Origin: a bacterium | GTDB lineage: Bacteria; Patescibacteriota; Andersenbacteria; UBA10190 | Reading direction: 5' to 3' | NCBI GenBank assembly: GCA_030698495.1 | Contig: JAUYKA010000035.1 | Span: 8,778 to 72,777 of the forward strand | Length of the DNA stretch: 64,000 nucleotides | Part shown: positions 1-64,000 of the stretch, in pieces | Layout: every line of letters starts with the position of its first letter | Numbering within the stretch: the stretch's first letter is position 1 | Translations under genes and position numbers: made by a program | The notes under the pieces: generated by a model | What the model saw: only the letters and a program-made list of their open reading frames with translations | Told to the model about the DNA's origin: nothing | The model's database searches: none

Positions 1-201
1 CGGCAGAGATTGGCCGTGAAAGAATTCTGGTTTCTTTTCCTCGATCGCTTTCGGCACCTGGTAAGAAGCCGCTCTTTCTGCGTCCATTTTGTTCATTTCG
101 AACCAAAGGAGTGGGCCGAAGAATATTGCGCAAGGCACAAGCAAACCAAAAAAGCTAATAACCGCCAGGCTTCTAATGGCCTGTCTTTGAGTAATGGTCA
201 T
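1..201 (-). CDS. Partial CDS covering only the N-terminus, which runs off the window start. It is a putative membrane protein beginning MTITQRQAIRSLAVISFFGLLVPCAIFFGPLLW.
   Basis: ATG at 199-201 on the minus strand is preceded by an AAGGAGG Shine-Dalgarno (plus 208-213) with a 6 nt spacer. The frame stays open to the window edge and the N-terminus has a hydrophobic helix. The overlapping plus-strand ORF 10-216 has no RBS. Confidence 0.45.
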   Translation of the reverse strand, partial: MTITQRQAIRSLAVISFFGLLVPCAIFFGPLLWFEMNKMDAERAASYQVPKAIEEKKPEFFHGQSLP

Positions 202-280
202 AATAGACCTCCTTGAATGGGTTTCAGTTGGAAAGTGTACAAGACCAGTAATTACACACATATTTAGTAATTCGTCAAGA

Positions 281-308
281 TTGACAAAATCTTTCGGGCG
301 GCTAATAT
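281..308 (+). promoter_or_regulatory. sigma70-type promoter TTGACA-16nt-TAATAT
   Basis: The -35 TTGACA lies at 281-286 and the -10 TAATAT at 303-308 with a 16 nt spacer. The -10 ends only 2 nt before the GTG at 310, so GTG 310 is unlikely to be the start if this promoter is used. Confidence 0.5.
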
Positions 309-429
309 AGTGAATATCACTACGAAAAAGCTCCCATGCGGGTTTTGTCCCACAGCGGGGCTTTTTCATTTTTGCCTACTTATATACGAACCGTGCGGAT
401 TTTTTGTTTCCTATGCTAAAATCCATAAT

Positions 430-897
430 ATGATTATCGAGATTGATCAGAGCGGAAAAGTTGAGGAAACGGCAAAAGATACAGTTGTCGCTTTCGTTGA
501 TAACAGTAAGAAGAAGCTGTATCGGTCAATATTGTTACCTAAAAAGGAGAAGAGAAAATTACAGCGTTTTTTCCGAGACGTTGGGATGCCGCGCAGATAT
601 AACTATCAAGTCTTTTCTGCATTAATCTTCTTACTCATTCGCCCTTATTTACGTCGACTAGATAGAGTTATAGTTGATATTGAGTATCCTGGACAAAATA
701 CGTTGATTAGGAATCTCATTCTCGAAAAAGTACGTCCAATTTACGAGAAATTTGATCCTTCTATTATTGTATTCCAGCGAATCGGAAAAGGGTCGCCGGC
801 CCACGACCGTGCTTATTACACATATCAGAAAAAATATAAGCCCAATCAAAAAATTGGTAGTAAAGACGTATTAGGGGCTATTATAGCTCCGGAATAA
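430..897 (+). CDS. Hypothetical protein of about 155 aa (MIIEIDQSGKV...), from an AT-rich gene of about 38% GC. The ORF track extends it to a GTG at 310.
   Basis: The frame is open 310-897 and ATG 430 is in frame. No clear Shine-Dalgarno precedes either start. No recognisable family motif was found by eye. Confidence 0.5.
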   Translation: MIIEIDQSGKVEETAKDTVVAFVDNSKKKLYRSILLPKKEKRKLQRFFRDVGMPRRYNYQVFSALIFLLIRPYLRRLDRVIVDIEYPGQNTLIRNLILEKVRPIYEKFDPSIIVFQRIGKGSPAHDRAYYTYQKKYKPNQKIGSKDVLGAIIAPE

Positions 898-1215
898 AAA
901 ACCAGGCCCCGCGCTTAACTATCGAGTTTACGATTGGTCGGCGCCGCAGCCTGATTTATACTCTCATTATATTTCGGGATTCGCGAAAGTCAAGAGCAAA
1001 AAATAGGCGATAAAAAACCACCCCGCACAATGCGAGGAGGAAACGCCTATTCTAGTTAGCCCCTAGAAGACTTCACTACCAGTAGGTAGTTCCGCCATAC
1101 GGTCGGTTTTCGGCTTTTTTTGTTTATGACCATATTGTAATCAAATTATGATAGATGAGCCAGCCTAATCTCTATAGCCGCACTATTCCATTAGCGGCTT
1201 AGGTAAAAGGAATTA

Positions 1216-1224
1216 TGGTATAAT
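1216..1224 (+). promoter_or_regulatory. Extended -10 promoter element TGgTATAAT, implying a leaderless transcript for the gene starting at 1231.
   Basis: TG lies at 1216-1217 and TATAAT at 1219-1224. The ATG at 1231 lies 7 nt downstream, where the transcription start is expected, and no Shine-Dalgarno is possible. Confidence 0.45.
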
Positions 1225-1230
1225 ATATTT

Positions 1231-2445
1231 ATGTTTACCTACCCGCATCGCATAATAAGACCATTTACGCATCCCTTCACCGTTGCTACTGCCGGTTTGT
1301 ATACAATAACGATTAATGCTATCTGCCGCTCCGGCAGACAAATCAACCAGCCCGGTGGTGAAGATTTGCGAGTAGAAATTGACAGTATAGCACTGCGGGA
1401 AATACCGGCTGTCGCCCGCACACAAGAATATGATATACCCCCTGCGTGGAATGGGACTCAATTATGCGGATTGTCTAAAACTGTTGTTTTTGTATTGCGT
1501 CTTGAGACCGGTAATCATCAAATCAATTTTATACCATATCGTGGCGCAGAAATTGTGGCTGAACCGAAGATCGAATTAGTCAGTGATCCACACTCATTAT
1601 CCTTAATAATGGAACAGCAAGCCGAAGATAGTGATCGAAGGCCATGGTATACGATTTCGCTTGTTAATTTGCCGTTACAAAGACTCACCATTGATGCAAC
1701 GGCTAAATGGCACTTAGGCGATAGTGACGATATTAAAATCATTGTTGATAATGCTGTAAAGCCTAATCCTAGCTCTCTGGCAATCCTTCGTCGTGACTGG
1801 CTCATATCCGGCAGTCTTCTAAAAAAGCTTTTCAAGAATGAACGCCAGCAATTCAATTTTGAAGAAAATCTGAACCAAGGTATTCACTATATAGAACTTT
1901 GGGCGGATCGGGAACCCATAATACATAGCTTTGAGCTAGATTTAGGAGATATAGAGATTGAAGAACCGGCCCAACGCACACCGACAGTAGACGATCCAAA
2001 ATGGACAGGCAATTTTGATGATGACTCCGAGACCATCCTCCTTGCCCGTCTTATTTTCGGTGAAGCAGAGGGTGAATCTAGAGAGGCTAAAACTTGGGTC
2101 GGAGCGAGTGTATTAAACCGAGTTAGGGCACAAACATGGTGGGGCAAAACATTGCGTGAAGTAATTTTGAAGCCAGCGCAATACGATCCATTCGGACTAA
2201 CCGATGAGCGCTTTAAAACCATCATCAATCCAATGAAAAACGCTAATTCTGGCACAGTACAAGCATGGCATGAATCATACACAGTAGCGGAGGAGCTACT
2301 TTCCGGGAAAATTTCAATTCCAACTGAAGCAACTCACTTTCACGGCATCGGTATTGTTCGTGACGAATTTATCAAAAAGGTTGTGCCAAATGGACGTTTC
2401 TTACGACAAATCGACAATACATTTTTTTATTGGAGTCCCAATTAA
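1231..2445 (+). CDS. Cell-wall hydrolase with a C-terminal SleB/CwlJ-type (Hydrolase_2) domain and an N-terminal region of about 250 aa of unknown function.
   Basis: The C-terminal segment ...ILLARLIFGEAEGESREAKTWVGASVLNRV...LKPAQYDPF...ATHFHG matches conserved blocks of SleB-family hydrolases. No signal peptide is evident. Confidence 0.7.
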   Translation: MFTYPHRIIRPFTHPFTVATAGLYTITINAICRSGRQINQPGGEDLRVEIDSIALREIPAVARTQEYDIPPAWNGTQLCGLSKTVVFVLRLETGNHQINFIPYRGAEIVAEPKIELVSDPHSLSLIMEQQAEDSDRRPWYTISLVNLPLQRLTIDATAKWHLGDSDDIKIIVDNAVKPNPSSLAILRRDWLISGSLLKKLFKNERQQFNFEENLNQGIHYIELWADREPIIHSFELDLGDIEIEEPAQRTPTVDDPKWTGNFDDDSETILLARLIFGEAEGESREAKTWVGASVLNRVRAQTWWGKTLREVILKPAQYDPFGLTDERFKTIINPMKNANSGTVQAWHESYTVAEELLSGKISIPTEATHFHGIGIVRDEFIKKVVPNGRFLRQIDNTFFYWSPN

Positions 2446-2446
2446 T

Positions 2447-3007
2447 ATGAAAACCAGACTAATAATTGTACCTGTCTCGTATGTATTACTTGGCATTATT
2501 AGCTCAACACTATTTTTTTATCTAGTGAGGCCAAAAAACAACATTACTTTACCTACCATTACAACACAACCAACAAAACTGCCCGTAACCAGCAATAAAA
2601 ACCCGTACGGGGAACGTTCATTATTTGATTTTTCTCCCGATCAGAAGAATATTGCTTTTATCGAGGATGTTTTCGAAAAATACGGCCATAATTATGACCG
2701 TTATTATGCTGTCAATGTTTTTAATGTAGAAAGCAAACGGGAAAAGAGTCTTTTGATTGATACCTATAAAATATCCGGTTTTGAATGGCGTAATAATGAT
2801 ACGATACGAGTTTTCCTGGATGCCGGCACAGGCATTCGCGCTTATCGTGATATCTCGATTCAAATTTCGAAACCGCTTATTTTCAAGGACTTTGTGGCGA
2901 GCAGCCATAAGCCAGAAACGTTCTGGACACCCGACGAGCAATACCTCCAGGAGCTCCAAAGAAAACAGCTAGCCAACCAGAAATACCTAGAGCTTACGTC
3001 GCAATAA
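2447..3007 (+). CDS. Hypothetical membrane-anchored protein of 186 aa with an N-terminal TM helix, translationally coupled to the upstream hydrolase.
   Basis: The ATG at 2447 overlaps the upstream stop (TAATATG). It lies in frame within ORF-track entry 2354-3007. The N-terminus MKTRLIIVPVSYVLLGIISSTLFFYLV is hydrophobic. The gene is AT-rich, at about 36% GC. Confidence 0.6.
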   Translation: MKTRLIIVPVSYVLLGIISSTLFFYLVRPKNNITLPTITTQPTKLPVTSNKNPYGERSLFDFSPDQKNIAFIEDVFEKYGHNYDRYYAVNVFNVESKREKSLLIDTYKISGFEWRNNDTIRVFLDAGTGIRAYRDISIQISKPLIFKDFVASSHKPETFWTPDEQYLQELQRKQLANQKYLELTSQ

Positions 3008-3042
3008 CCTCCGCTAAATCATGTCAGATAATATGCACTAAA

Positions 3043-3080
3043 AGTGCTCACCGTATTTTGCGATGAGCACTTTCATTGTT
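3043..3080. terminator. Hairpin (8 bp stem, 13 nt loop) followed by a T-rich tract between convergent genes. It is a possible bidirectional terminator.
   Basis: agtgctca...tgagcact is followed by ttcattgttcttaatttta, between the stop at 3007 on the plus strand and the ftsZ stop at 3088 on the minus strand. Confidence 0.4.
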
Positions 3081-3087
3081 CTTAATT

Positions 3088-4317
3088 TTATAGCGATTGA
3101 TCTTCTGAATCGCCGTGGTTCCTAGCTTCTTTTTGTTCGCGCATCTTACGGCGGATGAACGTAGGCACTTCCAGGTCTTCGTCATTACCATCCGTTCGCG
3201 GAGTCACGACAGGGCGGCTATATGGATTTGGTTTTACTTCCGGCTGACTGCGAACCGGCTCCGACTCCGGTATAGCACCGAAACGAACCGGCTGGGTAGC
3301 CATTCCCTGGCTATAGGGAATCGCCCCGCTATAACGTTCTGTCTTACGAACAGCTTCCGGCTTATCAAAACCAGTCGCCACCACTGTAATTTTTAATTCC
3401 CCCTCTTCTACCTGGTTGTTATCAATAACCGTCCCGAATATTACTTTCGCGTTATTATCCGCGTGTTCTGTAATCACTCGCGCCGCTTCCTCCACTTCAA
3501 ACATCTTCAGATCTTCCCCCGCAGTAACATTAAAGATAATACCCTTAGCCCCATCAATCGTAATATCCAACAAAGGACTCTCAATGGCCGCCCTTGCCGC
3601 GTCCACCGCCCTATTCTCGCCAGACGCTCGGCCAATTCCCATTAACGCTGACCCAGCGTTAGACGTTATCGCTCTTATGTCCGCAAAATCAACATTCACC
3701 ATACCATGATGGACAATCAAATCTGATATGCCCTGCACCCCCTGACGCAAAACGTCATCTACCACGCGGAATGCGTCCACTAAACTTGTCTTCTTATCAA
3801 TTATCTGTAACAATCGATCGTTCGGCACCACCACTGCCGCGTCCACTCTGTCCTGCAATTCCGCCAGCGCTTCTTCCGCAATCGTCATCCGTTGCTGGCC
3901 CTCAAACGAAAAGGGACGCGTTACCACCCCCACCGTAAGAGCGCCGCTTTCTTTGGCAATCTCTGATATCACCGGACCGGCTCCGCTGCCTGTACCACCG
4001 CCAAAACCGCACGTAATAAATACCATATCCGACCCCTTCAAAACCTCGTAGATTTCCTCACGACTTTCTTCCGCCGCTTGCTGGCCAACAGAGGGATCCA
4101 TTCCTGCTCCCAGGCCCCGTGTAATAGTCTGACCGATATGAATTTTTGTCGGTGCCCCGGAATAATGCAGCGCCTGCGCGTCCGTGTTTACCGCGATAAA
4201 CTCAACCCCCTTAATTTGCGCTTCCACCATTCTGTTCAAAGCCGCGTTGCCAGAACCACCCACGCCGACAACCTTAATGTTGGCTACATTCTCTATACTT
4301 GGTTTTACTACTGGCAT
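3088..4317 (-). CDS. ftsZ: Cell division GTPase FtsZ
   Basis: The tubulin signature GGGTGSG and N-terminal VIGVGGGGNNA-like VVGVGGSGNAALNRM are present. The length is 409 aa and the C-terminal tail is typical. Confidence 0.95.
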   Translation of the reverse strand: MPVVKPSIENVANIKVVGVGGSGNAALNRMVEAQIKGVEFIAVNTDAQALHYSGAPTKIHIGQTITRGLGAGMDPSVGQQAAEESREEIYEVLKGSDMVFITCGFGGGTGSGAGPVISEIAKESGALTVGVVTRPFSFEGQQRMTIAEEALAELQDRVDAAVVVPNDRLLQIIDKKTSLVDAFRVVDDVLRQGVQGISDLIVHHGMVNVDFADIRAITSNAGSALMGIGRASGENRAVDAARAAIESPLLDITIDGAKGIIFNVTAGEDLKMFEVEEAARVITEHADNNAKVIFGTVIDNNQVEEGELKITVVATGFDKPEAVRKTERYSGAIPYSQGMATQPVRFGAIPESEPVRSQPEVKPNPYSRPVVTPRTDGNDEDLEVPTFIRRKMREQKEARNHGDSEDQSL

Positions 4318-4508
4318 AATGTTTTTCTACACAATTAAACAGTTCTCGTCTCGTTTTGCAGCACGGCATAACAAAACATCACTTATACTTCTTTAAGCGT
4401 AGAGGGTTGTTCTAGAATGTCAATAACAAAACCTGTTCACTTTGGACACACTTGTTGTTCACTAAATCCGCGCCTCGTAAAGGCGCGGCTTCATTTCTAT
4501 CACTCAAT

Positions 4509-5756
4509 TTACGGCATGAAAGTCTTAAGCCAGCCGCGGATACGATGAGCTGTATTTCCCCAATCATGTAAATTGATCAGCGTTCGTTGACGTCCTTTTC
4601 CTTCCTGATCAAATGCCCATAAAAGTAAACCCAACACCACCGCGTATCCAGGACTGGCTGCCTTTTCAGATAAACCAGACATTTCTTGTACCCGACCAAC
4701 TCGGGCAGGCAAACGTAACCTCTTCTTCGCTATCTCCACCACCCCGGGCAACTGCGCGCCACCGCCAGTAAACACAATACCCGCCGGTAAAAGACCAGAA
4801 CGATTTACTCCCTTAAGCTCCCGATCGACAAAAGAAAAAATCTCTTCCAGCCTGGCCCGAATAATAGTAGCCACTTCTTTTCTTGAAACCGATTCTTGTT
4901 CATTGTTTTCATCTCCCTCAATCAGTATAGCTTCGTTGGTTTTTATCTCATCGGCTAACGCCGTACCATGTTCCACCTTAACCACTTCAGCCACATCAAT
5001 GGACGTGCGCAGACCGATTGCTATATCGTTAGTTATGTGACTGGATCCCAGTGGTAAAACCGCGGTATGTAACAAGGCATTTTCTTCATACACTACCAGA
5101 CTGGTAGTTCCCGCCCCCAGATCAACCAGCACCACTCCTAACTCTTTCTGTCTTTTATCCAGAAGAATCTGCGCCGCCGCCAGCGGTGAAAACACAAAAT
5201 CCTCAACATGAACACCAGCCTGGTTCACCGCTTTGGTTATGTTCTTAATAAAAGGAGCCGATCCTTCAATAATATGCGTCTCCACTTCCAGCCTTACCCC
5301 CGTCATCCCCACCGGATCATGAATATGTTCCTGCCCGTCTACAACAAAATTTTGCGGCAGTACATGCAGGATCTCCCTATTGCTTGGCAGCGAAATCGCC
5401 TGCGCGGCATTAATAACCCTGGCCACGTCATCGGCGGTAATCTCGCCATCCGCTCGACTAACCGCTATAACCCCTCTTGAATTCTGCGACATTATATGAG
5501 ACCCGTTTATGCTCACATACGCGTGTTCAATCGGCACACCCGCTACTCGCTCCGCCACATCCAACGCCTTACTAATCGACGCTACCGCCGCCTCAACATC
5601 GGTAATCACACCTTTCTGCATGCCGTCCATAGGCTCGGCCGATATGCCAAGAATTGTCGGGCTTTGCCCCGCCAGCGCGCCGCCTAGTTGAGCCACCGCT
5701 ACTCGGACTTGGGAAGAACCGACGTCGATGCCTGTTACGTGTTGTTCACGAGCCAT
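4509..5756 (-). CDS. ftsA: Cell division protein FtsA (actin-like ATPase)
   Basis: It lies immediately upstream of ftsZ on the same strand. The actin/Hsp70-fold motifs GIDVGSSQVRVAV and DLGAGTT are present. Confidence 0.9.
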   Translation of the reverse strand: MAREQHVTGIDVGSSQVRVAVAQLGGALAGQSPTILGISAEPMDGMQKGVITDVEAAVASISKALDVAERVAGVPIEHAYVSINGSHIMSQNSRGVIAVSRADGEITADDVARVINAAQAISLPSNREILHVLPQNFVVDGQEHIHDPVGMTGVRLEVETHIIEGSAPFIKNITKAVNQAGVHVEDFVFSPLAAAQILLDKRQKELGVVLVDLGAGTTSLVVYEENALLHTAVLPLGSSHITNDIAIGLRTSIDVAEVVKVEHGTALADEIKTNEAILIEGDENNEQESVSRKEVATIIRARLEEIFSFVDRELKGVNRSGLLPAGIVFTGGGAQLPGVVEIAKKRLRLPARVGRVQEMSGLSEKAASPGYAVVLGLLLWAFDQEGKGRQRTLINLHDWGNTAHRIRGWLKTFMP

Positions 5757-5940
5757 ATTATATCTATATCAAATCAATAATTAATACTAATTGTAAACCG
5801 TCGTCTGTTTTTTTGCACGCCCAGTTGCCGCTATAAAGAAGGGCTAAGGACTAATTAAGATAAAATTTATCTATAAGCCAGACACCCAGTAAACAAAACA
5901 CAACATCACAAGAATAAGTATTGTATAGCCGGGCAAACCC

Positions 5941-6348
5941 CTAAAAATTTAACTGCTGTAATAGATGGGGAACAAACACCACTATACCGATAACCAACGC
6001 GACTAAACTTACGATCAATACCGCCCCCGCCATCATGTCCTTGGCTTTTTGTACCAACTCTCCATAATCCGGATGTACTGCGTCAGCTAAAGCCTCCATT
6101 GCCGAATTCATCATCTCCAAACTCAACACTGCCCCGGCCGCCAATAAAACGATTACTGTCTCCGTAACCCCCACCCGCAACCACCAAACCAATCCCAAAA
6201 CCACCAGCAACACTATGCTCTGCCGTCGAACATTTGCCTCGGACCACAAGCCGATGATTACTCCGCGCACCGCGTGAGTAACCGAAGCAGAAAAAGACCT
6301 GCTCTTGCCCGTACGACCGTGAAATACATTACCAAACCCTGAACGCAT
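5941..6348 (-). CDS. dgkA: Diacylglycerol/undecaprenol kinase (DgkA family)
   Basis: The EMMNSAMEALADAVHP motif is typical of prokaryotic DAGK. It is a polytopic 135 aa protein in the ybeY-dgkA arrangement. Confidence 0.8.
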   Translation of the reverse strand: MRSGFGNVFHGRTGKSRSFSASVTHAVRGVIIGLWSEANVRRQSIVLLVVLGLVWWLRVGVTETVIVLLAAGAVLSLEMMNSAMEALADAVHPDYGELVQKAKDMMAGAVLIVSLVALVIGIVVFVPHLLQQLNF

Positions 6349-6363
6349 AACAATATTTTACCA

Positions 6364-6792
6364 CTATTCTGACAGCACTGCTTTGTAGCCGCACTGTTGT
6401 AAAATATTTCTTTCCCGTTCTCGAGTCAGCTCCGCTTCCGTTAATGATCTTTCATGATCCATACCCGCCGCGTGCAAAAACGCATGTACTAACAGCCACG
6501 CCATATAATCACGCCACGACATTCCGTGCTCTTTAGCTTCTTCTTTTGCTATCTGATCACATAAAGCAACATCATGCTCACCTTCGTCATAGGAAAAAGT
6601 CAATACATTTGTCGCCCGATCCAACCCCCGATATTGCTTATTTAGCTTTCTCGCTTCTTCCTTCTTTACAACCACCACTGTTACTAAATCGTCCGTACAC
6701 CCCATCTCGCCAACCACCGCTTGCCATAAAGTGTTAGCTTCTACTAAAGTCAGCGGCATTTTTCTCCCCTTCAACAAAACCGGCACAACCAA
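6364..6792 (-). CDS. ybeY: rRNA maturation endoribonuclease YbeY
   Basis: The HxxxHxxGxxH metal site (LLVHAFLHAAGMDHE) is present. The size is about 140 aa. Confidence 0.85.
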   Translation of the reverse strand: MVVPVLLKGRKMPLTLVEANTLWQAVVGEMGCTDDLVTVVVVKKEEARKLNKQYRGLDRATNVLTFSYDEGEHDVALCDQIAKEEAKEHGMSWRDYMAWLLVHAFLHAAGMDHERSLTEAELTRERERNILQQCGYKAVLSE

Positions 6793-6798
6793 ATAACA

Positions 6799-7689
6799 TT
6801 AAAGCTTATCGCCGGGCGAAGGAATGAGCGGATTATAACCGTTCTGTATTTCCTCGCCATCTGAATAACCATCACCGTCCGTATCCGGGTTAAACGGATC
6901 GCTGCCAAACGCCCGCTCATCAGGATCGGGAAACCCGTCGTTATCCGAATCCAGTTTACCCGGACCCAAAGGATCGTACCCCACCTTCACTTCATCGCCA
7001 TCACTATATCCATCGCCATCACTATCCACTTTAGCAGGATCAGTACCATAATATTTCTCTTCCGCCGCGGTTAGCCCGTCATGATCCGCATCCAATACTT
7101 CGGCCTCGGCATCAACGGACAAAGACGGTTCAGGCGAGGTAGACACTGACGGCTCCAAAGAAACAGACGGACTTGGTGTCGCACTGGTCAAGGGTGGCGG
7201 CGTAGAAGTTGGTGTCACATTGTTAAATAATCCGCCCGCACCCGAACCGCCTCCGGCAAAAAATCTGGCCAGAATCAAACCCAGCACAACCAGCAACAAA
7301 ACCAAAATTATTACTCCCCCTAACAATACCGCCAAACGTTTATTGCGCCGCGGCGGCACCGGACGCTGAAACACTGATGGCGCCAATGCGACACCGCCAA
7401 CCGGCGTAGAACTCCCCTCCCTCTTTGCCGTCGGTACCGCCAAACCACCCGCTTGGCCTTTTCCGGAAGACATGACATTATTACTATTTACATTTTTCTG
7501 AATAAACGGATCAGGTATATCCATGCCTTCGCCTGGACGCTTTACTAACGGTTGCCGACCGACAGGCTCACCCGACATCGTAGCATTTTTCTTGTCATCC
7601 GCACGTCCGCTAAAACCGGAGGGTGTTTTTCCGTCAGAAGCTGCGGCAGATAATGGTAAATTTGTCGGCGGAAACCCCTGATTTGCCAT
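6799..7689 (-). CDS. Membrane-anchored protein with thrombospondin type-3-like calcium-binding repeats
   Basis: A single TM helix ([21 protein letters not shown]) is present. C-terminal DxDxDG-type repeats are present ([37 protein letters not shown]). Confidence 0.6.
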
Positions 7690-7826
7690 AATTCAAATTA
7701 ACTAACTGCTTAATTGTCATTATTATAATTGACGTCCGAATAAAAGTCACCCCATAGCTTGCGGCTACCAAAACCCCGCATCCTTATAACACCAGGGTAA
7801 GTTATTTTTCGGTGGTGACAAACCTA

Positions 7827-8093
7827 TTAACGCCTGCCGCCGGAACGACCTTGCGGCCGATACGACAAAGCACTGAACTCATCCAGCTCACCGATTTTTA
7901 TCAAATGCTCTCTCTCCGCCTGCAGCTCCGTGCGCCGTTGGGCTTCTTCCCGCATCCGCCGCCGATTCTTTTTCCGCGTATGAAAACGAATTTTCCTGGC
8001 CTGCAACAAAACACCGCTCTGTTGCACCTTGCGGCTGAATCTCCTCACTACGCTGTCCGATCCTTCATTGTCTCGCCGTTTTACTTCTACCAT
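7827..8093 (-). CDS. rpsU: 30S ribosomal protein S21
   Basis: MVEVKRRDNEGSDSVVRRFSRKVQQSGVLLQARKIRFHTRKK aligns with the S21 family (E. coli [29 protein letters not shown]...). The ORF track extends it to a TTG at 8114, which is part of a GGGAGG Shine-Dalgarno. Confidence 0.8.
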   Translation of the reverse strand: MVEVKRRDNEGSDSVVRRFSRKVQQSGVLLQARKIRFHTRKKNRRRMREEAQRRTELQAEREHLIKIGELDEFSALSYRPQGRSGGRR

Positions 8094-8288
8094 TTTAATA
8101 AAGACACCTCCCAAGATTGAACATAAAGAGTGAAAGAGGACTCAATGAATTAATCGCCATAAAACACCCTCTTTAGAGTAGCGATTATCTAAAAATCCTC
8201 ATTAAAATACTGCCACAAGACGGTTTTCCCGTCAAGACAGTTAATCGCGATCAAAATGCGTTTATCATCTCTTTGTCTTAACGCCCTA

Positions 8289-8753
8289 CTATATTTGAGC
8301 CTTATCCAGAACAGATTGAATACCACCCCCGCCCAACATACCAATCAACGTATTCACAACCAAGAAAGCCACCGCAATAATAATCAGCCCTACAATCGCC
8401 CTGGTAACCGTAGTCTTCGCCGCTTCCAGCTCCCCCGGCGCGTTCTCCATAAAACTCCAGTAAAACATTCTGACGCCGCCGAATATAATAAACAATATCG
8501 CCACCAGACCCGCCAACCCTAACAATGTATTATATATATTAACTAACAGTTGAATAATATCCTCAACACCGCAAGGGTTTGAAGACTCCGTGACATCACC
8601 ATTCGGCAATGTCTTATACCTTATCGGATCGCAATCAGGCAACAACTGAATCGCACTCGCCACCCCCGGTGTCGCTATAAAAATCAATCCCGCAAATCCT
8701 GCCGCCACTATTAGTAATCTTATGTTTGCTGAAATTTTTGAAAATTGGTTCAT
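8289..8753 (-). CDS. Small secreted/membrane protein with a signal peptide plus two hydrophobic segments, giving a TrbC/VirB2-pilin-like topology. Family assignment is unsure.
   Basis: MNQFSKISANIRLLIVAAGFAGLIFIATPGVASA is signal-like. Two later TM segments are present. The start ATG 8751-8753 directly abuts the GGAAATTG repeat array. Confidence 0.5.
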   Translation of the reverse strand: MNQFSKISANIRLLIVAAGFAGLIFIATPGVASAIQLLPDCDPIRYKTLPNGDVTESSNPCGVEDIIQLLVNIYNTLLGLAGLVAILFIIFGGVRMFYWSFMENAPGELEAAKTTVTRAIVGLIIIAVAFLVVNTLIGMLGGGGIQSVLDKAQI

Positions 8754-8754
8754 T

Positions 8755-8794
8755 GGAAATTCAATGGAAATTGGAAATTGATAATTGGAAATTG
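8755..8794. repeat. Tandem array of four GGAAAT(T)G octamer-type repeats filling the HIT-to-next-gene intergenic space
   Basis: ggaaattcaatggaaattggaaattgataattggaaattg is present. The same motif family recurs at about 21.73, 41.01-41.14 and 46.42-46.48 kb and as the GGGAAATTTCCC palindrome at 10615. Confidence 0.7.
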
Positions 8795-8799
8795 TCGCG

Positions 8800-9171
8800 C
8801 TAACAGCGCATCGGTCCCAGCCTCTCGCCCCCCAAAACATGGAAATGCACGTGCTTCACCACCTGCCCGGCATCATCTCCGACATTACTGATAATCCTAT
8901 ACCCGCCCGCGACTAGGCCTAAATCCCGCGCCACTTTTGTCGCGTCATGAATTAACTTGCCTATTAACAACTGATCATCATCAGTCATGTGTGCCAGTGA
9001 CACTATATGCCGCTTCGGTATTCCCAGCACATGCACCTTGGCTTTCGGAGAAATATCACGAAAAAACAACGTGTCCGTGCTCTCATATACCGCCTCCACC
9101 GGCGTTTCTCCTGTCACCATCCGGCAGAAAATACAATCCGGATCGTGCGTTTCATTCCTCCTAGCTGTCAT
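8800..9171 (-). CDS. HIT-family (histidine triad) nucleotide hydrolase
   Basis: The HVHFHVLGG histidine triad motif is present. The protein is 123 aa. Confidence 0.85.
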   Translation of the reverse strand: MTARRNETHDPDCIFCRMVTGETPVEAVYESTDTLFFRDISPKAKVHVLGIPKRHIVSLAHMTDDDQLLIGKLIHDATKVARDLGLVAGGYRIISNVGDDAGQVVKHVHFHVLGGERLGPMRC

Positions 9172-9208
9172 ACTCTCATTATAAAACTATCCTGCCCCGT
9201 CCACAAAC

Positions 9209-10573
9209 CTACCCCCCATTCTGTATATGCAACCGTCTTTGTAATTCTTCGATAAGTTTTTCCTGCGGTATTACTTCCTGCATGCCGCTCTCCATGTTCC
9301 GCAAAATAACCGTCTTATCAATAACCTCTTTGTGTCCGATAATCAGCGCCGACTGTACCCGCAACCTGTCCGCCGCTTTTAATTGCGCCTGCATGCCATC
9401 GCGATGGATACTCTCGGCAAAAGGAATACCGGCTACTTGTAAATCGCGCATGATACGCAAAGACTGGTTTTTAGCCAGTTCCCCCAGATGAGCAATAAAT
9501 AACTGCGGCGCGTCGGTCACGGTCAATTCCACTTCTTCCGCTTTCAATTGATCAATCACCCGTTCCACACCAATCGATACACCGGTACCCGGCGTATCGC
9601 GACCGCCCAACGCTCTCACCAAACCATCGTATCTGCCACCGCCGGCTAGAGTGTTTTGCGCCACGTCTTCGCGTTTCTTAGCTACAAATTCAAACACGGT
9701 GTGGGTATAGTAGTCCAAACCCCGAACCAGCGACGGAGCCACTTCGTATTTTACCTCTAAGGCATCCAGGCTCTTTAACACCGACTCAAAATATTGCTTT
9801 GATACATCCGTCAAGTGATCCAACAATCGCGGTGCCGTGTTGGCTAGCTGCTGACATTTTTCCTCTTTGCAATCCAGCACCCGCAACGGATTGGTCTTTA
9901 ATCTTTCCGCGCAAAGCCGACACATTTTTTTGCGATTACGCCGATAATGATCGCGCAAAACCTTAATATATTCCTTGCGCTCTCCCGGCCCCCCGATACT
10001 GTTGATTTTTAAAACATAATCCTCAATCCCCAGTTCTCCAAACATCAAATTAGTCACGTAAATCACCTGCGCGTCCGTTATGGGCGCAGACGAACCAAAC
10101 ACCTCCAAGCCTATTTGATGAAACTGCCGCCAGCGTCCGGCCTGGGGGCGATCATAACGAAAATACGGACCAACATAAAAAAGTTTGACCGGCTTCGGCC
10201 AACTGCGCATACCATGTTCAATATAAGCGCGCGCTACCGCCGAAGTTCCTTCGGGACGCAGCGCATACTGACTACTGCCACCGCGCCTCTTTAATTCAAA
10301 CAACTCCTTGCTGACAATATCCGTTTCCTCACCCACCCCTCGAGTAAACAGTATTGTTTCCTCAAACATCGGTGTATCAATTCTCTGCCAGCCAAATCCT
10401 CTGGCCACCGCCTTGGCCGTCTCCACTACATACTCCCAATACTTCTGCTCCTGCGGCAAAATGTCCTGCGTCCCTCGCGGTACCTGCACGGGAAAACCGG
10501 CCGGCGGTTTAACCCTGGCGCTAGCTTTATTCTCCTCCTCTTGCTGTGCCTTTGTCTTTTTATTGAACACCAT
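9209..10573 (-). CDS. hisS: Histidyl-tRNA synthetase
   Basis: Class II aaRS motifs are present, with HisRS-like blocks (RPEGTSAVARAY, GGGRYDGL). The protein is 454 aa. Confidence 0.9.
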   Translation of the reverse strand: MVFNKKTKAQQEEENKASARVKPPAGFPVQVPRGTQDILPQEQKYWEYVVETAKAVARGFGWQRIDTPMFEETILFTRGVGEETDIVSKELFELKRRGGSSQYALRPEGTSAVARAYIEHGMRSWPKPVKLFYVGPYFRYDRPQAGRWRQFHQIGLEVFGSSAPITDAQVIYVTNLMFGELGIEDYVLKINSIGGPGERKEYIKVLRDHYRRNRKKMCRLCAERLKTNPLRVLDCKEEKCQQLANTAPRLLDHLTDVSKQYFESVLKSLDALEVKYEVAPSLVRGLDYYTHTVFEFVAKKREDVAQNTLAGGGRYDGLVRALGGRDTPGTGVSIGVERVIDQLKAEEVELTVTDAPQLFIAHLGELAKNQSLRIMRDLQVAGIPFAESIHRDGMQAQLKAADRLRVQSALIIGHKEVIDKTVILRNMESGMQEVIPQEKLIEELQRRLHIQNGG

Positions 10574-10614
10574 AAGTCTTTTATTCTACTACAAAAATTA
10601 ATAAATGCAAGACC

Positions 10615-10626
10615 GGGAAATTTCCC
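10615..10626. promoter_or_regulatory. Perfect 12 bp palindrome GGGAAATTTCCC about 42 nt upstream of the hisS start. It is a candidate operator related to the GGAAATT repeat family.
   Basis: gaccGGGAAATTTCCCataa is seen directly in sequence. Its half-site equals the unit of the tandem arrays. Confidence 0.3.
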
Positions 10627-10701
10627 ATAAAAATCGGATAAGCCAGTCAAAACAAATCAACCATTGACGATAAAATAACCTTTACTAATAAGCTTATCCA
10701 G

Positions 10702-11310
10702 TTATTGCAAACTAAGGTATCCCGGCTTCATTATCTCAAAAACACTAAAACGATCAAAGGGATACGCCCTGATCCACGTTCTTCCCACAATTTCAAACCT
10801 CTTTAACGGCCCCCACGACCTTGAATCGGAACTAGCGGAACGATTGTCACCCATCACAAAATATTCATCAGACCCCAACCTAACATCTAGTTGTCCACCG
10901 GTCCTGGTACCTGCCGATAAATAGCCGCTCTCGTCTAGCACAACTCCCTGCTGATATTGATCGTTTTGTATTACCACTCGCCCGTCGTTTACCCTGACAG
11001 TATCTCCAGGCAAGCCGATAATTCTCTTGATAAAAAACTGGGAAGGATTATTTGGGTACCGGAAGACAATAACCTCGCCTCGTTGCGGCTCGCGCCAACG
11101 ATATGATAATTCATCGACCACCAGATACTCACCGTCTTCATAACTCGGCTCCATGCTCGCCCCCCTCACAAAAAACGGCTGCACTAAAAAATAACGAACG
11201 GGTATAATAATTACCACCGCGATTAAAAAAACTTTTATCAGCTCCCAAAAAAAACTTCCGATCGACATCAGCGCCGCCTTTGCTCCTACGGTATCGTTTG
11301 GCTCATCCAT
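10702..11310 (-). CDS. lepB: Signal peptidase I (S26 family)
   Basis: The start is taken at MDEPND, an internal Met of ORF 10702-11454. The SM box GASMEP is present after an N-terminal TM segment. Confidence 0.8.
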   Translation of the reverse strand: MDEPNDTVGAKAALMSIGSFFWELIKVFLIAVVIIIPVRYFLVQPFFVRGASMEPSYEDGEYLVVDELSYRWREPQRGEVIVFRYPNNPSQFFIKRIIGLPGDTVRVNDGRVVIQNDQYQQGVVLDESGYLSAGTRTGGQLDVRLGSDEYFVMGDNRSASSDSRSWGPLKRFEIVGRTWIRAYPFDRFSVFEIMKPGYLSLQ

Positions 11311-11508
11311 TTTTATTAACTTAATATTTATGCTTCTATTGTACGCCCCGCGCACAATGCGGCAAGGGTTGATAATTATCGAGTTGCCAATTTTGTTTAA
11401 ATCTTGTTCTCTATAGCCTAACCGAATATATGTTGTATACTCTACCCCAGTCACCGCAATTCCCTAACACGAAGATACACTGCGTTCTCGTTTTTGTCTT
11501 TAAAAATT

Positions 11509-13068
11509 ATGCCAAAAGACCAATCTAAATCAAGCGCGGAAAAACGTATTCTCTGGGAAATAAGAGACAAATATCAAATCCCCAAATCCCCGCGCCGCGG
11601 CAGTTTGACCGCTGCTGCCCGAAAACCCACTCTGTCTGGCCGACCGCAACTCGCCCACGTATCGCCTCCCCCCGCACCGCCGCGTCGAGACAGCGCCAGG
11701 AGCAACTCGCGCCTACCGTCTCGTCCCGCCAAAAAACATTGGCCGCGCCGTTTTTTCATTTTGCTTATAATTGTCATTCTTTTTTCCGGCGGGGTTTTCG
11801 GTTATAAAATTTTAGCCGCCGGCAACAAAATAAGCAGCGCCGAGCGATCTCTGATCGGACAGATCAAAGACCTTTTTCTCGTCGGAGACAAACAACTTAA
11901 AGGAGAAGCCGACGACCGCATCAACGTCATGCTGATTGCTATTGGCGGCGCCGGGCACTCCGGTGAAAACCTGGCCGACACTGTTATGATCGCCAGCCTA
12001 AGACCGTCCGATAATCGGGTATCTCTCCTTTCTATTCCTCGCGACCTTTATGTCCAAGTACCGGGCCAAGATTATTACACGAGAATTAATGCCGTTCACG
12101 CTCACGGTGAATCCCAGAAAGAAGGTCAAGGACCCGAGATGCTCCGCGGTCTGGTCGAAGAAGTTACCGGCTTACCTATTCACTATTACGGACGCGTTGA
12201 TTTCACCGCTTTTAAACAAATTGTTGATGCCGTCGGCGGCATCGACATTACCATTCCTAACGGTTTTTACGACTATTGGCACAAAATTGATTTTCGCGCC
12301 GGCACGGAAAAAATGGACGGGGAACGTGCCCTGGCTTACGTTCGCGCCCGCTACATTGAAGGTCCGGAAGGCGGCGACTTCAAAAGAACCACTCGACAGC
12401 AACAAGTCTTAATGGCTATTCAGGAAAAAGTTTTCTCCGTTAACACCGCTTTCGATTTCGCCGGGCTCAACAAAATTCTCAACTCGCTGTCGGATAACGT
12501 GCGCACCGACATGCAGTTATGGGAAATGAAAAGATTTTACGAAATAGCCCGCCAAGTCAAACATGACAACATCTCTTCAACCGTACTAACCACCGGTCCC
12601 ACAGCTCCCCTGGTCGGCGCTACTGAAATTCTTGGCGACACCCCCGCTTCCGTTCTTAAAACAAAAACCGGGGACTTCTCCGAAATCCAAAGCATTGCCG
12701 CCGGACTTTTTGACAATATTCCGAAGACTGTCACCGCCACCGCCCCACCCCAAGCCTCACCTTCAACCAGCCCCACCCCCCTAACCAAACCTACTATCGC
12801 CATCAGAAACGGCACCGCCATTACCGGCCTAGCCAAACAAACCGGCGATGACTTGAAAGACAAAGGTTACACCGTTACCGGTATCGGCAATGCTGCGAGT
12901 AAAGATACCTCCCAAACAACAGTTTATGTTATCAACGACGACTACGAAGACCAGGCCCAAGACATTGCGGACACCCTGCACGCCCAACTTTCCCATAACT
13001 TGCCGGATAGCGAACAATCCACCGACGCTCAAGTCTTAATTATTCTTGGTACCGATACCGGCGCCTAA
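11509..13068 (+). CDS. LytR-CpsA-Psr (LCP) family cell-wall polymer transferase with an N-terminal TM anchor
   Basis: The ATG at 11509 is taken as the start. The ORF-track start at 11494 is a TTG. A basic cytoplasmic N-terminus, a TM helix and LCP-domain blocks (NVMLIAIGG...DTVMIASL, YVRARY) are present. The 3' end overlaps pth by 33 nt. Confidence 0.8.
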   Translation: MPKDQSKSSAEKRILWEIRDKYQIPKSPRRGSLTAAARKPTLSGRPQLAHVSPPPAPPRRDSARSNSRLPSRPAKKHWPRRFFILLIIVILFSGGVFGYKILAAGNKISSAERSLIGQIKDLFLVGDKQLKGEADDRINVMLIAIGGAGHSGENLADTVMIASLRPSDNRVSLLSIPRDLYVQVPGQDYYTRINAVHAHGESQKEGQGPEMLRGLVEEVTGLPIHYYGRVDFTAFKQIVDAVGGIDITIPNGFYDYWHKIDFRAGTEKMDGERALAYVRARYIEGPEGGDFKRTTRQQQVLMAIQEKVFSVNTAFDFAGLNKILNSLSDNVRTDMQLWEMKRFYEIARQVKHDNISSTVLTTGPTAPLVGATEILGDTPASVLKTKTGDFSEIQSIAAGLFDNIPKTVTATAPPQASPSTSPTPLTKPTIAIRNGTAITGLAKQTGDDLKDKGYTVTGIGNAASKDTSQTTVYVINDDYEDQAQDIADTLHAQLSHNLPDSEQSTDAQVLIILGTDTGA

Positions 13069-13617
13069 CTCACCCAGAACAGCAACTTTAGTCAAACTTG
13101 CCATCGCCGTCAGTTTTTGTTTACTCATCGTTTCCCGCTCTGCCGCCGAAAATTTTTGCAGCACATATTCTTCAGCCTCCATATTCTGCGGCGGACGTCC
13201 TATCCCCAAGCGCAAACGACGAACATCCTTGCTCCCCAACGCTGTCTGCACCGACCGTACCCCATTGTGCCCCTTAGCGCTGCCTCGACCTAAACGAATC
13301 TCGCCCAACGGCAGCTCCATATCATCATGCACTAATAATATCTCCCCCTTATCTAATCGCTCGTATCGGATAAACTCGCCCACCGCCTCACCGGAATTAT
13401 TCATCATCGTTAAAGGAAACATAACCGTTATCTCGCAATCACCAAACACCAACTTGGCGCTGGCCCATTTCCCGCTCGCGTCTGTTTTCCATCCCGACTT
13501 CACCGCCGATTCGTTTTCTCCTACCCAGTCACGCAGTGTTGCAATGCCAAAATTATGACGCGTGTTTGTAAAACGCGTGCCAATATTACCCAACCCGACA
13601 AACAACATCTTTTTCAT
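13036..13617 (-). CDS. pth: Peptidyl-tRNA hydrolase
   Basis: The N-terminus MKKMLFVGLGNIGTRFTNTRHNFG is the classic Pth signature. The protein is 193 aa. Confidence 0.9.
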   Translation of the reverse strand: MKKMLFVGLGNIGTRFTNTRHNFGIATLRDWVGENESAVKSGWKTDASGKWASAKLVFGDCEITVMFPLTMMNNSGEAVGEFIRYERLDKGEILLVHDDMELPLGEIRLGRGSAKGHNGVRSVQTALGSKDVRRLRLGIGRPPQNMEAEEYVLQKFSAAERETMSKQKLTAMASLTKVAVLGELGAGIGTKNN

Positions 13618-14482
13618 ATTTCCATCATAACCCGGTTACGGTCTTCTGTGCAGTTCCACTGTCGAGAGTAGTGAGAAGCGTAGGAGGGGTTGCTTCGCAC
13701 CACAAGCTCGCCAGCGGAACCGCCAAGAACACTCATTACCAGCTTTTCAACCTAGCACATGCGCCTGGTAAGTCAAGAATAGTCTGGTGTTTGTCACGAA
13801 CCCCACTTCGCTCTCACTGAAGCTCGAGCTTCCAGCCTTCGCACAAGGCTTCGGCCGGCGCGGCGAGGGGTTATCCCCCTTCGCTAAAGCTTCGGAGGGA
13901 CAGGTATTTTCGCTCAAAATGCGTGGCTCACCTTCGGTGAGCTCACTTATTTTGGCGAAAATATAAAAAAAAGACCCGTTGGCGCCTGAAGCTGCCACAC
14001 AAACCCTCGAGTTCAGACATGCTGATCTTTGAGGTTTCGCGGCAAGCCATCCACGGCGCCAAGCGGGTCGGGTAACGCCACTCCTCCGAGTGGCATCGAC
14101 CCTGGGCGTATGCTTCTACGGTATAGATAATAGCATCTCTTTACTGCACACACCCAAGAAAGAATGTCCTGCCCCGGGCTTTTCTATAACAGGCAAACCT
14201 GCCTAGTTAAAGCCCGGAAACAGGACAGATCGATTGAAGGAGGAGGAACGTCTGTTCGTTCCTTCTCTTCCTCTTCTCTGATCGTATGAGTAAACCTTTA
14301 CTCATACTCTCTCCTCCTTTCAATCTAGAGAACTGCTACGCCCAGAGGTCAGTTACCCTCTTTGAAAGGACTGTTTCCCATGACAGGCTCCCTTCCCAAA
14401 AAGAGTAACGGATCACCAGCTGTCTGCCTAAACAAACAGACCACCCCAATCAAGAAGTGGTGCCTACAATATATCAATGCTT
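13618..14482. other. An 865 nt non-coding gap between the TrmB-like regulator and pth that is unusually rich in stable hairpins. It is a candidate structured RNA locus of unidentified class.
   Basis: Multiple GC stems with UUCG-type loops are present (gcttcggc, cttcggag, ccttcggtg). A long hairpin gtcctgccccgggcttt...aaagcccggaaacaggac is present. A 14 bp-stem purine-rich palindrome gattgaaggaggag...ctcctcctttcaatc is present. No convincing protein ORF was found. RNase P, tmRNA and SRP consensus motifs could not be matched by eye. Confidence 0.4.
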
Positions 14483-15262
14483 TTACTCATTGTCAACACT
14501 TTCCGATTTGTCCCAAGCTAAATCAAAAAGACGCCTCATCATATCTGCCATAGACTGACTCTCGATAATTACCCCGCCAAGTTTTCCAGTAAACGACCCT
14601 ATAGCAATTCTGTCTTTAAAAATTGTCATACCACTGGTACTAGGAAACAGATCGGTCGGTACAAACCGTCTCTCAGATAATTTCAAATATTCTTTAGAAA
14701 AAAGCTTATTTCTCTGACTTAACGACCTAGTAGAAAAAATTGTCTTTGATTTGATTCTTTTTGCTAAACGTTGACGATAATATTGGTTCTCTTGTTCCGC
14801 AAAAACCGCGTCCAAATGATCGGATGGTGTAAAGTTGTAAATAACATCGCCCGGCTCGCTATACATCACAATTTCCTGTCTCATCGCATGCAGTCCCTCT
14901 TTGCCGCTAAAATACCTCACCGATGGTCGATCGCCAGCCGACTTCATTAATATCTGTAATGCCGGCAACAGACGCTCTAAATCATGCTCTTTGTCTTGTA
15001 TTACCTCGCGCTGCTTCTCCAACAGCCTCATCAACTGCCGCGGCGGCTCGGCTGAAAACAGTGTCTTTTTTCCTTCCTTGTATTGCGTTACCAAGCCCCG
15101 CTTCGCCAAAGAATCAAGCACTACGTAAGTCGTCGCCCGCACTACATGCGCCTTGCGCGATATTTGCTGTACCGCTGCCGAACCAAGCTCTAAACAAGCC
15201 AAGTATACCGAGGCTTCTTTATCCTTTAAACCTAGTTTTTTGAGTTCCGTCTCAAATGGCAT
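14483..15262 (-). CDS. TrmB-family HTH transcriptional regulator
   Basis: The N-terminus LGLKDKEASVYLACLELGSAAVQQISRKAHVVRATTYVVLDSLAKRGLV matches TrmB-type winged helix regulators. Confidence 0.7.
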   Translation of the reverse strand: MPFETELKKLGLKDKEASVYLACLELGSAAVQQISRKAHVVRATTYVVLDSLAKRGLVTQYKEGKKTLFSAEPPRQLMRLLEKQREVIQDKEHDLERLLPALQILMKSAGDRPSVRYFSGKEGLHAMRQEIVMYSEPGDVIYNFTPSDHLDAVFAEQENQYYRQRLAKRIKSKTIFSTRSLSQRNKLFSKEYLKLSERRFVPTDLFPSTSGMTIFKDRIAIGSFTGKLGGVIIESQSMADMMRRLFDLAWDKSESVDNE

Positions 15263-15303
15263 AGAATAGTCCTTGACGCTACATTACAAGCCTAACAAAG
15301 TCA

Positions 15304-18300
15304 ATGAACACTGCTCAAGACAACTGTCAATTATTATCAACAAATCTTCAGGAAAATCTGATGCCCTTTATCGAGTATTTAAAAAACGACCTGACTGCGA
15401 ATGATAACACCGCCAAAACAGACATTCCTATACGCCATCTGCCTTTGTTTTTGGCCTACATCAACACTTTCTTTAATCGGATTTTTGCCATAGTTGACAC
15501 GGGACCGCAACGTGCCCAGAAGCTATCCATAATAACTTCTCAATGGTCATCACTTCTAAATGTCAAAAATAATTGTCAATTAATTTCCGATACCTTAAAC
15601 CAAGCTGAAACCAGCGGCGATGTTGTGTCCAGTCTCAGTCAGACTTATCACCGTTTGCTTCTCCCCCAAAACCAGGAGAAAAACATATTTATTTTACCGA
15701 TAGACAAATTAGACATAGCCATACCCGATCCCGCGCAATATCAAAACAACATTATAACCATCACCGTCGGCGAGCCAACCACTCTAAGCCAACTCACCGA
15801 AGCCCTTATTAAAACCGGCTACCATCGTTATCGCGAACAACTGTCCGGCCCCGGTCTGCAAATCATAGGGGAACAGATGCATATCAAACACCCCCTTCTA
15901 ACTGGCTACTATGCCATAACCTTTTACGGCTCGTCTATTGAAAAGATAGTTCACCACCACGCCCGACGCGCTATCCGCCAACACCGCCTTAATATACCAC
16001 CTGCTTCTTTTTCCCAATCCCGTCAAAACATAACATCAATTTTATCCTCCTTTTTATTAATTCGGCCCGCGCACTCACCCGCGCCAAACCACACCAAAAA
16101 CATTATCTATAACGCGATCGGTGCCCATCGGCTTTTTCCTTTTCAACAACCTTCAAATCCGATGAAAGTCCTGTCTTCACCAAACAACTTTCTTCTTTAT
16201 ACTAATCATGACCGCGTTGCCAACTTTCTCAAAAATAATCGTTTATCGGTTAAATTATGCTCCTCTCCATTGGCAACCAACAATTCAAGTCTGGTCGGTA
16301 ACAACCTGGCCGTAGTTTGTGAACAAACACTTTTTCCTTCTACAGACAAGCAAAAAAACGCACCCCTATCTTATCAACAAGGGCTGGCTCTTATCAGCGA
16401 CTTGCGCGTCGGCCGGCCGGCCGTGCACAGCGACCATGGCATCGGCATATATGAAGGACTGCAGACAAGAACTATCAGCCATCAAACTCGCGAGTATCTG
16501 GTTTTGCGTTACGCGCAGGGCGACAGTCTATCCGTACCGGTCGAATACGCCCATAAAGTTACCGGCTATCTAGGAGACACCACCCCCGTCCTCAACCGCC
16601 TTGGCGGCAACTTGTGGTTTAAAACCAAAAAAAGCGCCCAACATGATGCCGCCAAGTTTGCTCGCGAACTCCTCGACCTCGCCGCCCGCCGGTCACAATC
16701 GACAGCCAATCAATATATTATTGACTCCGAATTGGAAAAAAAATTAGCCGACAGTTTTCCCTATAAACTTACTCCCGACCAATTACGCGCTTGGCTTGAT
16801 ATTCAAGACGATCTCGTCTCACCGCGTCATCTGGATCGCTTAATTGTCGGCGATGTTGGCTTCGGCAAAACGGAACTGGCGCTGCGTACTGCCCGCCACG
16901 CCGTTAACAACAATAAACAAGTCGCCATCCTCGCCCCCACTACTTTACTCGTCCAACAACACGTCGATAATTTCCACCAACGCCTGGCCGATATCGCTGA
17001 TCAAATAGGAGTTTTATCCCGTTTTTCATCCCCTTCCCAACAAACCGCAACCAAAAGACAAATTACTGCGGGCAGTTTAAAAATAATTATCGGCACCCAC
17101 GCCCTATTGAGCCCATCAATTGACTGGCAAAATCTTGGCCTCGTTATTATCGATGAAGAACAACGCTTCGGTGTTAAACAAAAAGAACACTTTAAGAAAA
17201 TCCGCGCCCATTTAGATGTACTGGCTCTTACCGCCACCCCTATCCCCCGCACCCTCTCCATGGCGCTCACCGGATTAAAGCAGTTATCCGTTATCAGCAC
17301 CCCTCCGGCCGGACGGCGCAGTATCAAATCTTTTGTCTGCCCACTCAATGACCAAGACTTCGCCCGCGCTCTTAACACCGAGCTTGTCCGTCACGGCCAA
17401 ATATATATTATCGCGCCCAAAATCCGTCAGCTTCACGCGCTGGCACATCAAGTCAATCAACTAGCGCCCCAAGCCAAGCTCGCGATTGCACATGGACGCA
17501 TGCCGGCCAAACAATTATCTGATGTCATGTCCCGATTCGATAACCAAGACATCGATGTTTTGGTGAGCTCATCTATTATTGAAAACGGACTTGATCTACC
17601 CCATGCCAACACCATCATCATCGTTAATGCCACTCATTTCGGTCTAGCCGATCTCTATCAGCTACGTGGACGCGTCGGACGACGCCAGCGCCAAGGTTAT
17701 GCCTACTTTTTTTATGATCAACATAAACTATCTGAACAACAACGCCGCCGGCTCACTGCCCTTATAGAAGCCTCGCGCCTGGGCTCCGGCTGGTCGCTCG
17801 CCCAAAAAGACTTGGAAATTCGCGGGGCTGGCAGTCTGCTTGGCGCCGAACAAAGCGGCACCGTCAACGCCGTCGGCATCCAATTATATCTTGATTTAAT
17901 CAAACAAGCGGCTGACCGGATGGAAGATAATTTCATTCCCCGCCGCGACGTTGATATCCTTCTGCCTTTACCGGCATTTATTCCGCCTCCTTACGTTGCA
18001 GACCCAGCCCAGCGCGCCCTCGTTTATCAAAAAATGTCCCGTGCCGACAGTCCCAAAAATCTCGAATTGGAACTATCGCGTTTAATAGAGCAATATGGTC
18101 CTCTGCCGCCAGAAGTCAACAACCTGCGTCTGGTCATCCTGCTCCAACATGCCGCTTCCAAAGCCGGCATCTCCCGCCTGGAAAGTACCGTTATCACACC
18201 ACCCGACGAAGACCCTTACACTAAGATATTTATAACCACCGCTAGTCCACCGGCTGTCCTGCGTAAAATCGGCGGTTTGGGCAATTGGCAGGTAATCGAA

Positions 18301-18387
18301 AACAAATTAGTGTTAGTCTTAGATGCTGTCACCCCAAAATTCATCTCACAGCTCATCGCTAAACTACTCAATAAACAATTAACCTAA
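15304..18387 (+). CDS. mfd: Transcription-repair coupling factor Mfd. It has a shortened N-terminus of 1027 aa.
   Basis: A CarD/TRCF RNAP-interacting domain (RPAVHSDHGIGIYEGL...) is present. Superfamily-2 helicase motifs (GDVGFGKTE, DEEQRFGV) are present. A TRG-like region and a C-terminal D7-like domain are present. Confidence 0.85.
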   Translation: MNTAQDNCQLLSTNLQENLMPFIEYLKNDLTANDNTAKTDIPIRHLPLFLAYINTFFNRIFAIVDTGPQRAQKLSIITSQWSSLLNVKNNCQLISDTLNQAETSGDVVSSLSQTYHRLLLPQNQEKNIFILPIDKLDIAIPDPAQYQNNIITITVGEPTTLSQLTEALIKTGYHRYREQLSGPGLQIIGEQMHIKHPLLTGYYAITFYGSSIEKIVHHHARRAIRQHRLNIPPASFSQSRQNITSILSSFLLIRPAHSPAPNHTKNIIYNAIGAHRLFPFQQPSNPMKVLSSPNNFLLYTNHDRVANFLKNNRLSVKLCSSPLATNNSSLVGNNLAVVCEQTLFPSTDKQKNAPLSYQQGLALISDLRVGRPAVHSDHGIGIYEGLQTRTISHQTREYLVLRYAQGDSLSVPVEYAHKVTGYLGDTTPVLNRLGGNLWFKTKKSAQHDAAKFARELLDLAARRSQSTANQYIIDSELEKKLADSFPYKLTPDQLRAWLDIQDDLVSPRHLDRLIVGDVGFGKTELALRTARHAVNNNKQVAILAPTTLLVQQHVDNFHQRLADIADQIGVLSRFSSPSQQTATKRQITAGSLKIIIGTHALLSPSIDWQNLGLVIIDEEQRFGVKQKEHFKKIRAHLDVLALTATPIPRTLSMALTGLKQLSVISTPPAGRRSIKSFVCPLNDQDFARALNTELVRHGQIYIIAPKIRQLHALAHQVNQLAPQAKLAIAHGRMPAKQLSDVMSRFDNQDIDVLVSSSIIENGLDLPHANTIIIVNATHFGLADLYQLRGRVGRRQRQGYAYFFYDQHKLSEQQRRRLTALIEASRLGSGWSLAQKDLEIRGAGSLLGAEQSGTVNAVGIQLYLDLIKQAADRMEDNFIPRRDVDILLPLPAFIPPPYVADPAQRALVYQKMSRADSPKNLELELSRLIEQYGPLPPEVNNLRLVILLQHAASKAGISRLESTVITPPDEDPYTKIFITTASPPAVLRKIGGLGNWQVIENKLVLVLDAVTPKFISQLIAKLLNKQLT

Positions 18388-18454
18388 CAAAAAATTATTT
18401 TGTAATTTTGGATTGTCATTTTGATTTTTGCATTTTAAATTTTGAATTAACGAA

Positions 18455-19339
18455 ATGTCCGAAATCCACCACATAACCGAGAACAGCGACCTCTACCCGC
18501 CCCTCCTGCGCGAAATTCATCATCCGCCCGTCGAACTTTTCATCCGCGGCAATATACACCTTCTGCAACACCCTCACCTACTCGCCGTTGTCGGCAGCCG
18601 CCGCGCTTCCACTTACGGCAAACAGTGCGTGACCCAACTCCTCCCGCCCGCGGTACTGGCGGGAGCCGTTCCCGTTTCCGGCCTTGCTTATGGCATCGAC
18701 TCTCTGGCGCATCGTACAGCCGTTGATTTACAACTGCCCACTATTGCCGTACTGGGTTCCGGCATTGACGACGCCTCTATATACCCTCGTATCAATATTG
18801 CCTTGGCACATAAAATTATTTCTTTCGGCGGAGCGCTAATCTCCGAATATCCGCCCGGCACCCCCGCTTATCCATACAACTTCCCCGCGCGCAACCGCAT
18901 CATTTCCGGCCTGTGCCAAGCCACTATTATCGTTCAGGCCGCCCGGCGTTCCGGCTCGCTAGTCACCGCCCGTCTGGCGCTGGAAGCAAACCGGGACGTA
19001 GCCATAATCCCCGGCCCTATCAATGATCCCAGAAATGCCGGCACCAACGAGCTTCTTCTGCACGGTGCCATTCCCATTATCAGCCCCGAACAAGTCGCGG
19101 ATCTGGTCGGACTTACTTTACCCGCAAACAACGCCGCTCCCGAACAAATATCACTCACCGCCACCCAGCAAAAAATTATGGACATCCTTTCCGATAAACC
19201 GCTACATCTTGATACGATTACCGAACGCAGTCAGCTTCCTTCTCCAACCATCGCCGCCATTATTACCGAACTGGAACTTTTTGATTTAATCCAACACGCC
19301 GGCGGACAGACATACCTAAAAATCAAACAAACAACTTGA
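18455..19339 (+). CDS. dprA: DNA processing protein DprA (Smf)
   Basis: Rossmann-like DprA core (LAVVGSRRASTYG, GLAYGIDSLAH, ARNRIISGL) with a C-terminal winged-helix region. Confidence 0.85.
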   Translation: MSEIHHITENSDLYPPLLREIHHPPVELFIRGNIHLLQHPHLLAVVGSRRASTYGKQCVTQLLPPAVLAGAVPVSGLAYGIDSLAHRTAVDLQLPTIAVLGSGIDDASIYPRINIALAHKIISFGGALISEYPPGTPAYPYNFPARNRIISGLCQATIIVQAARRSGSLVTARLALEANRDVAIIPGPINDPRNAGTNELLLHGAIPIISPEQVADLVGLTLPANNAAPEQISLTATQQKIMDILSDKPLHLDTITERSQLPSPTIAAIITELELFDLIQHAGGQTYLKIKQTT

Positions 19340-19429
19340 CATACCAGCAATGTTTCGCTTTACTCCCACTAATGACTTATTATTACCGAATAGCCAACGG
19401 CTCATTAAATTAACTTAAATTATCTTCAG

Positions 19430-21646
19430 ATGAAACTAGTCATTGTCGAATCTCCCGCCAAAGCTAAAACCATTCAAAAATATCTAGGCCCCGGTTTTAA
19501 AGTCACCAGCAGTTACGGCCATGTTCGCGACCTGCCTAAAAGTAAGCTGGGTGTCGACACCGATAACGACTTTACTCCTTCTTACGTTATCCCGGTTAAA
19601 GCTCGCGCGCACGTAGCCTCCCTAAAAAAAGACGCGGCCAAAGCCGAAACTATCTACTTCGCCACTGATGAAGATCGCGAAGGAGAGGCCATTGCCTGGC
19701 ATCTGTTTGCCATTCTAAAGCCGGATCCGGCTAAAGTTTTTCGCATTACTTTTGACGAAATCACCAAGGCGGCTATAACCAAGGCTGTTGCCAATCCACG
19801 CCAGATAGATATCAATTTAGTTGACGCTCAACAGGCACGCCGTATTCTGGATCGCCTGGTCGGCTATGAGCTCTCCCCTCTGCTTTGGAGCAAAGTCCGC
19901 CGCGGTCTCTCCGCCGGTCGTGTCCAGTCGGTCGCCGTCCGTTTGATTGTTGAGCGCGAAGATGATATCAAGGCTTTCCGACCGCAAGAATACTGGTCGG
20001 TAGAAGCCAATCTCAATCATCAAGATACGGATTTTACCGCCCAGTTGTCCGAACACCAAAAAAAGAAAATCGGCAAATACGACGTCAAAGACAAAACAGC
20101 AGCGGAGAACATCAAGCGCGACGTTTCCGGTGTAACTTACACCGTCTCGGACATCCAGACCAAGGATCGCCGCCGCACCCCGCCGCCTCCATTTACCACC
20201 AGCACTCTGCAGCAAGCGGCTGTCAACCGCCTCGGTTTCTCCAGTAAAAAAACCATGATGCTGGCCCAGCAGCTCTACGAAGGCGTGGAATTGGGAGACG
20301 AAGGATCAACCGGTCTCATAACTTACATGCGCACCGACTCCGTTCACTTGGCTAATGAAGCCTGCGCGGCCGCGCGCCAGACAATTGAAAACCTATTCGG
20401 CGCCAAATACTCCTTGCCCCAGCCCCGAGTTTACAAAACTAAATCCCGCGGCGCCCAAGAAGCCCATGAGGCCATCCGTCCCACCGATCCGGCACACACC
20501 CCCGAAGCCCTCGCTCCATTTTTATCAAATGATCAATTACGTTTATACCGGTTGATTTGGCAGCGCCTGCTGGCCTCGCAAATGGCGGAAGCGATTCTGC
20601 AAAACACTACCGCCCTCATCACCGCCGGCGCCTACACCTTCAAAACCGTCGGCAGTATTGTCGTATTCGATGGCTACGTCAAAGTACTCGGTGCCAAAGC
20701 CGCCTTCAAAGAAAACATTTTACCCGCCCTAAAAGTTGGCGACACCCCAAGCTTGGAGAAAATTTCTTTGGAACAGCACTTCACTCAACCCCCGGCGCGT
20801 TATTCCGAAGCCACGCTAGTTAAAGCTTTGGAAGAACACGGCATTGGCCGTCCCTCCACTTACGCTCCCACCATCGACACTATTCAGCGCCGTGAATACG
20901 TTATTAAACAGGAAGATAAAAAATTCACCCCCACCGAGATAGGTGTCATCGTCACCAATCTGCTCAAAGAACATTTCCCCGATATAGTCGACTTGCAATT
21001 TACTGCCAACATGGAATCCGACCTGGATAAAATAGCTACTGGCGACAAACAATGGCAGCCGATAATCAAAGATTTTTATAACCCCTTCCACGCTAATCTC
21101 GCCAAAAAACAAACCGAGATCAGCAAACAGGAATTAATGCAGGAATCAACCGGCGAAACTTGTCCCAAATGCGGCCACGAGCTGGTAATCAAACTGGGGA
21201 GGTTTGGCAAATTCAAAGCTTGCAGTAATTATCCCGAGTGCAAGTTTACTGAATCCGTCGGCGAAGAAAAGAAGCTCCAGGAAGAACACAGCGGTCAAAC
21301 TTGTCCCCAATGTGGTAAAGAGCTAATCGTTAAGAGAGGACGTTTCGGCCCATTCTTGGGCTGCTCCGGCTACCCTGACTGTAAATTCATTCAGCCAATA
21401 GAAAAGAAAACCGGCGTCACCTGCCCCGCTTGTGGCCAAGGAGACATTGTCGAGAAAAAATCCCGCCGCGGTAAATTATTCTACGCTTGCAATCGCTATC
21501 CTGATTGTAAAAATGCCTACTGGAGTAAACCCACCGGCGAGAAATGCCCCAAGTGCGGCAGCCTCCTGGTCTACGGCGCCAAAAATACCGCTCGCTGTTC
21601 CAGCAAAGAATGTGACTTCAGCCAACAATTAGTAGCAAGTAGTTAG
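19430..21646 (+). CDS. topA: DNA topoisomerase I with four C-terminal C4 zinc ribbons
   Basis: The TOPRIM N-terminus (MKLVIVESPAKAKTI, DEDREGE) is present. The active-site region is present. Four CxxC...CxxC modules lie at the C-terminus. Confidence 0.95.
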   Translation: MKLVIVESPAKAKTIQKYLGPGFKVTSSYGHVRDLPKSKLGVDTDNDFTPSYVIPVKARAHVASLKKDAAKAETIYFATDEDREGEAIAWHLFAILKPDPAKVFRITFDEITKAAITKAVANPRQIDINLVDAQQARRILDRLVGYELSPLLWSKVRRGLSAGRVQSVAVRLIVEREDDIKAFRPQEYWSVEANLNHQDTDFTAQLSEHQKKKIGKYDVKDKTAAENIKRDVSGVTYTVSDIQTKDRRRTPPPPFTTSTLQQAAVNRLGFSSKKTMMLAQQLYEGVELGDEGSTGLITYMRTDSVHLANEACAAARQTIENLFGAKYSLPQPRVYKTKSRGAQEAHEAIRPTDPAHTPEALAPFLSNDQLRLYRLIWQRLLASQMAEAILQNTTALITAGAYTFKTVGSIVVFDGYVKVLGAKAAFKENILPALKVGDTPSLEKISLEQHFTQPPARYSEATLVKALEEHGIGRPSTYAPTIDTIQRREYVIKQEDKKFTPTEIGVIVTNLLKEHFPDIVDLQFTANMESDLDKIATGDKQWQPIIKDFYNPFHANLAKKQTEISKQELMQESTGETCPKCGHELVIKLGRFGKFKACSNYPECKFTESVGEEKKLQEEHSGQTCPQCGKELIVKRGRFGPFLGCSGYPDCKFIQPIEKKTGVTCPACGQGDIVEKKSRRGKLFYACNRYPDCKNAYWSKPTGEKCPKCGSLLVYGAKNTARCSSKECDFSQQLVASS

Positions 21647-21682
21647 CAGCAAGTAGCAAGGGACAAACAAAAGCTTCTTGCA

Positions 21683-21715
21683 CTACACCCAGAGGTGTTG
21701 TCGGGGTGTAGTTTT
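21683..21715 (+). terminator. Intrinsic terminator downstream of topA
   Basis: The 8 bp stem ctacaccc/gggtgtag has a 13 nt loop and is followed by TTTT. Confidence 0.6.
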
Positions 21716-21729
21716 AGTATTTGGTCATT

Positions 21730-21772
21730 GGAAAATTGAAGAATTGATTGGAAATTGGAAATTGAAAATTTG
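21730..21772. repeat. GGAAA(A)TTG-type tandem repeats (ggaaaattg, gaagaattg, ggaaatt, ggaaattg, gaaaatttg) between convergent topA and parB
   Basis: Seen directly in sequence. It is the same motif family as 8755-8794. Confidence 0.65.
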
Positions 21773-21847
21773 CAGACAACTTCCCTGTTCCCTAAATAGC
21801 GTCCCTATACAAAGGAATTTAGTTTTATTGCAACCACAAATGGCCTT

Positions 21848-23278
21848 CTAGTCCTCAATCACATCCTGATCAACCGTATCCGGCAGTGGCTGCAAACCCA
21901 GCAGTCTCTCGATTAACTCCTGCGCTTCATCCTCGCTAAAAGCGTGAAATACCACTTCAAACCGATTCTTGTCCGATTTGAACATGACTCGCGCGTTATA
22001 ACCGAACTTATCCTGCAGCATCCCGTCGTATTTAAGCGCTAACTGCGGCCGCCCTCTGGTTTTCTTACGCAGCGGATCATTCAACTTCATTGTCCGCTGA
22101 ACACGACGCGCTCGGTTTTCCGCTTTGCGCACCGTTAACCCCTCATCCACCACATGATTATAGAACCGTATCTGTTTCTCTTCATCCGGAATCATCAATA
22201 TCGCCCGCGCGTGCCCGATAGAAATCTTGCTCTCAATCAAACCCCGCTGGATCTCCGCCGGCAGCTGTAGCAAACGGATAATATTAGTTATTCCTACCCG
22301 GCTGCGCCCCACTCGTTCGCCTATTTCCTCATGTGTCATACCGTATTCCTCGTTCAACCTCTGATAACCCATCGCCTCTTCCACTGGGTTTAAATTCTGT
22401 CTCTGCACGTTTTCCGTCAGAGCCAGCTCCAGCCGATGACGATCGGACGATACATCGCTTCTGATAACACACGGCACTTTCTCCCAACCAAGCCTCTTTG
22501 ACGCCCGCCAGCGCCGTTCGCCGGCAACTAACTGATACATCTTCTGTCCCGGCATCTTAGCCACCACCAGCGGCTGCAACATACCGTGCTGATCCAACGA
22601 TTGCACCAAGTCTTCCAAATCCTCTTCGTCAAACGCGCGCCGCGGCTGCAGCGGATTAACCTCAATATCACCGATAGTAATGTACTCCACCTTCTCACCC
22701 AATACGCGCCGCTCGCCCACTGCCGCCAAATCGTCAAACGCCGCCGCTACTTTTTCTTTAACTGTTTTTTTAGGCTCTGTTTGCTCTTCTTCCTTATTAG
22801 CTTTAACCCGCTTTTCTGCTTTAAGTGGTTCAACTTTTTCCGCCGCTATCGTTTCTTTGGCTTCCTCCGCTTCACTCTCCTTATCTTCATCCGTCTCGTT
22901 ATCTGCTTCAGCCAAAATTTCTTTATCCTTCTCATCCGGCTCTACTTCTATAGTTAATGGTGTCACCATCGGTTTAGCCGGCATCGGCTCCGGCACCGTC
23001 TCTTCTATCACATCAGCCTCCATTTCCTCTACCACTTGCACTTTTTTCTTCTCTACTTTAACCGGCTCCTCCTCAACCCCTACCGTTTCCTGCCACTGAA
23101 TCTCATCCGTATTTTCTTCCTCAATATCTTCCTCAACTTCATCGCCGCGCAAAGCCCTCACATTCTCCGGCTCATCCCCAACCGCCTCCATACTGTCTAT
23201 TTGTTCAATAATATCTTCGGCATTTTCCTTATGTCGTCTGGGTATTAATGAGGCCAAGCCTCGTCCTAATGGTGTCAT
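21848..23278 (-). CDS. parB: Chromosome partitioning protein ParB with a roughly 170 aa acidic low-complexity insertion after the N-terminal ParA-interaction peptide
   Basis: The N-terminus LGRGLASLIPRR is present. The ParB box GERRWRASKRLG is present. An HTH and a C-terminal dimerisation region are present. The protein is 476 aa, against a typical length of about 300. Confidence 0.85.
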   Translation of the reverse strand: MTPLGRGLASLIPRRHKENAEDIIEQIDSMEAVGDEPENVRALRGDEVEEDIEEENTDEIQWQETVGVEEEPVKVEKKKVQVVEEMEADVIEETVPEPMPAKPMVTPLTIEVEPDEKDKEILAEADNETDEDKESEAEEAKETIAAEKVEPLKAEKRVKANKEEEQTEPKKTVKEKVAAAFDDLAAVGERRVLGEKVEYITIGDIEVNPLQPRRAFDEEDLEDLVQSLDQHGMLQPLVVAKMPGQKMYQLVAGERRWRASKRLGWEKVPCVIRSDVSSDRHRLELALTENVQRQNLNPVEEAMGYQRLNEEYGMTHEEIGERVGRSRVGITNIIRLLQLPAEIQRGLIESKISIGHARAILMIPDEEKQIRFYNHVVDEGLTVRKAENRARRVQRTMKLNDPLRKKTRGRPQLALKYDGMLQDKFGYNARVMFKSDKNRFEVVFHAFSEDEAQELIERLLGLQPLPDTVDQDVIED

Positions 23279-24039
23279 AGATATAAATTTAATAATTCTT
23301 CTGACAAATACTCGTAAGCTTTGGCGCCCCGAGAATCTTTAGCATACTCCAAAATCGTCCGTCCCGTTGACGGCGCTTCCGCCAGCTCCGTATTTCGAGG
23401 AATAACACTGTCAAACACATGCCCGGGAAAAGTCTTACGCACTTCTTTCACTACCCGCCGCGCCAGCGCTGTGCGCCGATCGTACATCGTCAGCACCGCT
23501 CCCAGCACTTGTATCTGTGGGTTAAGATGCTTTCGTACCATGTCTACCGTATTCAACAACTGCCGTAATCCTTCCAGCGCGTAATACTCACACTGCACCG
23601 GAATTAATACCCGGTGCGCCGCTGCCAAAGCATTTACTGTTAACAAACCCAAGCTGGGCGGACAATCAACTAATATAAAATCAAAACTGGGCGCTAAATC
23701 CTTCAATGCCCGGCGCAATCGATATTCCCGGTACGGCTGATCCATTAATTCAATTGCCGCGCCCACCAAATCAGGCGTCGCCGGAATCACATTCAAATTT
23801 TCCTGCGTCGTCGCCTGCAACGCTTCTCTGGTCTGTTTTTCTCCTAACAAAACTTCATAAACCGTCGGTGCGCCATCCGCTACCTTCACGCCCAAACCGG
23901 CCGTGGCGTTTCCCTGCGGATCCATATCCACCACTGCCGTCGCCTTGCCGGAATTGGCCAAGTAGCCACCCAAATTAACGCTGGTCGTGGTCTTACCCAC
24001 ACCGCCCTTCTGATTTACAACCGCGATTACTTCTGTCAT
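23275..24039 (-). CDS. parA: Chromosome partitioning ATPase ParA/Soj
   Basis: The deviant Walker A KGGVGKTT is present. It overlaps parB by 4 nt (ATGA). Confidence 0.9.
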   Translation of the reverse strand: MTEVIAVVNQKGGVGKTTTSVNLGGYLANSGKATAVVDMDPQGNATAGLGVKVADGAPTVYEVLLGEKQTREALQATTQENLNVIPATPDLVGAAIELMDQPYREYRLRRALKDLAPSFDFILVDCPPSLGLLTVNALAAAHRVLIPVQCEYYALEGLRQLLNTVDMVRKHLNPQIQVLGAVLTMYDRRTALARRVVKEVRKTFPGHVFDSVIPRNTELAEAPSTGRTILEYAKDSRGAKAYEYLSEELLNLYL

Positions 24040-24138
24040 CTAAAGGATTTAGTGTAATATGTATATAGTGTAAACCAAGCGAACTAAAAATAACAACTAC
24101 TTGGCAACACCGTTCTAGTTTTGTACAGTATATATCTT

Positions 24139-24225
24139 GCCGGGATGGCGGAATTGGTTTACGCGCACGACTCAAAATCGTGTGAGCTTACGCTCGTGTG
24201 GGTTCGAGTCCCACTCCCGGCACCA
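24139..24225 (+). tRNA. tRNA-Leu (anticodon CAA), type II with a long variable arm and an encoded CCA
   Basis: The acceptor stem GCCGGGA/TCCCGGC is present. The anticodon loop is cuCAAaa. The T-arm GGTTCGAGTCC is present. A possible TTGGCA-17-TACAGT promoter lies just upstream. Confidence 0.9.
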
Positions 24226-24230
24226 CAAAT

Positions 24231-24872
24231 ATGATCAAAGCAATTTTATTTGACGTCGACGGAGTATTAATAGACTCCTTTGAAGCAAATTTAAGGTTTT
24301 TTCAAGACTTAATGAATAAAGTTGGTTACCCTCCGCCAACCAGAGATCAATTTCATGATATTTTTGCCATGAACCTTGTTGATGCTATCAAAACTCTTAC
24401 TAAATCAAATTCCGAAGAAGAAATTCAGCGCATATGGCATACAGGAAAAAACAGAGAAGTTAATTATCATACAGAACTAATTAACATTCCCAATGAATTA
24501 GAAATTGCGCTCAAACAACTAAGCAAAGATTTTTTATTGGGTATCGTTACCAGCCGCGTCCGAGAAAATATCTACGAAGCCCCTTCTTTAAAAGAACTTA
24601 AACATTATTTCAAAATTGCAGTCGGCTATCAGGATACAAACAACCATAAACCGGATCCTGACCCGTTATTATTTGCTGCTAAAAAGTTAAAAATCAAACC
24701 GGAGGAATGCATATACATAGGCGACACTTCAAACGATCTGCAGGCAGGCCATGCTGCAAACATGAAGGTTATAATCTATCCCAATAATAAAAACCTTCCC
24801 GCCGACGCTCACGCCGCATCCTTTACTGAATTACCAACACTGATATCGTCTTTAAACAAAGAAACGCGATAA
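24231..24872 (+). CDS. HAD-superfamily hydrolase (beta-phosphoglucomutase/phosphatase-like)
   Basis: Motif I FDVDGVL is present. The ATG at 24231 is in frame within ORF-track entry 24198-24872. The track start overlaps the tRNA. Confidence 0.75.
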   Translation: MIKAILFDVDGVLIDSFEANLRFFQDLMNKVGYPPPTRDQFHDIFAMNLVDAIKTLTKSNSEEEIQRIWHTGKNREVNYHTELINIPNELEIALKQLSKDFLLGIVTSRVRENIYEAPSLKELKHYFKIAVGYQDTNNHKPDPDPLLFAAKKLKIKPEECIYIGDTSNDLQAGHAANMKVIIYPNNKNLPADAHAASFTELPTLISSLNKETR

Positions 24873-24942
24873 ACCTTAGTAAACTTCAACCAAACACAAT
24901 TAATACCCTACTCATCTCCCTGTCATTATCCCTAGGGATCTT

Positions 24943-26151
24943 CTACAACGCCCGATAAAACAACGCCATCACTCCCGCCAACGCGAAGGTAACCACAAAT
25001 GCCGTTTGCATCGGCAGGAAGAAAAAGACCGCCGCCAGCGCCGCCGCCATCACTACCTTGCCGCAGGCCAACGAAATTTCAAACGCCAGCATATAACGTA
25101 GCGACCCAACCCGTCGCGCCTTGGCGTACAACCGCGACATCGTCGGTACCTCCATACTTGTATCACTCACCCGCGCTAATATGTCCGCCGGTAAAATCAT
25201 TGCCACGGAATGCGATAATATTCGCAAAATATAACTAGCCGCAATAAACGGTGCCGCCCAGCGCAACACTACCCGGGGTGTCTTTCTGTCCGCCAGTTCT
25301 CCTACAAAAAATCCCCACAGCACCATTACCGCCACACTCAACGACACTACCAATCCCAGCAACTCCGCACTGCGCAAAATAATAAACATATAGATCGGCC
25401 AGAAAACCATATAAACCAAGTTCTCCATCCATCCTGCCGATGCCGCCAGTACCATGCGTCGGTTTGCCCGTTGGCGGATAACTTGCCACCCCGCGCTATA
25501 AGACATCTCTCGACGTTGTTGATTTTCCTTCGTAGTCAAAAGCGGCAAACCGGCTAGCACCAGAGTAACCGCCGCTACTATGAACAGCGCAGCAAAACCA
25601 AACCACACTACAATAAATCCTCCTAGTAGGGGACCAATTATACCTACCCCGTAAACAATAATCCTCTGCCATGACTGCTCGGTACCCCTGTTATCCGAGT
25701 TACTATAAGCCGCGAAAGTAGCATGATAAGCTGGCCAGAAAAATATCTTGTGCGCCGCCAGAACAAAAGGCCCCAGCCAAAATAACTGCCAAAACTCCGT
25801 GACACCGGACAAAATCAGAAAATACACCACCAGTATAGGCGTGGAAACGGCCAATGACCGCTCGTACCCGAATCTCGCCGCTAGCTTCGCGCCCCACGGC
25901 AGAGCAACTACATAGACCACATAATGTGTCAGGTAATATATCGCTATTAGCCACAGCTTGAATCCTTGGCTGTAAAAAAATATTGGTTCGAAAATTGTGA
26001 TCAGCGAAGAAGCAAAAGAAAAAAGCAGTAAAAACAAATATAACTCGCGTATTTGTCGCCGGGCTTTAAACCCAAACACGCTGCGTAAATCGCCTAACGT
26101 AATATGCAATTGTCCCAACATGTGATTATTATACATTATCGTTAACCACAA
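24943..26151 (-). CDS. Polytopic membrane transporter, MFS-like
   Basis: The protein has about 12 predicted hydrophobic helices and is 402 aa. No strong signature motif was seen. Confidence 0.5.
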   Translation of the reverse strand: MWLTIMYNNHMLGQLHITLGDLRSVFGFKARRQIRELYLFLLLFSFASSLITIFEPIFFYSQGFKLWLIAIYYLTHYVVYVVALPWGAKLAARFGYERSLAVSTPILVVYFLILSGVTEFWQLFWLGPFVLAAHKIFFWPAYHATFAAYSNSDNRGTEQSWQRIIVYGVGIIGPLLGGFIVVWFGFAALFIVAAVTLVLAGLPLLTTKENQQRREMSYSAGWQVIRQRANRRMVLAASAGWMENLVYMVFWPIYMFIILRSAELLGLVVSLSVAVMVLWGFFVGELADRKTPRVVLRWAAPFIAASYILRILSHSVAMILPADILARVSDTSMEVPTMSRLYAKARRVGSLRYMLAFEISLACGKVVMAAALAAVFFFLPMQTAFVVTFALAGVMALFYRAL

Positions 26152-26230
26152 GTTACGAGTTCCGAGTTACAAGTTATAAGCTACAAGATAATATTTGCCA
26201 AACATCACCTTTTTCTAGTATGTTATTTTT

Positions 26231-27550
26231 ATGAATAAGCCCGCAAAAAATCAGCATAAATTAGCCTTCATCGGCGCCGGTTATGTCGGTCTTGTTTCCG
26301 GCACCTGTCTGGCTGAAATCGGCCACACCGTCATTTTAGTCGACAACAACAAAGATAAAATCACTCGCCTTAATAAAGGTCAGATACCTATTTTTGAACC
26401 AGGCCTGGACGAGCTGGTAACCAAAAACGTCAAAGCAGGACGCTTGTCGTTTACCACCAGTCTCAAGGACGCTGTTAAAAATTCCGAGGCAATTTTCATC
26501 GCCGTTAACACCCCGCCTCTACCCAACGGTCGAGCCGATCTCTCTTTCGTAGCTGGTGCCGCCCGTGAAATCGCCGAGGCCGCCGACGGCTACAAAGTCG
26601 TTGTCGATAAAAGCACCGTCCCCGTACAAACCGGCGAGAGAGTGGCCGAAACAATCAAGCGCTACAATAAACGGCAAATTGATTTCGATGTTGTCAGTAA
26701 TCCCGAGTTTTTACGCGAAGGCTCCGCTATTGACGACTTTCTCCAACCCGATCGTATCGTTGTCGGCGTAGCCAACAAACGCGCCGAAAAAATCATGCGT
26801 GAAATATACTCGCCTATCGATGCTCCTTTTATTGTCACCGATGTTAAAAGCGCCGAACTGATCAAACACGCCAGTAATTCTTTCTTAGCCACTAAAATAT
26901 CTTTTGCCAACGCCGTCGCCAGAATTTGCGAACTATCCGGCGCCAACATTGATCAGGTAGTCGGCGGCATGGGACAAGACGCGCGCATCGGTAAACATTT
27001 CTTAAACGCCGGCATCGGCTATGGCGGCTCGTGTTTTCCTAAAGACGTATCTGCTTTTATCAATATCGCTGACGAGCTTGGCTACCATTTCGGCATCTTA
27101 AAAGAAGTGGAAAAAATAAATGAGCAAGCCAAACAACTTTTCTTGCAGAAAATCGAACAGGCTTTATGGGTTACTAAAGGCAAAACCATCGCTATGTGGG
27201 GCTTGGCCTTTAAGCCTAACACCGACGACATGCGCAACGCCCCTTCCATCGACATCGTTAATCAACTACACGCCGACGGCGCCGTTATTCAGGCCTACGA
27301 TCCCGCAGCTCAAGACACAGCCAAAGCTGTTTTAGGCAATAAAGTAAAATATATTAAAGACAAATACGATGCTCTGAAAAATGCCGACGCGCTGGTTATT
27401 GTCACCGACTGGAATGAATTCAAAGATCCGGATTGGAATAAAGTCGCCAAGCTTCTTCACAGTCCCATCATTATTGATGGCCGCAATATGTTCGACCCCA
27501 AAGAGATGGAAAAGAAAGGTTTTGTCTACCACTCGGTCGGCCGCGGCTAG
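26231..27550 (+). CDS. ugd: UDP-glucose 6-dehydrogenase
   Basis: The N-terminal NAD fold FIGAGYVG is present. The catalytic Cys region GYGGSCFPKD is present. The protein is 439 aa. Confidence 0.9.
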   Translation: MNKPAKNQHKLAFIGAGYVGLVSGTCLAEIGHTVILVDNNKDKITRLNKGQIPIFEPGLDELVTKNVKAGRLSFTTSLKDAVKNSEAIFIAVNTPPLPNGRADLSFVAGAAREIAEAADGYKVVVDKSTVPVQTGERVAETIKRYNKRQIDFDVVSNPEFLREGSAIDDFLQPDRIVVGVANKRAEKIMREIYSPIDAPFIVTDVKSAELIKHASNSFLATKISFANAVARICELSGANIDQVVGGMGQDARIGKHFLNAGIGYGGSCFPKDVSAFINIADELGYHFGILKEVEKINEQAKQLFLQKIEQALWVTKGKTIAMWGLAFKPNTDDMRNAPSIDIVNQLHADGAVIQAYDPAAQDTAKAVLGNKVKYIKDKYDALKNADALVIVTDWNEFKDPDWNKVAKLLHSPIIIDGRNMFDPKEMEKKGFVYHSVGRG

Positions 27551-27634
27551 AGCAGTAAATACAGTGAATACAGTAAATTAAGTAAATACAGTTACTGTAT
27601 TTACTGTACTCGCTGTATTTACTTTATTTACTGA
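27551..27634. repeat. Inverted array of GTAAATACAG/CTGTATTTAC tandem repeats forming a hairpin with about 40 bp arms between convergent ugd and the nucleotidyltransferase gene
   Basis: agtaaatacagtgaatacagtaaattaagtaaatacag is followed by its imperfect reverse complement ctgtatttactgtactcgctgtatttactttatttactg. Confidence 0.7.
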
Positions 27635-28311
27635 CTCAACACTCTCTCCGCCTCTTCTAACTGCTCCTTGTCATTAATTGGCAACCAAAAGTCAGTTTCC
27701 ACGACTTTAATTTTTGCCCCATTTTCCTGAATCATTTTCATCCACACATCCGGTGTCTCGTACTCCCCGCGCGCCGACGGCGGCACTTCCAAATCCAAAA
27801 ACGACTCATCCATCACCATTGCTCCTGTCCACACTAAATTGGAAATAAACTCCTGCGGTTTTTCCACCGACCGCACTAAATACCCCTCATCATCAGCTAC
27901 CAGCACCCCAAATTTTTCTGGGTGTTCCACCCTGTCCGCCAACGCCGCTAAGTCATGCCGCACTAATTCCTGCATTCCTTTCGGACCAAATATGTCATCC
28001 CCAACCATCCCCAACCATCTTCCAGTCACCAATTCTCTGGCGCACCGAAAAGCATGCGCCAGTCCCAACTGCTCTTCTTGGCGTACAAATTCAATCGGCC
28101 GGCCGTCATGTTCACCGCTCTTAAAATAATCCCGTATTGTCTGCTCGTGCGGCCCGCCGACCACAAACACCAAGCCATCCACTTCCGGTGGCAATAAATC
28201 CAAACTATGCTCAATCACCGGCTTATCGCCAACCGGCAATAATTGCTTTGGGCCTTCGTAATATTTGGCCATCCTTGTACCCTTCCCGGCCACCAAAACC
28301 ACTGCTTTCAT
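27628..28311 (-). CDS. Sugar-1-phosphate nucleotidyltransferase (NTP_transferase fold)
   Basis: The N-terminal GxGTR motif (LVAGKGTRM) is present. Confidence 0.75.
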   Translation of the reverse strand: MKAVVLVAGKGTRMAKYYEGPKQLLPVGDKPVIEHSLDLLPPEVDGLVFVVGGPHEQTIRDYFKSGEHDGRPIEFVRQEEQLGLAHAFRCARELVTGRWLGMVGDDIFGPKGMQELVRHDLAALADRVEHPEKFGVLVADDEGYLVRSVEKPQEFISNLVWTGAMVMDESFLDLEVPPSARGEYETPDVWMKMIQENGAKIKVVETDFWLPINDKEQLEEAERVLSQ

Positions 28312-28317
28312 AGCTTT

Positions 28318-28436
28318 GTATTTAGTATTTAGTATTCCGTATATAGTATATTACAAAAATGTTGTCCACAAGAGTTATGACAAAAAAATCAACGATGCTA
28401 AATACTATATACAAAATACGAAATACTAAATACTAG
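28318..28436. repeat. Large inverted repeat with about 35 bp arms built from TATTTAG heptamers and a 44 nt spacer
   Basis: gtatttagtatttagtattccgtatatagtatatt pairs with agtatttagtatttcgtattttgtatatagtatttagc (the reverse complement of 28397-28436). It lies between the FG-GAP protein stop and the nucleotidyltransferase start. Confidence 0.7.
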
Positions 28437-31400
28437 ACCGTCGCCGCCCTAGCCGCCGCCAGCCCGCCGGACTGCGGTGTCACCGGCATTAAATCGGCTG
28501 TCATTTGCACCGTTGTGTCATGTTCAGACTTCATTTGCACATTCTCCTTGGCAAAATTCGCATAGCCCGGCTTTGTCACCGTAATCATATAAGATCCCGC
28601 CGGCGGCAGGGCAAAAAACTTACCCTGATTGTTCGTCACTCGTGTCATCACCAGCCGCTTAGTCTTCTGATTGAACAGTCGTACGACCGCCAAATCCAGC
28701 GGTATATGGGTAATGGCATCCCTCACCTGGCCGTAAGCCGGACGCATCCTCACCTCCAAAGCAATCTTAACAATTACCAATAGTATATACAGACCTTCAA
28801 TCACCAGATACAGCCAATTGAGCGCCAAGAACACCAACGCTGTATTTAACAAAGCTCCCGCTAAAAACAACGGCCACGACAACAACCGTCCCAATCGCTG
28901 GACCGTCTGCCAAATATGGAGAACACTCACCCGCACCGACGTTACTTCCGCCGCTGTCGGTTTCATTGGTATCACAATAGACAGTGGCTGATTAGCGTCT
29001 TTTACCGTTAATTTTCCGCCGGTATAAACAATATTTTCCGCCGGCGCCAACGACCGACCCGCCGGCGCGAATGTAAACCCTTCTGCCTTTACTCCGATTG
29101 TGTACTGACCAACCGGAAAGAAAGTACTAAACGCACCTTGAGCATTTGTTCTCTCTGTTGCCCTTAATTTACCGGTCGCGTCGTAAACCAACACAGAAAC
29201 GCCGGCCATCGGCTCATTAGTCCGATAATGCACCACCTTACCTTGAGGTTGCATCCTGCCCGTAGCCAAACTGACAGAGTCATCTTTTTTATTACGTCTC
29301 TGATTTATAGCCTGTACTAACCTTTCCGCTAATAAGATGGCCATTGAGCCCAGAGTCAAAAACAGTAAAAACAAATCGGCCGGTTTCAGTATATTGCGAA
29401 TCAGCGCCGACTCCTCTTTAACCGGCTGCGGCGGAGGCGTTTCTTGCTTTACAATATTAAAGTCCACCGTCTCTTCAGTAGGCAAGCTCCTGGTTGCGAC
29501 AGTTACTGTATCCGACGCAGACGCACCGTTCAAATCACGCGCCGTCAAAACAAAAATATATGTTTCGTTTTCATCTCCCGCCGAAAACGAAGCGGTGGCT
29601 GTCCTGTCCGACATTAACTTTACTGCCGGTCCGCTTAACTGACGCCAGCTGAAGTTAAGCGTACTGGTATCGCCCGGATCCGGATCGAAAGACGCTGTAC
29701 CGTCCAAAATTACCAGTGCCCTAGGGTTAACCACCTGGTCCGGACCGGCATCAACTGCCGGCGGTCGATTGTTTTTTAACACTGGCGCTAAATCCGGCGC
29801 CGCCGGTTTCGGAGAAACAGCCGGAGTCGGTGTTATGGAAGGCAATCCGGTCACTTGTGCCGACGTTGCCGGCGTCGGACTGGGAGTCGGGGTTGCCCCG
29901 GACAACGGCGTTGCCACCGGGACTGTCGCGGTGGAACCATCCGTCTTGCCCCTCACACTGGGCCAAGCTCCGATATTGCCAAAATTATCTTCGGCAACCA
30001 GCTTAAAAGTGTAATATTTATCGGCTGCCAAGCTGGTAATAGTTGTTGTTGTCGCCTCTGTATCATCGAGATCGCTATCGTCATTAACGTCCCAAACATC
30101 CGAACGCAATTCCAGCACCGCGGTGTTATCCGTACCGTAATACACCTTATAAACGAAAGTGTTACTGTCGGTAGCCCTATTCCAGCTCAACACCGCTTTC
30201 TCTGGATCAATACTAACCAGTCGCAGTGCTCCTGCGCCAGTAGGCGGCGCGTTATCCACCCGAAAACCAGAACTGACCGCGGCTAACCCTACATCTCTAT
30301 CATCACGAGGAATAATTCTTAAATATACCTTGGCCGTATCGCCACTTATCGGTCCGCCTGTATTTTCCGTTGATTTCGTATCCCAAGTAAACGTCAGCTT
30401 CACACTGTCGTTTTGATCGGTATCGATATGATCCACCGTTCCTACCTGATAACCATTTTTATTTACCAAATCCACACTGCCGTTATCCGCGGTAACTTTA
30501 GTCAGCCACGGTTTATACCAATGTTGGCCGTCAACAGAATATTGAACCCTAATCCGCGTCGGATCGTCATCGCCATCGGAAATTTCGCTGGTGAATTGCA
30601 CCGCCCCGCTACCGGTAGTGCTTTGCACTATTTCCCCCGGAGCCATCGCGCTAGGCTTGGTACGCAATCTTTCGTAAGCGTAAACAATGCCGCGCTGTAA
30701 ATCCGCTGTCACTATGTCACTGTCTCCGTCGCCGTCCAAATCGGCCGCCGCCACGCCATACACGCTCTGCAAATTTGTCGCGATTGTCTGTTGAGATTTA
30801 AACTGTCCCGTCCCATCGTTTTCGTACCAATAAACGCTATTCTTATCCTGATCCGCCACTAATAAGTCCAAGTTACCATCGCCGTTCAAATCAACCGTCG
30901 CCACCGTTTTCGCGTCAATACTGTTAGCCACCACCATGCGCCCATAACGAGTATAACTTGATTCCGTCGGTCCCGACTTATATAATACCAACTCATCCAC
31001 GTTATCATCGGCCGTAGCAATCCACGTACTGCCATTTTCCGGATCGCCCACGACAATATGCGTCCGATTCGCATTGCTATCGTCAACATCCACTCTAGTC
31101 CAAGTCGCCCCGTCCGACGTATCCCAGCGCTGTAAGCCGTCATCACCACCGGTAACAATATCCTTATAGCCGTTATGGTTCAAATCACCTATCGCCACCG
31201 CCGTTACTTTACTATCAGCATTTAAAACCGTTGCCGAAAACGTCCCGCTGCCGTTATTGATCCATGTGCGCAACACAAAAGGACCGCTCAAGTCCCCGCT
31301 ACTGCCGGAAGTGATAATATCAATCGCGCCATCACCGTTTATGTCCCCCGCCGCGGCCACCGCGTCCCGCCCGGTCGCCCCACCCAAAGACTGGGACGAA

Positions 31401-31888
31401 AACTCAAAATCACCGTTGTTTTTAAACCAAGCCACACTGGGCGAATCTCCCTTGAAATTAACCAAGATATCACCGTCACCGTCGCCGTCCAAATCGGCAA
31501 TTTGTACCCGCTCACTTTGTTTATCGCTCACCACGTGCAAATCAAACTTAAAATCTCCCGTGTTGGCGTAAATCTTAATGCCATCAATACCGCCGGTAAC
31601 AATATCCCTATCTCCGTCACCATCAATATCATACGCGGCCACTCCTTGCACGCCCACGGCACTGCCCGACTCTCCCACCACATGCGGCGTAAATTCCAGC
31701 GCCCCCGCTTGCGGTACCTCTATTAACCAACGCCAGCCGCTTATAACCAGCGACACAACCAACACTAAACTCACCGCGGTACGCACCGCCGGCATCACTC
31801 GGCTAAACCTCGCTCTACGGCTTCTGACTCTTAACCTCGCCCGCAAAACCACACGCTCTCTGCTTCCATGGGAGCTTTTTCTTTTCAT
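28433..31888 (-). CDS. Very large surface protein of 1151 aa with FG-GAP/VCBS-like repeats, beta-sandwich (FN3/PKD-like) domains, C-terminal TM segments and CarboxypepD_reg-like beta domains
   Basis: Repeated DxDGDGxxD / FG-GAP-like blocks are present (DIDGDGDRDIV, DLDGDGDGDIL, DLNGDGNLDLL, DLDGDGDSDIV). Hydrophobic helices lie near residues 880-1000. Confidence 0.7.
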   Translation of the reverse strand: MKRKSSHGSRERVVLRARLRVRSRRARFSRVMPAVRTAVSLVLVVSLVISGWRWLIEVPQAGALEFTPHVVGESGSAVGVQGVAAYDIDGDGDRDIVTGGIDGIKIYANTGDFKFDLHVVSDKQSERVQIADLDGDGDGDILVNFKGDSPSVAWFKNNGDFEFSSQSLGGATGRDAVAAAGDINGDGAIDIITSGSSGDLSGPFVLRTWINNGSGTFSATVLNADSKVTAVAIGDLNHNGYKDIVTGGDDGLQRWDTSDGATWTRVDVDDSNANRTHIVVGDPENGSTWIATADDNVDELVLYKSGPTESSYTRYGRMVVANSIDAKTVATVDLNGDGNLDLLVADQDKNSVYWYENDGTGQFKSQQTIATNLQSVYGVAAADLDGDGDSDIVTADLQRGIVYAYERLRTKPSAMAPGEIVQSTTGSGAVQFTSEISDGDDDPTRIRVQYSVDGQHWYKPWLTKVTADNGSVDLVNKNGYQVGTVDHIDTDQNDSVKLTFTWDTKSTENTGGPISGDTAKVYLRIIPRDDRDVGLAAVSSGFRVDNAPPTGAGALRLVSIDPEKAVLSWNRATDSNTFVYKVYYGTDNTAVLELRSDVWDVNDDSDLDDTEATTTTITSLAADKYYTFKLVAEDNFGNIGAWPSVRGKTDGSTATVPVATPLSGATPTPSPTPATSAQVTGLPSITPTPAVSPKPAAPDLAPVLKNNRPPAVDAGPDQVVNPRALVILDGTASFDPDPGDTSTLNFSWRQLSGPAVKLMSDRTATASFSAGDENETYIFVLTARDLNGASASDTVTVATRSLPTEETVDFNIVKQETPPPQPVKEESALIRNILKPADLFLLFLTLGSMAILLAERLVQAINQRRNKKDDSVSLATGRMQPQGKVVHYRTNEPMAGVSVLVYDATGKLRATERTNAQGAFSTFFPVGQYTIGVKAEGFTFAPAGRSLAPAENIVYTGGKLTVKDANQPLSIVIPMKPTAAEVTSVRVSVLHIWQTVQRLGRLLSWPLFLAGALLNTALVFLALNWLYLVIEGLYILLVIVKIALEVRMRPAYGQVRDAITHIPLDLAVVRLFNQKTKRLVMTRVTNNQGKFFALPPAGSYMITVTKPGYANFAKENVQMKSEHDTTVQMTADLMPVTPQSGGLAAARAATV

Positions 31889-31929
31889 ATACCTGCATAT
31901 TAGCAGGAAAACACCTTTTAAATCTACAA

Positions 31930-32015
31930 AAGCTACGTATCTACAAACTTACATTGGTAGAGTAGTTTTGTATATTTGTAGCTTTGTACATTTGTAGATC
32001 TGCAGATTTGTAATC
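31930..32015. repeat. Inverted array of TTTGTAG(A/C)T / ATCTACAAA repeats between the FG-GAP gene start and the leuS stop
   Basis: aaatctacaaaagctacgtatctacaaac ... gtatatttgtagctttgtacatttgtagatctgcagatttg is seen in sequence. Coordinates are uncertain by about 1 nt. Confidence 0.6.
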
Positions 32016-32020
32016 CATCT

Positions 32021-34444
32021 CTACTTCACCACAAAATTAATGAGCTTATTCGGTACAAATATAACTTTCACAATTTGCTTCCCCTCTAAATACTTACCTA
32101 CATTCTCTACCTGCCACGCTTGCTCTTCAATTACTGTCTTAGCCGCACCTACGACCACCTCCAGCGTCCCGCGCAAACGTCCGTTCACCTGCACCGGAAT
32201 CGTAATCGCCGCCTGCTTTAAAACACGCTCGTCAAACACCGGCCACTCTTCCCGCAAAACCGAGGTTTTATGACCAAGATATTGCCATAACTCCTCCGTC
32301 AGATGCGGCGCGTAAGGGCTAAGCAATAAAACAAATCGTTCCAACACTCCACGCGGCACCGGCACGCTTTTTTCCAGTTCGTTCAGCATCTCCATTAAAG
32401 CCGCGATGGCCGTATTAAAGCTGAATTTCTCCGTGCTCTCTGAAACTCGTTTTATCGTCTGCTGTGTCAGTGTTTCCAGTTCTTTATTTCCAACACCGTC
32501 AGCTATCGAACTTCCTTTTACTACCCCCCACACCCGTTTCAAAAACCGCTGCGCCCCGGCAATACTTGCCGTACTCCACATGCCCGACCCGTCAAACGGT
32601 CCCATAAACATCTCGTAAATGCGCAGCGTATCGGCGCCATATTTGGCCACCACATCATCAGGATTAATTACATTTCCCCGCGACTTGCTCATCTTTTGTC
32701 CATCCTCTCCGATTACCAAACCCACATTGCGCAAACGTAAAAAAGGTTCCCTAAAAGAGAGCGCTCCGGCATCGGCCAGCACCTTAGTCCAAAAGCGCGC
32801 GTACAAAAGATGCAACACCGCGTGTTCCGCTCCGCCGATATACAAATCAACCGGCAACCAGCGCTTAAGCGCTTCCGGACCCGCTAGCGCTTCTTTATTG
32901 TTCGGATCAACATAGCGCAGGAAATACCAGGAAGAACCGGCCCATTGCGGCATAGTGTTGGTTTCCCTCTTGCCCATGCCCGAGCAAGTAGGACACCTTA
33001 CGTTTACCCAATCATCAATTTGCGCCAGGGGAGACTCACCCGTTCCCGTCGGTTCGTATTTTTCCACCTCCGGCAATTTAACCGGCAGCTGGTCTTCCGG
33101 CACCGGCACCGCGCCGCATTTGTCGCAATGAATAATCGGAATTGGCTCTCCCCAGTAACGCTGTCGGGAGAACACCCAGTCGCGCAAACTATACGTAACC
33201 ATCCGCTTGCCGTAACCGTTTTGCTGCATGTAATCTTTCATTCTTTCCGTCGCGTCATGAATATTCATTCCGTCCAAAAATCCGGAATTAATCATTTTCC
33301 CCTCGTCTTCCTGCACCTGCTCAATTCTCTCAATTTCAGACGCATCATCATCCGCCGCTACCACCACCCGGATAATGGGCAATTCAAATTTTTTCGCGAA
33401 TTCAAAATCACGCTTATCATGCCCCGGCACTCCCACCACCGCCCCCGTGCCAAAATGTCCAATCACAAAATCAGATATCCACACCGGCATCTCCCGCTTT
33501 GTCAGCTGATTAACGACGTAGTATCCGGTAAACACACCTGTTTTATCGCGTCCCTCTTCCATTCTCTCTCGCTCCGTTTTATGAGCCGCACGATCAATAT
33601 AATCCGCCACCTCTTTATTCTTTTTTGCCAACTGCCCAGCAATTTTGTGCTCTGGCGCCAGCACCACAAACGTCGCGCCGAAATTGGTGTCCGGCCGCGT
33701 CGTAAAACACGTAATTGTCTCGTCAGTTCCTTTAATCTTGTAAGTAATATTTATTCCTTCTTTGCGCCCGATCCAATTTCTTTGTGATTCCATAATAAAC
33801 TTCGGCCACTCCAAACCGCCCAAATCATTTAACAGCTGATCGGCGTAACGCGTAATTCGCAACAGCCATTGGCGCATCGGCTTCTGTACCACCGGCGTGC
33901 CGCACCGCTCGCACTTGCCATCCACCACTTCCTCGTTAGCTAAACCTGTTTTATCCTTCGGACACCAATTTATCGGCACTGTCGCCTCATACGCCAGACC
34001 AAGCTTGTAAAGCTGTAGAAAAATCCACTGCGTCCACTTGTAGTATTCCGGATCCGTCGTGTTTACTTCCCGATCCCAGTCATATAACAAACCGACCCGT
34101 CGCATCTGCTGGCGGAACCGATCAATGTTTTTCTCCGTCAGCTTGGCCGGATGCACACCGTACTTTATTGCCGAGTTCTCCGTCGGCAACCCGAAGGCGT
34201 CCCAACCGGTCGGATGTAATACGGCAAACCCTTTCATCCGCAAATACCTGGCCACTACATCCGAAGCGGTATAAATCTTCACATGTCCCACGTGCAAGCC
34301 ATCTCCCGAAGGATAAGGAAACATATCCAGCACATACCGCTTCTTCTTCACCGGATCCGTATCGGTTTGATATAATTTCTCATCCAGCCAAAATTTCTGC
34401 CACTTCGGTTCAATTTCCTGTGGTTTATATTCGTCTGTCGCCAT
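32021..34444 (-). CDS. leuS: Leucyl-tRNA synthetase
   Basis: The HIGH-type motif (HVGH) and KMSKS are present. The LeuRS editing and anticodon-binding regions are present. The protein is 807 aa. Confidence 0.95.
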   Translation of the reverse strand: MATDEYKPQEIEPKWQKFWLDEKLYQTDTDPVKKKRYVLDMFPYPSGDGLHVGHVKIYTASDVVARYLRMKGFAVLHPTGWDAFGLPTENSAIKYGVHPAKLTEKNIDRFRQQMRRVGLLYDWDREVNTTDPEYYKWTQWIFLQLYKLGLAYEATVPINWCPKDKTGLANEEVVDGKCERCGTPVVQKPMRQWLLRITRYADQLLNDLGGLEWPKFIMESQRNWIGRKEGINITYKIKGTDETITCFTTRPDTNFGATFVVLAPEHKIAGQLAKKNKEVADYIDRAAHKTERERMEEGRDKTGVFTGYYVVNQLTKREMPVWISDFVIGHFGTGAVVGVPGHDKRDFEFAKKFELPIIRVVVAADDDASEIERIEQVQEDEGKMINSGFLDGMNIHDATERMKDYMQQNGYGKRMVTYSLRDWVFSRQRYWGEPIPIIHCDKCGAVPVPEDQLPVKLPEVEKYEPTGTGESPLAQIDDWVNVRCPTCSGMGKRETNTMPQWAGSSWYFLRYVDPNNKEALAGPEALKRWLPVDLYIGGAEHAVLHLLYARFWTKVLADAGALSFREPFLRLRNVGLVIGEDGQKMSKSRGNVINPDDVVAKYGADTLRIYEMFMGPFDGSGMWSTASIAGAQRFLKRVWGVVKGSSIADGVGNKELETLTQQTIKRVSESTEKFSFNTAIAALMEMLNELEKSVPVPRGVLERFVLLLSPYAPHLTEELWQYLGHKTSVLREEWPVFDERVLKQAAITIPVQVNGRLRGTLEVVVGAAKTVIEEQAWQVENVGKYLEGKQIVKVIFVPNKLINFVVK

Positions 34445-34512
34445 GTTTATAGCCTAAATCCAACCCACCCAAATTACCAGACAAGTCAACCAACATTATT
34501 GCTTTTTCATAA

Positions 34513-34676
34513 GCGAGAGGCACTTTTCGCGGCACCTACTTCCGGCAACGCACTTGCCCCGTCCAGCGACGGGACTGCGCTCGACTAAAAGCCTGCCGCT
34601 CCGCCTTTTAAGGCGGAGACCATGCCGGCAAGCTTTTAGACGGTTGCCGGAAGTAGGCACCGCGAGTGCCGCTCGC
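34513..34676. repeat. Palindromic element copy C. It is inverted relative to copies A and B.
   Basis: Its reverse complement aligns with copy A through ccgtct(a/g)aa(a/g)gcttg(c/t)cggcatggtc(t/c)ccgcc ... gtcgagcgcag(t/c)ccg...gggcaagtg. The outer imperfect stem is gcgagaggcac...gtgccgctcgc. Confidence 0.7.
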
Positions 34677-34746
34677 CACGAAAGTCCATGTAGAATAGGC
34701 TAACAATAGCCATTCTATCCTGATGAAACTCATATTAAGTTTTGTC

Positions 34747-34782
34747 ATTCCGGAATTTTGCCAAGGGCAAAATATCCGGAAT
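34747..34782. repeat. Short hairpin related to the element core (attccggaattttgcc-aag-ggcaaaatatccggaat)
   Basis: It has the same X-TTTTGCC-n-GGCAAAA-X' architecture as the central hairpin of copies A and B. Confidence 0.5.
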
Positions 34783-34818
34783 CCAAGCGGAAATTCAACG
34801 CTCTAGTATAACGCACCA

Positions 34819-34997
34819 GCAAGCGACGCCACGACTTTTGCTCTTGGCGACCGTCTGAAGGCTTGTCGGCATGGTCCCCGCCGTTATTTTGCCGCGGCAA
34901 AATAACGGCGGGGCGACAAAACTTCAGTCGAGCGCAGCCCGCCCGCAGGGGGCGGGCAAGTGTGTCGTCCAAGAGTGAAAGTTGTGGCGCCGCTTGC
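34819..34997. repeat. Palindromic element copy A (179 nt), ending 12 nt from the rarA stop
   Basis: The roughly 33 bp imperfect outer stem has G-T/T-G wobbles. The core is gaccgtctgaagg...ggtccccgcc-gttattttgccgcggcaaaataac-ggcgggg...cttcagtcgagcgcag-cccgcccgcagggggcgggc-aagtgtgtcg. Confidence 0.75.
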
Positions 34998-35008
34998 TAA
35001 TTAAAATT

Positions 35009-36331
35009 TTACTTACCCCCGTGTAACATTTTCCGCGCCTCGTCAACGCGCCTTTTAACTTCCTTCTCAAACCCGTCACTGCCCGGTTCATAATAAATAT
35101 GCTCTTGAATACTTCCCGGCCGATATTTCTGCTCCACCACATGTCCGGCAAAATCATGCGGATACTTGTATCCAACTCCTTTGCCAAATTGCTTCATCCC
35201 TTCTATCGGTGCATTTGTAATATGTCCCGGCGGCGCGTCATTGCCGTGTAAACGCACATCATCCTTTGCCGCTTCCTTCGCCCTATACACACTATTGCTC
35301 TTCGGCGCCGCCGACAAATACACCGCCGTCTGCGCCAACGCAAACTCCGCTTCCGGCAGTCCCACCCACTTCAGCGCCTGACTGGCCGCCGCCGCCAGCA
35401 TCAGCGCGTGCGGATCCGCATTGCCTATGTCTTCCGACGCAAAAATCATCATTCGCCTGATGATGAACTTAGGATCTTCCCCTGCCAGCAACATCCGAAA
35501 CAGATAAAACAGCGCCGCGTCCGGATCCGACCCCCGCATACTTTTTATAAACGCCGAAATAGTATCGTAATGCGCGTCGCCTTTCTTGTCATACTGCACC
35601 ACTGACGCTTGCGCCGCCGATTCCACCTCTTCCCGCGTAATCGCTTTCTTCGACCTCGTTTTGCTTGAACCTCTGGCCAACACCATCCGCTCCAGAATAT
35701 TAAGCGCCCGCCGCGCGTCCCCACCCGCCAACTCCACGAGCGTCTTTCTGGCTTCCACTGACAGCTTCTCCTTTCCGGCTAAACCGTTTTCCTCATCCCG
35801 CAACGCTCGATCGATAATTTTCCCTATCGCTTCCTGATCGTGCGGTTCCAATTTAACCACTTCCGCGCGACTTACCAGTGCCGCGATAACTTCAAAATAT
35901 GGATTTTCCGTCGTCGCCCCTATCATCGTCACCACGCCTTCTTCCACCGCCGGCAGCAGCACATCCTGTTGCGCTTTATTAAACCGATGTATTTCATCCA
36001 CAATCAGAATCGTTCTCGTATTCATTTTGCGCCACTCTTGCGCCCGGCTTATCACTTCCCGTAATTCTTTCACACCAGCCGCCACCGCACTGATCCGCTC
36101 CACTTTCGCCGACATCACATTGGCAATTAAAAAAGCCAGGCTCGTTTTTCCTACTCCGGGCGGCCCCCATAAGATAAGTGATCCAACAAGGCCTTGTTCT
36201 ATTGAGCGCCTTAAAGCCGAATCATGCCCCAAAACTTTATTTTGCCCCACATACTCATCCAAATTTCGCGGACGCATTCTTGCCGCCAGCGGCACGTAAG
36301 ACTGGCTTATTTTGCTTTTAGTTCGTGGCAT
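35009..36331 (-). CDS. rarA: Replication-associated recombination protein A (RarA/MgsA AAA+ ATPase)
   Basis: Walker A ILWGPPGVGKTSLA is present. Walker B ILIVDEIHRFNK is present. The MgsA C-terminal domain is present. Confidence 0.85.
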   Translation of the reverse strand: MPRTKSKISQSYVPLAARMRPRNLDEYVGQNKVLGHDSALRRSIEQGLVGSLILWGPPGVGKTSLAFLIANVMSAKVERISAVAAGVKELREVISRAQEWRKMNTRTILIVDEIHRFNKAQQDVLLPAVEEGVVTMIGATTENPYFEVIAALVSRAEVVKLEPHDQEAIGKIIDRALRDEENGLAGKEKLSVEARKTLVELAGGDARRALNILERMVLARGSSKTRSKKAITREEVESAAQASVVQYDKKGDAHYDTISAFIKSMRGSDPDAALFYLFRMLLAGEDPKFIIRRMMIFASEDIGNADPHALMLAAAASQALKWVGLPEAEFALAQTAVYLSAAPKSNSVYRAKEAAKDDVRLHGNDAPPGHITNAPIEGMKQFGKGVGYKYPHDFAGHVVEQKYRPGSIQEHIYYEPGSDGFEKEVKRRVDEARKMLHGGK

Positions 36332-36385
36332 ACTTTTCAGTGTACCCCAAAACAGCCGTTCTCACACCGGAATTTTACACCTCGC

Positions 36386-36538
36386 CTAATCCAGTAAACT
36401 CTCCAGTGATGCCTGAATATAACCGTGTAATGGTGTCGCGTAAAGCAAACCCAGCGCCCCTAAAAACACGGCTATTAATATTGCCAGCAAAAGCAGCACC
36501 TTCCGCTGCGCCACCTGTTGCCAATAATCCTTAACCAT
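36386..36538 (-). CDS. Candidate small single-TM protein of 50 aa (MVKDYWQQVAQRKVLLLLAILIAVFLGALGLLYATPLHGYIQASLESLLD), not in the ORF track because it is shorter than 60 aa
   Basis: The frame is open from ATG 36536-36538 to the TAG at 36386-36388. It lies 54 nt upstream of the rarA start on the same strand. It has a hydrophobic core and a weak RBS. Confidence 0.3.
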   Translation of the reverse strand: MVKDYWQQVAQRKVLLLLAILIAVFLGALGLLYATPLHGYIQASLESLLD

Positions 36539-36699
36539 ACTATAACTATCCTCCAAATTTTCTTTTCAATCAAACTGCAACCATATTTTTATTACCACCA
36601 ATCAATTTGTGGTAATATGCGCCAGGTTGTACTTTTCAATCTTTTAATGTATTACTTTTACAAGTTGGTTCCCTTACAAATTTATGGGGAGGGTTTAAA

Positions 36700-37119
36700 A
36701 TGGATCGCTCGCCTTTTGACAAACAAAACCGGATAATATCCAGTTGGTCACTGCCCGTTCCTGCCACTGCAACCGAATGCAATCGATTAATCCGTTACAT
36801 CCTACAGGGTAACGGTACCGATTCTGGTCACATAGGCGACCATGTTCGCCTATCCCGGAAATATCATCAACGATGGGTCGGCACACGCGTTAGAATCAAA
36901 AGGAGAAAAGGAAGACGCTACAGTGGTAGACAAGGCACCGTCATCGCCCTTCAGGCTAGAACCGCCGACGAAGTTGAACAAGCTCGGCTTACTTGCCGCC
37001 GCCACACCCCGCACCCCTTCAAAGCCCTCGTGCATCTTGAGGGAATAACAAAACCCGTTACCATATCTCTTTCCCTCCTGCTCCTGGTCGAACGCCAAGA
37101 ACAGCGCACCTTGTTCTAA
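36700..37119 (+). CDS. Hypothetical 139 aa protein with a KOW-like basic segment (GTRVRIKRRKGRRYSGRQGTV)
   Basis: The ATG is preceded by a GGGGAGGG Shine-Dalgarno at an 8 nt spacing. The upstream inverted repeat attaccac/gtggtaat overlaps a TAATAT -10-like hexamer. Confidence 0.5.
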   Translation: MDRSPFDKQNRIISSWSLPVPATATECNRLIRYILQGNGTDSGHIGDHVRLSRKYHQRWVGTRVRIKRRKGRRYSGRQGTVIALQARTADEVEQARLTCRRHTPHPFKALVHLEGITKPVTISLSLLLLVERQEQRTLF

Positions 37120-37132
37120 AAGCGCCTCCCAC

Positions 37133-37156
37133 TAGCCCACCCGGGCTAGTTTTCTT
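37133..37156 (+). terminator. Intrinsic terminator
   Basis: ctagccc-acc-gggctag is followed by ttttctt. Confidence 0.6.
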
Positions 37157-37227
37157 ACTTAAAAAAACAAACCCGAACAATATCAAGGATTATCCTTTAA
37201 AATGCCTTGATACGGCTTATGAACACT

Positions 37228-38004
37228 CTATTTTAAGCCAAACAACTTACGTGTGTTCTGTTCTGTTGCACTATCCACAACCTCTAAATCCACTCCTCGC
37301 AACTGCGCAATCTTTTCCGCCGTCAGCCTTACATAAGCCGGCTCATTCCGTTCACCCCGATGGGGCACCGGCGCCAGAAACGGCGCGTCGGTCTCCACCA
37401 GCATTCTATCCAGCGGTACCAACTTAGCCACCTCCGGCAGCGCCCCGGAGTTTTTAAAAGTGACCACGCCGGAAAAAGAAACATAAAGTCCCAACTCCAA
37501 ATATCTTTGCGCTTGCTCTAAACTGCCACTGAACGAATGCATCACACCACGCGGACGCTCATCCACCGACAACCTTCCCAGTATTTCCAGTAAATCTTCA
37601 TTGGCATCTCGGTCACCGCTTCTTATATGCCAAACTACCGGCAAGTCACGAGTAACCGCCAACCTTATAAACCGCAACAAAACCGGCTCCTGCTCCTCGC
37701 GTTTGCCGCCACGGTAATAATCAAGCCCTACCTCACCAATTGCCACCACTTTATTGCCGGTTATCAATTGTTCCATCTCCCGCCAGTCATTCTCCGTTAA
37801 TTTATTAATATCATCGGGATGCACACCTACCGTCGCCCACGCATTACTATATTTCCGGGCCATTGCAACCGCCTGTCGGCTGGATACCATATCCGCGCCT
37901 ATTTCAATCCAACCTTTAACACCGACCGCCGCCATCCGGGCTACCGCCTCATCCCTGTCATTATCAAAAGCCTCAAAGGCTACATGTGCGTGTGAATCAA
38001 TCAT
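37228..38004 (-). CDS. tatD: TatD-family metal-dependent DNase/hydrolase
   Basis: The N-terminus MIDSHAHV (HxH) is present. The TIM-barrel TatD blocks (GEVGLDY, HSFSG) are present. Confidence 0.85.
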   Translation of the reverse strand: MIDSHAHVAFEAFDNDRDEAVARMAAVGVKGWIEIGADMVSSRQAVAMARKYSNAWATVGVHPDDINKLTENDWREMEQLITGNKVVAIGEVGLDYYRGGKREEQEPVLLRFIRLAVTRDLPVVWHIRSGDRDANEDLLEILGRLSVDERPRGVMHSFSGSLEQAQRYLELGLYVSFSGVVTFKNSGALPEVAKLVPLDRMLVETDAPFLAPVPHRGERNEPAYVRLTAEKIAQLRGVDLEVVDSATEQNTRKLFGLK

Positions 38005-38174
38005 TGTTTTATGTAATTATAAATACATAATCAAATAACTTTAACCCCATTAACCTCTCAATATAAGCCCCCCACTACTAGCTACTTACTGCTTACTACT
38101 TTTAACTAAAACGCTTTATATTAACATGAGACACAATTATCTTTGTTATTATCTCTAACCTATAATTTCAACCA

Positions 38175-38621
38175 ATGCTTTCCGCCGTCCACACTGTAAC
38201 TAGTCTCCCCTTCGCCATCTATCTCGGTAACATCCCGGCAATTCTCATCGCTGCTTTTCTGTGGCATTTTTTGGCCGACTCAATTCTGCATTGGAATATA
38301 GATCCCAACAAACCGGACTCTTATCCTTACTTCTTTGTCAGTCTGGATGTCATTGGCGGACTAGTCGTAGCCTACTTTCTCCTTGGTCCCGCTATGTTCA
38401 CCCCCCGCTTTCTGGCCGCTATTATCGGCGGCAACCTGCCGGATGTCATCCACACCGTCTGGTACTTACTACCACCAAACAAGCGCCAACACTGGTTCGG
38501 CTGGGCCAAATGGTGGTTTGATTTTCACCACCGCGTCCAAAACGAAACCAAAAATATACTTGCCGGACTAGCTACTCAAGCCTTGGCTGTAATCACTGCA
38601 ATTTATCTCATCCTTAAGTAA
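38175..38621 (+). CDS. Hypothetical polytopic membrane protein (148 aa)
   Basis: It has four hydrophobic segments. No known motif was seen. Confidence 0.45.
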   Translation: MLSAVHTVTSLPFAIYLGNIPAILIAAFLWHFLADSILHWNIDPNKPDSYPYFFVSLDVIGGLVVAYFLLGPAMFTPRFLAAIIGGNLPDVIHTVWYLLPPNKRQHWFGWAKWWFDFHHRVQNETKNILAGLATQALAVITAIYLILK

Positions 38622-38665
38622 ACACAGGTCTGTATTTACTTTATTTACTGTGTTCTGTATTTACT
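38618..38665. repeat. CTGTATTTAC-family repeats with a flanking hairpin (gtaaacacag...ctgtgtt) between convergent genes
   Basis: gtaaacacaggtctgtatttactttatttactgtgttctgtatttactatact is the same unit as at 27551-27634. Confidence 0.6.
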
Positions 38666-38669
38666 ATAC

Positions 38670-39716
38670 TCACCCCGGCAGCTCTTCCGTGTTATTCTTA
38701 GCAACAAATATATCCGCCAATAAAATACTGATAACCGTAGCAATCGGCACCGACAATATAATTCCCACCACTCCGGCTAAACGCGCGCCCAATAAAATTC
38801 CGACTATCGTCACCAACGGATGCAAACCGATTGCTTTCCTCATGATATTAGGCACCAGCACATGCGCTTCAAATTGCTGAATAATAATATACATAGCCAG
38901 CACCACCAACCCCATCACCCAAGACATGGTGAACCCAACAGCAACCCCGGGAATAGCCGCCAATACCGGGCCAATATACGGCACAACCTCCAAAATTCCG
39001 GCAATCAACCCCAGCAACAAAGCGTATGGCACACCCAAAATCCAAAGACCAGTCCCTACCAGCAATCCGATAATTATTCCCAACGACACTTGCGCCAACA
39101 CCCATTTCCCCACTTTTTGCTGCGCCCGGTCAATTGCTCTTTCCGCGTAAGCCACGTGCATTGCCGGCGTCACCAGCCGTACAAATTTTTTCAAAGCTTC
39201 GCGCTCCACCACCAAATAAAACGTTAGCACAAACACAAACACTACCGTGAAAACCCCCGAAACAAATGTTCTAGTCTGCTGAAATATATTCACGCCTAAA
39301 TTCGCCAGATTGTCTCCGAATCTGCTTATCCCCGTCTGCAAATAACCCACGACTGCCGCCCGATCCACTTCCGGCACAAAAGTTATAAAACGATGCGCCA
39401 CTTGTATTATCGAAGGAACCGCTTGCGCTAGTTGCTGACTCTGTGTAACTAACGGCTCAACCATCAAAGACAACACCCCGGCCAATAATGCCAATACCAT
39501 TATATATATCAACGCCACCGAAATCATCCGCGGGATACGCCGCTGCTGCAGCCAATTAACCACCGGCTCAATCGCCGTCGCCAGCACCACCGCCGCAAAT
39601 AACATTAATAAAATATCGAAAATCAGATACAAAAACCATGCTCCGATCAGAATAATAATCACCCGGAAAATCGTCCCCGAGGTTATATCTATACTCATTC
39701 TGTTTCCGTTACCCAT
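38670..39716 (-). CDS. AI-2E family (PerM/UPF0118) membrane transporter
   Basis: The protein is 348 aa with about 8 TM helices and the characteristic long hydrophilic loop. Confidence 0.6.
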   Translation of the reverse strand: MGNGNRMSIDITSGTIFRVIIILIGAWFLYLIFDILLMLFAAVVLATAIEPVVNWLQQRRIPRMISVALIYIMVLALLAGVLSLMVEPLVTQSQQLAQAVPSIIQVAHRFITFVPEVDRAAVVGYLQTGISRFGDNLANLGVNIFQQTRTFVSGVFTVVFVFVLTFYLVVEREALKKFVRLVTPAMHVAYAERAIDRAQQKVGKWVLAQVSLGIIIGLLVGTGLWILGVPYALLLGLIAGILEVVPYIGPVLAAIPGVAVGFTMSWVMGLVVLAMYIIIQQFEAHVLVPNIMRKAIGLHPLVTIVGILLGARLAGVVGIILSVPIATVISILLADIFVAKNNTEELPG

Positions 39717-39725
39717 ACCCTTATT

Positions 39726-41003
39726 TTACCCTAATTGCCTCATAAATGCACCGGCAGATTTCTGCGGTCCCAGCAAAGCCAATGCCCGCTTTGGCGCTGT
39801 CAGCAGCTCTCCGGCTACTCTTTGTACATCACTTGGTTGCACCGCGTCAATCCTGGCTAAAACCTCATCCGGCTTTTGAATCTTCCCGACCAGAAGTTTC
39901 TGCGCGCCGGCAAATGCGGCCAGCGAATTGGTTTCTTCCATTTCAATTAGCATCTGCCCCCTCATCATCTGCTTAGCTTTATTCAGCTCTTCTTTAGCCG
40001 GCGGTTCGTTCATCGCCCTGTCATATTCTTCTAAAATAATCTTCAGGGCTTCCGGTGCTTTGTCGGTACGCACACCCGCCTGCGTCACCAGCATCCCCGT
40101 ATCGGTTAAACTTTCCGAACTCATTCTAATAGCGTAAGCCAAACCCCGCCTCTCCCTTACCTGAATAAACAAACGGCTGCTCATTCCGCCGCCTAATATC
40201 ACCGACAGCACTCCCGCCGCCCACCGTCGCTCGTCGGTCATCGACACTCCTGGCACCCCTACCAGCAAATGAGTTTGATCCAAAGACGGCCGGGATTCGA
40301 AAACCACTCGCTCAACCGGTAAACGCTTGCCAACAGGCTTCGGCTTGGTTTCTTCCCCCACCGCCAGATCATCGAACAAACCGGCCAGCAGTTTCTTCGT
40401 CTTATCTTCATCAAACATCCCCGCCACCGCTACTACCACATTGCCGGTATGGTAATGATGATGAGTATAATTAACAAAATCTTTCTTTTGCAGTTTGCCC
40501 ACCGTTTCCGGCTTACCGTCAATCCGCCGCCCCAGCGGATGGTTACCAAACAAAGCCTGGTTCCACAAATGCCAAACATGGCGCATCGGCGTTTCCGTGT
40601 ACATTTTCATCTCCTCCATGATTACCCCCCGCTCCCGCTCGATTTCCTCCGGGGGAAAAAGCGGCCGCAGTAAAATATCCGCCACCACATCCGCACCGCG
40701 CGCCAGATACTTGGCCGCCACTTTTACGTAATAACCCGTGTATTCCTCGCCCGTGAACGCGTTAAACTCACCGCCGACATTATCAATCGCTTCCGCGATC
40801 TCCTGCGTAGTCGGCCGCTTTTCTGTCCCCTTGAAAAACATATGCTCCAGAAAATGCGACAACCCGGCCTGCCGCGGCGTCTCATAGCGCGATCCAACCC
40901 CCACCAATACCAAAAACGTTACCGTCTCGCTTTCCCGCCGCGGTAATAGCACCGCCCGTAAACCGTTTGGTAAAACCGTTTCGCTTAATTTAAATGTGGA
41001 CAT
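39726..41003 (-). CDS. M16-family (pitrilysin/insulinase-like) zinc peptidase
   Basis: The inverted zinc motif HFLEHMFFKGT (HxxEH) is present. Confidence 0.8.
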   Translation of the reverse strand: MSTFKLSETVLPNGLRAVLLPRRESETVTFLVLVGVGSRYETPRQAGLSHFLEHMFFKGTEKRPTTQEIAEAIDNVGGEFNAFTGEEYTGYYVKVAAKYLARGADVVADILLRPLFPPEEIERERGVIMEEMKMYTETPMRHVWHLWNQALFGNHPLGRRIDGKPETVGKLQKKDFVNYTHHHYHTGNVVVAVAGMFDEDKTKKLLAGLFDDLAVGEETKPKPVGKRLPVERVVFESRPSLDQTHLLVGVPGVSMTDERRWAAGVLSVILGGGMSSRLFIQVRERRGLAYAIRMSSESLTDTGMLVTQAGVRTDKAPEALKIILEEYDRAMNEPPAKEELNKAKQMMRGQMLIEMEETNSLAAFAGAQKLLVGKIQKPDEVLARIDAVQPSDVQRVAGELLTAPKRALALLGPQKSAGAFMRQLG

Positions 41004-41013
41004 AAAATATTAA

Positions 41014-41137
41014 TTAATTTTCAATTTTCAATTTCCATTGAATTATCAATGACGCAATTTTCAAACACTAAAACTTTTCATCGTTGTGCTTGGAAATTGA
41101 TAATTGATTATTATATGGAAATTGGAAATTGGAAATT
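41014..41137. repeat. GGAAATTG-family repeat arrays in both orientations. These are aattttcaattttcaatttcc at 41014-41036 and ggaaattg at 41092, then three tandem ggaaatt units at 41117-41137 that overlap the glyQS stop codon.
   Basis: Seen directly in sequence. It fills the glyQS-M16 peptidase intergenic region. ORF-track entry 41104-41328 over it is judged spurious. Confidence 0.7.
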
Positions 41138-42518
41138 ATATCGACAGTTTATCTGTTAAATATCCACCAACCTTGTCTATATTAATCCTCTCCTGCTCCA
41201 TACTATCCCTCTCTCTCACTGTCACCTGCTTATCTTCCAAGGAGTCAAAATCAACCGTTACGCAATACGGCGTGCCAATTTCATCCTGGCGCCGATACCG
41301 CTTGCCGATTGATTGCGTCTCATCGTAATCAACGCGCAGACTTTTTGCCAATTCATCAGCCAACGGCTCGGCCAGCTTTATAAGTTCCGGCTTCTTCGAC
41401 AAAGGCAGTACTGCCACCTGATACGGCGCCAAATTTGGTTTCAGCTTTAGCACTACCCGCTTATCTCCCTTAACTTCTTCCTCGTAGTAAGCATCCATCA
41501 ACACAAATAATACCAGCCGCGACAAACCGAATGTCGGTTCAATCACATGCGGATAAAATTTTTCTCCCGTTTTTGTATCCGTCACCTGCAGATCCTGACC
41601 CGTAGCCTGCGCGTGATTCTTCAAATCGTAATCGGCACGATAAGCCAGCCCGAACATTTCTTTACTGCCCCAAGACGACGCATACTCAATATCCACCGTC
41701 CGTCTGGAATAATGCGCCCGTTCTTCAGTCGCCTGCTCCCGCAAACGCAAGTTTTCTTTTTTGATCCCCACTTCCTCCGTCACCCATTTTTGCATCTCCC
41801 CAAGCCACATCTCAAAATACTTCTCCCAATCAGCTTCTCTCACAAAATACTCAAACTCCATCAAATCGAACTCCAGCGTGCGGAAAATAAAATTACCCGG
41901 CGTGATTTCATTGCGAAACGCCTTGCCGACTTGCGCTATGCCAAACGGTAAGGATTTCCGCATTGAATCCATAATCAATTTAAAATCTACAAACATCGAT
42001 TGCGCCAGCTCCCCCCGCAAATAAACAATCTGTTTATTACTTTCAACCGTTCCCAACGAAGTCTCAAACAGTAAGTTGAATTGACGCGCTTCGGTAAAAT
42101 CATGTTTACCACAATTCGGACAGACAATATTGTTATCAGCGCTAATTAAAACGGACATTTCCTCTATCGTCATCGCGTCCGTATTCCTATCAGGCAATAT
42201 GTTCTTTATCAGATCGTCCGCCCGCCAGCGATTATGGCAGGACTTACAATCCACCATCGGGTCGTTAAAATTATCAACGTGATGCGAAGCTTTCCACACT
42301 TCCGGATTCATTAAAATCGCCGCGTCCAAACCAACCATATCCCGCCGGCTCTCCACAAAATACTTCCACCAGGCATCCCGCAAATTATTTTTTAACTGCA
42401 CTCCCAACGGACCGAAATCCCACGAATTGCGCAACCCGCCGTAAATCGCCGACCCCGGATACACAAACCCGCGTCTTTTGCATAACTCAACTATTTTTTC
42501 CAGAGAAACTTTTTCCAT
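41136..42518 (-). CDS. glyQS: Glycyl-tRNA synthetase, single-chain (alpha2) type
   Basis: The N-terminus VELCKRRGFVYPGSAIYGG is present. Class II motifs are present. The protein is 460 aa. Confidence 0.9.
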   Translation of the reverse strand: MEKVSLEKIVELCKRRGFVYPGSAIYGGLRNSWDFGPLGVQLKNNLRDAWWKYFVESRRDMVGLDAAILMNPEVWKASHHVDNFNDPMVDCKSCHNRWRADDLIKNILPDRNTDAMTIEEMSVLISADNNIVCPNCGKHDFTEARQFNLLFETSLGTVESNKQIVYLRGELAQSMFVDFKLIMDSMRKSLPFGIAQVGKAFRNEITPGNFIFRTLEFDLMEFEYFVREADWEKYFEMWLGEMQKWVTEEVGIKKENLRLREQATEERAHYSRRTVDIEYASSWGSKEMFGLAYRADYDLKNHAQATGQDLQVTDTKTGEKFYPHVIEPTFGLSRLVLFVLMDAYYEEEVKGDKRVVLKLKPNLAPYQVAVLPLSKKPELIKLAEPLADELAKSLRVDYDETQSIGKRYRRQDEIGTPYCVTVDFDSLEDKQVTVRERDSMEQERINIDKVGGYLTDKLSI

Positions 42519-42586
42519 AATATAGCAAAAATTATACTCCTTACTGCTTGCTACATACTACTTATTACCAATAAACAGCACAACCC

Positions 42587-43012
42587 TCACCCCACCCCGC
42601 GCAGCCGCAACCTAATTACCTTAGTTCTGTCATTACGCGCCGCCCTCACTTGCTTCTCTGCTCGCAGCTGCTCCCGATGCAGCTTCTCCATTACCTTCTT
42701 CTGTGCCGCTTGAGGGTTGTTTTTTTGCTCATAAGACATTATTCCAAACTCCCGGTAAGTGCGATCCCGATCGCGCCTAAACCCCTGTTTTATCTCCCTC
42801 TCCCGCCGTTTAAAATCCGAGCGCACCCTCCCCAGCTCGCCCACATACCAATCCGACACCTGCCTCCTCTCCTTCCGCCACTGCTTCATGTACTCGCTCG
42901 TCCCCAAAAAACTCTGGATAAAATTTCCCTTATCCGGCGGCCGTACCGGCTGACCTCCCCAATCGTTTGGATTACTGAAACCTCCCGGATTTTGCTCCAT
43001 AAAACTCCCCAT
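42587..43012 (-). CDS. Hypothetical highly charged Arg/Lys/Glu-rich protein (141 aa)
   Basis: The frame is open. The sequence is low-complexity basic/acidic with no motif seen. Confidence 0.4.
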   Translation of the reverse strand: MGSFMEQNPGGFSNPNDWGGQPVRPPDKGNFIQSFLGTSEYMKQWRKERRQVSDWYVGELGRVRSDFKRREREIKQGFRRDRDRTYREFGIMSYEQKNNPQAAQKKVMEKLHREQLRAEKQVRAARNDRTKVIRLRLRGVG

Positions 43013-43111
43013 AAAGCCAGTATATCACACCCTTGACCAAACACAGCCTTTGGGCGTAGCGTAAAGCTGCTTCTTAGGCACTCCCGTTCCTTACCAACAA
43101 GGAGACTGACC

Positions 43112-44269
43112 ATGTTTCACGGCATCGAACAAGCCTACGCCGGCGCTATGGTGACTGCCGCGCGTACCGCCCAGCAAACTCTGTTCGACACCCCCATTTG
43201 CGAGGCCATCCGGCCTTCCACGGTTTGGAACAAAGGTGACACGGAAAGCTTCGACACCATTCCGGAAAACGCGATTGTCGGAGTCTTGCGCCGTTTTGAC
43301 CCATATGCCGTCGTCGTCACCGAGGAACGTGGCGCTGCTAACCCCTTTCTAAGCGACGACCCGACCCAAAGCAAGGGAGCACGTACTTTCTGTGTCTGCG
43401 ACCCTTTCGACCGATCAAACCAGGCCAAACAATTTCTTACCCCTCTAGCCGCCAAAGGCGGAAAGATCGTTGACATCCTGCGCAACCCGGAAACCATCGC
43501 CAACTGGGAAAAAGACTTCGGTTCTCCCGCCTCCATCACCGGCTTCACTACAGGCATCACCTGCGTCCGTCGCGGCTTGCCTATTGCCAGCGTTATCTTG
43601 AATTACCTTACGGAAGAAGTAACCCTGGCCTGCGCCGCCGGCATCTTCCACGCCAAGCTGCCTGAAGATCTCTCGCATGATATCAACCTTGAATATATCA
43701 TGCAGCAGGGAAAACGCCTGGTCTTCCCTCAACCCAACCACTTTACCGTCCGCAACATCGTGTCATACATCGGTAAACCGGAGCGTGGCTACCCCAAGAA
43801 CTTCTCCAGTATCCGTCTGGTGCAGGATCACGAACTAGATCACCGCCTTTACTACAATCTGCCCGGCGGCCCCTCGCGTATTCTGTATCTCTCAAATCTG
43901 CAACCGGCCGAAGCCCCCATTGGCGCCGTTGTTGCCAACGGCGAGAAGATCGGAGAATGGACTTCGTGGCTTACCTTCATCCGCTTTGCTCTACGCGCAG
44001 ACGATCACAGTTCTCCGGCCTTACGCATCTTCGAAGCCTCACAAAAAGAAACGTTGTCCATAGACGGCATATTGATGATGCCTACGCCCGACTACAGCAT
44101 CTTCGTCAACCGCAACCCCGATTCCAACCGCGTCTATATCAGCGCCCAAAAGCTGCAGGATTTCACCAACCCCAGCAAATATCGCGCCACAATGATTGTG
44201 TTCCCCGCCAGCAGTCGTTGGGCCTTAAGTCTGGTGGAGCAGTACGGCTACCGCGAGATCGTCTTTTAG
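43112..44269 (+). CDS. Hypothetical 385 aa protein with weak resemblance to IMPase/FBPase/CysQ-superfamily phosphatases
   Basis: An AAGGAG Shine-Dalgarno lies 8 nt upstream. VVVTEERG and FCVCDPFDRS loosely match the EE and DPxDGT motifs, with Gly replaced by Arg, so the assignment is tentative. GC content is elevated and codons are C/G-ending. Confidence 0.45.
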   Translation: MFHGIEQAYAGAMVTAARTAQQTLFDTPICEAIRPSTVWNKGDTESFDTIPENAIVGVLRRFDPYAVVVTEERGAANPFLSDDPTQSKGARTFCVCDPFDRSNQAKQFLTPLAAKGGKIVDILRNPETIANWEKDFGSPASITGFTTGITCVRRGLPIASVILNYLTEEVTLACAAGIFHAKLPEDLSHDINLEYIMQQGKRLVFPQPNHFTVRNIVSYIGKPERGYPKNFSSIRLVQDHELDHRLYYNLPGGPSRILYLSNLQPAEAPIGAVVANGEKIGEWTSWLTFIRFALRADDHSSPALRIFEASQKETLSIDGILMMPTPDYSIFVNRNPDSNRVYISAQKLQDFTNPSKYRATMIVFPASSRWALSLVEQYGYREIVF

Positions 44270-44322
44270 CTCGACTAACCCGGCACCATTACCAGACTCG
44301 GCTAAACGATTCAACAACCCAA

Positions 44323-44351
44323 CCCCCCGCAAACCCAAGCGGGGGGTTTTC
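44323..44351 (+). terminator. Intrinsic terminator
   Basis: ccccccgc-aaacccaa-gcgggggg is followed by tttt. Confidence 0.7.
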
Positions 44352-44353
44352 AA

Positions 44354-44381
44354 TTGACATGGTAAATACGACTGCTAATAT
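44354..44381 (+). promoter_or_regulatory. sigma70-type promoter TTGACA-16-TAATAT for the purM-like gene
   Basis: The -35 lies at 44354-44359 and the -10 at 44376-44381. The 5'UTR is about 65 nt with an AAAGGA Shine-Dalgarno. Confidence 0.55.
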
Positions 44382-44450
44382 AAAAAACCAGGCGGGATCA
44401 AACCAACTGGCTGTTCTCTTCCCAATCTTTTTCTCGAAAGGACTGCTGTC

Positions 44451-45491
44451 ATGTCCCAAGCTTCAGCGTACGCGGCTAGCGGTGTTGACATCGACAAGGG
44501 CGCGCTTTTTGTCAAAATGGTCAAAGAACGAATCGCCAAAGCCTGGCCCGGCAGAGAAGACGCCATCGGCGGCTTCGCCGGCCTCCTACAACTAGCCACA
44601 CCAACCAGCATCCTCAAAACTTGCTGTGACGGCTCCGGCACCATCGCTATTCTCGGCGCGCTCACCGGCCGGTTTTCCCTGATCGGCCACAACGCCGCCG
44701 CCATGTCACTGGTTGACGCCTATGTCGCCAGCACCCACCCCGTGGGCCTGAATGACGTAATCGGCACCGGCAGTCTTGATCCGGAACGGCACATCGGGAT
44801 TATTGACGGCATTATTAATGCCTGTCAGTATTCCGAAGATTGCTTCATCGTCGGCGGCGAAACGGCTGAACAGCCCGGTATGTACAAGTATGACTGGATA
44901 GTGGACATCAACACTTTCGTTGTCGGCATACCCGACCCAGATATCGTTACCGGCAACGTTCAACCAGGACAACCCGTTTACGGCTGGCCTTCTTATGGTC
45001 CTGCCTCCAACGGTTTCTCGTTGATCCGCAACGTGTTCAACCTTAACACCGATCCGGAATCAGCCAGAGACACATTGAATCAACTTCCTCTCGATGGTGC
45101 TTGTTCTCTGGCCGATGCCCTGCTTGTACCAGCGCCAGTGTACATCAATCAGATCGAAGTGCAGCGCCGAACCGGCATCCGCTTTGCCGCCCATGCTCAC
45201 ATCACCGGCGGCGGATTGGTGGACAACATTCCGCGTGTACTGCCTGAAAACTGCAAAGTGGTTCTCGACCGCTCCGCCTGGCTGCGTCCGTCAATCTTCA
45301 AAGCTATCCAGGAAACCGGTCACATTACGCCTGCTGAAATGGATCGCGTCTTCAACCAGGGCATCATGGTCGCCTCCATTATTGACGGCAATGAGATGCC
45401 CGACAGCTGCAACGCCACGTGCATCGGCACTGTCGAACAGCGCCAAGGCAACGAACCCCAGGTTCAGTTCACCGGTTCCTTCAAACAGTAG
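44451..45491 (+). CDS. PurM-superfamily protein (AIR synthetase-like), divergent
   Basis: YAASGVDIDKG...GGFAGL...DGSGT matches the PurM N-domain. GGETAEQPGMY and HITGGGLVDNIPRVLPEN match the PurM C-domain. ThiL, HypE and SelD hallmarks are absent. Confidence 0.75.
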   Translation: MSQASAYAASGVDIDKGALFVKMVKERIAKAWPGREDAIGGFAGLLQLATPTSILKTCCDGSGTIAILGALTGRFSLIGHNAAAMSLVDAYVASTHPVGLNDVIGTGSLDPERHIGIIDGIINACQYSEDCFIVGGETAEQPGMYKYDWIVDINTFVVGIPDPDIVTGNVQPGQPVYGWPSYGPASNGFSLIRNVFNLNTDPESARDTLNQLPLDGACSLADALLVPAPVYINQIEVQRRTGIRFAAHAHITGGGLVDNIPRVLPENCKVVLDRSAWLRPSIFKAIQETGHITPAEMDRVFNQGIMVASIIDGNEMPDSCNATCIGTVEQRQGNEPQVQFTGSFKQ

Positions 45492-45505
45492 CCCCCCGAG
45501 CAACC

Positions 45506-45546
45506 CCGCGCGAGACCTCAAAAAGTCTCCGCGGGTTTTTCTTTTT
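45506..45546 (+). terminator. Intrinsic terminator
   Basis: ccgcgcgagac-ctcaaaaa-gtctccgcgg is followed by gtttttcttttt. Confidence 0.7.
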
Positions 45547-45571
45547 AAAAAACTCTAACCACCAGTCGTGC

Positions 45572-45600
45572 TTGACTTAACTGAATATTTCATCTATTAT
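45572..45600 (+). promoter_or_regulatory. sigma70-type promoter TTGACT-17-TATTAT for the NUDIX gene
   Basis: The -35 lies at 45572-45577 and the -10 at 45595-45600. An AAGAGG Shine-Dalgarno lies before ATG 45648. Confidence 0.55.
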
Positions 45601-45647
45601 TATCCACTCCTCTAAGACCGTACATTCTCAAACCAAAGAGGCTAATC

Positions 45648-46163
45648 ATGGCAATCATCAAACACACTTGGTGCGGTAAATTCGTTTCAGTTCGCGTAGA
45701 AGAACGTGGCTCCCAAACATTGGAAATAGTCCACGTCCGCAATGGTGTCACTGTTGTTCCTATTTTCCCAGACGGTCGCCTGTGTCTCATCCGCGAACGC
45801 AGCTGGAAGACCCAACAGATGGTAACAAAGCCGGTTACCGGATTTATCGACGACAATGAAAACCCCTGGGCAGCGGCGCGACGCGAGCTTGCCGAAGAAA
45901 TCGGCTTTGAAGCCGGCGAGTGGGAACTGGCTCTAACGTCAACCAAAAACGACGTGATTGAGCACCAGCAATTCTGTTTCGTATGCCACGACCTGACTGC
46001 CACATCCCCCCATCCGGAACCGGGGGAGTATATCGAGAAATTGGTTAAACTCACGCCGGCCGAAGTCCAACAACGCACTCTTGGCCTTGAGTTTGGCAGC
46101 AATATCACCGCGTTCTTTCTCCTTCGCCTAGCCACACAGCTTCTAGAAAATTCTGGCAAATAG
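45648..46163 (+). CDS. NUDIX hydrolase (ADP-ribose pyrophosphatase-like)
   Basis: The Nudix box GFIDDNENPWAAARRELAEEIGF fits Gx5Ex7REUxEExGU. Confidence 0.85.
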   Translation: MAIIKHTWCGKFVSVRVEERGSQTLEIVHVRNGVTVVPIFPDGRLCLIRERSWKTQQMVTKPVTGFIDDNENPWAAARRELAEEIGFEAGEWELALTSTKNDVIEHQQFCFVCHDLTATSPHPEPGEYIEKLVKLTPAEVQQRTLGLEFGSNITAFFLLRLATQLLENSGK

Positions 46164-46175
46164 CCAGTACTTTAC

Positions 46176-46202
46176 ACACCCGGACCCCACCGGGTGTTTT
46201 CA
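46176..46202 (+). terminator. Intrinsic terminator downstream of the NUDIX gene
   Basis: acacccgg-acccc-accgggtgt is followed by tttc. Confidence 0.6.
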
Positions 46203-46415
46203 TTACCTACACACCAATCTATTTTTTTTCTCCGTACCTGCTTAACAATTCCTCACGCGACATAGCGGCTGTCCAAACCGGCCGCGTTTCTTTCGCGAAA
46301 AGCTGCTGGCGCATCTCTTCGGAAATTGCGCCTTCCCAACATTCTCATTCAAACCAGACTTTGGCACTCCTTCCGCACTCATTGTTTTTTGTCATTTTAA
46401 AATTGAGACTTAAAT

Positions 46416-46476
46416 GGAAATTGCCTTGCCGGCCATAGCTCGCGAGCGACGGCTGGGAAATTGAGCCTTGAAAATT
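46416..46476. repeat. GGAAATTG-family repeats (ggaaattg at 46416 and 46456, gaaaatt at 46470) between convergent NUDIX and protease genes
   Basis: Seen in sequence. The last unit abuts the protease stop at 46478. Confidence 0.55.
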
Positions 46477-46477
46477 A

Positions 46478-47539
46478 TTATTCCCATCCTTGCCGCACCA
46501 CCCGCCAAACTACTTTTTCCTGCTGAACCTGCATCGGGCCCTGCGGCGTCTGCTGTTGCACCGGCACTTGCTGACGGCGAAACTCCACATGCAAATCAAA
46601 GTGCTGTGATTGCTTCTCACTTTCTACATAAGCAATCGTGTAGTCTTTTTCTCCTTGACTCATACCCGCTCCCAGCTCCATTTCCTGGTTCCACTGCTCG
46701 CCTATTTTCATCTCCTCTTTAAAGCTCTCATAAATTTCCGTCATCACATCAGCCAAGCCGCTCTTGGCATACATCACGCTGTTTAATCCCAGCGACTCTC
46801 GCGCTTCCTTGCGCCCGATAAAGTACTGGTGACTGTACAGCTTTTCCGTAAAGTAACCAACCACTTTGTCCACTTCCGCCTCTGCCATCGGCTCTTTATG
46901 ACTAAGCAGTAACTGACGAGCCAGCAATCGAATTAAATTATGAATACGGTTAACATTCCCCAGCGCCAGCGGATGAATCTGCGGATTAGCTTTTCCGAAT
47001 TGGCTGAAAATTTGCTCCAAACTGGCATCTGATGAAATTCCAAACTTATTCTTGGCCAAATCAAAATAGGCGACTACGTCTTCCACGGAAATCGGTATGC
47101 GCCCCTGCGGACTTCCCGGCTGTGGCGGATTAAACACGTTCGCCGTGGACGGATCGATAGGGGACAACTCCGACAAGTCACTCATCACTATTTCGTCCGC
47201 TCCCAGCGCAATCATCGTCGCCGCGCTGTGCGCTTTATAGGGCACCAACACTGCCAACTTATCACAGTATTCCCGAATCATAGACACCAGCCGCCACGGC
47301 ACCATGGTATCCCCGCCCGTGCTGTACAAAACCAAATCTATTTTTTCCTGTTTCCCCATCGCGCGCAGCTGTCCGCTAAAAATCGGAATTATATCCATGC
47401 CGATTTTAGCGCCAATCGGTCCCGGCCGGTCGCTGGTGAAATAAGCTAAAACACTTGATCCCCGCTCCTGGCCGATTTTTTTCAGTAATTCTTTTCTATC
47501 CATATTAAAACTATACTCCCCTGCCCATACAAAAATCAA
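46478..47539 (-). CDS. SDH-family (ClpP/crotonase-fold, Peptidase_S49-related) serine proteinase
   Basis: The N-terminal region GSSVLAYFTSDRPG...LYSTGGDTMVPWRLVSMIREY...HSAATMIALGADEIVM matches the serine dehydrogenase proteinase family layout. Confidence 0.65.
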   Translation of the reverse strand: MIFVWAGEYSFNMDRKELLKKIGQERGSSVLAYFTSDRPGPIGAKIGMDIIPIFSGQLRAMGKQEKIDLVLYSTGGDTMVPWRLVSMIREYCDKLAVLVPYKAHSAATMIALGADEIVMSDLSELSPIDPSTANVFNPPQPGSPQGRIPISVEDVVAYFDLAKNKFGISSDASLEQIFSQFGKANPQIHPLALGNVNRIHNLIRLLARQLLLSHKEPMAEAEVDKVVGYFTEKLYSHQYFIGRKEARESLGLNSVMYAKSGLADVMTEIYESFKEEMKIGEQWNQEMELGAGMSQGEKDYTIAYVESEKQSQHFDLHVEFRRQQVPVQQQTPQGPMQVQQEKVVWRVVRQGWE

Positions 47540-47546
47540 AAACTAT

Positions 47547-47585
47547 GTAAAAAAATAGGAACCTTAGATCAAAGACCCAAGGTTC
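47547..47585 (-). terminator. Intrinsic terminator between the 127 aa gene and the protease gene
   Basis: Read on the minus strand, ggaacctt-gggtctttgatct-aaggttcc is followed by tattttttt. Confidence 0.55.
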
Positions 47586-47633
47586 CCAAAGTAAGAACAT
47601 TCATAACGGACTCTCCTTTCACCCAAAGGGCGT

Positions 47634-48017
47634 TCAGTAATTGCGGCACTCGCGGGCCAGCACTTCCGCCCGTTCGTCTTCACCCAAGCCAGGCAACTGA
47701 TCATGCAGCCGGCACATCAGCGCGTGCAGCCTGGCACGCTTCTTCTGCCCAATCGTGTCGAGATTCAGAGCATCAGCCACTCGGTGAGCGTCGGTGAAGA
47801 TCTCCTGCATCAGACGCTCACTATACTCTCTCATCAGCCGACGCCTGACATACTCCAGGAACCTTTTCACCGAGTTGAACTCGCTGCCAGCGGAGAGCTG
47901 CTTCCTCATCCTCTTCTGCTGCTTACGCTTCTCGCTCTCCGCTTGTAGCTGCTCCCTGTCCCGCTGGCCGGCCGAAATCAGGCCTGCCACGAACAACTGA
48001 TCAGATAGAGTGCCCAC
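47634..48017 (-). CDS. Hypothetical helical protein (127 aa), GC-rich at about 58%
   Basis: The GTG start at 48015-48017 is preceded by an AAAGGAGG Shine-Dalgarno 5 nt upstream. The protein is charged and helical with no motif seen. Confidence 0.55.
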   Translation of the reverse strand: MGTLSDQLFVAGLISAGQRDREQLQAESEKRKQQKRMRKQLSAGSEFNSVKRFLEYVRRRLMREYSERLMQEIFTDAHRVADALNLDTIGQKKRARLHALMCRLHDQLPGLGEDERAEVLARECRNY

Positions 48018-48072
48018 CAGAGCCTCCTTTCATAAAAAGCAGTGATATTGCCAAAAGAGCCACTAACTCTTA

Positions 48073-48101
48073 ATTATAGCTCTTGTGGCACTATTTGTCA
48101 A
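48073..48101 (-). promoter_or_regulatory. Perfect-consensus sigma70 promoter TTGACA-17-TATAAT on the minus strand, overlapping the last codons of tgt
   Basis: The minus-strand -35 corresponds to plus-strand tgtcaa at 48096-48101. The -10 corresponds to attata at 48073-48078. It lies about 50 nt upstream of the GTG start of the 127 aa gene. Confidence 0.6.
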
Positions 48102-49218
48102 GCACGGCTCTTATCTCCCGCATCAACTGCACGTAAAAATATATATTATGTAACACCACCAGCCGAAACCCGCTCGGCGCCTCGCAACGCATCAGATGAT
48201 GCACATAACTCACGCTGTAATCTTTTGTAATCACCGGATTTCCCGGAGAAAAAACTTGTTGGTCATCCTTAAACGAACTCTTGGTAATATCCATCACTTC
48301 ATATAACTTGTCTGCCTCCACCGGACGCTCCGGATCCTGCAAACACGCCGCCAGTTCTTTGATATTTAAATTACGATAAATCTTGCCGTGCCGCGCGTTG
48401 CGTATCGGCAGTACGCAGTCAAACTGGTCCACCCCCGCTCGCACCGCCCGCACAATATCCTCCGGCATACCCGCCCCCATTAAATATCGCGGCGCGTCCT
48501 CCGGCAAAAACTGCGTTGTCATGCGTACTCCCTCGTCCATGGAAGTTGCCGTCACATCGCGCATCTCTCCGCCAATACTGTAACCGAAAAACCCTATTTC
48601 CCTTAGAGCCGCCGCCGACTTCTCCCGCAAGTCTTTATATATACTACCCTGAACTATGCCGTATAAAGCCTGTGTGTCTTTACCAGCCCTCTCCCATTCT
48701 GCTTTGCACCGTGCCGCCCACTTGCTTGTCTGCTCTACCGCCGCCGCCACTTTTTCCCTATCAGCCCCGTACGGTGTACACACATCCAACGGCATAATAA
48801 TATCCGCGCCCAGCTTTGCCTCAATTTGCACGGCCGACTCCGGCGTCAGCCGATACTTATTACCATCAATTGGCGAAGCAAAAGTTACCCCGTCACTATC
48901 CAGCTTCACATTTTTGCCTAAACTGAATACCTGATAGCCACCCGAATCAGTCGTCACCGGATGAGACCACTGCATAAATCCGTGTAAACCGCCGCCGGCT
49001 TCCACCACATCTTCCCCCGGTCGCAAATGCAAATGATACGTATTTGCCAGCACAATCTGCACTCCCATCTTTTCCAAATCCTCGGCAAACACCTGCCCGC
49101 GCACCGCGCCTTGAGTTGCCACAAACTGAAAAAAAGGCCCCTCTACCGTGCCGTGAGGGGTTGTTAACTTCGTTAGCCTAGCTAAACCCACTTTTTTTAT
49201 TATCTCAAACCTAAACAT
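48091..49218 (-). CDS. tgt: Queuine tRNA-ribosyltransferase (tRNA-guanine transglycosylase)
   Basis: The N-terminus MFRFEIIKKVGLARLTKLTTPHGTVEGPFFQFV is present. A zinc site of CxCxxC...H type is present in the C-terminal part. The protein is 375 aa. Confidence 0.9.
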   Translation of the reverse strand: MFRFEIIKKVGLARLTKLTTPHGTVEGPFFQFVATQGAVRGQVFAEDLEKMGVQIVLANTYHLHLRPGEDVVEAGGGLHGFMQWSHPVTTDSGGYQVFSLGKNVKLDSDGVTFASPIDGNKYRLTPESAVQIEAKLGADIIMPLDVCTPYGADREKVAAAVEQTSKWAARCKAEWERAGKDTQALYGIVQGSIYKDLREKSAAALREIGFFGYSIGGEMRDVTATSMDEGVRMTTQFLPEDAPRYLMGAGMPEDIVRAVRAGVDQFDCVLPIRNARHGKIYRNLNIKELAACLQDPERPVEADKLYEVMDITKSSFKDDQQVFSPGNPVITKDYSVSYVHHLMRCEAPSGFRLVVLHNIYFYVQLMREIRAVLDK

Positions 49219-49345
49219 CGAGTATCAACATTCTTGAAGAGTAAAAGGTAAAACCAAAAATGTAAAACAACAATGCAAAATTTAAAGTATCTTTTGCGTT
49301 TTGAGTTGTTGTTTTAAGTTTTTCGTTTGACCCTTTACGTTTTCG

Positions 49346-51352
49346 TTATTCCACTTTCCCCTCCCCCGGTACTGCCGACTCGGTTGACGGGAAAGAAGTA
49401 ACCTCCGTTTCCAAATCACTATTAGTAAACAAGTCTGTTCCCATCGCCGTCAGACGATTCAAAAATTCTATCACACTTCCGCGCTGATTTTCTCCCGGCA
49501 CCACCGCCACCTGCCAATACAGCTCCGCCGCCGGCTGCCTGCTTCCCGCCAACCCCGCCAGTTGCGGCAAACGCCAAATTAACTCCCCGGTCCGATCGTT
49601 ATACTCAACTTCACCCGTCGTCTTAACCACTTTGCCCGTGTAGCGCACCCCGTCCGGCAACACCGCCGACACCCTGACATCCCCGGCGTCGTTTAGGGTC
49701 GAGCCCAAACGCAGCCGTACCGTGTAAGTCGTCTCCTCTCCCACTTTCGGCGGTGTTGGTCCCGTGCTCGTAATACCCAACCGGCCGTCATCATAAAAAG
49801 CATCCGCCTGTATTGTCAAAGCGGTCGCCACTGACAACACCGCTCTGTCCGATATTTCTTTTGGCGTTTCTCCCGCCGTCACAGTCAGTGACGGGCTGTC
49901 AACTGAAGCCGTAATAATCAAAGCATTACTTGTCCTAGACTCTTCTCCAGCTGCTAAAACATCCACGCCTTGTATATCAAACTGATAAGAGATTTCTCCT
50001 GCCTGGTTTGGCTGCACCGCCGCTAACTCCGGCATTGATGCTGCCGTCCACGTAATTGTCTTTGTCGTCGGATCATACGCGCCGGAAGAAAGCTGTAATG
50101 AAGCCGGATCAAGCCCCTGCCCTTCAAATTTCGCCCGCACCACCACGTCAGTCAGCGCCACCGTGCCCGTATTGACGTATTTAATTACCCCCTTAACTTT
50201 GTCCTCCGGTTTCACCGTCAAAAGCTCATTAGTATTGTTATAATACTGATCAATCGACAGCGTGCTGGACGCTATAGACACTACTCCCGCCAGCGTCCGC
50301 TGAACAAACACTTGATCCCCCTGCTTAATTCCCGTCTCCACTCTGATTTCTCTTTTGTCTCCCGATCGACCTTCTACAAACACCACCGCCTCGCGCGTCG
50401 CCACATCCAGCGGCTCCAAATCTTCCAAGCGCCATAGGCTCTCCGGCACGGAAAAATCAGCAGAAAACTGCGGATCCTGCAAAGCCAACTGCGCGCCGGG
50501 CGGCACTTGCAGCTTCAAATATGCCCCGCTGATTTTATTAGTACTGGTATTGGTCACCGTAATTTTTATCGGCACTCGCTCGCCCTGCCGCGCTTCGTTC
50601 GGCACATCCGCCGCCAGATCCAGCGGCACCGTGCTAATATTGGTAGTCGCCAACGCTGCCTTGGCAAAACGCCCGCTTGGAAAATTCTCCGGCGTGATGG
50701 TTATTTCCGCTCGAGCCACCGCTGCTGTATTGATCTCTCCCAGTAAATATCCTGTTATCTCCAACTTTCTTTCTTCACCGCTTTTCAACTCCCCCACCGT
50801 CAACACCCGCTCTTGGCCGCTTTCATCTAACGGCAATGAACTGTCGCTTAAGGTAAACCCAACCGGCTGATCAAATATCAACACCACATTTTGCCAATGT
50901 TCCAAACTGTTATTGGCAAAATCGACTACGTATTTTATCTCATCGCCCGCCGCCAGCGCCGACGGCGCTTCAATCGCTATGCCAATCTGATCGGCCGTCA
51001 CATTATGCCGCGCCCTATACCACAATGTCCCCGCCAGCGCCACCGCAAATAACACTACCAGCAACAATACAGACACAACCGCAACTATCACCTGACGCCT
51101 CTTTTTCGCTCGCCCCTCGGCCATCGATTTAAAAGTCACCGGAGCCGATGGCGCATTTTCGTCTGTTGACAAAACCTTTGTTCTTCTAATCCCTAATTGC
51201 TTCAGCTGATCTTCGCGTTGACGCATTGTGGACGACTCCTGCCTGGCATACAGTTGTCGCTCTAAATCAGGCAACTGACTCCTACCATCGCCGGTATGAG
51301 CCCCTTCCGTTTCTTCCGGCGTCTGCCTTTTATTTTCTTCTTTGCCTTCCAT
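49346..51352 (-). CDS. Type II membrane-anchored surface protein (668 aa) with repeated beta-sandwich (DUF11/CARDB-like) domains
   Basis: A charged N-terminal cytoplasmic segment, a single TM helix and a long extracellular T/V/S-rich repetitive beta region are present. Confidence 0.55.
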   Translation of the reverse strand: MEGKEENKRQTPEETEGAHTGDGRSQLPDLERQLYARQESSTMRQREDQLKQLGIRRTKVLSTDENAPSAPVTFKSMAEGRAKKRRQVIVAVVSVLLLVVLFAVALAGTLWYRARHNVTADQIGIAIEAPSALAAGDEIKYVVDFANNSLEHWQNVVLIFDQPVGFTLSDSSLPLDESGQERVLTVGELKSGEERKLEITGYLLGEINTAAVARAEITITPENFPSGRFAKAALATTNISTVPLDLAADVPNEARQGERVPIKITVTNTSTNKISGAYLKLQVPPGAQLALQDPQFSADFSVPESLWRLEDLEPLDVATREAVVFVEGRSGDKREIRVETGIKQGDQVFVQRTLAGVVSIASSTLSIDQYYNNTNELLTVKPEDKVKGVIKYVNTGTVALTDVVVRAKFEGQGLDPASLQLSSGAYDPTTKTITWTAASMPELAAVQPNQAGEISYQFDIQGVDVLAAGEESRTSNALIITASVDSPSLTVTAGETPKEISDRAVLSVATALTIQADAFYDDGRLGITSTGPTPPKVGEETTYTVRLRLGSTLNDAGDVRVSAVLPDGVRYTGKVVKTTGEVEYNDRTGELIWRLPQLAGLAGSRQPAAELYWQVAVVPGENQRGSVIEFLNRLTAMGTDLFTNSDLETEVTSFPSTESAVPGEGKVE

Positions 51353-51367
51353 ATATTTAACTATATC

Positions 51368-52105
51368 TTAAGTAGTTCGCACCATCGGCACCGTCTCGGC
51401 CACCACCATCGCATAATACCTCATCGCCGCCAGCACTTGTCTGCTTTCCTCCTTGGTCGCACTAAGCTGTAATGCCTTTTGCGGATACCTACCCAGCCAG
51501 CGCAGCGCGCGCAACAAACGCGGCGGCAGTGACAACTGCGTCCCCACAAAAGAATCGTGACACGACAAACATCGCCAACCTCCGGCTTGGGGATTCAATA
51601 TCACCGCTTCGTCCGGCTGGTTTCTGCCGCACGCTTGACACCGATTTAAATCCGGCTGCAAACCCGCACAACGTAGGGCATAACCGGCCACGGCTACCTC
51701 TAGAAAATCCCGCTTGGGCGCTGGCAACTCCGGAAACATCTGACAAGCATGATACAAAGCATCAAACAACTCCACCTGCACTTCTTCCTCTTCAAAAAGC
51801 CCCAAGACTAATCGTGCCAGCATCTCCGCGTGCTCCCACGCCTGCACATCACCGCGCAAAGCCAGATGATCATCCACCGTCTCCACCGCCGCCAGATATT
51901 TCCGGTCCGCCGTACCCGTTACAATCGCCAATACGTAAGTCAAAGGCTCCAAGTGCCCCCCACGCCGTGACGGTATCCGACGCACACCTTTAGCCAGCAC
52001 TCGCAGCAAACCTTGCTGCCGGGAAAACAGTGTCACCAGCCGATCCGCTTCATTAATGTCGCGACGCGCTAAAACCAGCGCGTGCAGCTTCTCCCGCTTA
52101 TTCAT
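51368..52105 (-). CDS. recO: DNA repair protein RecO
   Basis: The N-terminal OB-fold region LHALVLARRDINEADRLVTLFSRQQGLLRVLAKGVRR is present. A C4 zinc motif (CQACG...CLSC) is present. Confidence 0.8.
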   Translation of the reverse strand: MNKREKLHALVLARRDINEADRLVTLFSRQQGLLRVLAKGVRRIPSRRGGHLEPLTYVLAIVTGTADRKYLAAVETVDDHLALRGDVQAWEHAEMLARLVLGLFEEEEVQVELFDALYHACQMFPELPAPKRDFLEVAVAGYALRCAGLQPDLNRCQACGRNQPDEAVILNPQAGGWRCLSCHDSFVGTQLSLPPRLLRALRWLGRYPQKALQLSATKEESRQVLAAMRYYAMVVAETVPMVRTT

Positions 52106-52183
52106 TCATATATTATAGCACATACCCTCTCCACTCCCCGTCCTCTTTCCTCCTCCCGGAAGGGAATAAACTAACCTATGAGC

Positions 52184-52353
52184 AAAAATTTTCTAATCTT
52201 CTGCTCTTAGCGACCGTCTGAAGGACTGCCAGCCTGGTCCCCGCCTAAATTTTGCCGCGGCAAAATTTAGGCGGGGTGGCAGGCCTTCAGCCGAGTAACG
52301 CCCGCGCTGGGGCGGGCGTTATGTGTCGCTAAGAGCAGAAGATTAGAAAATTT
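52184..52353. repeat. Palindromic element copy B (170 nt), ending 6 nt from the ileS stop
   Basis: A perfect 29 bp outer stem (aaaaattttctaatcttctgctcttagcgac / gtcgctaagagcagaagattagaaaattt) encloses the same core as copy A. The core reads ccgtctgaagg..ggtccccgcc-taaattttgccgcggcaaaattta-ggcggggt..ccttcagccgag..cgcccgcgctggggcgggcg..gtgtcg. Confidence 0.75.
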
Positions 52354-52358
52354 CATCA

Positions 52359-55300
52359 CTAACTATCACCTTTCATCACTCCAATATGCATTTCTTCCCC
52401 ATCTACTTTAAAATCCCCCCCCGCATCCTCACTGCCGTTTTCCATAACTTCATCCGCCTGCAACACATCCAGTATTAATACTTTCTGGCTCTCCACTGTT
52501 TTACGCAGCTTCTCACTGGAAGTTGTTATTACCAACTTAATCCTATCATCCAGCGCGTACCCCGCTTCCCGGCGCAACACCTGCCCCCGCCTGATAATCT
52601 CCCGCGCTCGGCCTTCTTCCTTTAACTCCTCTGTCAAAACAATGTCTAAAGCCAACTTCACCTTGCCTTCCTCTCCGCTCACCGCGTACTCGTCGCTATC
52701 GGGTAGCTTCTCCGCATATTCCACATTCTTAACATTCACCTCTTCTTTTATAATATTCATAATTTCTTCCGCCGGCGGCACACCCATCACCATCATCTTA
52801 TTCAATGGTTGGCGCACTTTTATACCATGTCCGGCCCGTATGGCTAACCCGGCCGAAACCGCCTCGCGCGCCTGCTTCATTACCTCTAATAACTCCAGTT
52901 TATTTTTCTCAAAATCAACCGCAACCGGCAGACGCGATAAATGCACCGACTCCTCTTTTGTCAGATTACGATAAATATTTTCCGTCACAAAGGGCATAAA
53001 GGCCGCCAACAACCGGACACAACGCACCAACACTTCATGTAACGTGCCAAAAGCTTCGTCACGAATTTTATCACTGGCCGGCCGCTGAAACCGCCCCCGT
53101 GATCGCCTTATATACCAGTTACTCAAATCATCAACAAACCCCGTAAACGCCCGCGCCGCTAGATCTATTTGATAATCATCTGCCGCCGACACCACCTCGT
53201 TTTCCAGCTGAACCAGCCTGGCTCTAATCCATTTGTCCAATATATTGCTGCTCTCCGTCACCTGATCACCCGGCTGCCAGTCATGTGTGTTGGCGTAACG
53301 AACAAAAAAGCTGTAAGCGTTCCACAGTGTCAGATAAAAACCCCGCTGTACTTGCTGCATCTCTTTTTCTGAAAACCGATACGGCTCGCCCAGGCTGGTA
53401 CCGGCCAACAGGTAAAATCGCAAAACGTCCGCCCCGTATTTGGCTATTGTCGGCTCCGGCTCCGGATAATTTTTCAACTTCTTGGATAATTTTTGTCCAT
53501 CCTCCGCAAATATCAATCCCGACCCGATTACATTTTTGTAGGCCGGCTTATCCTTGCCTAAACCAATATCGTCTTTAGTTAATGCTGTCGCCAATACATG
53601 CATCACATAAAACCACGCGCGGGTTTGTTCAACACTCTCCGCAATAAAATCAGCCGGAAAACTTTTTTCTACAAACTCCTTATTGGCAAACGGATAGTGC
53701 CACTGGCTGTACGGCATCGCCGCCGAGTCGAACCAGACATCCAACACTTCCTCCACACGTTTCATTTTCCCCTCGCCTTTCGTACAACTCCACGTCACCT
53801 CGTCAACGTACGGCCGGTGCATATCATCTAATTGCTTCTGTCCGGACAACTCTGCTAATTCCGCTAAACTGCCGGCGCAAACTCTTTCCCCGCACTTATC
53901 ACACTCCCAAATTGGCACCGGTACACTCCAAAAACGATTACGCGACACCGCCCAATCCGGCGCCGATTCTATTCCTTTGGCAAACCGCCCATGCTTCACA
54001 TGTTTCGGCGTCCAATTTATCTGCTCATTTATTTCCAGCATCCGCTTTTTCAAATCCGTCACCTTTATAAACCAAGTATCCAACGCGTAATAAATTAGCG
54101 GCTCATCGCACCGCCAGCAATAAGGATAGCTGTGCGTAAATTGCTCCGCTTTCAGCAACAAACCACGCTCACGCAAATCATCCGTCACCTTGTCGTTAGC
54201 CGCGAATATCTTTTCGCCGGCCCACGGTTTTACTTCATCCGTAAAACGCCCGTCCGAATCCACGTTGCGAATTACCGGCAGCCCCAGTTTTTTTCCCAAT
54301 TCAGCGTCTTCCTCGCCGAAAGCCGTGGCGATATGCACCAATCCCGTACCGTCTTCGCCCGTCACGTGCCCGCCATACACTACTTTGTAGCCACCCTCAA
54401 CCGCCGAGAAATTATACAGCGGCTCATACGTTAAGCCGTCCAGTTCGCTCCCGCTCCATTGCTTTTTTACCGGCAAGTCCTCGCCAAAAATTGCTTTGAT
54501 TCTCTGCTTAGCCACAACAACTTCTTTGCCTTCGTAATCCACGCTCACGTATTCCAACTCGGGGTTTATCGCTACTGCCACGTTACCCGGTAACGTCCAG
54601 GGTGTTGTAGTCCAGATGGCCAGATATAGGCCATCTGACTCTGAGCGAGCGAAGCGAGTCGAAGAGCCATTCACCTTTAACAACACATAAACCGCCGTAT
54701 CCGTCCGGTCATGATAATTACTGGTCACTTCAAAATTAGACAGCGGCGTCGCACAGCGAATGCAGTACGGTGTCGAACGAAAATCCTTGTAAACCAACTC
54801 CTTCTCCCATAACCTCTTAAACGCCCACCATTCCGATTCCATGTAATCACGGTCAAGCGTAGCGTAAGCCTGATCATAATCGGCCCACCGCCCGATTCGC
54901 TTCAGCGTCGTCGTGAAGTCGTCAATGTATCGAAAAACAGTATCGCGGCATTTTTGATTAAATTTTTCTATACCGTATTTCTCAATATCTTTCTTCGACT
55001 TAAAACCCAGTTCTTTTTCTACTAACGTTTCCACCGGCAACCCGTGACAATCCCAGCCTACTCGGCGCGGCACGTGATACCCCTGCATCGTTTTATAGCG
55101 CAGCACCGTGTCTTTGATCGCCGACTGTAAGATATGACCGTAGTGCGGCTTGCCCGTCGCGTACGGCGGCCCATCATAAAAAGTATAAATTTTCCCCCTA
55201 GCAGTCTGCTCTAAAGAACGCGCATATATCTTTTTCTCATCCCAGTAATCTAAAATCTCCCGCTCCAGCTCGTCAGCCGCCATCCGCGGCGGCACATCAT

Positions 55301-55361
55301 CAAAATATGGTTTCTTTTGACCCATAACACTAAAGGTAAAATCCGGCTGAACAAAATGCAA
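52359..55361 (-). CDS. ileS: Isoleucyl-tRNA synthetase
   Basis: The HYGH (HIGH-type) motif is present. KLSKK (KMSKS) is present. The CP1 editing domain and a C-terminal zinc-binding region are present. The ORF-track start is a TTG and the true start is probably an internal Met. Confidence 0.95.
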   Translation of the reverse strand: MHFVQPDFTFSVMGQKKPYFDDVPPRMAADELEREILDYWDEKKIYARSLEQTARGKIYTFYDGPPYATGKPHYGHILQSAIKDTVLRYKTMQGYHVPRRVGWDCHGLPVETLVEKELGFKSKKDIEKYGIEKFNQKCRDTVFRYIDDFTTTLKRIGRWADYDQAYATLDRDYMESEWWAFKRLWEKELVYKDFRSTPYCIRCATPLSNFEVTSNYHDRTDTAVYVLLKVNGSSTRFARSESDGLYLAIWTTTPWTLPGNVAVAINPELEYVSVDYEGKEVVVAKQRIKAIFGEDLPVKKQWSGSELDGLTYEPLYNFSAVEGGYKVVYGGHVTGEDGTGLVHIATAFGEEDAELGKKLGLPVIRNVDSDGRFTDEVKPWAGEKIFAANDKVTDDLRERGLLLKAEQFTHSYPYCWRCDEPLIYYALDTWFIKVTDLKKRMLEINEQINWTPKHVKHGRFAKGIESAPDWAVSRNRFWSVPVPIWECDKCGERVCAGSLAELAELSGQKQLDDMHRPYVDEVTWSCTKGEGKMKRVEEVLDVWFDSAAMPYSQWHYPFANKEFVEKSFPADFIAESVEQTRAWFYVMHVLATALTKDDIGLGKDKPAYKNVIGSGLIFAEDGQKLSKKLKNYPEPEPTIAKYGADVLRFYLLAGTSLGEPYRFSEKEMQQVQRGFYLTLWNAYSFFVRYANTHDWQPGDQVTESSNILDKWIRARLVQLENEVVSAADDYQIDLAARAFTGFVDDLSNWYIRRSRGRFQRPASDKIRDEAFGTLHEVLVRCVRLLAAFMPFVTENIYRNLTKEESVHLSRLPVAVDFEKNKLELLEVMKQAREAVSAGLAIRAGHGIKVRQPLNKMMVMGVPPAEEIMNIIKEEVNVKNVEYAEKLPDSDEYAVSGEEGKVKLALDIVLTEELKEEGRAREIIRRGQVLRREAGYALDDRIKLVITTSSEKLRKTVESQKVLILDVLQADEVMENGSEDAGGDFKVDGEEMHIGVMKGDS

Positions 55362-55376
55362 AGCAACCGCTCCAAG

Positions 55377-56078
55377 CTACTTCTTCCGCTGGCTTTTAAC
55401 TTTGCTTTTATGCTCGGTTTTAATCTTCTTAGCCTTACCCTCCTCGTAAACTTCCCGATAAACCTGAATTAATTTTTTCACCCGGCGCGGCCAGTCAATT
55501 GTATTTGTATCCTCATCACCCGTCACCACTATTCTCTCCTTGGGATACCCGTGCCGCTCCACCAGTATCTTCTCATCGCTCGGCTTATTCACAATAATCC
55601 TCTTGGCCCGTTTGCATAGCTGGGCAAAAGCCACCCGCGCCCCCATCATAAATGTGCGCGTGAACAAATTGCTGTCTCCCACACCACGCGGCACGTAATG
55701 AAAAGTGGTCAAGATCTTGCCGGGATAAACAAATGGTATTAAACCTTCCGGCGAGTGAAACACATCCAATTTAGCCGAACGCAGAAAAGCGGAAATCAAC
55801 ATATGAGAATACAACACCGGCATATACTTCCGATACTGCACAAATGGAAAATGTCTTATCACCACATTCTCCTGCTTATATTTAGCCAGTTTCTTCGAAT
55901 CTTTCATCCGCTCATCAAAAAACAGCACCCAAGTATGTTCCTTCTTCTTATCCGCCTCCAGCAAATACGTAATTAATTGCTCCGTATACCAGGCAATTTT
56001 CGGATCATACCGCTTGTGTTTGGGCAAAATTATATGCGCGTCAATACCAATTCGCATAGGACTTTTATCATAGGCCAT
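55377..56078 (-). CDS. Truncated GT4-like glycosyltransferase. It has the N-terminal domain only and lacks the catalytic C-terminal half. It is a possible gene remnant.
   Basis: MRIGIDAHII...DVFHSPEGLIPF (the GT4 N-terminal domain) and the first strands of the Glycos_transf_1 domain (RIIVNKPSDEKILVERHGYPKERIVV) are present. The protein then ends 15 nt before ileS. Confidence 0.45.
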   Translation of the reverse strand: MAYDKSPMRIGIDAHIILPKHKRYDPKIAWYTEQLITYLLEADKKKEHTWVLFFDERMKDSKKLAKYKQENVVIRHFPFVQYRKYMPVLYSHMLISAFLRSAKLDVFHSPEGLIPFVYPGKILTTFHYVPRGVGDSNLFTRTFMMGARVAFAQLCKRAKRIIVNKPSDEKILVERHGYPKERIVVTGDEDTNTIDWPRRVKKLIQVYREVYEEGKAKKIKTEHKSKVKSQRKK

Positions 56079-56126
56079 TCTCCCTAAAAAAGGAAGATTA
56101 TTAGGCCTATTTACATAGTACCACAG

Positions 56127-57827
56127 CTACATCACCTCCGGCTTGCTTATACCCAGCAAATCCAGCGTTTGTCCCATCACCTTTCGCGCCGCCAGCACCA
56201 ACTGCAGACGGCTCATCCGCACTTCTTCCTTATCCGCCGCAATCACTGGCACATTCCGGTAAAAAACATGTACCGCTCGCGCCAGCTCCAGCGCATAATA
56301 AGCCAACTGCTGTGCTTCCCCACTAGCCGCAATATCCGTTATCGCCTCCGGCAACCGATACATCTGCCGCATCAACTCCAACTCCGTCGTATGTGTCAGT
56401 TCCCCGTGACTGGTCAACTTTATTTTCTCGCCGGCCCCTTCAATCACACCTAACTCCTTGGCCCGACGCAATATAGACTGCAAACGCACATACGCGTACT
56501 GCGCATAATAAACCGGGTTGCGCTCGTTTCGTTCTTTCGCCAAATTAATATCAAAATCCATGTGCGTCGTCAGCGCGTGCTGGACCATAAAGAAACGCGC
56601 GGCATCATACCCCACCTCTTCTATCAAATCACCTGGTCCGTATAAGTTCCCTCGCCGCTTGGACAACTTCACCGGCTTGCCGTCCCGCAACACGCCAATC
56701 CACTGCGCCGCCACTACGTGCAACTTACTCACGTCGCAGCCCAGCGCCTCCAGCGCCGCGCGCAGCTTCGATCCATGACCCTGATGATCCGCGCCGACAT
56801 AAGTAAAAATACCGTCGAATTTTCGGTCAAACTTGTCCTGATGATAAGCCACATCCGGCGCAATGTAAGCATATTCACCGTCGCTCTTGACAAAAATCCT
56901 GTCCTCGCTGTCGCCAAATTTCGTTGTCCGCAAATATTCCGCACCGTCTTTTTCGTAAATCATCTTTTTATCGCGCAATTTCTCGTGAACCTTCTCAACC
57001 GCTCCGCTGGTTCTTAATTTTCTCTCTGACGTCCACACATCAAACTTTATCCTTAAATCCTCCGCTATCGTTTTTTTTATCTTATCCATCATTGTATCCG
57101 CCGCCTGCTGACCCAGTTCCTCTATCAACTTCTTATCTTTTAAATCGCCCCCGGTAAACTCTCTCCCCTCGTTTTCTTTCGCGTTCTCCGCCAGTATCGT
57201 TGCCACCTCACTAATATATTCGCCCTGATAAAGCTCCTCTGGATAATCAACTTTTTCCCCTTTCCCTTCCAAAATTCTCCGCAGCGCTGATTCGCCCAAT
57301 TTCATAATCTGGCCGCCCGCGTCGTTAATGTAATATTCCCGCGTCACGTTATAGCCGGCGCAGGTCAGCACGTTAGCCAAACTGTCCACGGAAAAAGCCG
57401 TGCGCGCGTTGCCCAGCGTCAGCGGCCCGGTGGGATTAGCCGAAATAAATTCAAAATTATATTGCTTACCCCGACCAATATTTACCCCGCCGCAAATATC
57501 TTCTTCTAAAACATCGTCCAACCGCGCCGTCATCCAGCCAGGGTTCAGGCGGATATTTAAAAACCCCGGCGCCACCGCTTCCAGCTTGCCTACATATTCC
57601 TTCTTCGGCATATGGCGCGCAATAATATCCAAAATATCCAGCGGCGGCTTATCCGCGCTTTTTGTCAACGTCAAGGCCACCGGCGAAGCGTAATCGCCAT
57701 GCTCCGCTTTTTCCGTCCGCTCTACCACCACTGCTTCATTTTTAGTTTTAGGCAACTCCCCGGCCGACCGCGCTGCGGCAATGCCAGCCGCGATATCTTC
57801 AACCAAAGACTGTTTTAAATTAATCAT
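56127..57827 (-). CDS. argS: Arginyl-tRNA synthetase
   Basis: The class I HIGH region (P...GPLTLGNAR) is present. The DALR anticodon-binding C-terminus is present. The protein is 566 aa. Confidence 0.9.
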   Translation of the reverse strand: MINLKQSLVEDIAAGIAAARSAGELPKTKNEAVVVERTEKAEHGDYASPVALTLTKSADKPPLDILDIIARHMPKKEYVGKLEAVAPGFLNIRLNPGWMTARLDDVLEEDICGGVNIGRGKQYNFEFISANPTGPLTLGNARTAFSVDSLANVLTCAGYNVTREYYINDAGGQIMKLGESALRRILEGKGEKVDYPEELYQGEYISEVATILAENAKENEGREFTGGDLKDKKLIEELGQQAADTMMDKIKKTIAEDLRIKFDVWTSERKLRTSGAVEKVHEKLRDKKMIYEKDGAEYLRTTKFGDSEDRIFVKSDGEYAYIAPDVAYHQDKFDRKFDGIFTYVGADHQGHGSKLRAALEALGCDVSKLHVVAAQWIGVLRDGKPVKLSKRRGNLYGPGDLIEEVGYDAARFFMVQHALTTHMDFDINLAKERNERNPVYYAQYAYVRLQSILRRAKELGVIEGAGEKIKLTSHGELTHTTELELMRQMYRLPEAITDIAASGEAQQLAYYALELARAVHVFYRNVPVIAADKEEVRMSRLQLVLAARKVMGQTLDLLGISKPEVM

Positions 57828-57843
57828 AACCTTATATTATACC

Positions 57844-59697
57844 TTATATCTTATACCTGAACATCCTAATCGCATTCATAATCGGCAAGAAATCCGTCGC
57901 GAAGTTATAGGCCGCCGCTTCGGCCGGGCCCATCATTTTGGCGAAGACCAAATACATTCCCAGCAAATTAACCGCGCCCCAAATCACAAAATTCTGGCGG
58001 CTGATAGACACGGCAGCCTTGCCGATTTTTCTCGCCTCGGCGACTTTCATTAAATCATCCTGCATTAACGCCACATCCGCCGCTTCTATCGCCGCGTCCG
58101 ATCCCACCGCCCCCATCGCCACGCCAATATCCGCCAGCGCCAAAGCAGCCGCGTCGTTGACTCCATCACCCACCATCACCAGCTTACCCGGACGCTTCAA
58201 TAATGCTTTGACCCGTTCCAGTTTATCCGCCGGAGTCAGATTCGCCGCGAAAGAATCCAATTTCAGATCACCGGCCACTTTTCCCGCCACTTTATCATTG
58301 TCTCCCGTTAACATCACCATATATTCCATCCCTTCGCGGCGCAGCGCCGCCAGTGCCGCGCGCGCTTGCGGCCTTATCGCGTCGGCACAAACAATCACCC
58401 CCGCCAGCCCTTGGCCGCGGCCAACATAAACCAGCGCCCCCGCTTGACGACTCTGTTGGTCATCAACCGCCCGTTCTTGTTCATCCGTCACTACAACACC
58501 TTCTTTTTCCACGTAATCCCGCCGACCGCAATATACCTTTTCTTCACCGTATTGCGCCCAGCTTCCCTGCCCGGCTACCTGACCGAATTTCTTCGGTTCA
58601 TCCCAGGCAATACCCCTTGCCTTGGCATAATCGAGTATCGCCCGGGCCAACAAATGTGACGAGAAAGAATCTGTCGCCGCCGCCATCTTTATTACCTCCT
58701 CCTTTGTAAACTTGCCGAAAGTAATTACATCAATAACCTTCACTCTGCCAGCAGTTAATGTCCCCGTCTTATCGAAAACAACTGTTTTGGCTTTCGTTAA
58801 TCCTTCCAGGAACGCGCCGCCCTTGACGATGATGCCGCGCCGCGCCGCCCTCCCCAGCGCCGCCGAAAATGTCAACGGCACCGCCACGGCAATATCGTCG
58901 GCACACGCCACCAACAGCAACGCCAGCACTAAACGTAAATCCCTCGTTGTCACGTACAGCACTATCGCCGCGGTAAAAACAATCACAATATATCCGGCCG
59001 CGAACCGACTGCCCAAAGTCTGTATAGGCCCCTTACTATCCCGCGCGCTTTTAACCAGCTTCACCATTTTCTCAAAAGTCGTATCTTTCCCCACTTTTTC
59101 CGCCCGCACCACTATTGTCCCTTCCACTACTACCGTCGCGCTTAATACTTTTTGTCCGACACCCCGCGACACCGGTAAAGACTCACCCGTCAAAGACGCC
59201 TGATCAATCGATGCCGCGCCCTCTACTGCCTCACCGTCCACCGGCACCTGCTCACCCAACTGCACCACCACTAAATCGCCGACTCTAACCCGGCCAATCG
59301 GCAGCATCACTATCGTTCCGTCAAGACGTCTGATTCTAGCCTGATGAGGACGCAGTTTCAATAAACCCGCAATCGCCGTCCGCGATTTACCCTCCGTATA
59401 TGCGGAAAAAATCCTTGCCGCCGTTAACATTAAATTAATAAATACTGCTGATGCCCATTCCGCCGCCAACAACGACGCCACTAGCGCCACGCTGGCCAGT
59501 AAATCAACGGTTATTTCCCGCCGTTTTAGCGCCTGCCAGGCGCTAACCACTACCGGAAAGGTTGCCAGTCCGGCTATCGCCACTAAAACCGTTTCGTTAA
59601 ACTCACGCGGCAAAAAACCAAGATAATAATTCACCAGCACCGCTACCAGTGTCGCGGCTAAATACTTATCAATTCTTTTCCAATTTATTCGCCTCAT
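57844..59697 (-). CDS. P-type ATPase with P1B heavy-metal-type topology. It has no N-terminal metal-binding domain and an atypical C-A-D at the TM CPC position.
   Basis: DKTGTLT, GDGVNDAAALA and a TGES-like region are present. The TM4 sequence VACADDIAVAVP aligns to the P1B IACPCALGLATP. Confidence 0.8.
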   Translation of the reverse strand: MRRINWKRIDKYLAATLVAVLVNYYLGFLPREFNETVLVAIAGLATFPVVVSAWQALKRREITVDLLASVALVASLLAAEWASAVFINLMLTAARIFSAYTEGKSRTAIAGLLKLRPHQARIRRLDGTIVMLPIGRVRVGDLVVVQLGEQVPVDGEAVEGAASIDQASLTGESLPVSRGVGQKVLSATVVVEGTIVVRAEKVGKDTTFEKMVKLVKSARDSKGPIQTLGSRFAAGYIVIVFTAAIVLYVTTRDLRLVLALLLVACADDIAVAVPLTFSAALGRAARRGIIVKGGAFLEGLTKAKTVVFDKTGTLTAGRVKVIDVITFGKFTKEEVIKMAAATDSFSSHLLARAILDYAKARGIAWDEPKKFGQVAGQGSWAQYGEEKVYCGRRDYVEKEGVVVTDEQERAVDDQQSRQAGALVYVGRGQGLAGVIVCADAIRPQARAALAALRREGMEYMVMLTGDNDKVAGKVAGDLKLDSFAANLTPADKLERVKALLKRPGKLVMVGDGVNDAAALALADIGVAMGAVGSDAAIEAADVALMQDDLMKVAEARKIGKAAVSISRQNFVIWGAVNLLGMYLVFAKMMGPAEAAAYNFATDFLPIMNAIRMFRYKI

Positions 59698-59776
59698 AAG
59701 CCTTCACTATACTATATTTATAACTTCTTCGGATAAAAAAAGAGCCCCGCCCTCAAGCGAAGCTCGGTGCAGCCAT

Positions 59777-60157
59777 CTACTCCGTCTTTACTTTCGGCCA
59801 CTGCGGCAAATCAGATGGCATTGGCAGCGGTTTTCTGGGCGAATCCGGCAGAAACTTGCGATACAAAAGCTTTACCAACTCACAAGCGCCGCACCGCCAA
59901 CACAATCTATAGACACCGATGTACACCCACCTGTCATCGTCCGGATGTCCTGTTTTGAGCCACTTCTGATACGTCAACCCGCTGCCGCAACAACCGCACC
60001 GACCGCGCCAATCGCTGATTACCCGCCACAACCAAAATAGCCAATATCCTCCCAACAGCGCCGCCAACAAGAAGAAAAACGACAAGTGAATCGCCGCCAA
60101 AAAGACCAGAGTCAACCCCACTGCCGCCGCCAGATGAATCAAAAACCAGCGTCCCAT
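59777..60157 (-). CDS. Two-TM membrane protein with a cytoplasmic Cys-rich domain (putative zinc ribbon)
   Basis: GRCGCCGSG and CWRCGAC clusters follow two hydrophobic helices. It lies immediately upstream of the P-type ATPase gene. Confidence 0.5.
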   Translation of the reverse strand: MGRWFLIHLAAAVGLTLVFLAAIHLSFFFLLAALLGGYWLFWLWRVISDWRGRCGCCGSGLTYQKWLKTGHPDDDRWVYIGVYRLCWRCGACELVKLLYRKFLPDSPRKPLPMPSDLPQWPKVKTE

Positions 60158-60270
60158 GGCAATATCCTCCAGGAATTTCTAAAGTACCAAACCCCTCTAA
60201 CCCTATACCACCAAACACCTATTAACAAGACACTAAACACAACGGACAAAAAAGTGTTACTATATAAAAG

Positions 60271-60501
60271 ATGTACTCCCGCCGCTTGGAAATATTTCTT
60301 GAGTTTTTAATCTTCGGAATTATTATGGGTGTAATCGAAGACCTTATCGCTATTACGCTAGTCACCAAGGACCCTATTACCTGGCGTACCTTTATCGTCG
60401 CTACTGCTGTCGCCATTCCCTTCGCTTTTCTCGGCGAATATATTGTCGACCGTAAACACCTTATCCCCGTTAGACCAACCGAAAAAGAAAAACGCCGCTA
60501 G
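60271..60501 (+). CDS. Small two-TM hypothetical protein (76 aa)
   Basis: The frame is open and two hydrophobic helices are present. Confidence 0.4.
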   Translation: MYSRRLEIFLEFLIFGIIMGVIEDLIAITLVTKDPITWRTFIVATAVAIPFAFLGEYIVDRKHLIPVRPTEKEKRR

Positions 60502-60545
60502 TGGATAGTTTCCGATCCAGGCGCTAATTTTTATCACAAAAAAAA

Positions 60546-60647
60546 TCAGCTGCCGCCCAACACCCAACCAACAAAAAGACTGATCATCGCTATCAAAAAA
60601 ATAAACAAGGACACCGCCACCACTCCCCTTACTAGTTTTTTAAGCAT
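60546..60647 (-). CDS. Candidate 33 aa hydrophobic peptide (MLKKLVRGVVAVSLFIFLIAMISLFVGWVLGGS) directly downstream of the ferric-reductase-like gene
   Basis: The ATG lies 11 nt after the upstream TAA and is preceded by a GGTAGGGGGG Shine-Dalgarno-like run. It is shorter than 60 aa, so it is absent from the ORF track. Confidence 0.3.
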   Translation of the reverse strand: MLKKLVRGVVAVSLFIFLIAMISLFVGWVLGGS

Positions 60648-60658
60648 ACCCCCCTACC

Positions 60659-61951
60659 TTAAAGCTCAAACTCCTCCGAGTAAATATCTTTTGCTGCCAC
60701 TCCCACTTCCCGCAATTGACGGCGCAAACTGGCCATCATTGGCAAAGGACCGCACAGGAAAAACGACTTCCCCGGCAAATCCTCACTCAATATCTCCCTT
60801 ATTCTTGCCACCGTTATCCTACCGTAGGTATCGGAAAACCAGTTAAATACTCTTAAGCTACCACTGGTACCTGCCAAGGCATCCGTCAAAGCAATTGCGT
60901 CATCTTTATTGCGCGTGGCGTAAAAAAGATCCACGACTGGAGCTTTCTCACCGCCGTAGCGCATCTGTTTCGCCATACTGATAAACGGCGTAATGCCGAT
61001 GCCGCCCGCGATCCACACTTGTCTTTTTGCGTCAACATTACGCGGCCAGAAACGTCCGTACGGACCCTGCACTCGCACTAATGTTCCCGGTCGCACCTGC
61101 CTTAGCTGGCTCGTAAAATTTCCCAGATTCTTCACCGTCACCGCCAATATTTTCTCTGCCGGATGTGAACTCATGGAAAACGGGTGCGCCTCCGCCAACG
61201 CTCCCGTGCCGACAAAACTAAACCAGGCAAACTGTCCCGGATAGTACGGCATTCTCTCTCCTCGCGCCGTCATTAAAACCCGGAAGATACTACCGTTTAT
61301 CCCTAGTACACCCTTAACTTCATATACATATTTACGATGCTTATTAAGCACCGAGTGATAAACAAAAAATACTAGCGCCGAAACAACCAGCGCCAGCATG
61401 TATCCGCGCAACCATATATTTCGCGATATGTCGCTGGGCATCAATAAAATATGTAAACCGGCCAAGAAAAAAGCCAACCCCAAAAACTTATGGGTAAACT
61501 TCCAAAGCTGATACCCCGGACGAAAATAAAAAGTCAGAACCAGCAGAATAATCATTAACCCCAGCGCCAACCAGCCTAGCGCTATCGGCAAGCTGGCTGC
61601 CGGCCAAACTGACAATGCCGCGTCTCGTATTGAAAACGGCAACAGCTTTACCGCCGATAGTACCGGATGGAGTAAAAGCAGCACCAGCGCTGTGCCTCCC
61701 AATAAATGATGGATCACATACATCCGGCTTAAACCCCCGAAATAGTCTTCAAAAAAAGACATGCGCGCGCCTAAAATCAGGACAACCGTAAACAACGCCA
61801 TACCAGTCAATCCGGCCAGCTGCGCCAAACTAGTTAGCGAATTGGTAAAATCGCTAAAGCGCTGCGACCAAGGCAGCATCGCGCTCCACAACAACGCCGG
61901 TATGACCGTTACCGCGAATACCGCCGCCGGCCCCCAGTTTTTCTCCAACAT
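60659..61951 (-). CDS. Ferric-reductase/NOX-like flavocytochrome with an N-terminal 6-TM ferric reductase domain and C-terminal FAD- and NAD-binding domains
   Basis: An HPFS-type FAD motif (AHPFSMSS) is present. GPYG and an IAGGIGITPFISM NAD(P)-binding block are present. The N-terminal half is polytopic. Confidence 0.7.
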   Translation of the reverse strand: MLEKNWGPAAVFAVTVIPALLWSAMLPWSQRFSDFTNSLTSLAQLAGLTGMALFTVVLILGARMSFFEDYFGGLSRMYVIHHLLGGTALVLLLLHPVLSAVKLLPFSIRDAALSVWPAASLPIALGWLALGLMIILLVLTFYFRPGYQLWKFTHKFLGLAFFLAGLHILLMPSDISRNIWLRGYMLALVVSALVFFVYHSVLNKHRKYVYEVKGVLGINGSIFRVLMTARGERMPYYPGQFAWFSFVGTGALAEAHPFSMSSHPAEKILAVTVKNLGNFTSQLRQVRPGTLVRVQGPYGRFWPRNVDAKRQVWIAGGIGITPFISMAKQMRYGGEKAPVVDLFYATRNKDDAIALTDALAGTSGSLRVFNWFSDTYGRITVARIREILSEDLPGKSFFLCGPLPMMASLRRQLREVGVAAKDIYSEEFEL

Positions 61952-62071
61952 GTCATATGAATAACAGCTTGCCAGTTTATTGACAAGATAATTCCAAACA
62001 TTTTAAAAATCGTCCGCGCTCTTACTTCAAGAACACGGACGTATATTATTGCCCCGACCGGAAAACCCACA

Positions 62072-62581
62072 CTAAGCGCCGATTTCGCGTCGGACCATTT
62101 GATACCCCTTGGCGCATAGACGAAAGTCACTCGCTACCTCTATCAGAACCTGGCCGCTTACCGCCTCCAAACAACCGGCTTCCGGTGCCGGCAGACCATC
62201 TACCTTACTGGCATCGCGAAAAACTCTGATGCCCAGCTGTTCCAAAAGCATTGCTGCTCTCGCCCGTCTTCGGCCATTGATCATGTCGGGACAAAACCCC
62301 AACACAACCAAAATTGCGTTACCCAGCTGCACCAATTCCAGGCGCCATTGAACTTCGGTTGGCGTTAATGGTAACTCGTAAAGAGCAATTGCCTTGTTCA
62401 TCAAATACGCCGTCGGCCAGGACAAGAAAGGCGCGTCAGCGGCGTAAATATGCGCCACCAAAACATCCTCCAGATAGTACACAACCGTAGCGTTGGCCAG
62501 ACACAATTGCCGCTGAAAAACATCCTCAACCAACCCGCGCACAAACTGCTCCGGCTTGGTTACAATCAGATTCGTTTTCAT
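62072..62581 (-). CDS. Hypothetical protein (169 aa)
   Basis: The frame is open and no motif was recognised. Confidence 0.4.
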   Translation of the reverse strand: MKTNLIVTKPEQFVRGLVEDVFQRQLCLANATVVYYLEDVLVAHIYAADAPFLSWPTAYLMNKAIALYELPLTPTEVQWRLELVQLGNAILVVLGFCPDMINGRRRARAAMLLEQLGIRVFRDASKVDGLPAPEAGCLEAVSGQVLIEVASDFRLCAKGYQMVRREIGA

Positions 62582-62656
62582 GGCCAGTCTCCTTAAATTT
62601 TCCAGGGAACCACAGCTCTTTTATATATACAAATTTTACTTTCCTGTCCAGACAAA

Positions 62657-62878
62657 TTACTCGCCAATAACAATCAGCTTCTCCTTGGCTGTCTTACCTA
62701 ACTTAATATAAATCCGCGACGGCGCCACATCAAAATATTCCGCCAGCGCTTTTATAATCGCTTCGTTCGCCCGCCCGCCCTGCGGCGTCGCCGTCACCGC
62801 CACCCGATAATGTCCGTCATCAACCTTTGTGACACCCGTTTCCCCCGCCCTTGTTTTAGCCGTCACTATAATTTTCAT
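62657..62878 (-). CDS. DUF167/YggU-family small protein
   Basis: MKIIVTAKTRAGETGV...TATPQGGRANEAIIKALAEYFDVAPSRIYIKLGKTAKEKLIVI matches the YggU (UPF0235) pattern. Confidence 0.7.
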   Translation of the reverse strand: MKIIVTAKTRAGETGVTKVDDGHYRVAVTATPQGGRANEAIIKALAEYFDVAPSRIYIKLGKTAKEKLIVIGE

Positions 62879-62913
62879 GGCCTACTTTAACTGAAAACTA
62901 CAAATCAGATTCC

Positions 62914-63945
62914 TCACGCTTCATATTCAAAACCCTCCCCCGGAAAAAGAAGCTTTATATCAATTCCTTTTAATTCACCAGGATACTGCCTGTAAATATT
63001 CTCCGCGTAATCAAACGTGCTGTTCTCCAGCTCCTCGCGATTGGACATAAACTTAAATAAATGCATCGGCACCACCACTTTCGGACTAATGTCGCGAATA
63101 TCGTAAGCAGCCACTTTCACATTACACAAAAAAACGTCCACACCGCTGTGCGCCAGTGCCGCCTTCTCATTTTTATACTTAAAATTTATGCCGTCGCCCG
63201 TATGCAGAATTTTAAATCCATCCGTCTCCACCAGATACCACGCATTTGGTTCGTTAAAATTACCATCCACTCTATGGTCCGTTTGCAAAGCCGTTATCTT
63301 CACCCCGTTTATATCAACCGGCTGACCATCCTTTAGATAGTAAATATTAGACCAATTCTCGCTCTCATACATAAACCGGAAGCCCTCCGGAAAAACCGCT
63401 GACTTGCCGTTCTGCAAAGCTTTTTTTAATAAAGTTGGATTGTAATGGTCCATATCGGCATGCGTCACCAAAAATATATCGGCAATATCTGCCAGCCTTT
63501 TCTGCACCACCGACTCCGGCATATCCGCCGTATCAAAAGCGATTGCCTTATTACTTGTTTTCACCACCGCCCCCATATTCATAAAACTCCAAATTCGCAT
63601 TTTCCCCGGCGCAACTGCCGTTTGATCAATATCGTCAATCGCCTGCCCCAAACTCAAATCAAAAAATTTTCTTTGATTACCTAAAAACAAATGTAACAGC
63701 GTCGGCGTCTTGCCCGTATCCCGCGGCAGCCAAACCGCCAGATATTTTTCCAGATCGCGCGACAACTCCACCCTCTCTTCGGTTAAAACATTCGGGTCTG
63801 TCGCCGCAATACGTTCGTGCAGCCTCACCGCCGACCGCGGCATGTAAAGATAATAGCCGACGCAAATCAAAACAATAACCAGCAAAACAAGAAAATCTTT
63901 AATCAGCCCCCTCGCCAGCTTGTTCATATTTAAAAAATACCACAC
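62914..63945 (-). CDS. Membrane-anchored metallo-beta-lactamase-fold hydrolase
   Basis: An N-terminal TM helix is present. The histidine motif region LVTHADMDH is present. A second His/Asp cluster (HTGDG) is present. Confidence 0.7.
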   Translation of the reverse strand: MWYFLNMNKLARGLIKDFLVLLVIVLICVGYYLYMPRSAVRLHERIAATDPNVLTEERVELSRDLEKYLAVWLPRDTGKTPTLLHLFLGNQRKFFDLSLGQAIDDIDQTAVAPGKMRIWSFMNMGAVVKTSNKAIAFDTADMPESVVQKRLADIADIFLVTHADMDHYNPTLLKKALQNGKSAVFPEGFRFMYESENWSNIYYLKDGQPVDINGVKITALQTDHRVDGNFNEPNAWYLVETDGFKILHTGDGINFKYKNEKAALAHSGVDVFLCNVKVAAYDIRDISPKVVVPMHLFKFMSNREELENSTFDYAENIYRQYPGELKGIDIKLLFPGEGFEYEA

Positions 63946-64000
63946 CCGAAATTTTTATCCCACCACGTTAATCGACATCCAAAAAAAGAAACCGCCGATC

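Follow-up and report, generated by a model that had tools for sequence, protein, structure and literature searches.

A small, lineage-restricted family of three-armed hairpin repeats in Candidatus Andersenbacteria

Introduction

The repeats of the REP/BIME-RAYT (Y1 HUH) system are multi-copy intergenic palindromes that lie just past genes, frequently as oppositely oriented pairs. Each REP is one hairpin of 20-40 nt that carries GTAG on its 5' side and is recognised as a folded single strand via a few fixed nucleotides beside the hairpin; REPs have no terminal inverted repeats that are recognised as duplex and no target duplication, and their effects on mRNA 3' ends are only a by-product. MITEs (Correia/NEMIS, ERIC, RUP, bcr1) are non-coding long hairpins that are scattered between genes, vary among strains and are restricted to lineages, and they have conserved terminal inverted repeats and target-site duplications. 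Integron attC sites (e.g., the Vibrio VCRs) lie directly past the stop codon of the upstream gene in one orientation, with the recombining fold antisense to the gene; they carry RYYYAAC and GTTRRRY boxes, conserve structure over sequence and, when long, have branched and variable terminal structures. The IS200/IS605-derived PATEs are defined by an imperfect subterminal hairpin at either end, by duplication-free insertion on the 3' side of a fixed tetra- or pentanucleotide, and by TnpA in the genome. Unlike all of these elements, quasipalindrome correction is a mutational process, in which template switching creates, perfects and expands inverted repeats (PMC8794818; PMC13100816).

Here we analyse copy B, a palindromic element located between ileS and recO in a 64,000-nt stretch of a Candidatus Andersenbacteria genome (hereafter the window). 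The genomes of CPR bacteria (Patescibacteria) are small and repeat-poor, and we looked in the literature for a described structured repeat family of CPR bacteria or Andersenbacteria and found nothing relevant. We find that copy B belongs to a small, undescribed and lineage-restricted family of three-armed hairpin repeats. This element joins traits of selfish repeats (gain, decay, deletion and clustering) to traits of functional structures (covarying helices, an invariant junction and one better-folding strand).

Results

Copy B and its fold

As a single strand, copy B (168 nt) folds into a three-way junction with a free energy of -118.4 kcal/mol, compared with -55.6 +/- 4.0 kcal/mol for shuffled sequences (z = -15.9); the complementary strand reaches -116.4 kcal/mol, and z is -16 for either strand. 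Read 5' to 3' on the plus strand, it consists of P1, CGT, P2, the bulge, P3, the closing strand of P2, CCGAG, P4, TGT and the 3' arm of P1 (Table 1). The P1 arms, each of 29 nt and 110 nt apart, are 100% complementary, and the 29-mer has just these two occurrences within the window, with 0 expected (100 shuffles). P2 is a helix of 14 bp with one mismatch that is conserved near the junction and covaries among the copies over its distal 6 bp. The tip of P3, ATTTTGCCGCGGCAAAAT, is common to copies A and D and remnant E and is absent from C and L127, and the stem sequence of P4 varies from copy to copy.

A preliminary description of this DNA had reported a palindromic element after ileS with a perfect 29 bp outer stem, a perfectly palindromic central hairpin and a core shared with copy A. 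The perfect arms and the fold confirm that the element is real, the central hairpin is a perfect 38-nt palindrome with exactly the sequence that had been quoted, and the core recurs in copy A with 74% ungapped identity. The gene names given there (ileS, recO and rarA) agree with Pfam, rarA/MgsA being encoded at 35009-36331 on the minus strand. One correction concerns the position: the element does lie close to the ileS stop codon (TAG, 52359-52361), but it does not start at 52184, since pairing begins at 52186; 5 nt (52354-52358) separate the stem from the stop codon, so that the element begins at the sixth base past it.

Table 1. Positions of copy B, its parts and neighbours, and the other family members. 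Coordinates are those of the window unless a contig is named; fold energies are in kcal/mol, and sense is the more stable orientation (the strand given for each intact copy).
Feature	Position	Strand	Sense fold	Antisense fold	Remarks
Copy B	52186-52353	+	-118.4	-116.4	
P1 5' arm, copy B	52186-52214	+			inner 17 nt CTTCTGCTCTTAGCGAC homologous to A and D; outer 12 nt AAATTTTCTAAT unique to the locus
Junction CGT, copy B	52215-52217	+			invariant in 5/5 copies; CG pairs with CG of YCGAG (52292-52293)
P2 5' strand CTGAAGGACTGCCA, copy B	52218-52231	+			pairs with 52277-52290
7-nt asymmetric bulge GCCTGGT, copy B	52232-52238	+			conserved; family consensus GCNTGGT
P3 hairpin, copy B	52239-52276	+			perfect 38-nt palindrome; base CCCCGCC/GGCGGGG conserved
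P2 3' strand TGGCAGGCCTTCAG, copy B	52277-52290	+			from the fold
Junction CCGAG, copy B	52291-52295	+			family consensus YCGAG
P4 side hairpin TAACGCCCGC-GCTGGG-GCGGGCGTTA, copy B	52296-52321	+			10-bp stem 52296-52305 / 52312-52321
P1 3' arm, copy B	52325-52353	+			25 nt at 52329-52353 are the sole remainder in the deleted allele (L001)
Segment missing in GCA_034372665.1	52176-52328				153 nt; 25 nt at 52329-52353 (most of the 3' arm) retained
ileS	52359-55361	-			upstream gene of copy B; identity by Pfam
recO	51368-52105	-			downstream gene, 80 nt from copy B; identity by Pfam
Copy A	34819-34997	+	-120.6	-110.9	full length; P1 of ~33 bp with 3 G.U pairs and 1 A.C mismatch
Copy C	34527-34665	-	-104.3	-85.3	intact, shorter, reverse orientation; short P3 loop TTAAAA
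Remnant E	34736-34803	-			between C and A; CGT, GCTTGG and one P2 strand retained; P2 pairing lost
Copy D	L133:168-344	+	-125.8	-114.9	intact; 6.9 kb left of the window start, same contig family; 22 nt past the ndk stop
Copy L127	JGI metagenome contig	-	-87.6	-83.6	distant member; starts 4-12 nt past the stop codon of an ORF fragment

A family of six repeats

The family has six known members, five of them from one genome: copies A, B and C and the decayed remnant E in the window, copy D in the same-genome contig L133, and the distant copy L127. A covariance-model search recovered A, B and C in the window, D in L133, and L127 with scores of 97-156 bits, and in the window and the same-genome loci it returned no members beyond those listed here. 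The five copies of this genome fall within about 80 kb. Three of them (C, E and A), in two orientations, share the spacer between rarA and leuS, where copy A ends 11 nt before the rarA stop codon (35009-35011) and copy C lies 83 nt upstream of the leuS start. The alignment of remnant E with the reverse complement of A scores 49 (shuffled sequences score 18.7 +/- 3.4, with a maximum of 38), and E has a P3-like hairpin (34745-34778; ATTCCGG...CCGGAAT, tip TTTTGCCAAGGGCAAAA) in which the P3 base is altered on both sides. Copy L127 was the one match in a scan of JGI metagenomes. The scan pattern imposed TGGTCYCCGCC, GGCGGRG and TTYAGYCGAG, but neither the CGTCT of this copy nor its bulge GC. The protein encoded beside L127 belongs to an uncharacterised family and was of no help in placing that contig. 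As separate observations on L133, copy D is bracketed by a further 10-nt inverted repeat (L133:147-156 / 362-371), and a perfect 28-nt palindrome, TATTACCACATATCGATATGTGGTAATA, of a sequence unrelated to the element, occupies L133:1-28, exactly at the end of a Logan contig.

We searched for the element more widely. A scan of species-representative contigs with the pattern ACCGTCTN{10,16}GCNTGGTCNCCGCC gave at least 119 chance matches in G+C-rich genomes, and among the matches listed none had the rest of the element. Three pattern scans of viral contigs gave chance matches or none, and BLAST against phage and plasmid collections found no match to the element. In Rfam 15 the element matched nothing at gathering or permissive thresholds, the single gathering-level match in the window being a tRNA-Leu; in the permissive search the best score on the element was that of Leu_leader (29.9 bits, threshold 50), and the remainder were generic hairpins (microRNA precursor). 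The families for which it fell below the gathering threshold include self-cleaving ribozymes, retron msr, T-box, 6S, Y RNA and the IscB/TnpB guide RNAs. We also considered a T-box leader for leuS or ileS, a retron ncRNA and a hammerhead, and rejected each given that there is no Rfam match at the gathering threshold. In a further example, a MOBQ-type oriT has an inverted repeat followed by the consensus NWACCNNTAAGTGCGCCCTYNN (PMC3832669). This candidate was rejected as well: after P4 only copy C has AAGTGCG, while A and D have AAGTGTG, B has TTATGTG and L127 has GAGCGT, and the segment is 62% conserved.

Gain and loss at the ileS-recO spacer

We compared the locus with four related Andersenbacteria loci (L131, L132, L137 and L138; 74 kb in total). 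Sources assign the RecO protein of the window to Candidatus Andersenbacteria, and even its closest relatives share less than 60% identity with it. The relatives have the same order of genes around ileS, recO and rarA. In three of the four, ileS immediately precedes recO, the spacers being 73, 48 and 22 nt long; in the fourth an extra gene stands between the two. No family members were found in the 74 kb of the four loci; thus the element is not ancestral at the ileS-recO site, and among the sampled relatives the family is missing or rare. Relative to related species, copy B is, judged by these sequences, a gain of this lineage.

The same site is polymorphic within the population. The assembly GCA_034372665.1 (L001/L134), from a sister strain, matches the window over 6.7 kb at 100% and 99.92% identity, and its ileS-recO gap is only 100 nt. 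CTA is the only microhomology at the deletion junction, and the missing segment opens with CTATGAGCA, which repeats the inner 3' arm (CTAAGAGCA) imperfectly and in direct orientation, a geometry that would fit hairpin-stimulated slippage. The junction k-mers of the short allele are absent from the filled allele, so it is a real allele and no assembly collapse. We considered whether the short allele might be a virgin empty site, with the outer stem of B made from the flank at insertion, and rejected this possibility, since the allele has kept 13 nt with homology to the conserved inner arm in A and D: the retained CTAAGAGCAGAAG corresponds to CCAAGAGTGAAAG in A and CCAAGAATAGG in D, so the allele is a deletion remnant (a solo arm). 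This sole polymorphic site is a deletion and not an insertion, and no transposition event was observed.

Other contigs from this population, L002 and L135 from SRR13727534, have the full element, broken at the central palindrome. All short-read assemblies of the population that we compared (L002, L128-L130 and L135) break at the central palindrome or inside copies, and at the A/C and D sites the contigs of other assemblies are broken within elements or end too early. Assembly breaks of this kind fragment metagenome-assembled genomes and hide the element from surveys. As an unconnected observation, the sister-strain contig L134 has a 1.3-kb stretch without a called gene beside smpB (L134:4896-6198), in which ARAGORN found no tmRNA or tRNA and the element model found no match.

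Covarying helices and a better-folding strand

The five intact copies (A, B, C, D and L127) were aligned by fitting them to the P1-P4 model, and with this fitting, which favours structure, 94.2% of the cells are standard pairs and 21 of 38 pairs are changed on both sides. The observed values were reached by none of 500 shuffles, and pairing dropped to 39-49% when the 3' partners were slid by 1-3 columns. On the same alignment RNAalifold independently gives the same helices, with 23 of 46 pairs compensated; in this prediction P4 is lengthened by 4 bp, and there is a further CG/CG helix of 2 bp. Identity among the five copies is 100% for CGT, 91% for the P3 base and 89% for the bulge GCNTGGT, and 65%, 62% and 58% for P2, P4 and P1, respectively; some of the conserved positions of L127 had been set in advance by the pattern used to find it. 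This pattern of conservation is the inverse of the expectation for a recently amplified repeat.

The P1 arms show how the copies differ. Over the 29 positions of C and D that can be compared in register there are 17 identities, 12 transitions and 0 transversions, with pairing intact in each copy; as a pattern of substitutions, this would fit evolution via wobble intermediates under selection for pairing. B and A have the inner 17 nt alone in common (15 of 17 identical), and this inner segment is conserved among A, B and D only. The outer 12 bp of B are unrelated to the other copies, and the P1 of L127 is unrelated. We rejected the view that all P1 stems are locus-specific, as A, C and D have P1 arms that show homology in register, and only the outer 12 bp of B are unique.

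One and the same orientation gives the stabler fold in each of the five copies, by 2-19 kcal/mol, and there are 15 G.U pairs in the sense folds compared with 5 in the antisense folds. One G.U pair at the junction (alignment columns 91/123) is kept in four of the five copies, including L127. GC skew is uniform in the window, at about -0.25 over 64 kb, with no switch near parA/parB (parAB, 21848-24039). The minus strand is thus the leading strand, and the orientation of the copies relative to transcription is inseparable here from their orientation relative to replication.

The covariation in four helices, the invariant nucleotides of the junction and bulge and the strand preference would be expected if the copies were small structured ncRNA genes, or a new ribozyme or protein-binding RNA. 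The better-folding strand would then be transcribed, convergently with the upstream gene, and the junction and bulge would be the putative active or binding site. The excess of G.U pairs is also in keeping with an RNA, and the kept G.U pair at the junction, the constant stabler strand and the transitions-only divergence of P1, as expected for wobble intermediates, would fit a host-selected RNA as well as a selfish repeat or better. Nevertheless, we consider ncRNA genes an unlikely explanation. We looked upstream of the copies for an independent promoter of the better-folding strand and found no promoter-like site. Rfam has no matching family, and even at E <= 10 none of the known ribozymes is a match. 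The copies are multiple, clustered, decaying and deleted within one population, none is present in the 74 kb from the four relatives, and the perfect 29-bp and 19-bp stems point to templating at the DNA level over selection at the RNA level.

Position relative to genes and transcription signals

In four of the five intact copies the element follows a stop codon at a distance of 4-22 nt and precedes the promoter of the next gene, and for A, B, D and L127 the better-folding strand is antisense to the gene with the adjacent stop. The preliminary description had taken such a placement to fit either a 3'-end stabiliser or terminator, or a mobile element that targets gene 3' ends. The first of these would be a cis-acting mRNA element: in read-through transcripts from ileS, rarA and ndk, the hairpin would stop RNA polymerase or block 3'-to-5' exonucleases and so insulate the upstream mRNA from the next gene, as enterobacterial REP sequences do. 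Besides the placement, the extremely stable folds on both strands favour this explanation, as do the spacers of the relatives, which likewise have no obvious strong terminator. An intrinsic terminator is a short G+C-rich hairpin directly followed by a U run. We found no hairpin-plus-U-tract terminator at or adjoining any copy (B, A, C and the ends of D), no U-tract after any copy and, in the scan, no sigma-70-like promoter at or adjoining any copy; on the mRNA strand, the stem base of copy B is A+U-rich and is followed by UUGCUC, which is not the arrangement of an intrinsic terminator. The mRNA strand also has the less stable fold in four of the five copies, the conserved G.U pairs would become A.C mismatches in the mRNA, and a simple barrier needs neither conserved unpaired motifs nor a three-way junction. 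Furthermore, C and E are oppositely oriented and lie upstream of leuS, and the sister strain has lost copy B with no other change; the element is dispensable there. With the canonical signals absent and no positive support from these comparisons, the predicted terminator or stabiliser role is not supported, and an mRNA 3'-end element is in our judgement improbable; the element may have a weak effect on mRNA 3' ends as a by-product.

The suggestion of a mobile element survives in part. Comparison of orthologous loci, which the preliminary description had proposed, finds the element in none of the four relatives, and it is therefore not an ancient conserved sequence at ileS-recO. The polymorphism within the population also speaks for an inserted, possibly mobile element, although the single event seen is a loss. 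Targeting of gene 3' ends is consistent with the placement but unproven by it, since selection against insertion into the downstream promoter gives the same picture.

On the downstream gene itself we note a TATAAT box about 6 nt before the ATG of recO (window 52106-52125, minus strand) and comparable -10-like boxes immediately before recO in the relatives. This spacing suggests that recO transcripts may be leaderless or near-leaderless.

Neighbouring genes and other repeats

The genes of the window are housekeeping genes (ftsZ, ftsA, hisS, lepB, pth, mfd, dprA, topA, parAB, leuS, rarA, tatD, tgt, recO, ileS, argS and others), and we found no transposase, HUH nuclease, reverse transcriptase, recombinase or integrase gene in the 64 kb. 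At the flanks of A, B, C and D there is no direct repeat on the element borders that would represent a target-site duplication; a CTAWGAGCA repeat at copy B is imperfect and lies partly inside the arm. No conserved termini were found among the copies, and no flanking sequence has been carried along with the dispersed copies. Given that the window holds no target duplication, conserved termini or mobility gene, we infer mobility only from copy number and patchy distribution.

Other repeats are present in the window. A+T-rich repeats of the GGAAATTG type, both direct and inverted and with up to 50 nt at 88% complementarity, occur at 8737-8786, 21727-21770 and 41016-41137 and look like a second family of intergenic repeats. 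Units of 9 nt (CTGTATTTA-like) stand in tandem at 27546-27633, where they form an imperfect 40-nt palindrome, and again 11 kb away at 38630-38675. At 28318-28435, upstream of the gene for a large FG-GAP surface protein, TATTTAGTAT-like units form an inverted repeat of 32 nt with 91% complementarity.

Discussion

We propose that copy B is a member of a lineage-restricted family of non-coding, structured palindromic repeats, similar to REPs and MITEs, that propagates via a folded single strand recognised at the conserved junction and that is shaped by template switching; we put the chances of this explanation at about even. The repeats would be units of 140-180 nt in which P1 closes the structure, P2 with its 7-nt bulge leads into P3, and P4 stands at the side. 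They would multiply inside this Candidatus Andersenbacteria genome as selfish or duplicative DNA, and copies would survive where they are harmless, immediately downstream of a stop codon and before the next promoter, to be lost later by decay or deletion. Propagation would require a folded single strand, either RNA or single-stranded DNA, with a few fixed nucleotides, unpaired or at the junction (CGT, GCNTGGT, YCGAG and the P3 base), and these would be the recognition surface for a trans-acting enzyme presumably encoded elsewhere in the genome. The stems would matter only as structure and would thus diverge by compensated changes.

The perfection of the stems, and probably also the outer 12 bp of P1 in copy B, would result from intrastrand template switching at the hairpin during replication, and the same hairpin would render the locus prone to deletion, as in the sister strain. 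For instance, D leaves a 3-nt segment of P3 unpaired (GTT/CTA), while the corresponding segments of A (GTT/AAC) and B (TAA/TTA) are perfectly paired but differ from each other, which looks as if A and B had each copied one arm from the other, in opposite directions. For these three adjacent double changes, the flawless 29-bp and 19-bp stems and the unique outer stem of B, intrastrand template switching would be the simplest explanation. That the palindromes have no function, being made and enlarged by template switching during replication and spread by ordinary duplication, is very doubtful: template switching can create and perfect stems in one step (PMC8794818), and the outer 12 bp of B and the opposite P3 corrections in A and B look templated, but neither the near-invariant unpaired motifs common to the distant L127, whose stems differ completely, nor the dispersal to four separate spacers without carried flanks would be explained.

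A bolder and tentative idea, which we consider unlikely, goes beyond the proposed spreading repeat. The three-way-junction core (CGU, the GCNUGGU bulge, YCGAG and the kept G.U pair) could be the putative active or recognition site of a new class of single-strand-specific elements in CPR bacteria. It could belong to a new self-processing or protein-binding RNA carried on a mobile repeat, or to a new, attC-like recombination site of folded single-stranded DNA, placed just past stop codons on the antisense strand, whose enzyme has yet to be connected with it. Should there be a cognate enzyme, the element would be a handle for finding it. The element would also be a natural marker of strain-level variation in these uncultured bacteria.

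Comparison with described systems separates the features that are familiar from those that are not. Quasipalindrome correction would account for the perfect arms, the compensated multi-base differences, the growth of the outer stem into the flank and the hairpin-stimulated deletion, but it leaves the conserved core and the dispersal unexplained. The absence of duplication fits a PATE, but there are no shared nucleotides before the copies, and the element is one closed three-way junction and not two end hairpins. The element differs from integron attC sites in its motifs, in that the inner P1 reads GCGAC/GTCGC, GCAAC/GTTGC, GCGGC/GCCG or TGGGG/CCCCA and no copy has both boxes, and in its surroundings, in that the flanking genes ileS, recO, rarA, leuS and ndk are syntenic housekeeping genes and not cassettes, with no integrase in the window. 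Unlike MITEs, in which the termini are conserved, its outermost ends are the least conserved part and its conserved nucleotides are internal and unpaired; terminal inverted repeats are not conserved among the copies, which show no target-site duplication, and there is no cognate transposase among the window genes. REPs differ from it in size, in branching and in motif, as the element is 140-180 nt long with a three-way junction and no GTAG is found at the 5' side of the copies. There are likenesses as well. With attC sites the element shares its place directly past the upstream stop in one orientation, a better fold antisense to the gene, the conservation of structure over sequence and a long, branched form with variable ends. 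With MITEs it shares size, non-coding character, long hairpins, intergenic scatter, strain variation and restriction to a lineage, and with REP/BIME repeats it shares multiple copies past genes, opposite orientations (A compared with C and E), a few fixed nucleotides beside the hairpin of a strand that would be recognised when folded, and the lack of duplex-recognised termini and target duplications. The element is closest in behaviour to REP/BIME-type repeats and hairpin-forming MITEs, and its position and strand logic resemble those of integron attC sites.

Follow-up and report, generated by a model that had tools for sequence, protein, structure and literature searches.

A P1B-scaffold ATPase from Andersenbacteria with C-A-D at the position of the M4 metal-binding triad

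The P1B subgroups and the ATPase of the window

P1B-type ATPases are sorted into subgroups by signatures in transmembrane helices M4, M5, and M6, from which the metal that they carry is predicted. P1B-1 is assigned to Cu+/Ag+, P1B-2 to Zn2+/Cd2+/Pb2+, and P1B-4 to Co2+/Zn2+/Fe2+. Many P1B-5 members also carry a C-terminal hemerythrin-like domain. The published M4 motifs of the subgroups are CPC, CPH, SPC, PCP, SCA, and CSC, and the triad proline is missing from the CSC and SCA subgroups (PMC13460109). P1B-6 combines SCA in M4 with N-x18-H-N-x-(S/T) between M5 and M6, and P1B-7 is marked by CSC in M4 (PMC13460109). P1B-5 and P1B-7 are both poorly characterised.

We analysed a stretch of 64,000 nucleotides (the window) that encodes a P-type ATPase on its minus strand. 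A protein similarity search matched the product at 100% identity with a protein from a Candidatus Andersenbacteria MAG. The gene and its catalytic motifs are as follows.

57844..59697, minus strand: P1B-scaffold P-type ATPase of the 'CAD' clade, 617 aa (open reading frame list, NCBIfam, AF2, and Foldseek)
59179..59190, minus strand: TGES, the A-domain dephosphorylation motif, residues 170-173 (translation)
58759..58773, minus strand: DKTGT, the phosphorylation motif with D309, residues 309-313 (translation)
Residues 464-467, minus strand: TGDN (translation)
58138..58170, minus strand: GDGVNDAAALA, the P-domain hinge motif, residues 510-520 (translation and clade alignment)

The original prediction had described P-type hallmarks, an 8-TM P1B layout, and the absence of an N-terminal metal-binding domain, and each of these features was recovered. 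Translation located TGES, DKTGT, TGDN, and GDGVNDAAALA, and DKTGT as well as G171 and E172 of TGES are invariant across the alignment of the CAD clade. NCBIfam scores exceeded the cutoffs of the P-type ATPase superfamily (TIGR01494, 210 bits, cutoff 62), the P1B heavy-metal family (TIGR01525, 470.7 bits, cutoff 346.25), and the Cd family (the P1B-2 model TIGR01512, 392.7 bits, cutoff 313.5). The TIGR01525 score places the ATPase among P1B pumps, and the non-metal P-type placement that the prediction had raised as an alternative was not found. The score was below the cutoff of the P1B-1 model TIGR01511 (327 vs 397), was 275 vs 1240 for the ZntA equivalog NF033775, and was far under the cutoffs of the P2 models (TIGR01116, 79 vs 703 bits; TIGR01522, 112 vs 798 bits).

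A Pfam search of the ATPase matched E1-E2_ATPase and Hydrolase only, and no HMA domain. The reading frame opens at the first start codon past an in-frame stop, and there is therefore no room for an N-terminal domain. This absence is family-wide, since CxxC occurs within the first 120 residues of 0/120 homologues; an HMA-like G-M-x-C-x-x-C is absent from every frame of the window. At the other end, the C-terminus lies 4 residues past M6. The AF2 model of the ATPase (pLDDT 86.4) has eight transmembrane helices in the order MA, MB, M1-M6 (residues 6-26, 31-58, 64-77, 81-113, 228-251, 254-286, 550-585, and 591-613), and its best PDB matches in Foldseek are the P1B pumps LpCopA, ZntA, and sCoaT (TM-scores 0.79-0.86).

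The M4, M5, and M6 ion site and the CAD clade

The transmembrane motifs of the window protein are as follows.

58876..58911, minus strand: M4 motif VACADDIAVAVP, residues 263-274, with C265-A266-D267 at the C-P-C position, then D268, and with P274 retained
57958..57981, minus strand: M5 motif W573-x3-N577-x2-G580, in which N577 aligns with LpCopA N689
57883..57909, minus strand: M6 motif Y597-N598-F-A-T601-D602-F-L-P605, in which N598 and D602 align with LpCopA M717 and S721

A phmmer search against the PDB placed C-A-D exactly on the S-P-C of sCoaT (7qbz) and the C-P-C of A. fulgidus CopA. The claim that C-A-D replaces the CPC/SPC triad thus holds, with the first M4 proline changed to Ala266 and the downstream proline, P274, kept. 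In the AF2 model, M4 is interrupted at 264-266 according to DSSP, and M6 is interrupted at 602. Profile alignment with LpCopA (3rfu) paired C382 with C265, P383 with A266, C384 with D267, N689 with N577, M717 with N598, and S721 with D602, and the canonical CopA ligand positions accordingly hold Cys, Asp, Asn, Asn, and Asp in the window protein. If ligand roles follow this alignment, the soft ligands of Cu/Zn pumps would have been swapped for oxygen ligands, with only one thiol kept.

Among the 120 closest homologues, which share 46-53% identity, 118 carry C-A-D-D and the other two read S-A-D-D and S-A-E-D; C-A-D-D also occurs in every complete ATPase from 85 metagenome loci, and these ATPases are of uniform length. 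A sequencing error or strain mutation as the origin of C-A-D is ruled out by these counts, and the orthologs that the original prediction had proposed to inspect do not revert to CPC or CPH. In the clade alignment, A266 and P274 are invariant, and C265, D267, and D268 are each at least 90% conserved. The M5 motif W-x3-N-x2-G, with invariant W573, N577, and G580, and the M6 motif [YFW]-N-x-x-T-D-x-x-P are both found in 120/120 homologues; N598, F599, T601, D602, and P605 complete the set of invariant or nearly invariant transmembrane residues. Moreover, C-A-D and the M6 motif occur together in 205/210 sequences vs 1/178 non-CAD sequences, as expected of one coherent site.

Such conservation bears on the idea of a degenerate or non-transporting pump, such as one encoded by a gene in decay within a reduced genome. 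The lost triad proline would fit decay, as would a small deviation in the N domain of the window copy, which has SSHL where 118/120 relatives have S-x-H-P. But every catalytic motif is intact, the site residues are strongly conserved in hundreds of sequences down to ~34% identity, length is uniform, and the fold is confidently predicted, and we regard degeneration as highly improbable. Loss of the triad proline is also not unique to this clade, because CSC-type (P1B-7-like) and CAC-type relatives recovered in the same searches lack it as well.

The combined M4/M5/M6 motifs fit none of P1B-1 to P1B-7 as quoted in later reviews. Where M4 of P1B pumps has a Cys tripeptide around a proline (CPC, CPH, SPC, or TPC/PCP), the window protein has C-A-D, with one Cys and an invariant Ala. 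From the P1B-1 signature (CPC in M4, Y-N in M5, M-x2-S-S in M6, and HMA), the M5 Asn alone is kept. The P1B-1 copper pumps LpCopA (3rfu/4bbj) and AfCopA provide the best structural match (TM-score 0.86), with the same helix order and all six ligand positions alignable; by contrast, Cys384, Met717, and Ser721 of CopA are Asp, Asn, and Asp in the window protein, the triad Pro is Ala, and the HMA domain is missing. P1B-2 pumps have CPC, an M5 Lys, and D-x-G in M6, vs CAD, W-x3-N-x2-G without Lys, and N-x-x-T-D here.

Pumps of the P1B-4 subgroup (sCoaT 7qbz, CzcP, PfeT, and CtpD) share with the window pump a short N-terminus without HMA and eight TM helices. sCoaT is the closest solved sequence (274 bits; Foldseek TM-score 0.79), and Glu-Trp at the start of M2 is common to both. 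However, C-A-D-D takes the place of the S-P-C of 7qbz, M6 reads [YF]-N-x-x-T-D-x-x-P rather than H-E-G-x-T, and the CAD bipartition of the neighbor-joining (NJ) tree does not include SPC-type sequences. P1B-5 (PCP-type) sequences resemble the window pump in length (~610-620 aa), in having no N-terminal domain, and in acidic M6 residues, but they read T/S-P-C-P in M4 and Q-E-x-x-D in M6 vs C-A-D-D and N-x-x-T-D-x-x-P, and form a separate neighbouring group. In place of the P1B-6 signature, the window protein has A-C-A-D-D and Y-N-F-A-T-D. It shares with P1B-7 the missing triad proline, whereas CSC-type sequences have C-S-C in M4, where the window protein has CAD, with A-Q-S-L-P-D in M6 and usually an HMA domain (PF00403). 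Substrate specificity was predicted to be unpredictable for this ATPase, and the match of its motif set to no published P1B subgroup agrees with that view (PMC13460109).

In a crude NJ tree, the CAD clade formed a single bipartition in 41/50 bootstraps, separate from the CPC, SPC, and APC types, and in a set of representatives clustered at 50% identity it extended to ~34% identity. The PCP and CSC types lay closest to it, both in distance and in tree position, with sister relationships weakly resolved, and F-S-C-G and H-N-type representatives were the most distant. All named members among the closest homologues are Patescibacteria, and as far as named members show, with taxonomic spread taken from the source names of homologues, the clade is restricted to Patescibacteria. 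A profile scan of GTDB genome contigs with the clade alignment returned two CAD loci (L005 and L006), swamped by the generic GDGVNDA pattern. In the literature on FUPA or CPR P1B ATPases, nothing relevant was found. Judged by the motif lists of later reviews, the CAD clade is probably a large, Patescibacteria (CPR)-wide, unclassified set of P1B-scaffold ATPases, and we read the window ATPase as representing a putative new P1B subgroup.

The upstream reading frame and gene neighbourhood

Immediately upstream of the ATPase gene lie two further features.

59777..60157, minus strand: orphan open reading frame, 126 aa, with an N-terminal hydrophobic hairpin, then C54-x-C56-C57 and C86-x2-C89-x2-C92
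59732..59765, minus strand: terminator-like hairpin (10-pair stem, 6 G-C) with a T7 run, between the stop of the small reading frame and the ATPase start

The original prediction described the small reading frame as a Cys-rich two-helix membrane protein that could supply metal binding or sensing in trans. Its description stood in part: the translation has six Cys residues (54, 56, 57, 86, 89, and 92) with zinc-ribbon-like spacing, and a pair of hydrophobic helices is plausible. Its status as a real gene is uncertain, because its codon-usage score is weak (0.03, compared with 0.33 for the ATPase). It has no homologue but itself among 5.8 billion proteins and no Pfam or NCBIfam match, and a single-sequence AF2 model is confident for residues 2-54 only, with low confidence in the Cys-rich part.

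A role as a dedicated partner of the pump, as chaperone or sensor, would fit the spacing of the six Cys residues and the arrangement of the two reading frames, which are adjacent on the same strand and 79 bp apart. It would also fit one related locus, L197, where an unrelated zinc-ribbon plus 2-TM reading frame lies 6 bp upstream of a CAD ATPase. Yet the lack of homologues, the weak coding signal, and the low AF2 confidence in the Cys-rich part all speak against this role, as does the hairpin and T7 run between the reading frames, past which the ATPase is preceded by an AT-rich stretch, TATAAATATAGTATAGT, and by a Shine-Dalgarno-like GAAGG. Furthermore, a small Cys-rich same-strand reading frame was found upstream in only 2/75 related loci, those two being unrelated in sequence, and such a neighbour was absent from five inspected neighbourhoods. 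The gene-neighbourhood check thus went against the proposal of metal binding in trans, and this model is close to refuted. No homologue, the intervening hairpin, and the count of 2/75 loci rule out a conserved Cys-rich partner, and we conclude that the upstream reading frame is an unrelated orphan outside the pump system.

Downstream, 16 bp separate the ATPase stop codon from the argS start, and the two genes are probably co-transcribed. The neighbourhoods of 83 related loci contain housekeeping genes, and no HMA chaperone, metalloregulator, or resistance-island context was found in them. Around the window ATPase itself, no metal-binding regulatory domain, chaperone, or metal-sensing regulator is nearby. 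We discarded a functional link to a ferric-reductase-like gene that lies another 500 bp upstream, because it does not recur in the 83 neighbourhoods. The median 5' gap of CAD loci is 32 bp, and a search for upstream riboswitches gave no Rfam match, either in the window or in those 19 CAD loci whose 5' gaps are longest. In 6/83 loci, an MgtA-like or PMR1-like pump lies directly beside the CAD pump, which makes Mg2+ or Ca2+ a somewhat less likely cargo in those genomes.

Transport cycle, cargo, and annotation

We consider it reasonably likely that the window ATPase is a functional CAD-clade pump with a rebuilt ion site that exports an intermediate-to-hard divalent cation. Such a pump would keep the P1B chassis (MA, MB, M1-M6, the A, P, and N domains, and all catalytic motifs) and would carry a rebuilt site formed by C265-A-D267-D268 of M4, N577 of M5, and N598, T601, and D602 of M6. 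It would most likely run an ordinary Post-Albers cycle, in which a cytoplasmic cation would bind the M4/M5/M6 site in E1, phosphorylation of D309 would occlude the ion, and E2P would release it outside. The favored cargo would be Mn2+, Fe2+, or Zn2+, with Ca2+ as second choice, and Cu+, Ag+, Cd2+, and Pb2+ would be less likely. The gene is probably a constitutive housekeeping pump, and the annotated cargo (copper, zinc, or cadmium) is probably not the real one.

The retained Cys265 and the TIGR01512 score are also compatible with an ordinary Zn2+/Cd2+ pump. The ATPase could be a P1B-2 or P1B-4-like exporter of Zn2+, Cd2+, or Co2+ in which C-A-D forms an alternative thiophilic site from Cys and carboxylates; the metal site of ZntA consists of Cys, Cys, and Asp. 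This explanation would account for the score above the Cd-family cutoff, for several JGI homologue names (Cd2+/Zn2+-exporting ATPase), for the kinship with sCoaT and its M2-start 'EW', and for the retention of Cys265 in 118/120 homologues. It does not account for the lack of a second Cys, of the P1B-2 M5 Lys and M6 D-x-G, and of the P1B-4 M6 H-E-G-x-T, nor for the separation of the CAD clade from the CPC, SPC, and APC types in the tree. The Ser that replaces Cys in two members and the lack of resistance-island context also count against it, and we rate an ordinary exporter as unlikely.

A resemblance to P2A pumps (SERCA, LMCA1, and PMR1/SPCA) points in a different direction. D267 lies 42 residues upstream of D309, and in SERCA the carboxylate Glu309 likewise precedes the phosphorylated Asp351 by 42 residues. 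The spacing of N598-x-x-T601-D602 in the M6 motif N-x-x-T-D-x-x-P equals that of the SERCA Ca2+ ligands Asn796, Thr799, and Asp800, and together with D267 it reproduces the spacing of site II/I with Glu309 (PMC6879984). A TM6 Asp, present here as D602, has been described as a feature of every Ca2+ efflux pump (PMC10654040). With the housekeeping gene context, these likenesses would suit a pump for a non-transition cation (Ca2+, Mg2+, Na+, or H+) in which a P2-like carboxylate/amide site was re-invented on a P1B chassis. However, a nearly invariant site Cys is unusual for Ca2+, Mg2+, or Na+, and MgtA-like or PMR1-like pumps already adjoin the CAD pump in the 6 loci above. The M5-M6 segment alone has no P2 ATPase match in the PDB, its sole match being a weak one to LpCopA, and the P2A hallmarks (10 TM helices, Cation_ATPase_N and Cation_ATPase_C, and P-E-G-L-P in M4) are missing from the window protein. 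The resemblance is thus at the level of motifs and may indicate how the site works, not membership, and we find a non-transition-cation pump slightly less credible than an ordinary exporter.

A bolder version, in which the CAD site converged on the oxygen-only geometry of P2 pumps with an alkaline-earth or alkali cargo (Ca2+, Mg2+, or Na+), seems to us a long shot of about the same order as the ordinary exporter. If true, the clade would contain the first P1B ATPase for a cation other than a transition metal, many CPR bacteria would have it as their main cation pump, and it would amount to an eighth P1B subgroup that links 'heavy-metal' with 'hard-cation' pumps.

On the preferred reading of a divalent-cation exporter with a rebuilt site, a P1B scaffold with mostly oxygen ligands would be a natural experiment in re-coding the ion selectivity of a P-type pump, and the clade offers a test of whether the helix can unwind without the first M4 proline. 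Transporters are few in CPR bacteria, and the cargo of a near-housekeeping CAD pump would inform their cation economy. Because the CAD signature (C-A-D-D, W-x3-N, and N-x-x-T-D-x-x-P) falls outside the published P1B scheme, the labels "Cd2+/Zn2+-" or "Cu+-exporting ATPase" on thousands of CPR genes are probably mis-assigned. Several homologues in our searches carry the former name from JGI. A few clade members read S-C-A-D-D in M4, possibly a register coincidence with the 'SCA' of P1B-6.

The ATPase and the extent of its family

The ATPase is encoded on the minus strand, co-directionally with the small Cys-rich ORF upstream of it. A Candidatus Andersenbacteria MAG encodes a protein with 100% identity to it, which points to a Patescibacteria/CPR genome as the source. 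The translated ATPase contains the following motifs.

57844-59697, minus strand: ATPase ORF, 617 aa (ORF call)
ATPase residues 170-173: TGES
ATPase residues 263-274: M4 motif, VACADDIAVAVP
ATPase residues 309-313: DKTGT
ATPase residues 464-467: TGDN
ATPase residues 510-520: GDGVNDAAALA

The protein scored 470.7 bits against TIGR01525, the curated model for P1B, whose cutoff is 346, and 392.7 against TIGR01512, the model for the Cd family (cutoff 313.5). It failed the Cu model, the ZntA, CopA and KdpB equivalogs and all P2/P3 equivalogs, and scored far under the cutoffs of the P2/P3 family models. An AlphaFold2 model based on a 43-sequence clade alignment (mean pLDDT 86.4) has eight predicted TM helices arranged as in P1B pumps (two helices, M1-M2, A domain, M3-M4, P/N domains, M5-M6), and its Foldseek neighbours include the Cu+ pump LpCopA (TM-score 0.86), SsZntA (0.82-0.84) and the P1B-4 pump sCoaT (0.79). 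E1-E2_ATPase and Hydrolase are the only Pfam domains, and the ORF opens at the first start codon past an in-frame stop, so that a hidden upstream N-terminal metal-binding domain is impossible. These results bear out the original prediction of a P-type ATPase with the eight-TM P1B layout, C-A-D instead of CPC in M4 and no N-terminal metal-binding domain. The N domain reads S-S-H-L at residues 346-349 (58651-58662, minus strand) and S-x-H-P in 118 of the 120 closest homologues; the motif is the SEHPL type found in P1B nucleotide-binding domains.

In phmmer alignments to PDB sequences, C265-A266-D267 falls on the S-P-C of sCoaT (7qbz) and the C-P-C of the Cu+ pump AfCopA, and the downstream P274 is kept. 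Conservation in orthologues had been proposed as a check on C-A-D. CADD is present in 118 of the 120 closest homologues (46-53% identity, lengths of 586-682 aa), and the remaining two have SADD and SAED; on these alignments, C-A-D is a conserved family character. None of the 120 has a CxxC or His-rich stretch near the N-terminus. In an exhaustive search reduced to 50%-identity representatives, the motif persists to about 34% identity (about 360 bits), and CPC, CSC, SPC, APC, CPG and PCP types emerge only under about 34%. A neighbour-joining tree built from 141 core sequences groups the 29 CAD-type representatives in a single bipartition, which 41 of 50 bootstraps recover. Scanning metagenome contigs with a DNA pattern gave at least 120 stretches; among the matches listed, 119 loci carry a CAD-type ATPase, which is complete (590 aa or more) in 85 and almost always 604-650 aa long. 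All taxon-named members are Patescibacteria (Andersenbacteria, Moranbacteria/Moraniibacteriota, Uhrbacteria, Pacebacteria, Paceibacterota, Minisyncoccia and the Parcubacteria group), and one metagenome locus, L006, belongs to a Patescibacteria group MAG. Databases name the homologues generically ("cation-translocating P-type ATPase") or by homology transfer ("Cd2+/Zn2+-exporting", "Cu+ transporter").

The ion site and its candidate cargo

Conserved TM residues of the CAD clade (invariant or at least 90% conserved in the clade alignment)
M4: C265, A266, D267, D268, P274
M5: W573, N577, G580
M6: N598, F599, T601, D602, P605, N608

Canonical Cu ligands of LpCopA and their CAD-clade counterparts (clade profile aligned to LpCopA)
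C382: C265
P383: A266
C384: D267
N689: N577
M717: N598
S721: D602

The M6 motif [YFW]-N-x-x-T-D-x-x-P occurs in all 120 close homologues and, across all sequences gathered, in 205 of 210 CAD-type proteins versus 1 of 178 non-CAD P1B proteins, the sole exception being a divergent C-I-D-E member. A single coherent binding site would be expected to produce this close co-variation between M4 and M6, and the whole ion site, not M4 alone, appears to be rebuilt in the CAD clade. Normally, one to three prolines interrupt TM4 (PMC10654040, review). DSSP places helix breaks in the AlphaFold2 model at 264-266 in M4 and at 602 in M6; M4 is therefore predicted to unwind where it normally does even though the first proline is missing.

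D267 precedes the phosphorylated D309 by 42 residues, just as Glu309 precedes Asp351 in SERCA1a. The spacing of N598-x-x-T601-D602 likewise equals that of Asn796, Thr799 and Asp800 in the P2A Ca2+ ATPase SERCA, which with Glu309 make up Ca2+ sites I and II (PMC6879984); according to a review, all Ca2+ efflux pumps carry an Asp in TM6 (PMC10654040). The M5-M6 segment alone matched no P2 pump in the PDB, and the P2 resemblance is at the motif level only. The CAD clade seems to combine a P1B chassis with an ion site made up largely of oxygen ligands plus one thiol.

We infer a candidate cargo harder than Cu+, Ag+ or Cd2+. Given the P1B scaffold and a Cys that is kept almost without exception, a divalent transition metal (Mn2+, Fe2+, Zn2+ or Co2+) is the first choice; Ca2+, Mg2+ or Na+ would be the more novel alternative. 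Neighbours were clustered for up to three genes on each side at 83 loci with complete CAD ATPases, among the matches listed, and in six of these a second P-type ATPase, MgtA-like or PMR1-like, lies directly downstream on the same strand.

Second ATPases at other metagenome loci
L085: 6645-9062
L126: 5011-7479
L086: 3527-6055
L136: 3408-5960
L117, L186: truncated copies

Each of these proteins (805-850 aa, 2-69 bp downstream, M4 VPEELP or VPEALP) is PMR1/Ca-like or MgtA-like, the latter at 586.6 bits, just short of the 610.75 cutoff. Their presence makes Mg2+ or Ca2+ a slightly less likely CAD cargo in those genomes, and hints that the two ATPases may form cation-pump pairs or operons.

The Cys-rich ORF, transcription and neighbouring genes

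59777-60157, minus strand: Cys-rich small ORF, 126 aa (ORF call)
57828-57843: 16-bp gap between ATPase stop and argS start
56127-57827, minus strand: arginyl-tRNA synthetase gene (argS), downstream of the ATPase

The small ORF had been proposed to encode a metal-binding or metal-sensing partner. Its product begins with about 50 hydrophobic residues that could form a TM hairpin, followed by C54-x-C56-C57 and C86-x2-C89-x2-C92 in zinc-ribbon-like spacing. It has no Pfam or NCBIfam match and no homologue besides itself in a collection of 5.8 billion proteins, its annotated frame is barely the best of six (0.03 bits per codon versus 0.33 for the ATPase), and a single-sequence AF2 model is confident for the hydrophobic helix only. 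The ORF is absent from five homologue neighbourhoods inspected, and among 75 loci with an upstream neighbour, among the matches listed, a small same-strand Cys-rich ORF precedes the ATPase only in the window and at the metagenome locus L197. The L197 ORF (123 aa, 6 bp upstream of its CAD ATPase) encodes an N-terminal zinc ribbon (CTVC...CPNC) and then two TM helices, the mirror order of the window protein, to which it has no sequence similarity. Between the small-ORF stop and the ATPase ATG lie a terminator-like hairpin of 10 pairs, rich in G+C, and after it a T7 run. Together, the lack of homologues, rarity as an upstream neighbour, weak coding score and hairpin make a dedicated partner role very unlikely; we treat the small ORF as an orphan that is possibly not even expressed.

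The T7 run gives way to AT-rich sequence (TATAAAT/TATAGT) and then to GAAGG, which resembles a ribosome-binding site. This arrangement makes it more likely that the ATPase is transcribed from its own promoter on into argS than jointly with the small ORF. No terminator-like site was found in the 16-bp ATPase/argS gap, which suggests that the ion pump and argS are co-transcribed. Beyond argS lie a glycosyltransferase-like ORF and isoleucyl-tRNA synthetase, within a long minus-strand run of housekeeping genes. At the 83 loci, among the matches listed, no neighbour family recurs more often than generic ABC transporters (14 loci); others include AlaRS-like, DedA/VTT, TGT, cyclophilin and DUF1003 proteins, and HMA chaperones, regulators of the ArsR/MerR/CsoR type and CDF partners are all absent. 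The median gap upstream of CAD ATPases is 32 bp, and Rfam families other than tRNA are absent both from the window and from the 19 loci where this gap is longest. Given the housekeeping neighbours and the lack of a chaperone, regulator, CDF partner or non-tRNA Rfam element, the context is that of a constitutive pump, not a resistance island.

Upstream of the small ORF, a 500-bp gap contains a 76-aa ORF (60271-60501, plus strand) with two hydrophobic helices, no Pfam hit and a codon score of 0.05, weak like that of the Cys-rich ORF. The gap ends at a ferric-reductase-like ORF (430 aa, 60659-61951, minus strand) with the TM domain PF01794 and FAD- and NAD-binding domains, the architecture of bacterial NOX/Fre-type enzymes. 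In two of its TM helices, His residues are paired at a distance of 13-14 residues (IHH...H and H...H), as in bis-haem ferric reductase domains. Such a gene is surprising in a presumed fermentative CPR genome, and does not recur beside CAD ATPases elsewhere. Plus-strand GC skew is strong and uniformly negative from about position 2000 of the window (1-64000; about -0.15 to -0.33 per 2 kb), and nearly all long ORFs are on the minus strand, consistent with a single replichore in which gene orientation and composition are extremely strand-biased.

Place among the P1B subgroups

Seven P1B subgroups are sorted by M4 motif: CPC (P1B-1 and P1B-2), CPH (P1B-3), SPC (P1B-4), PCP (P1B-5), SCA with an N-x18-H-N-x-(S/T) hallmark (P1B-6) and CSC (P1B-7), of which P1B-5 to P1B-7 are barely characterised (PMC13460109; for the sorting, also PMC4932525, PMC7558416). 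Compared by these review-listed motifs, C-A-D-D with N-x-x-T-D-x-x-P fits none of the seven, as anticipated by the original prediction of an unusual site outside the known classes. A few clade members read S-C-A-D-D, and early CAD members could conceivably have been lumped under "SCA", although the clade lacks the H-N hallmark of P1B-6 in M6. Our crude neighbour-joining tree, which supports deep relations only weakly, places the PCP type closest, followed by a mixed group including CSC and CAC types; these last two also lack the triad proline and so provide a precedent for its loss. A literature search found no paper describing the CAD clade. The scaffold and mechanism of the pump are conventional, and the window ATPase is best assigned to a putative new P1B subgroup, widespread in CPR bacteria, with an Asp/Asn-rich site. 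This site signature and its phylogenetic restriction are noteworthy for P-type ATPase specialists and directly testable.

A further P1B-like group outside the seven subgroups (P0181, P0192, P0360, P0361, P0366, P0367 and P0372 among the collected proteins; about 610-640 aa, no HMA domain) has M4 F-[TG]-S-P-[AL]-E-L and M6 H-[LA]-x-[PS]-D; one of the proteins carries the name Cellulomonas sp. Other types encountered were C-P-G with H-E-[AG]-S, in Micrococcales and others, and G-A-C-G.
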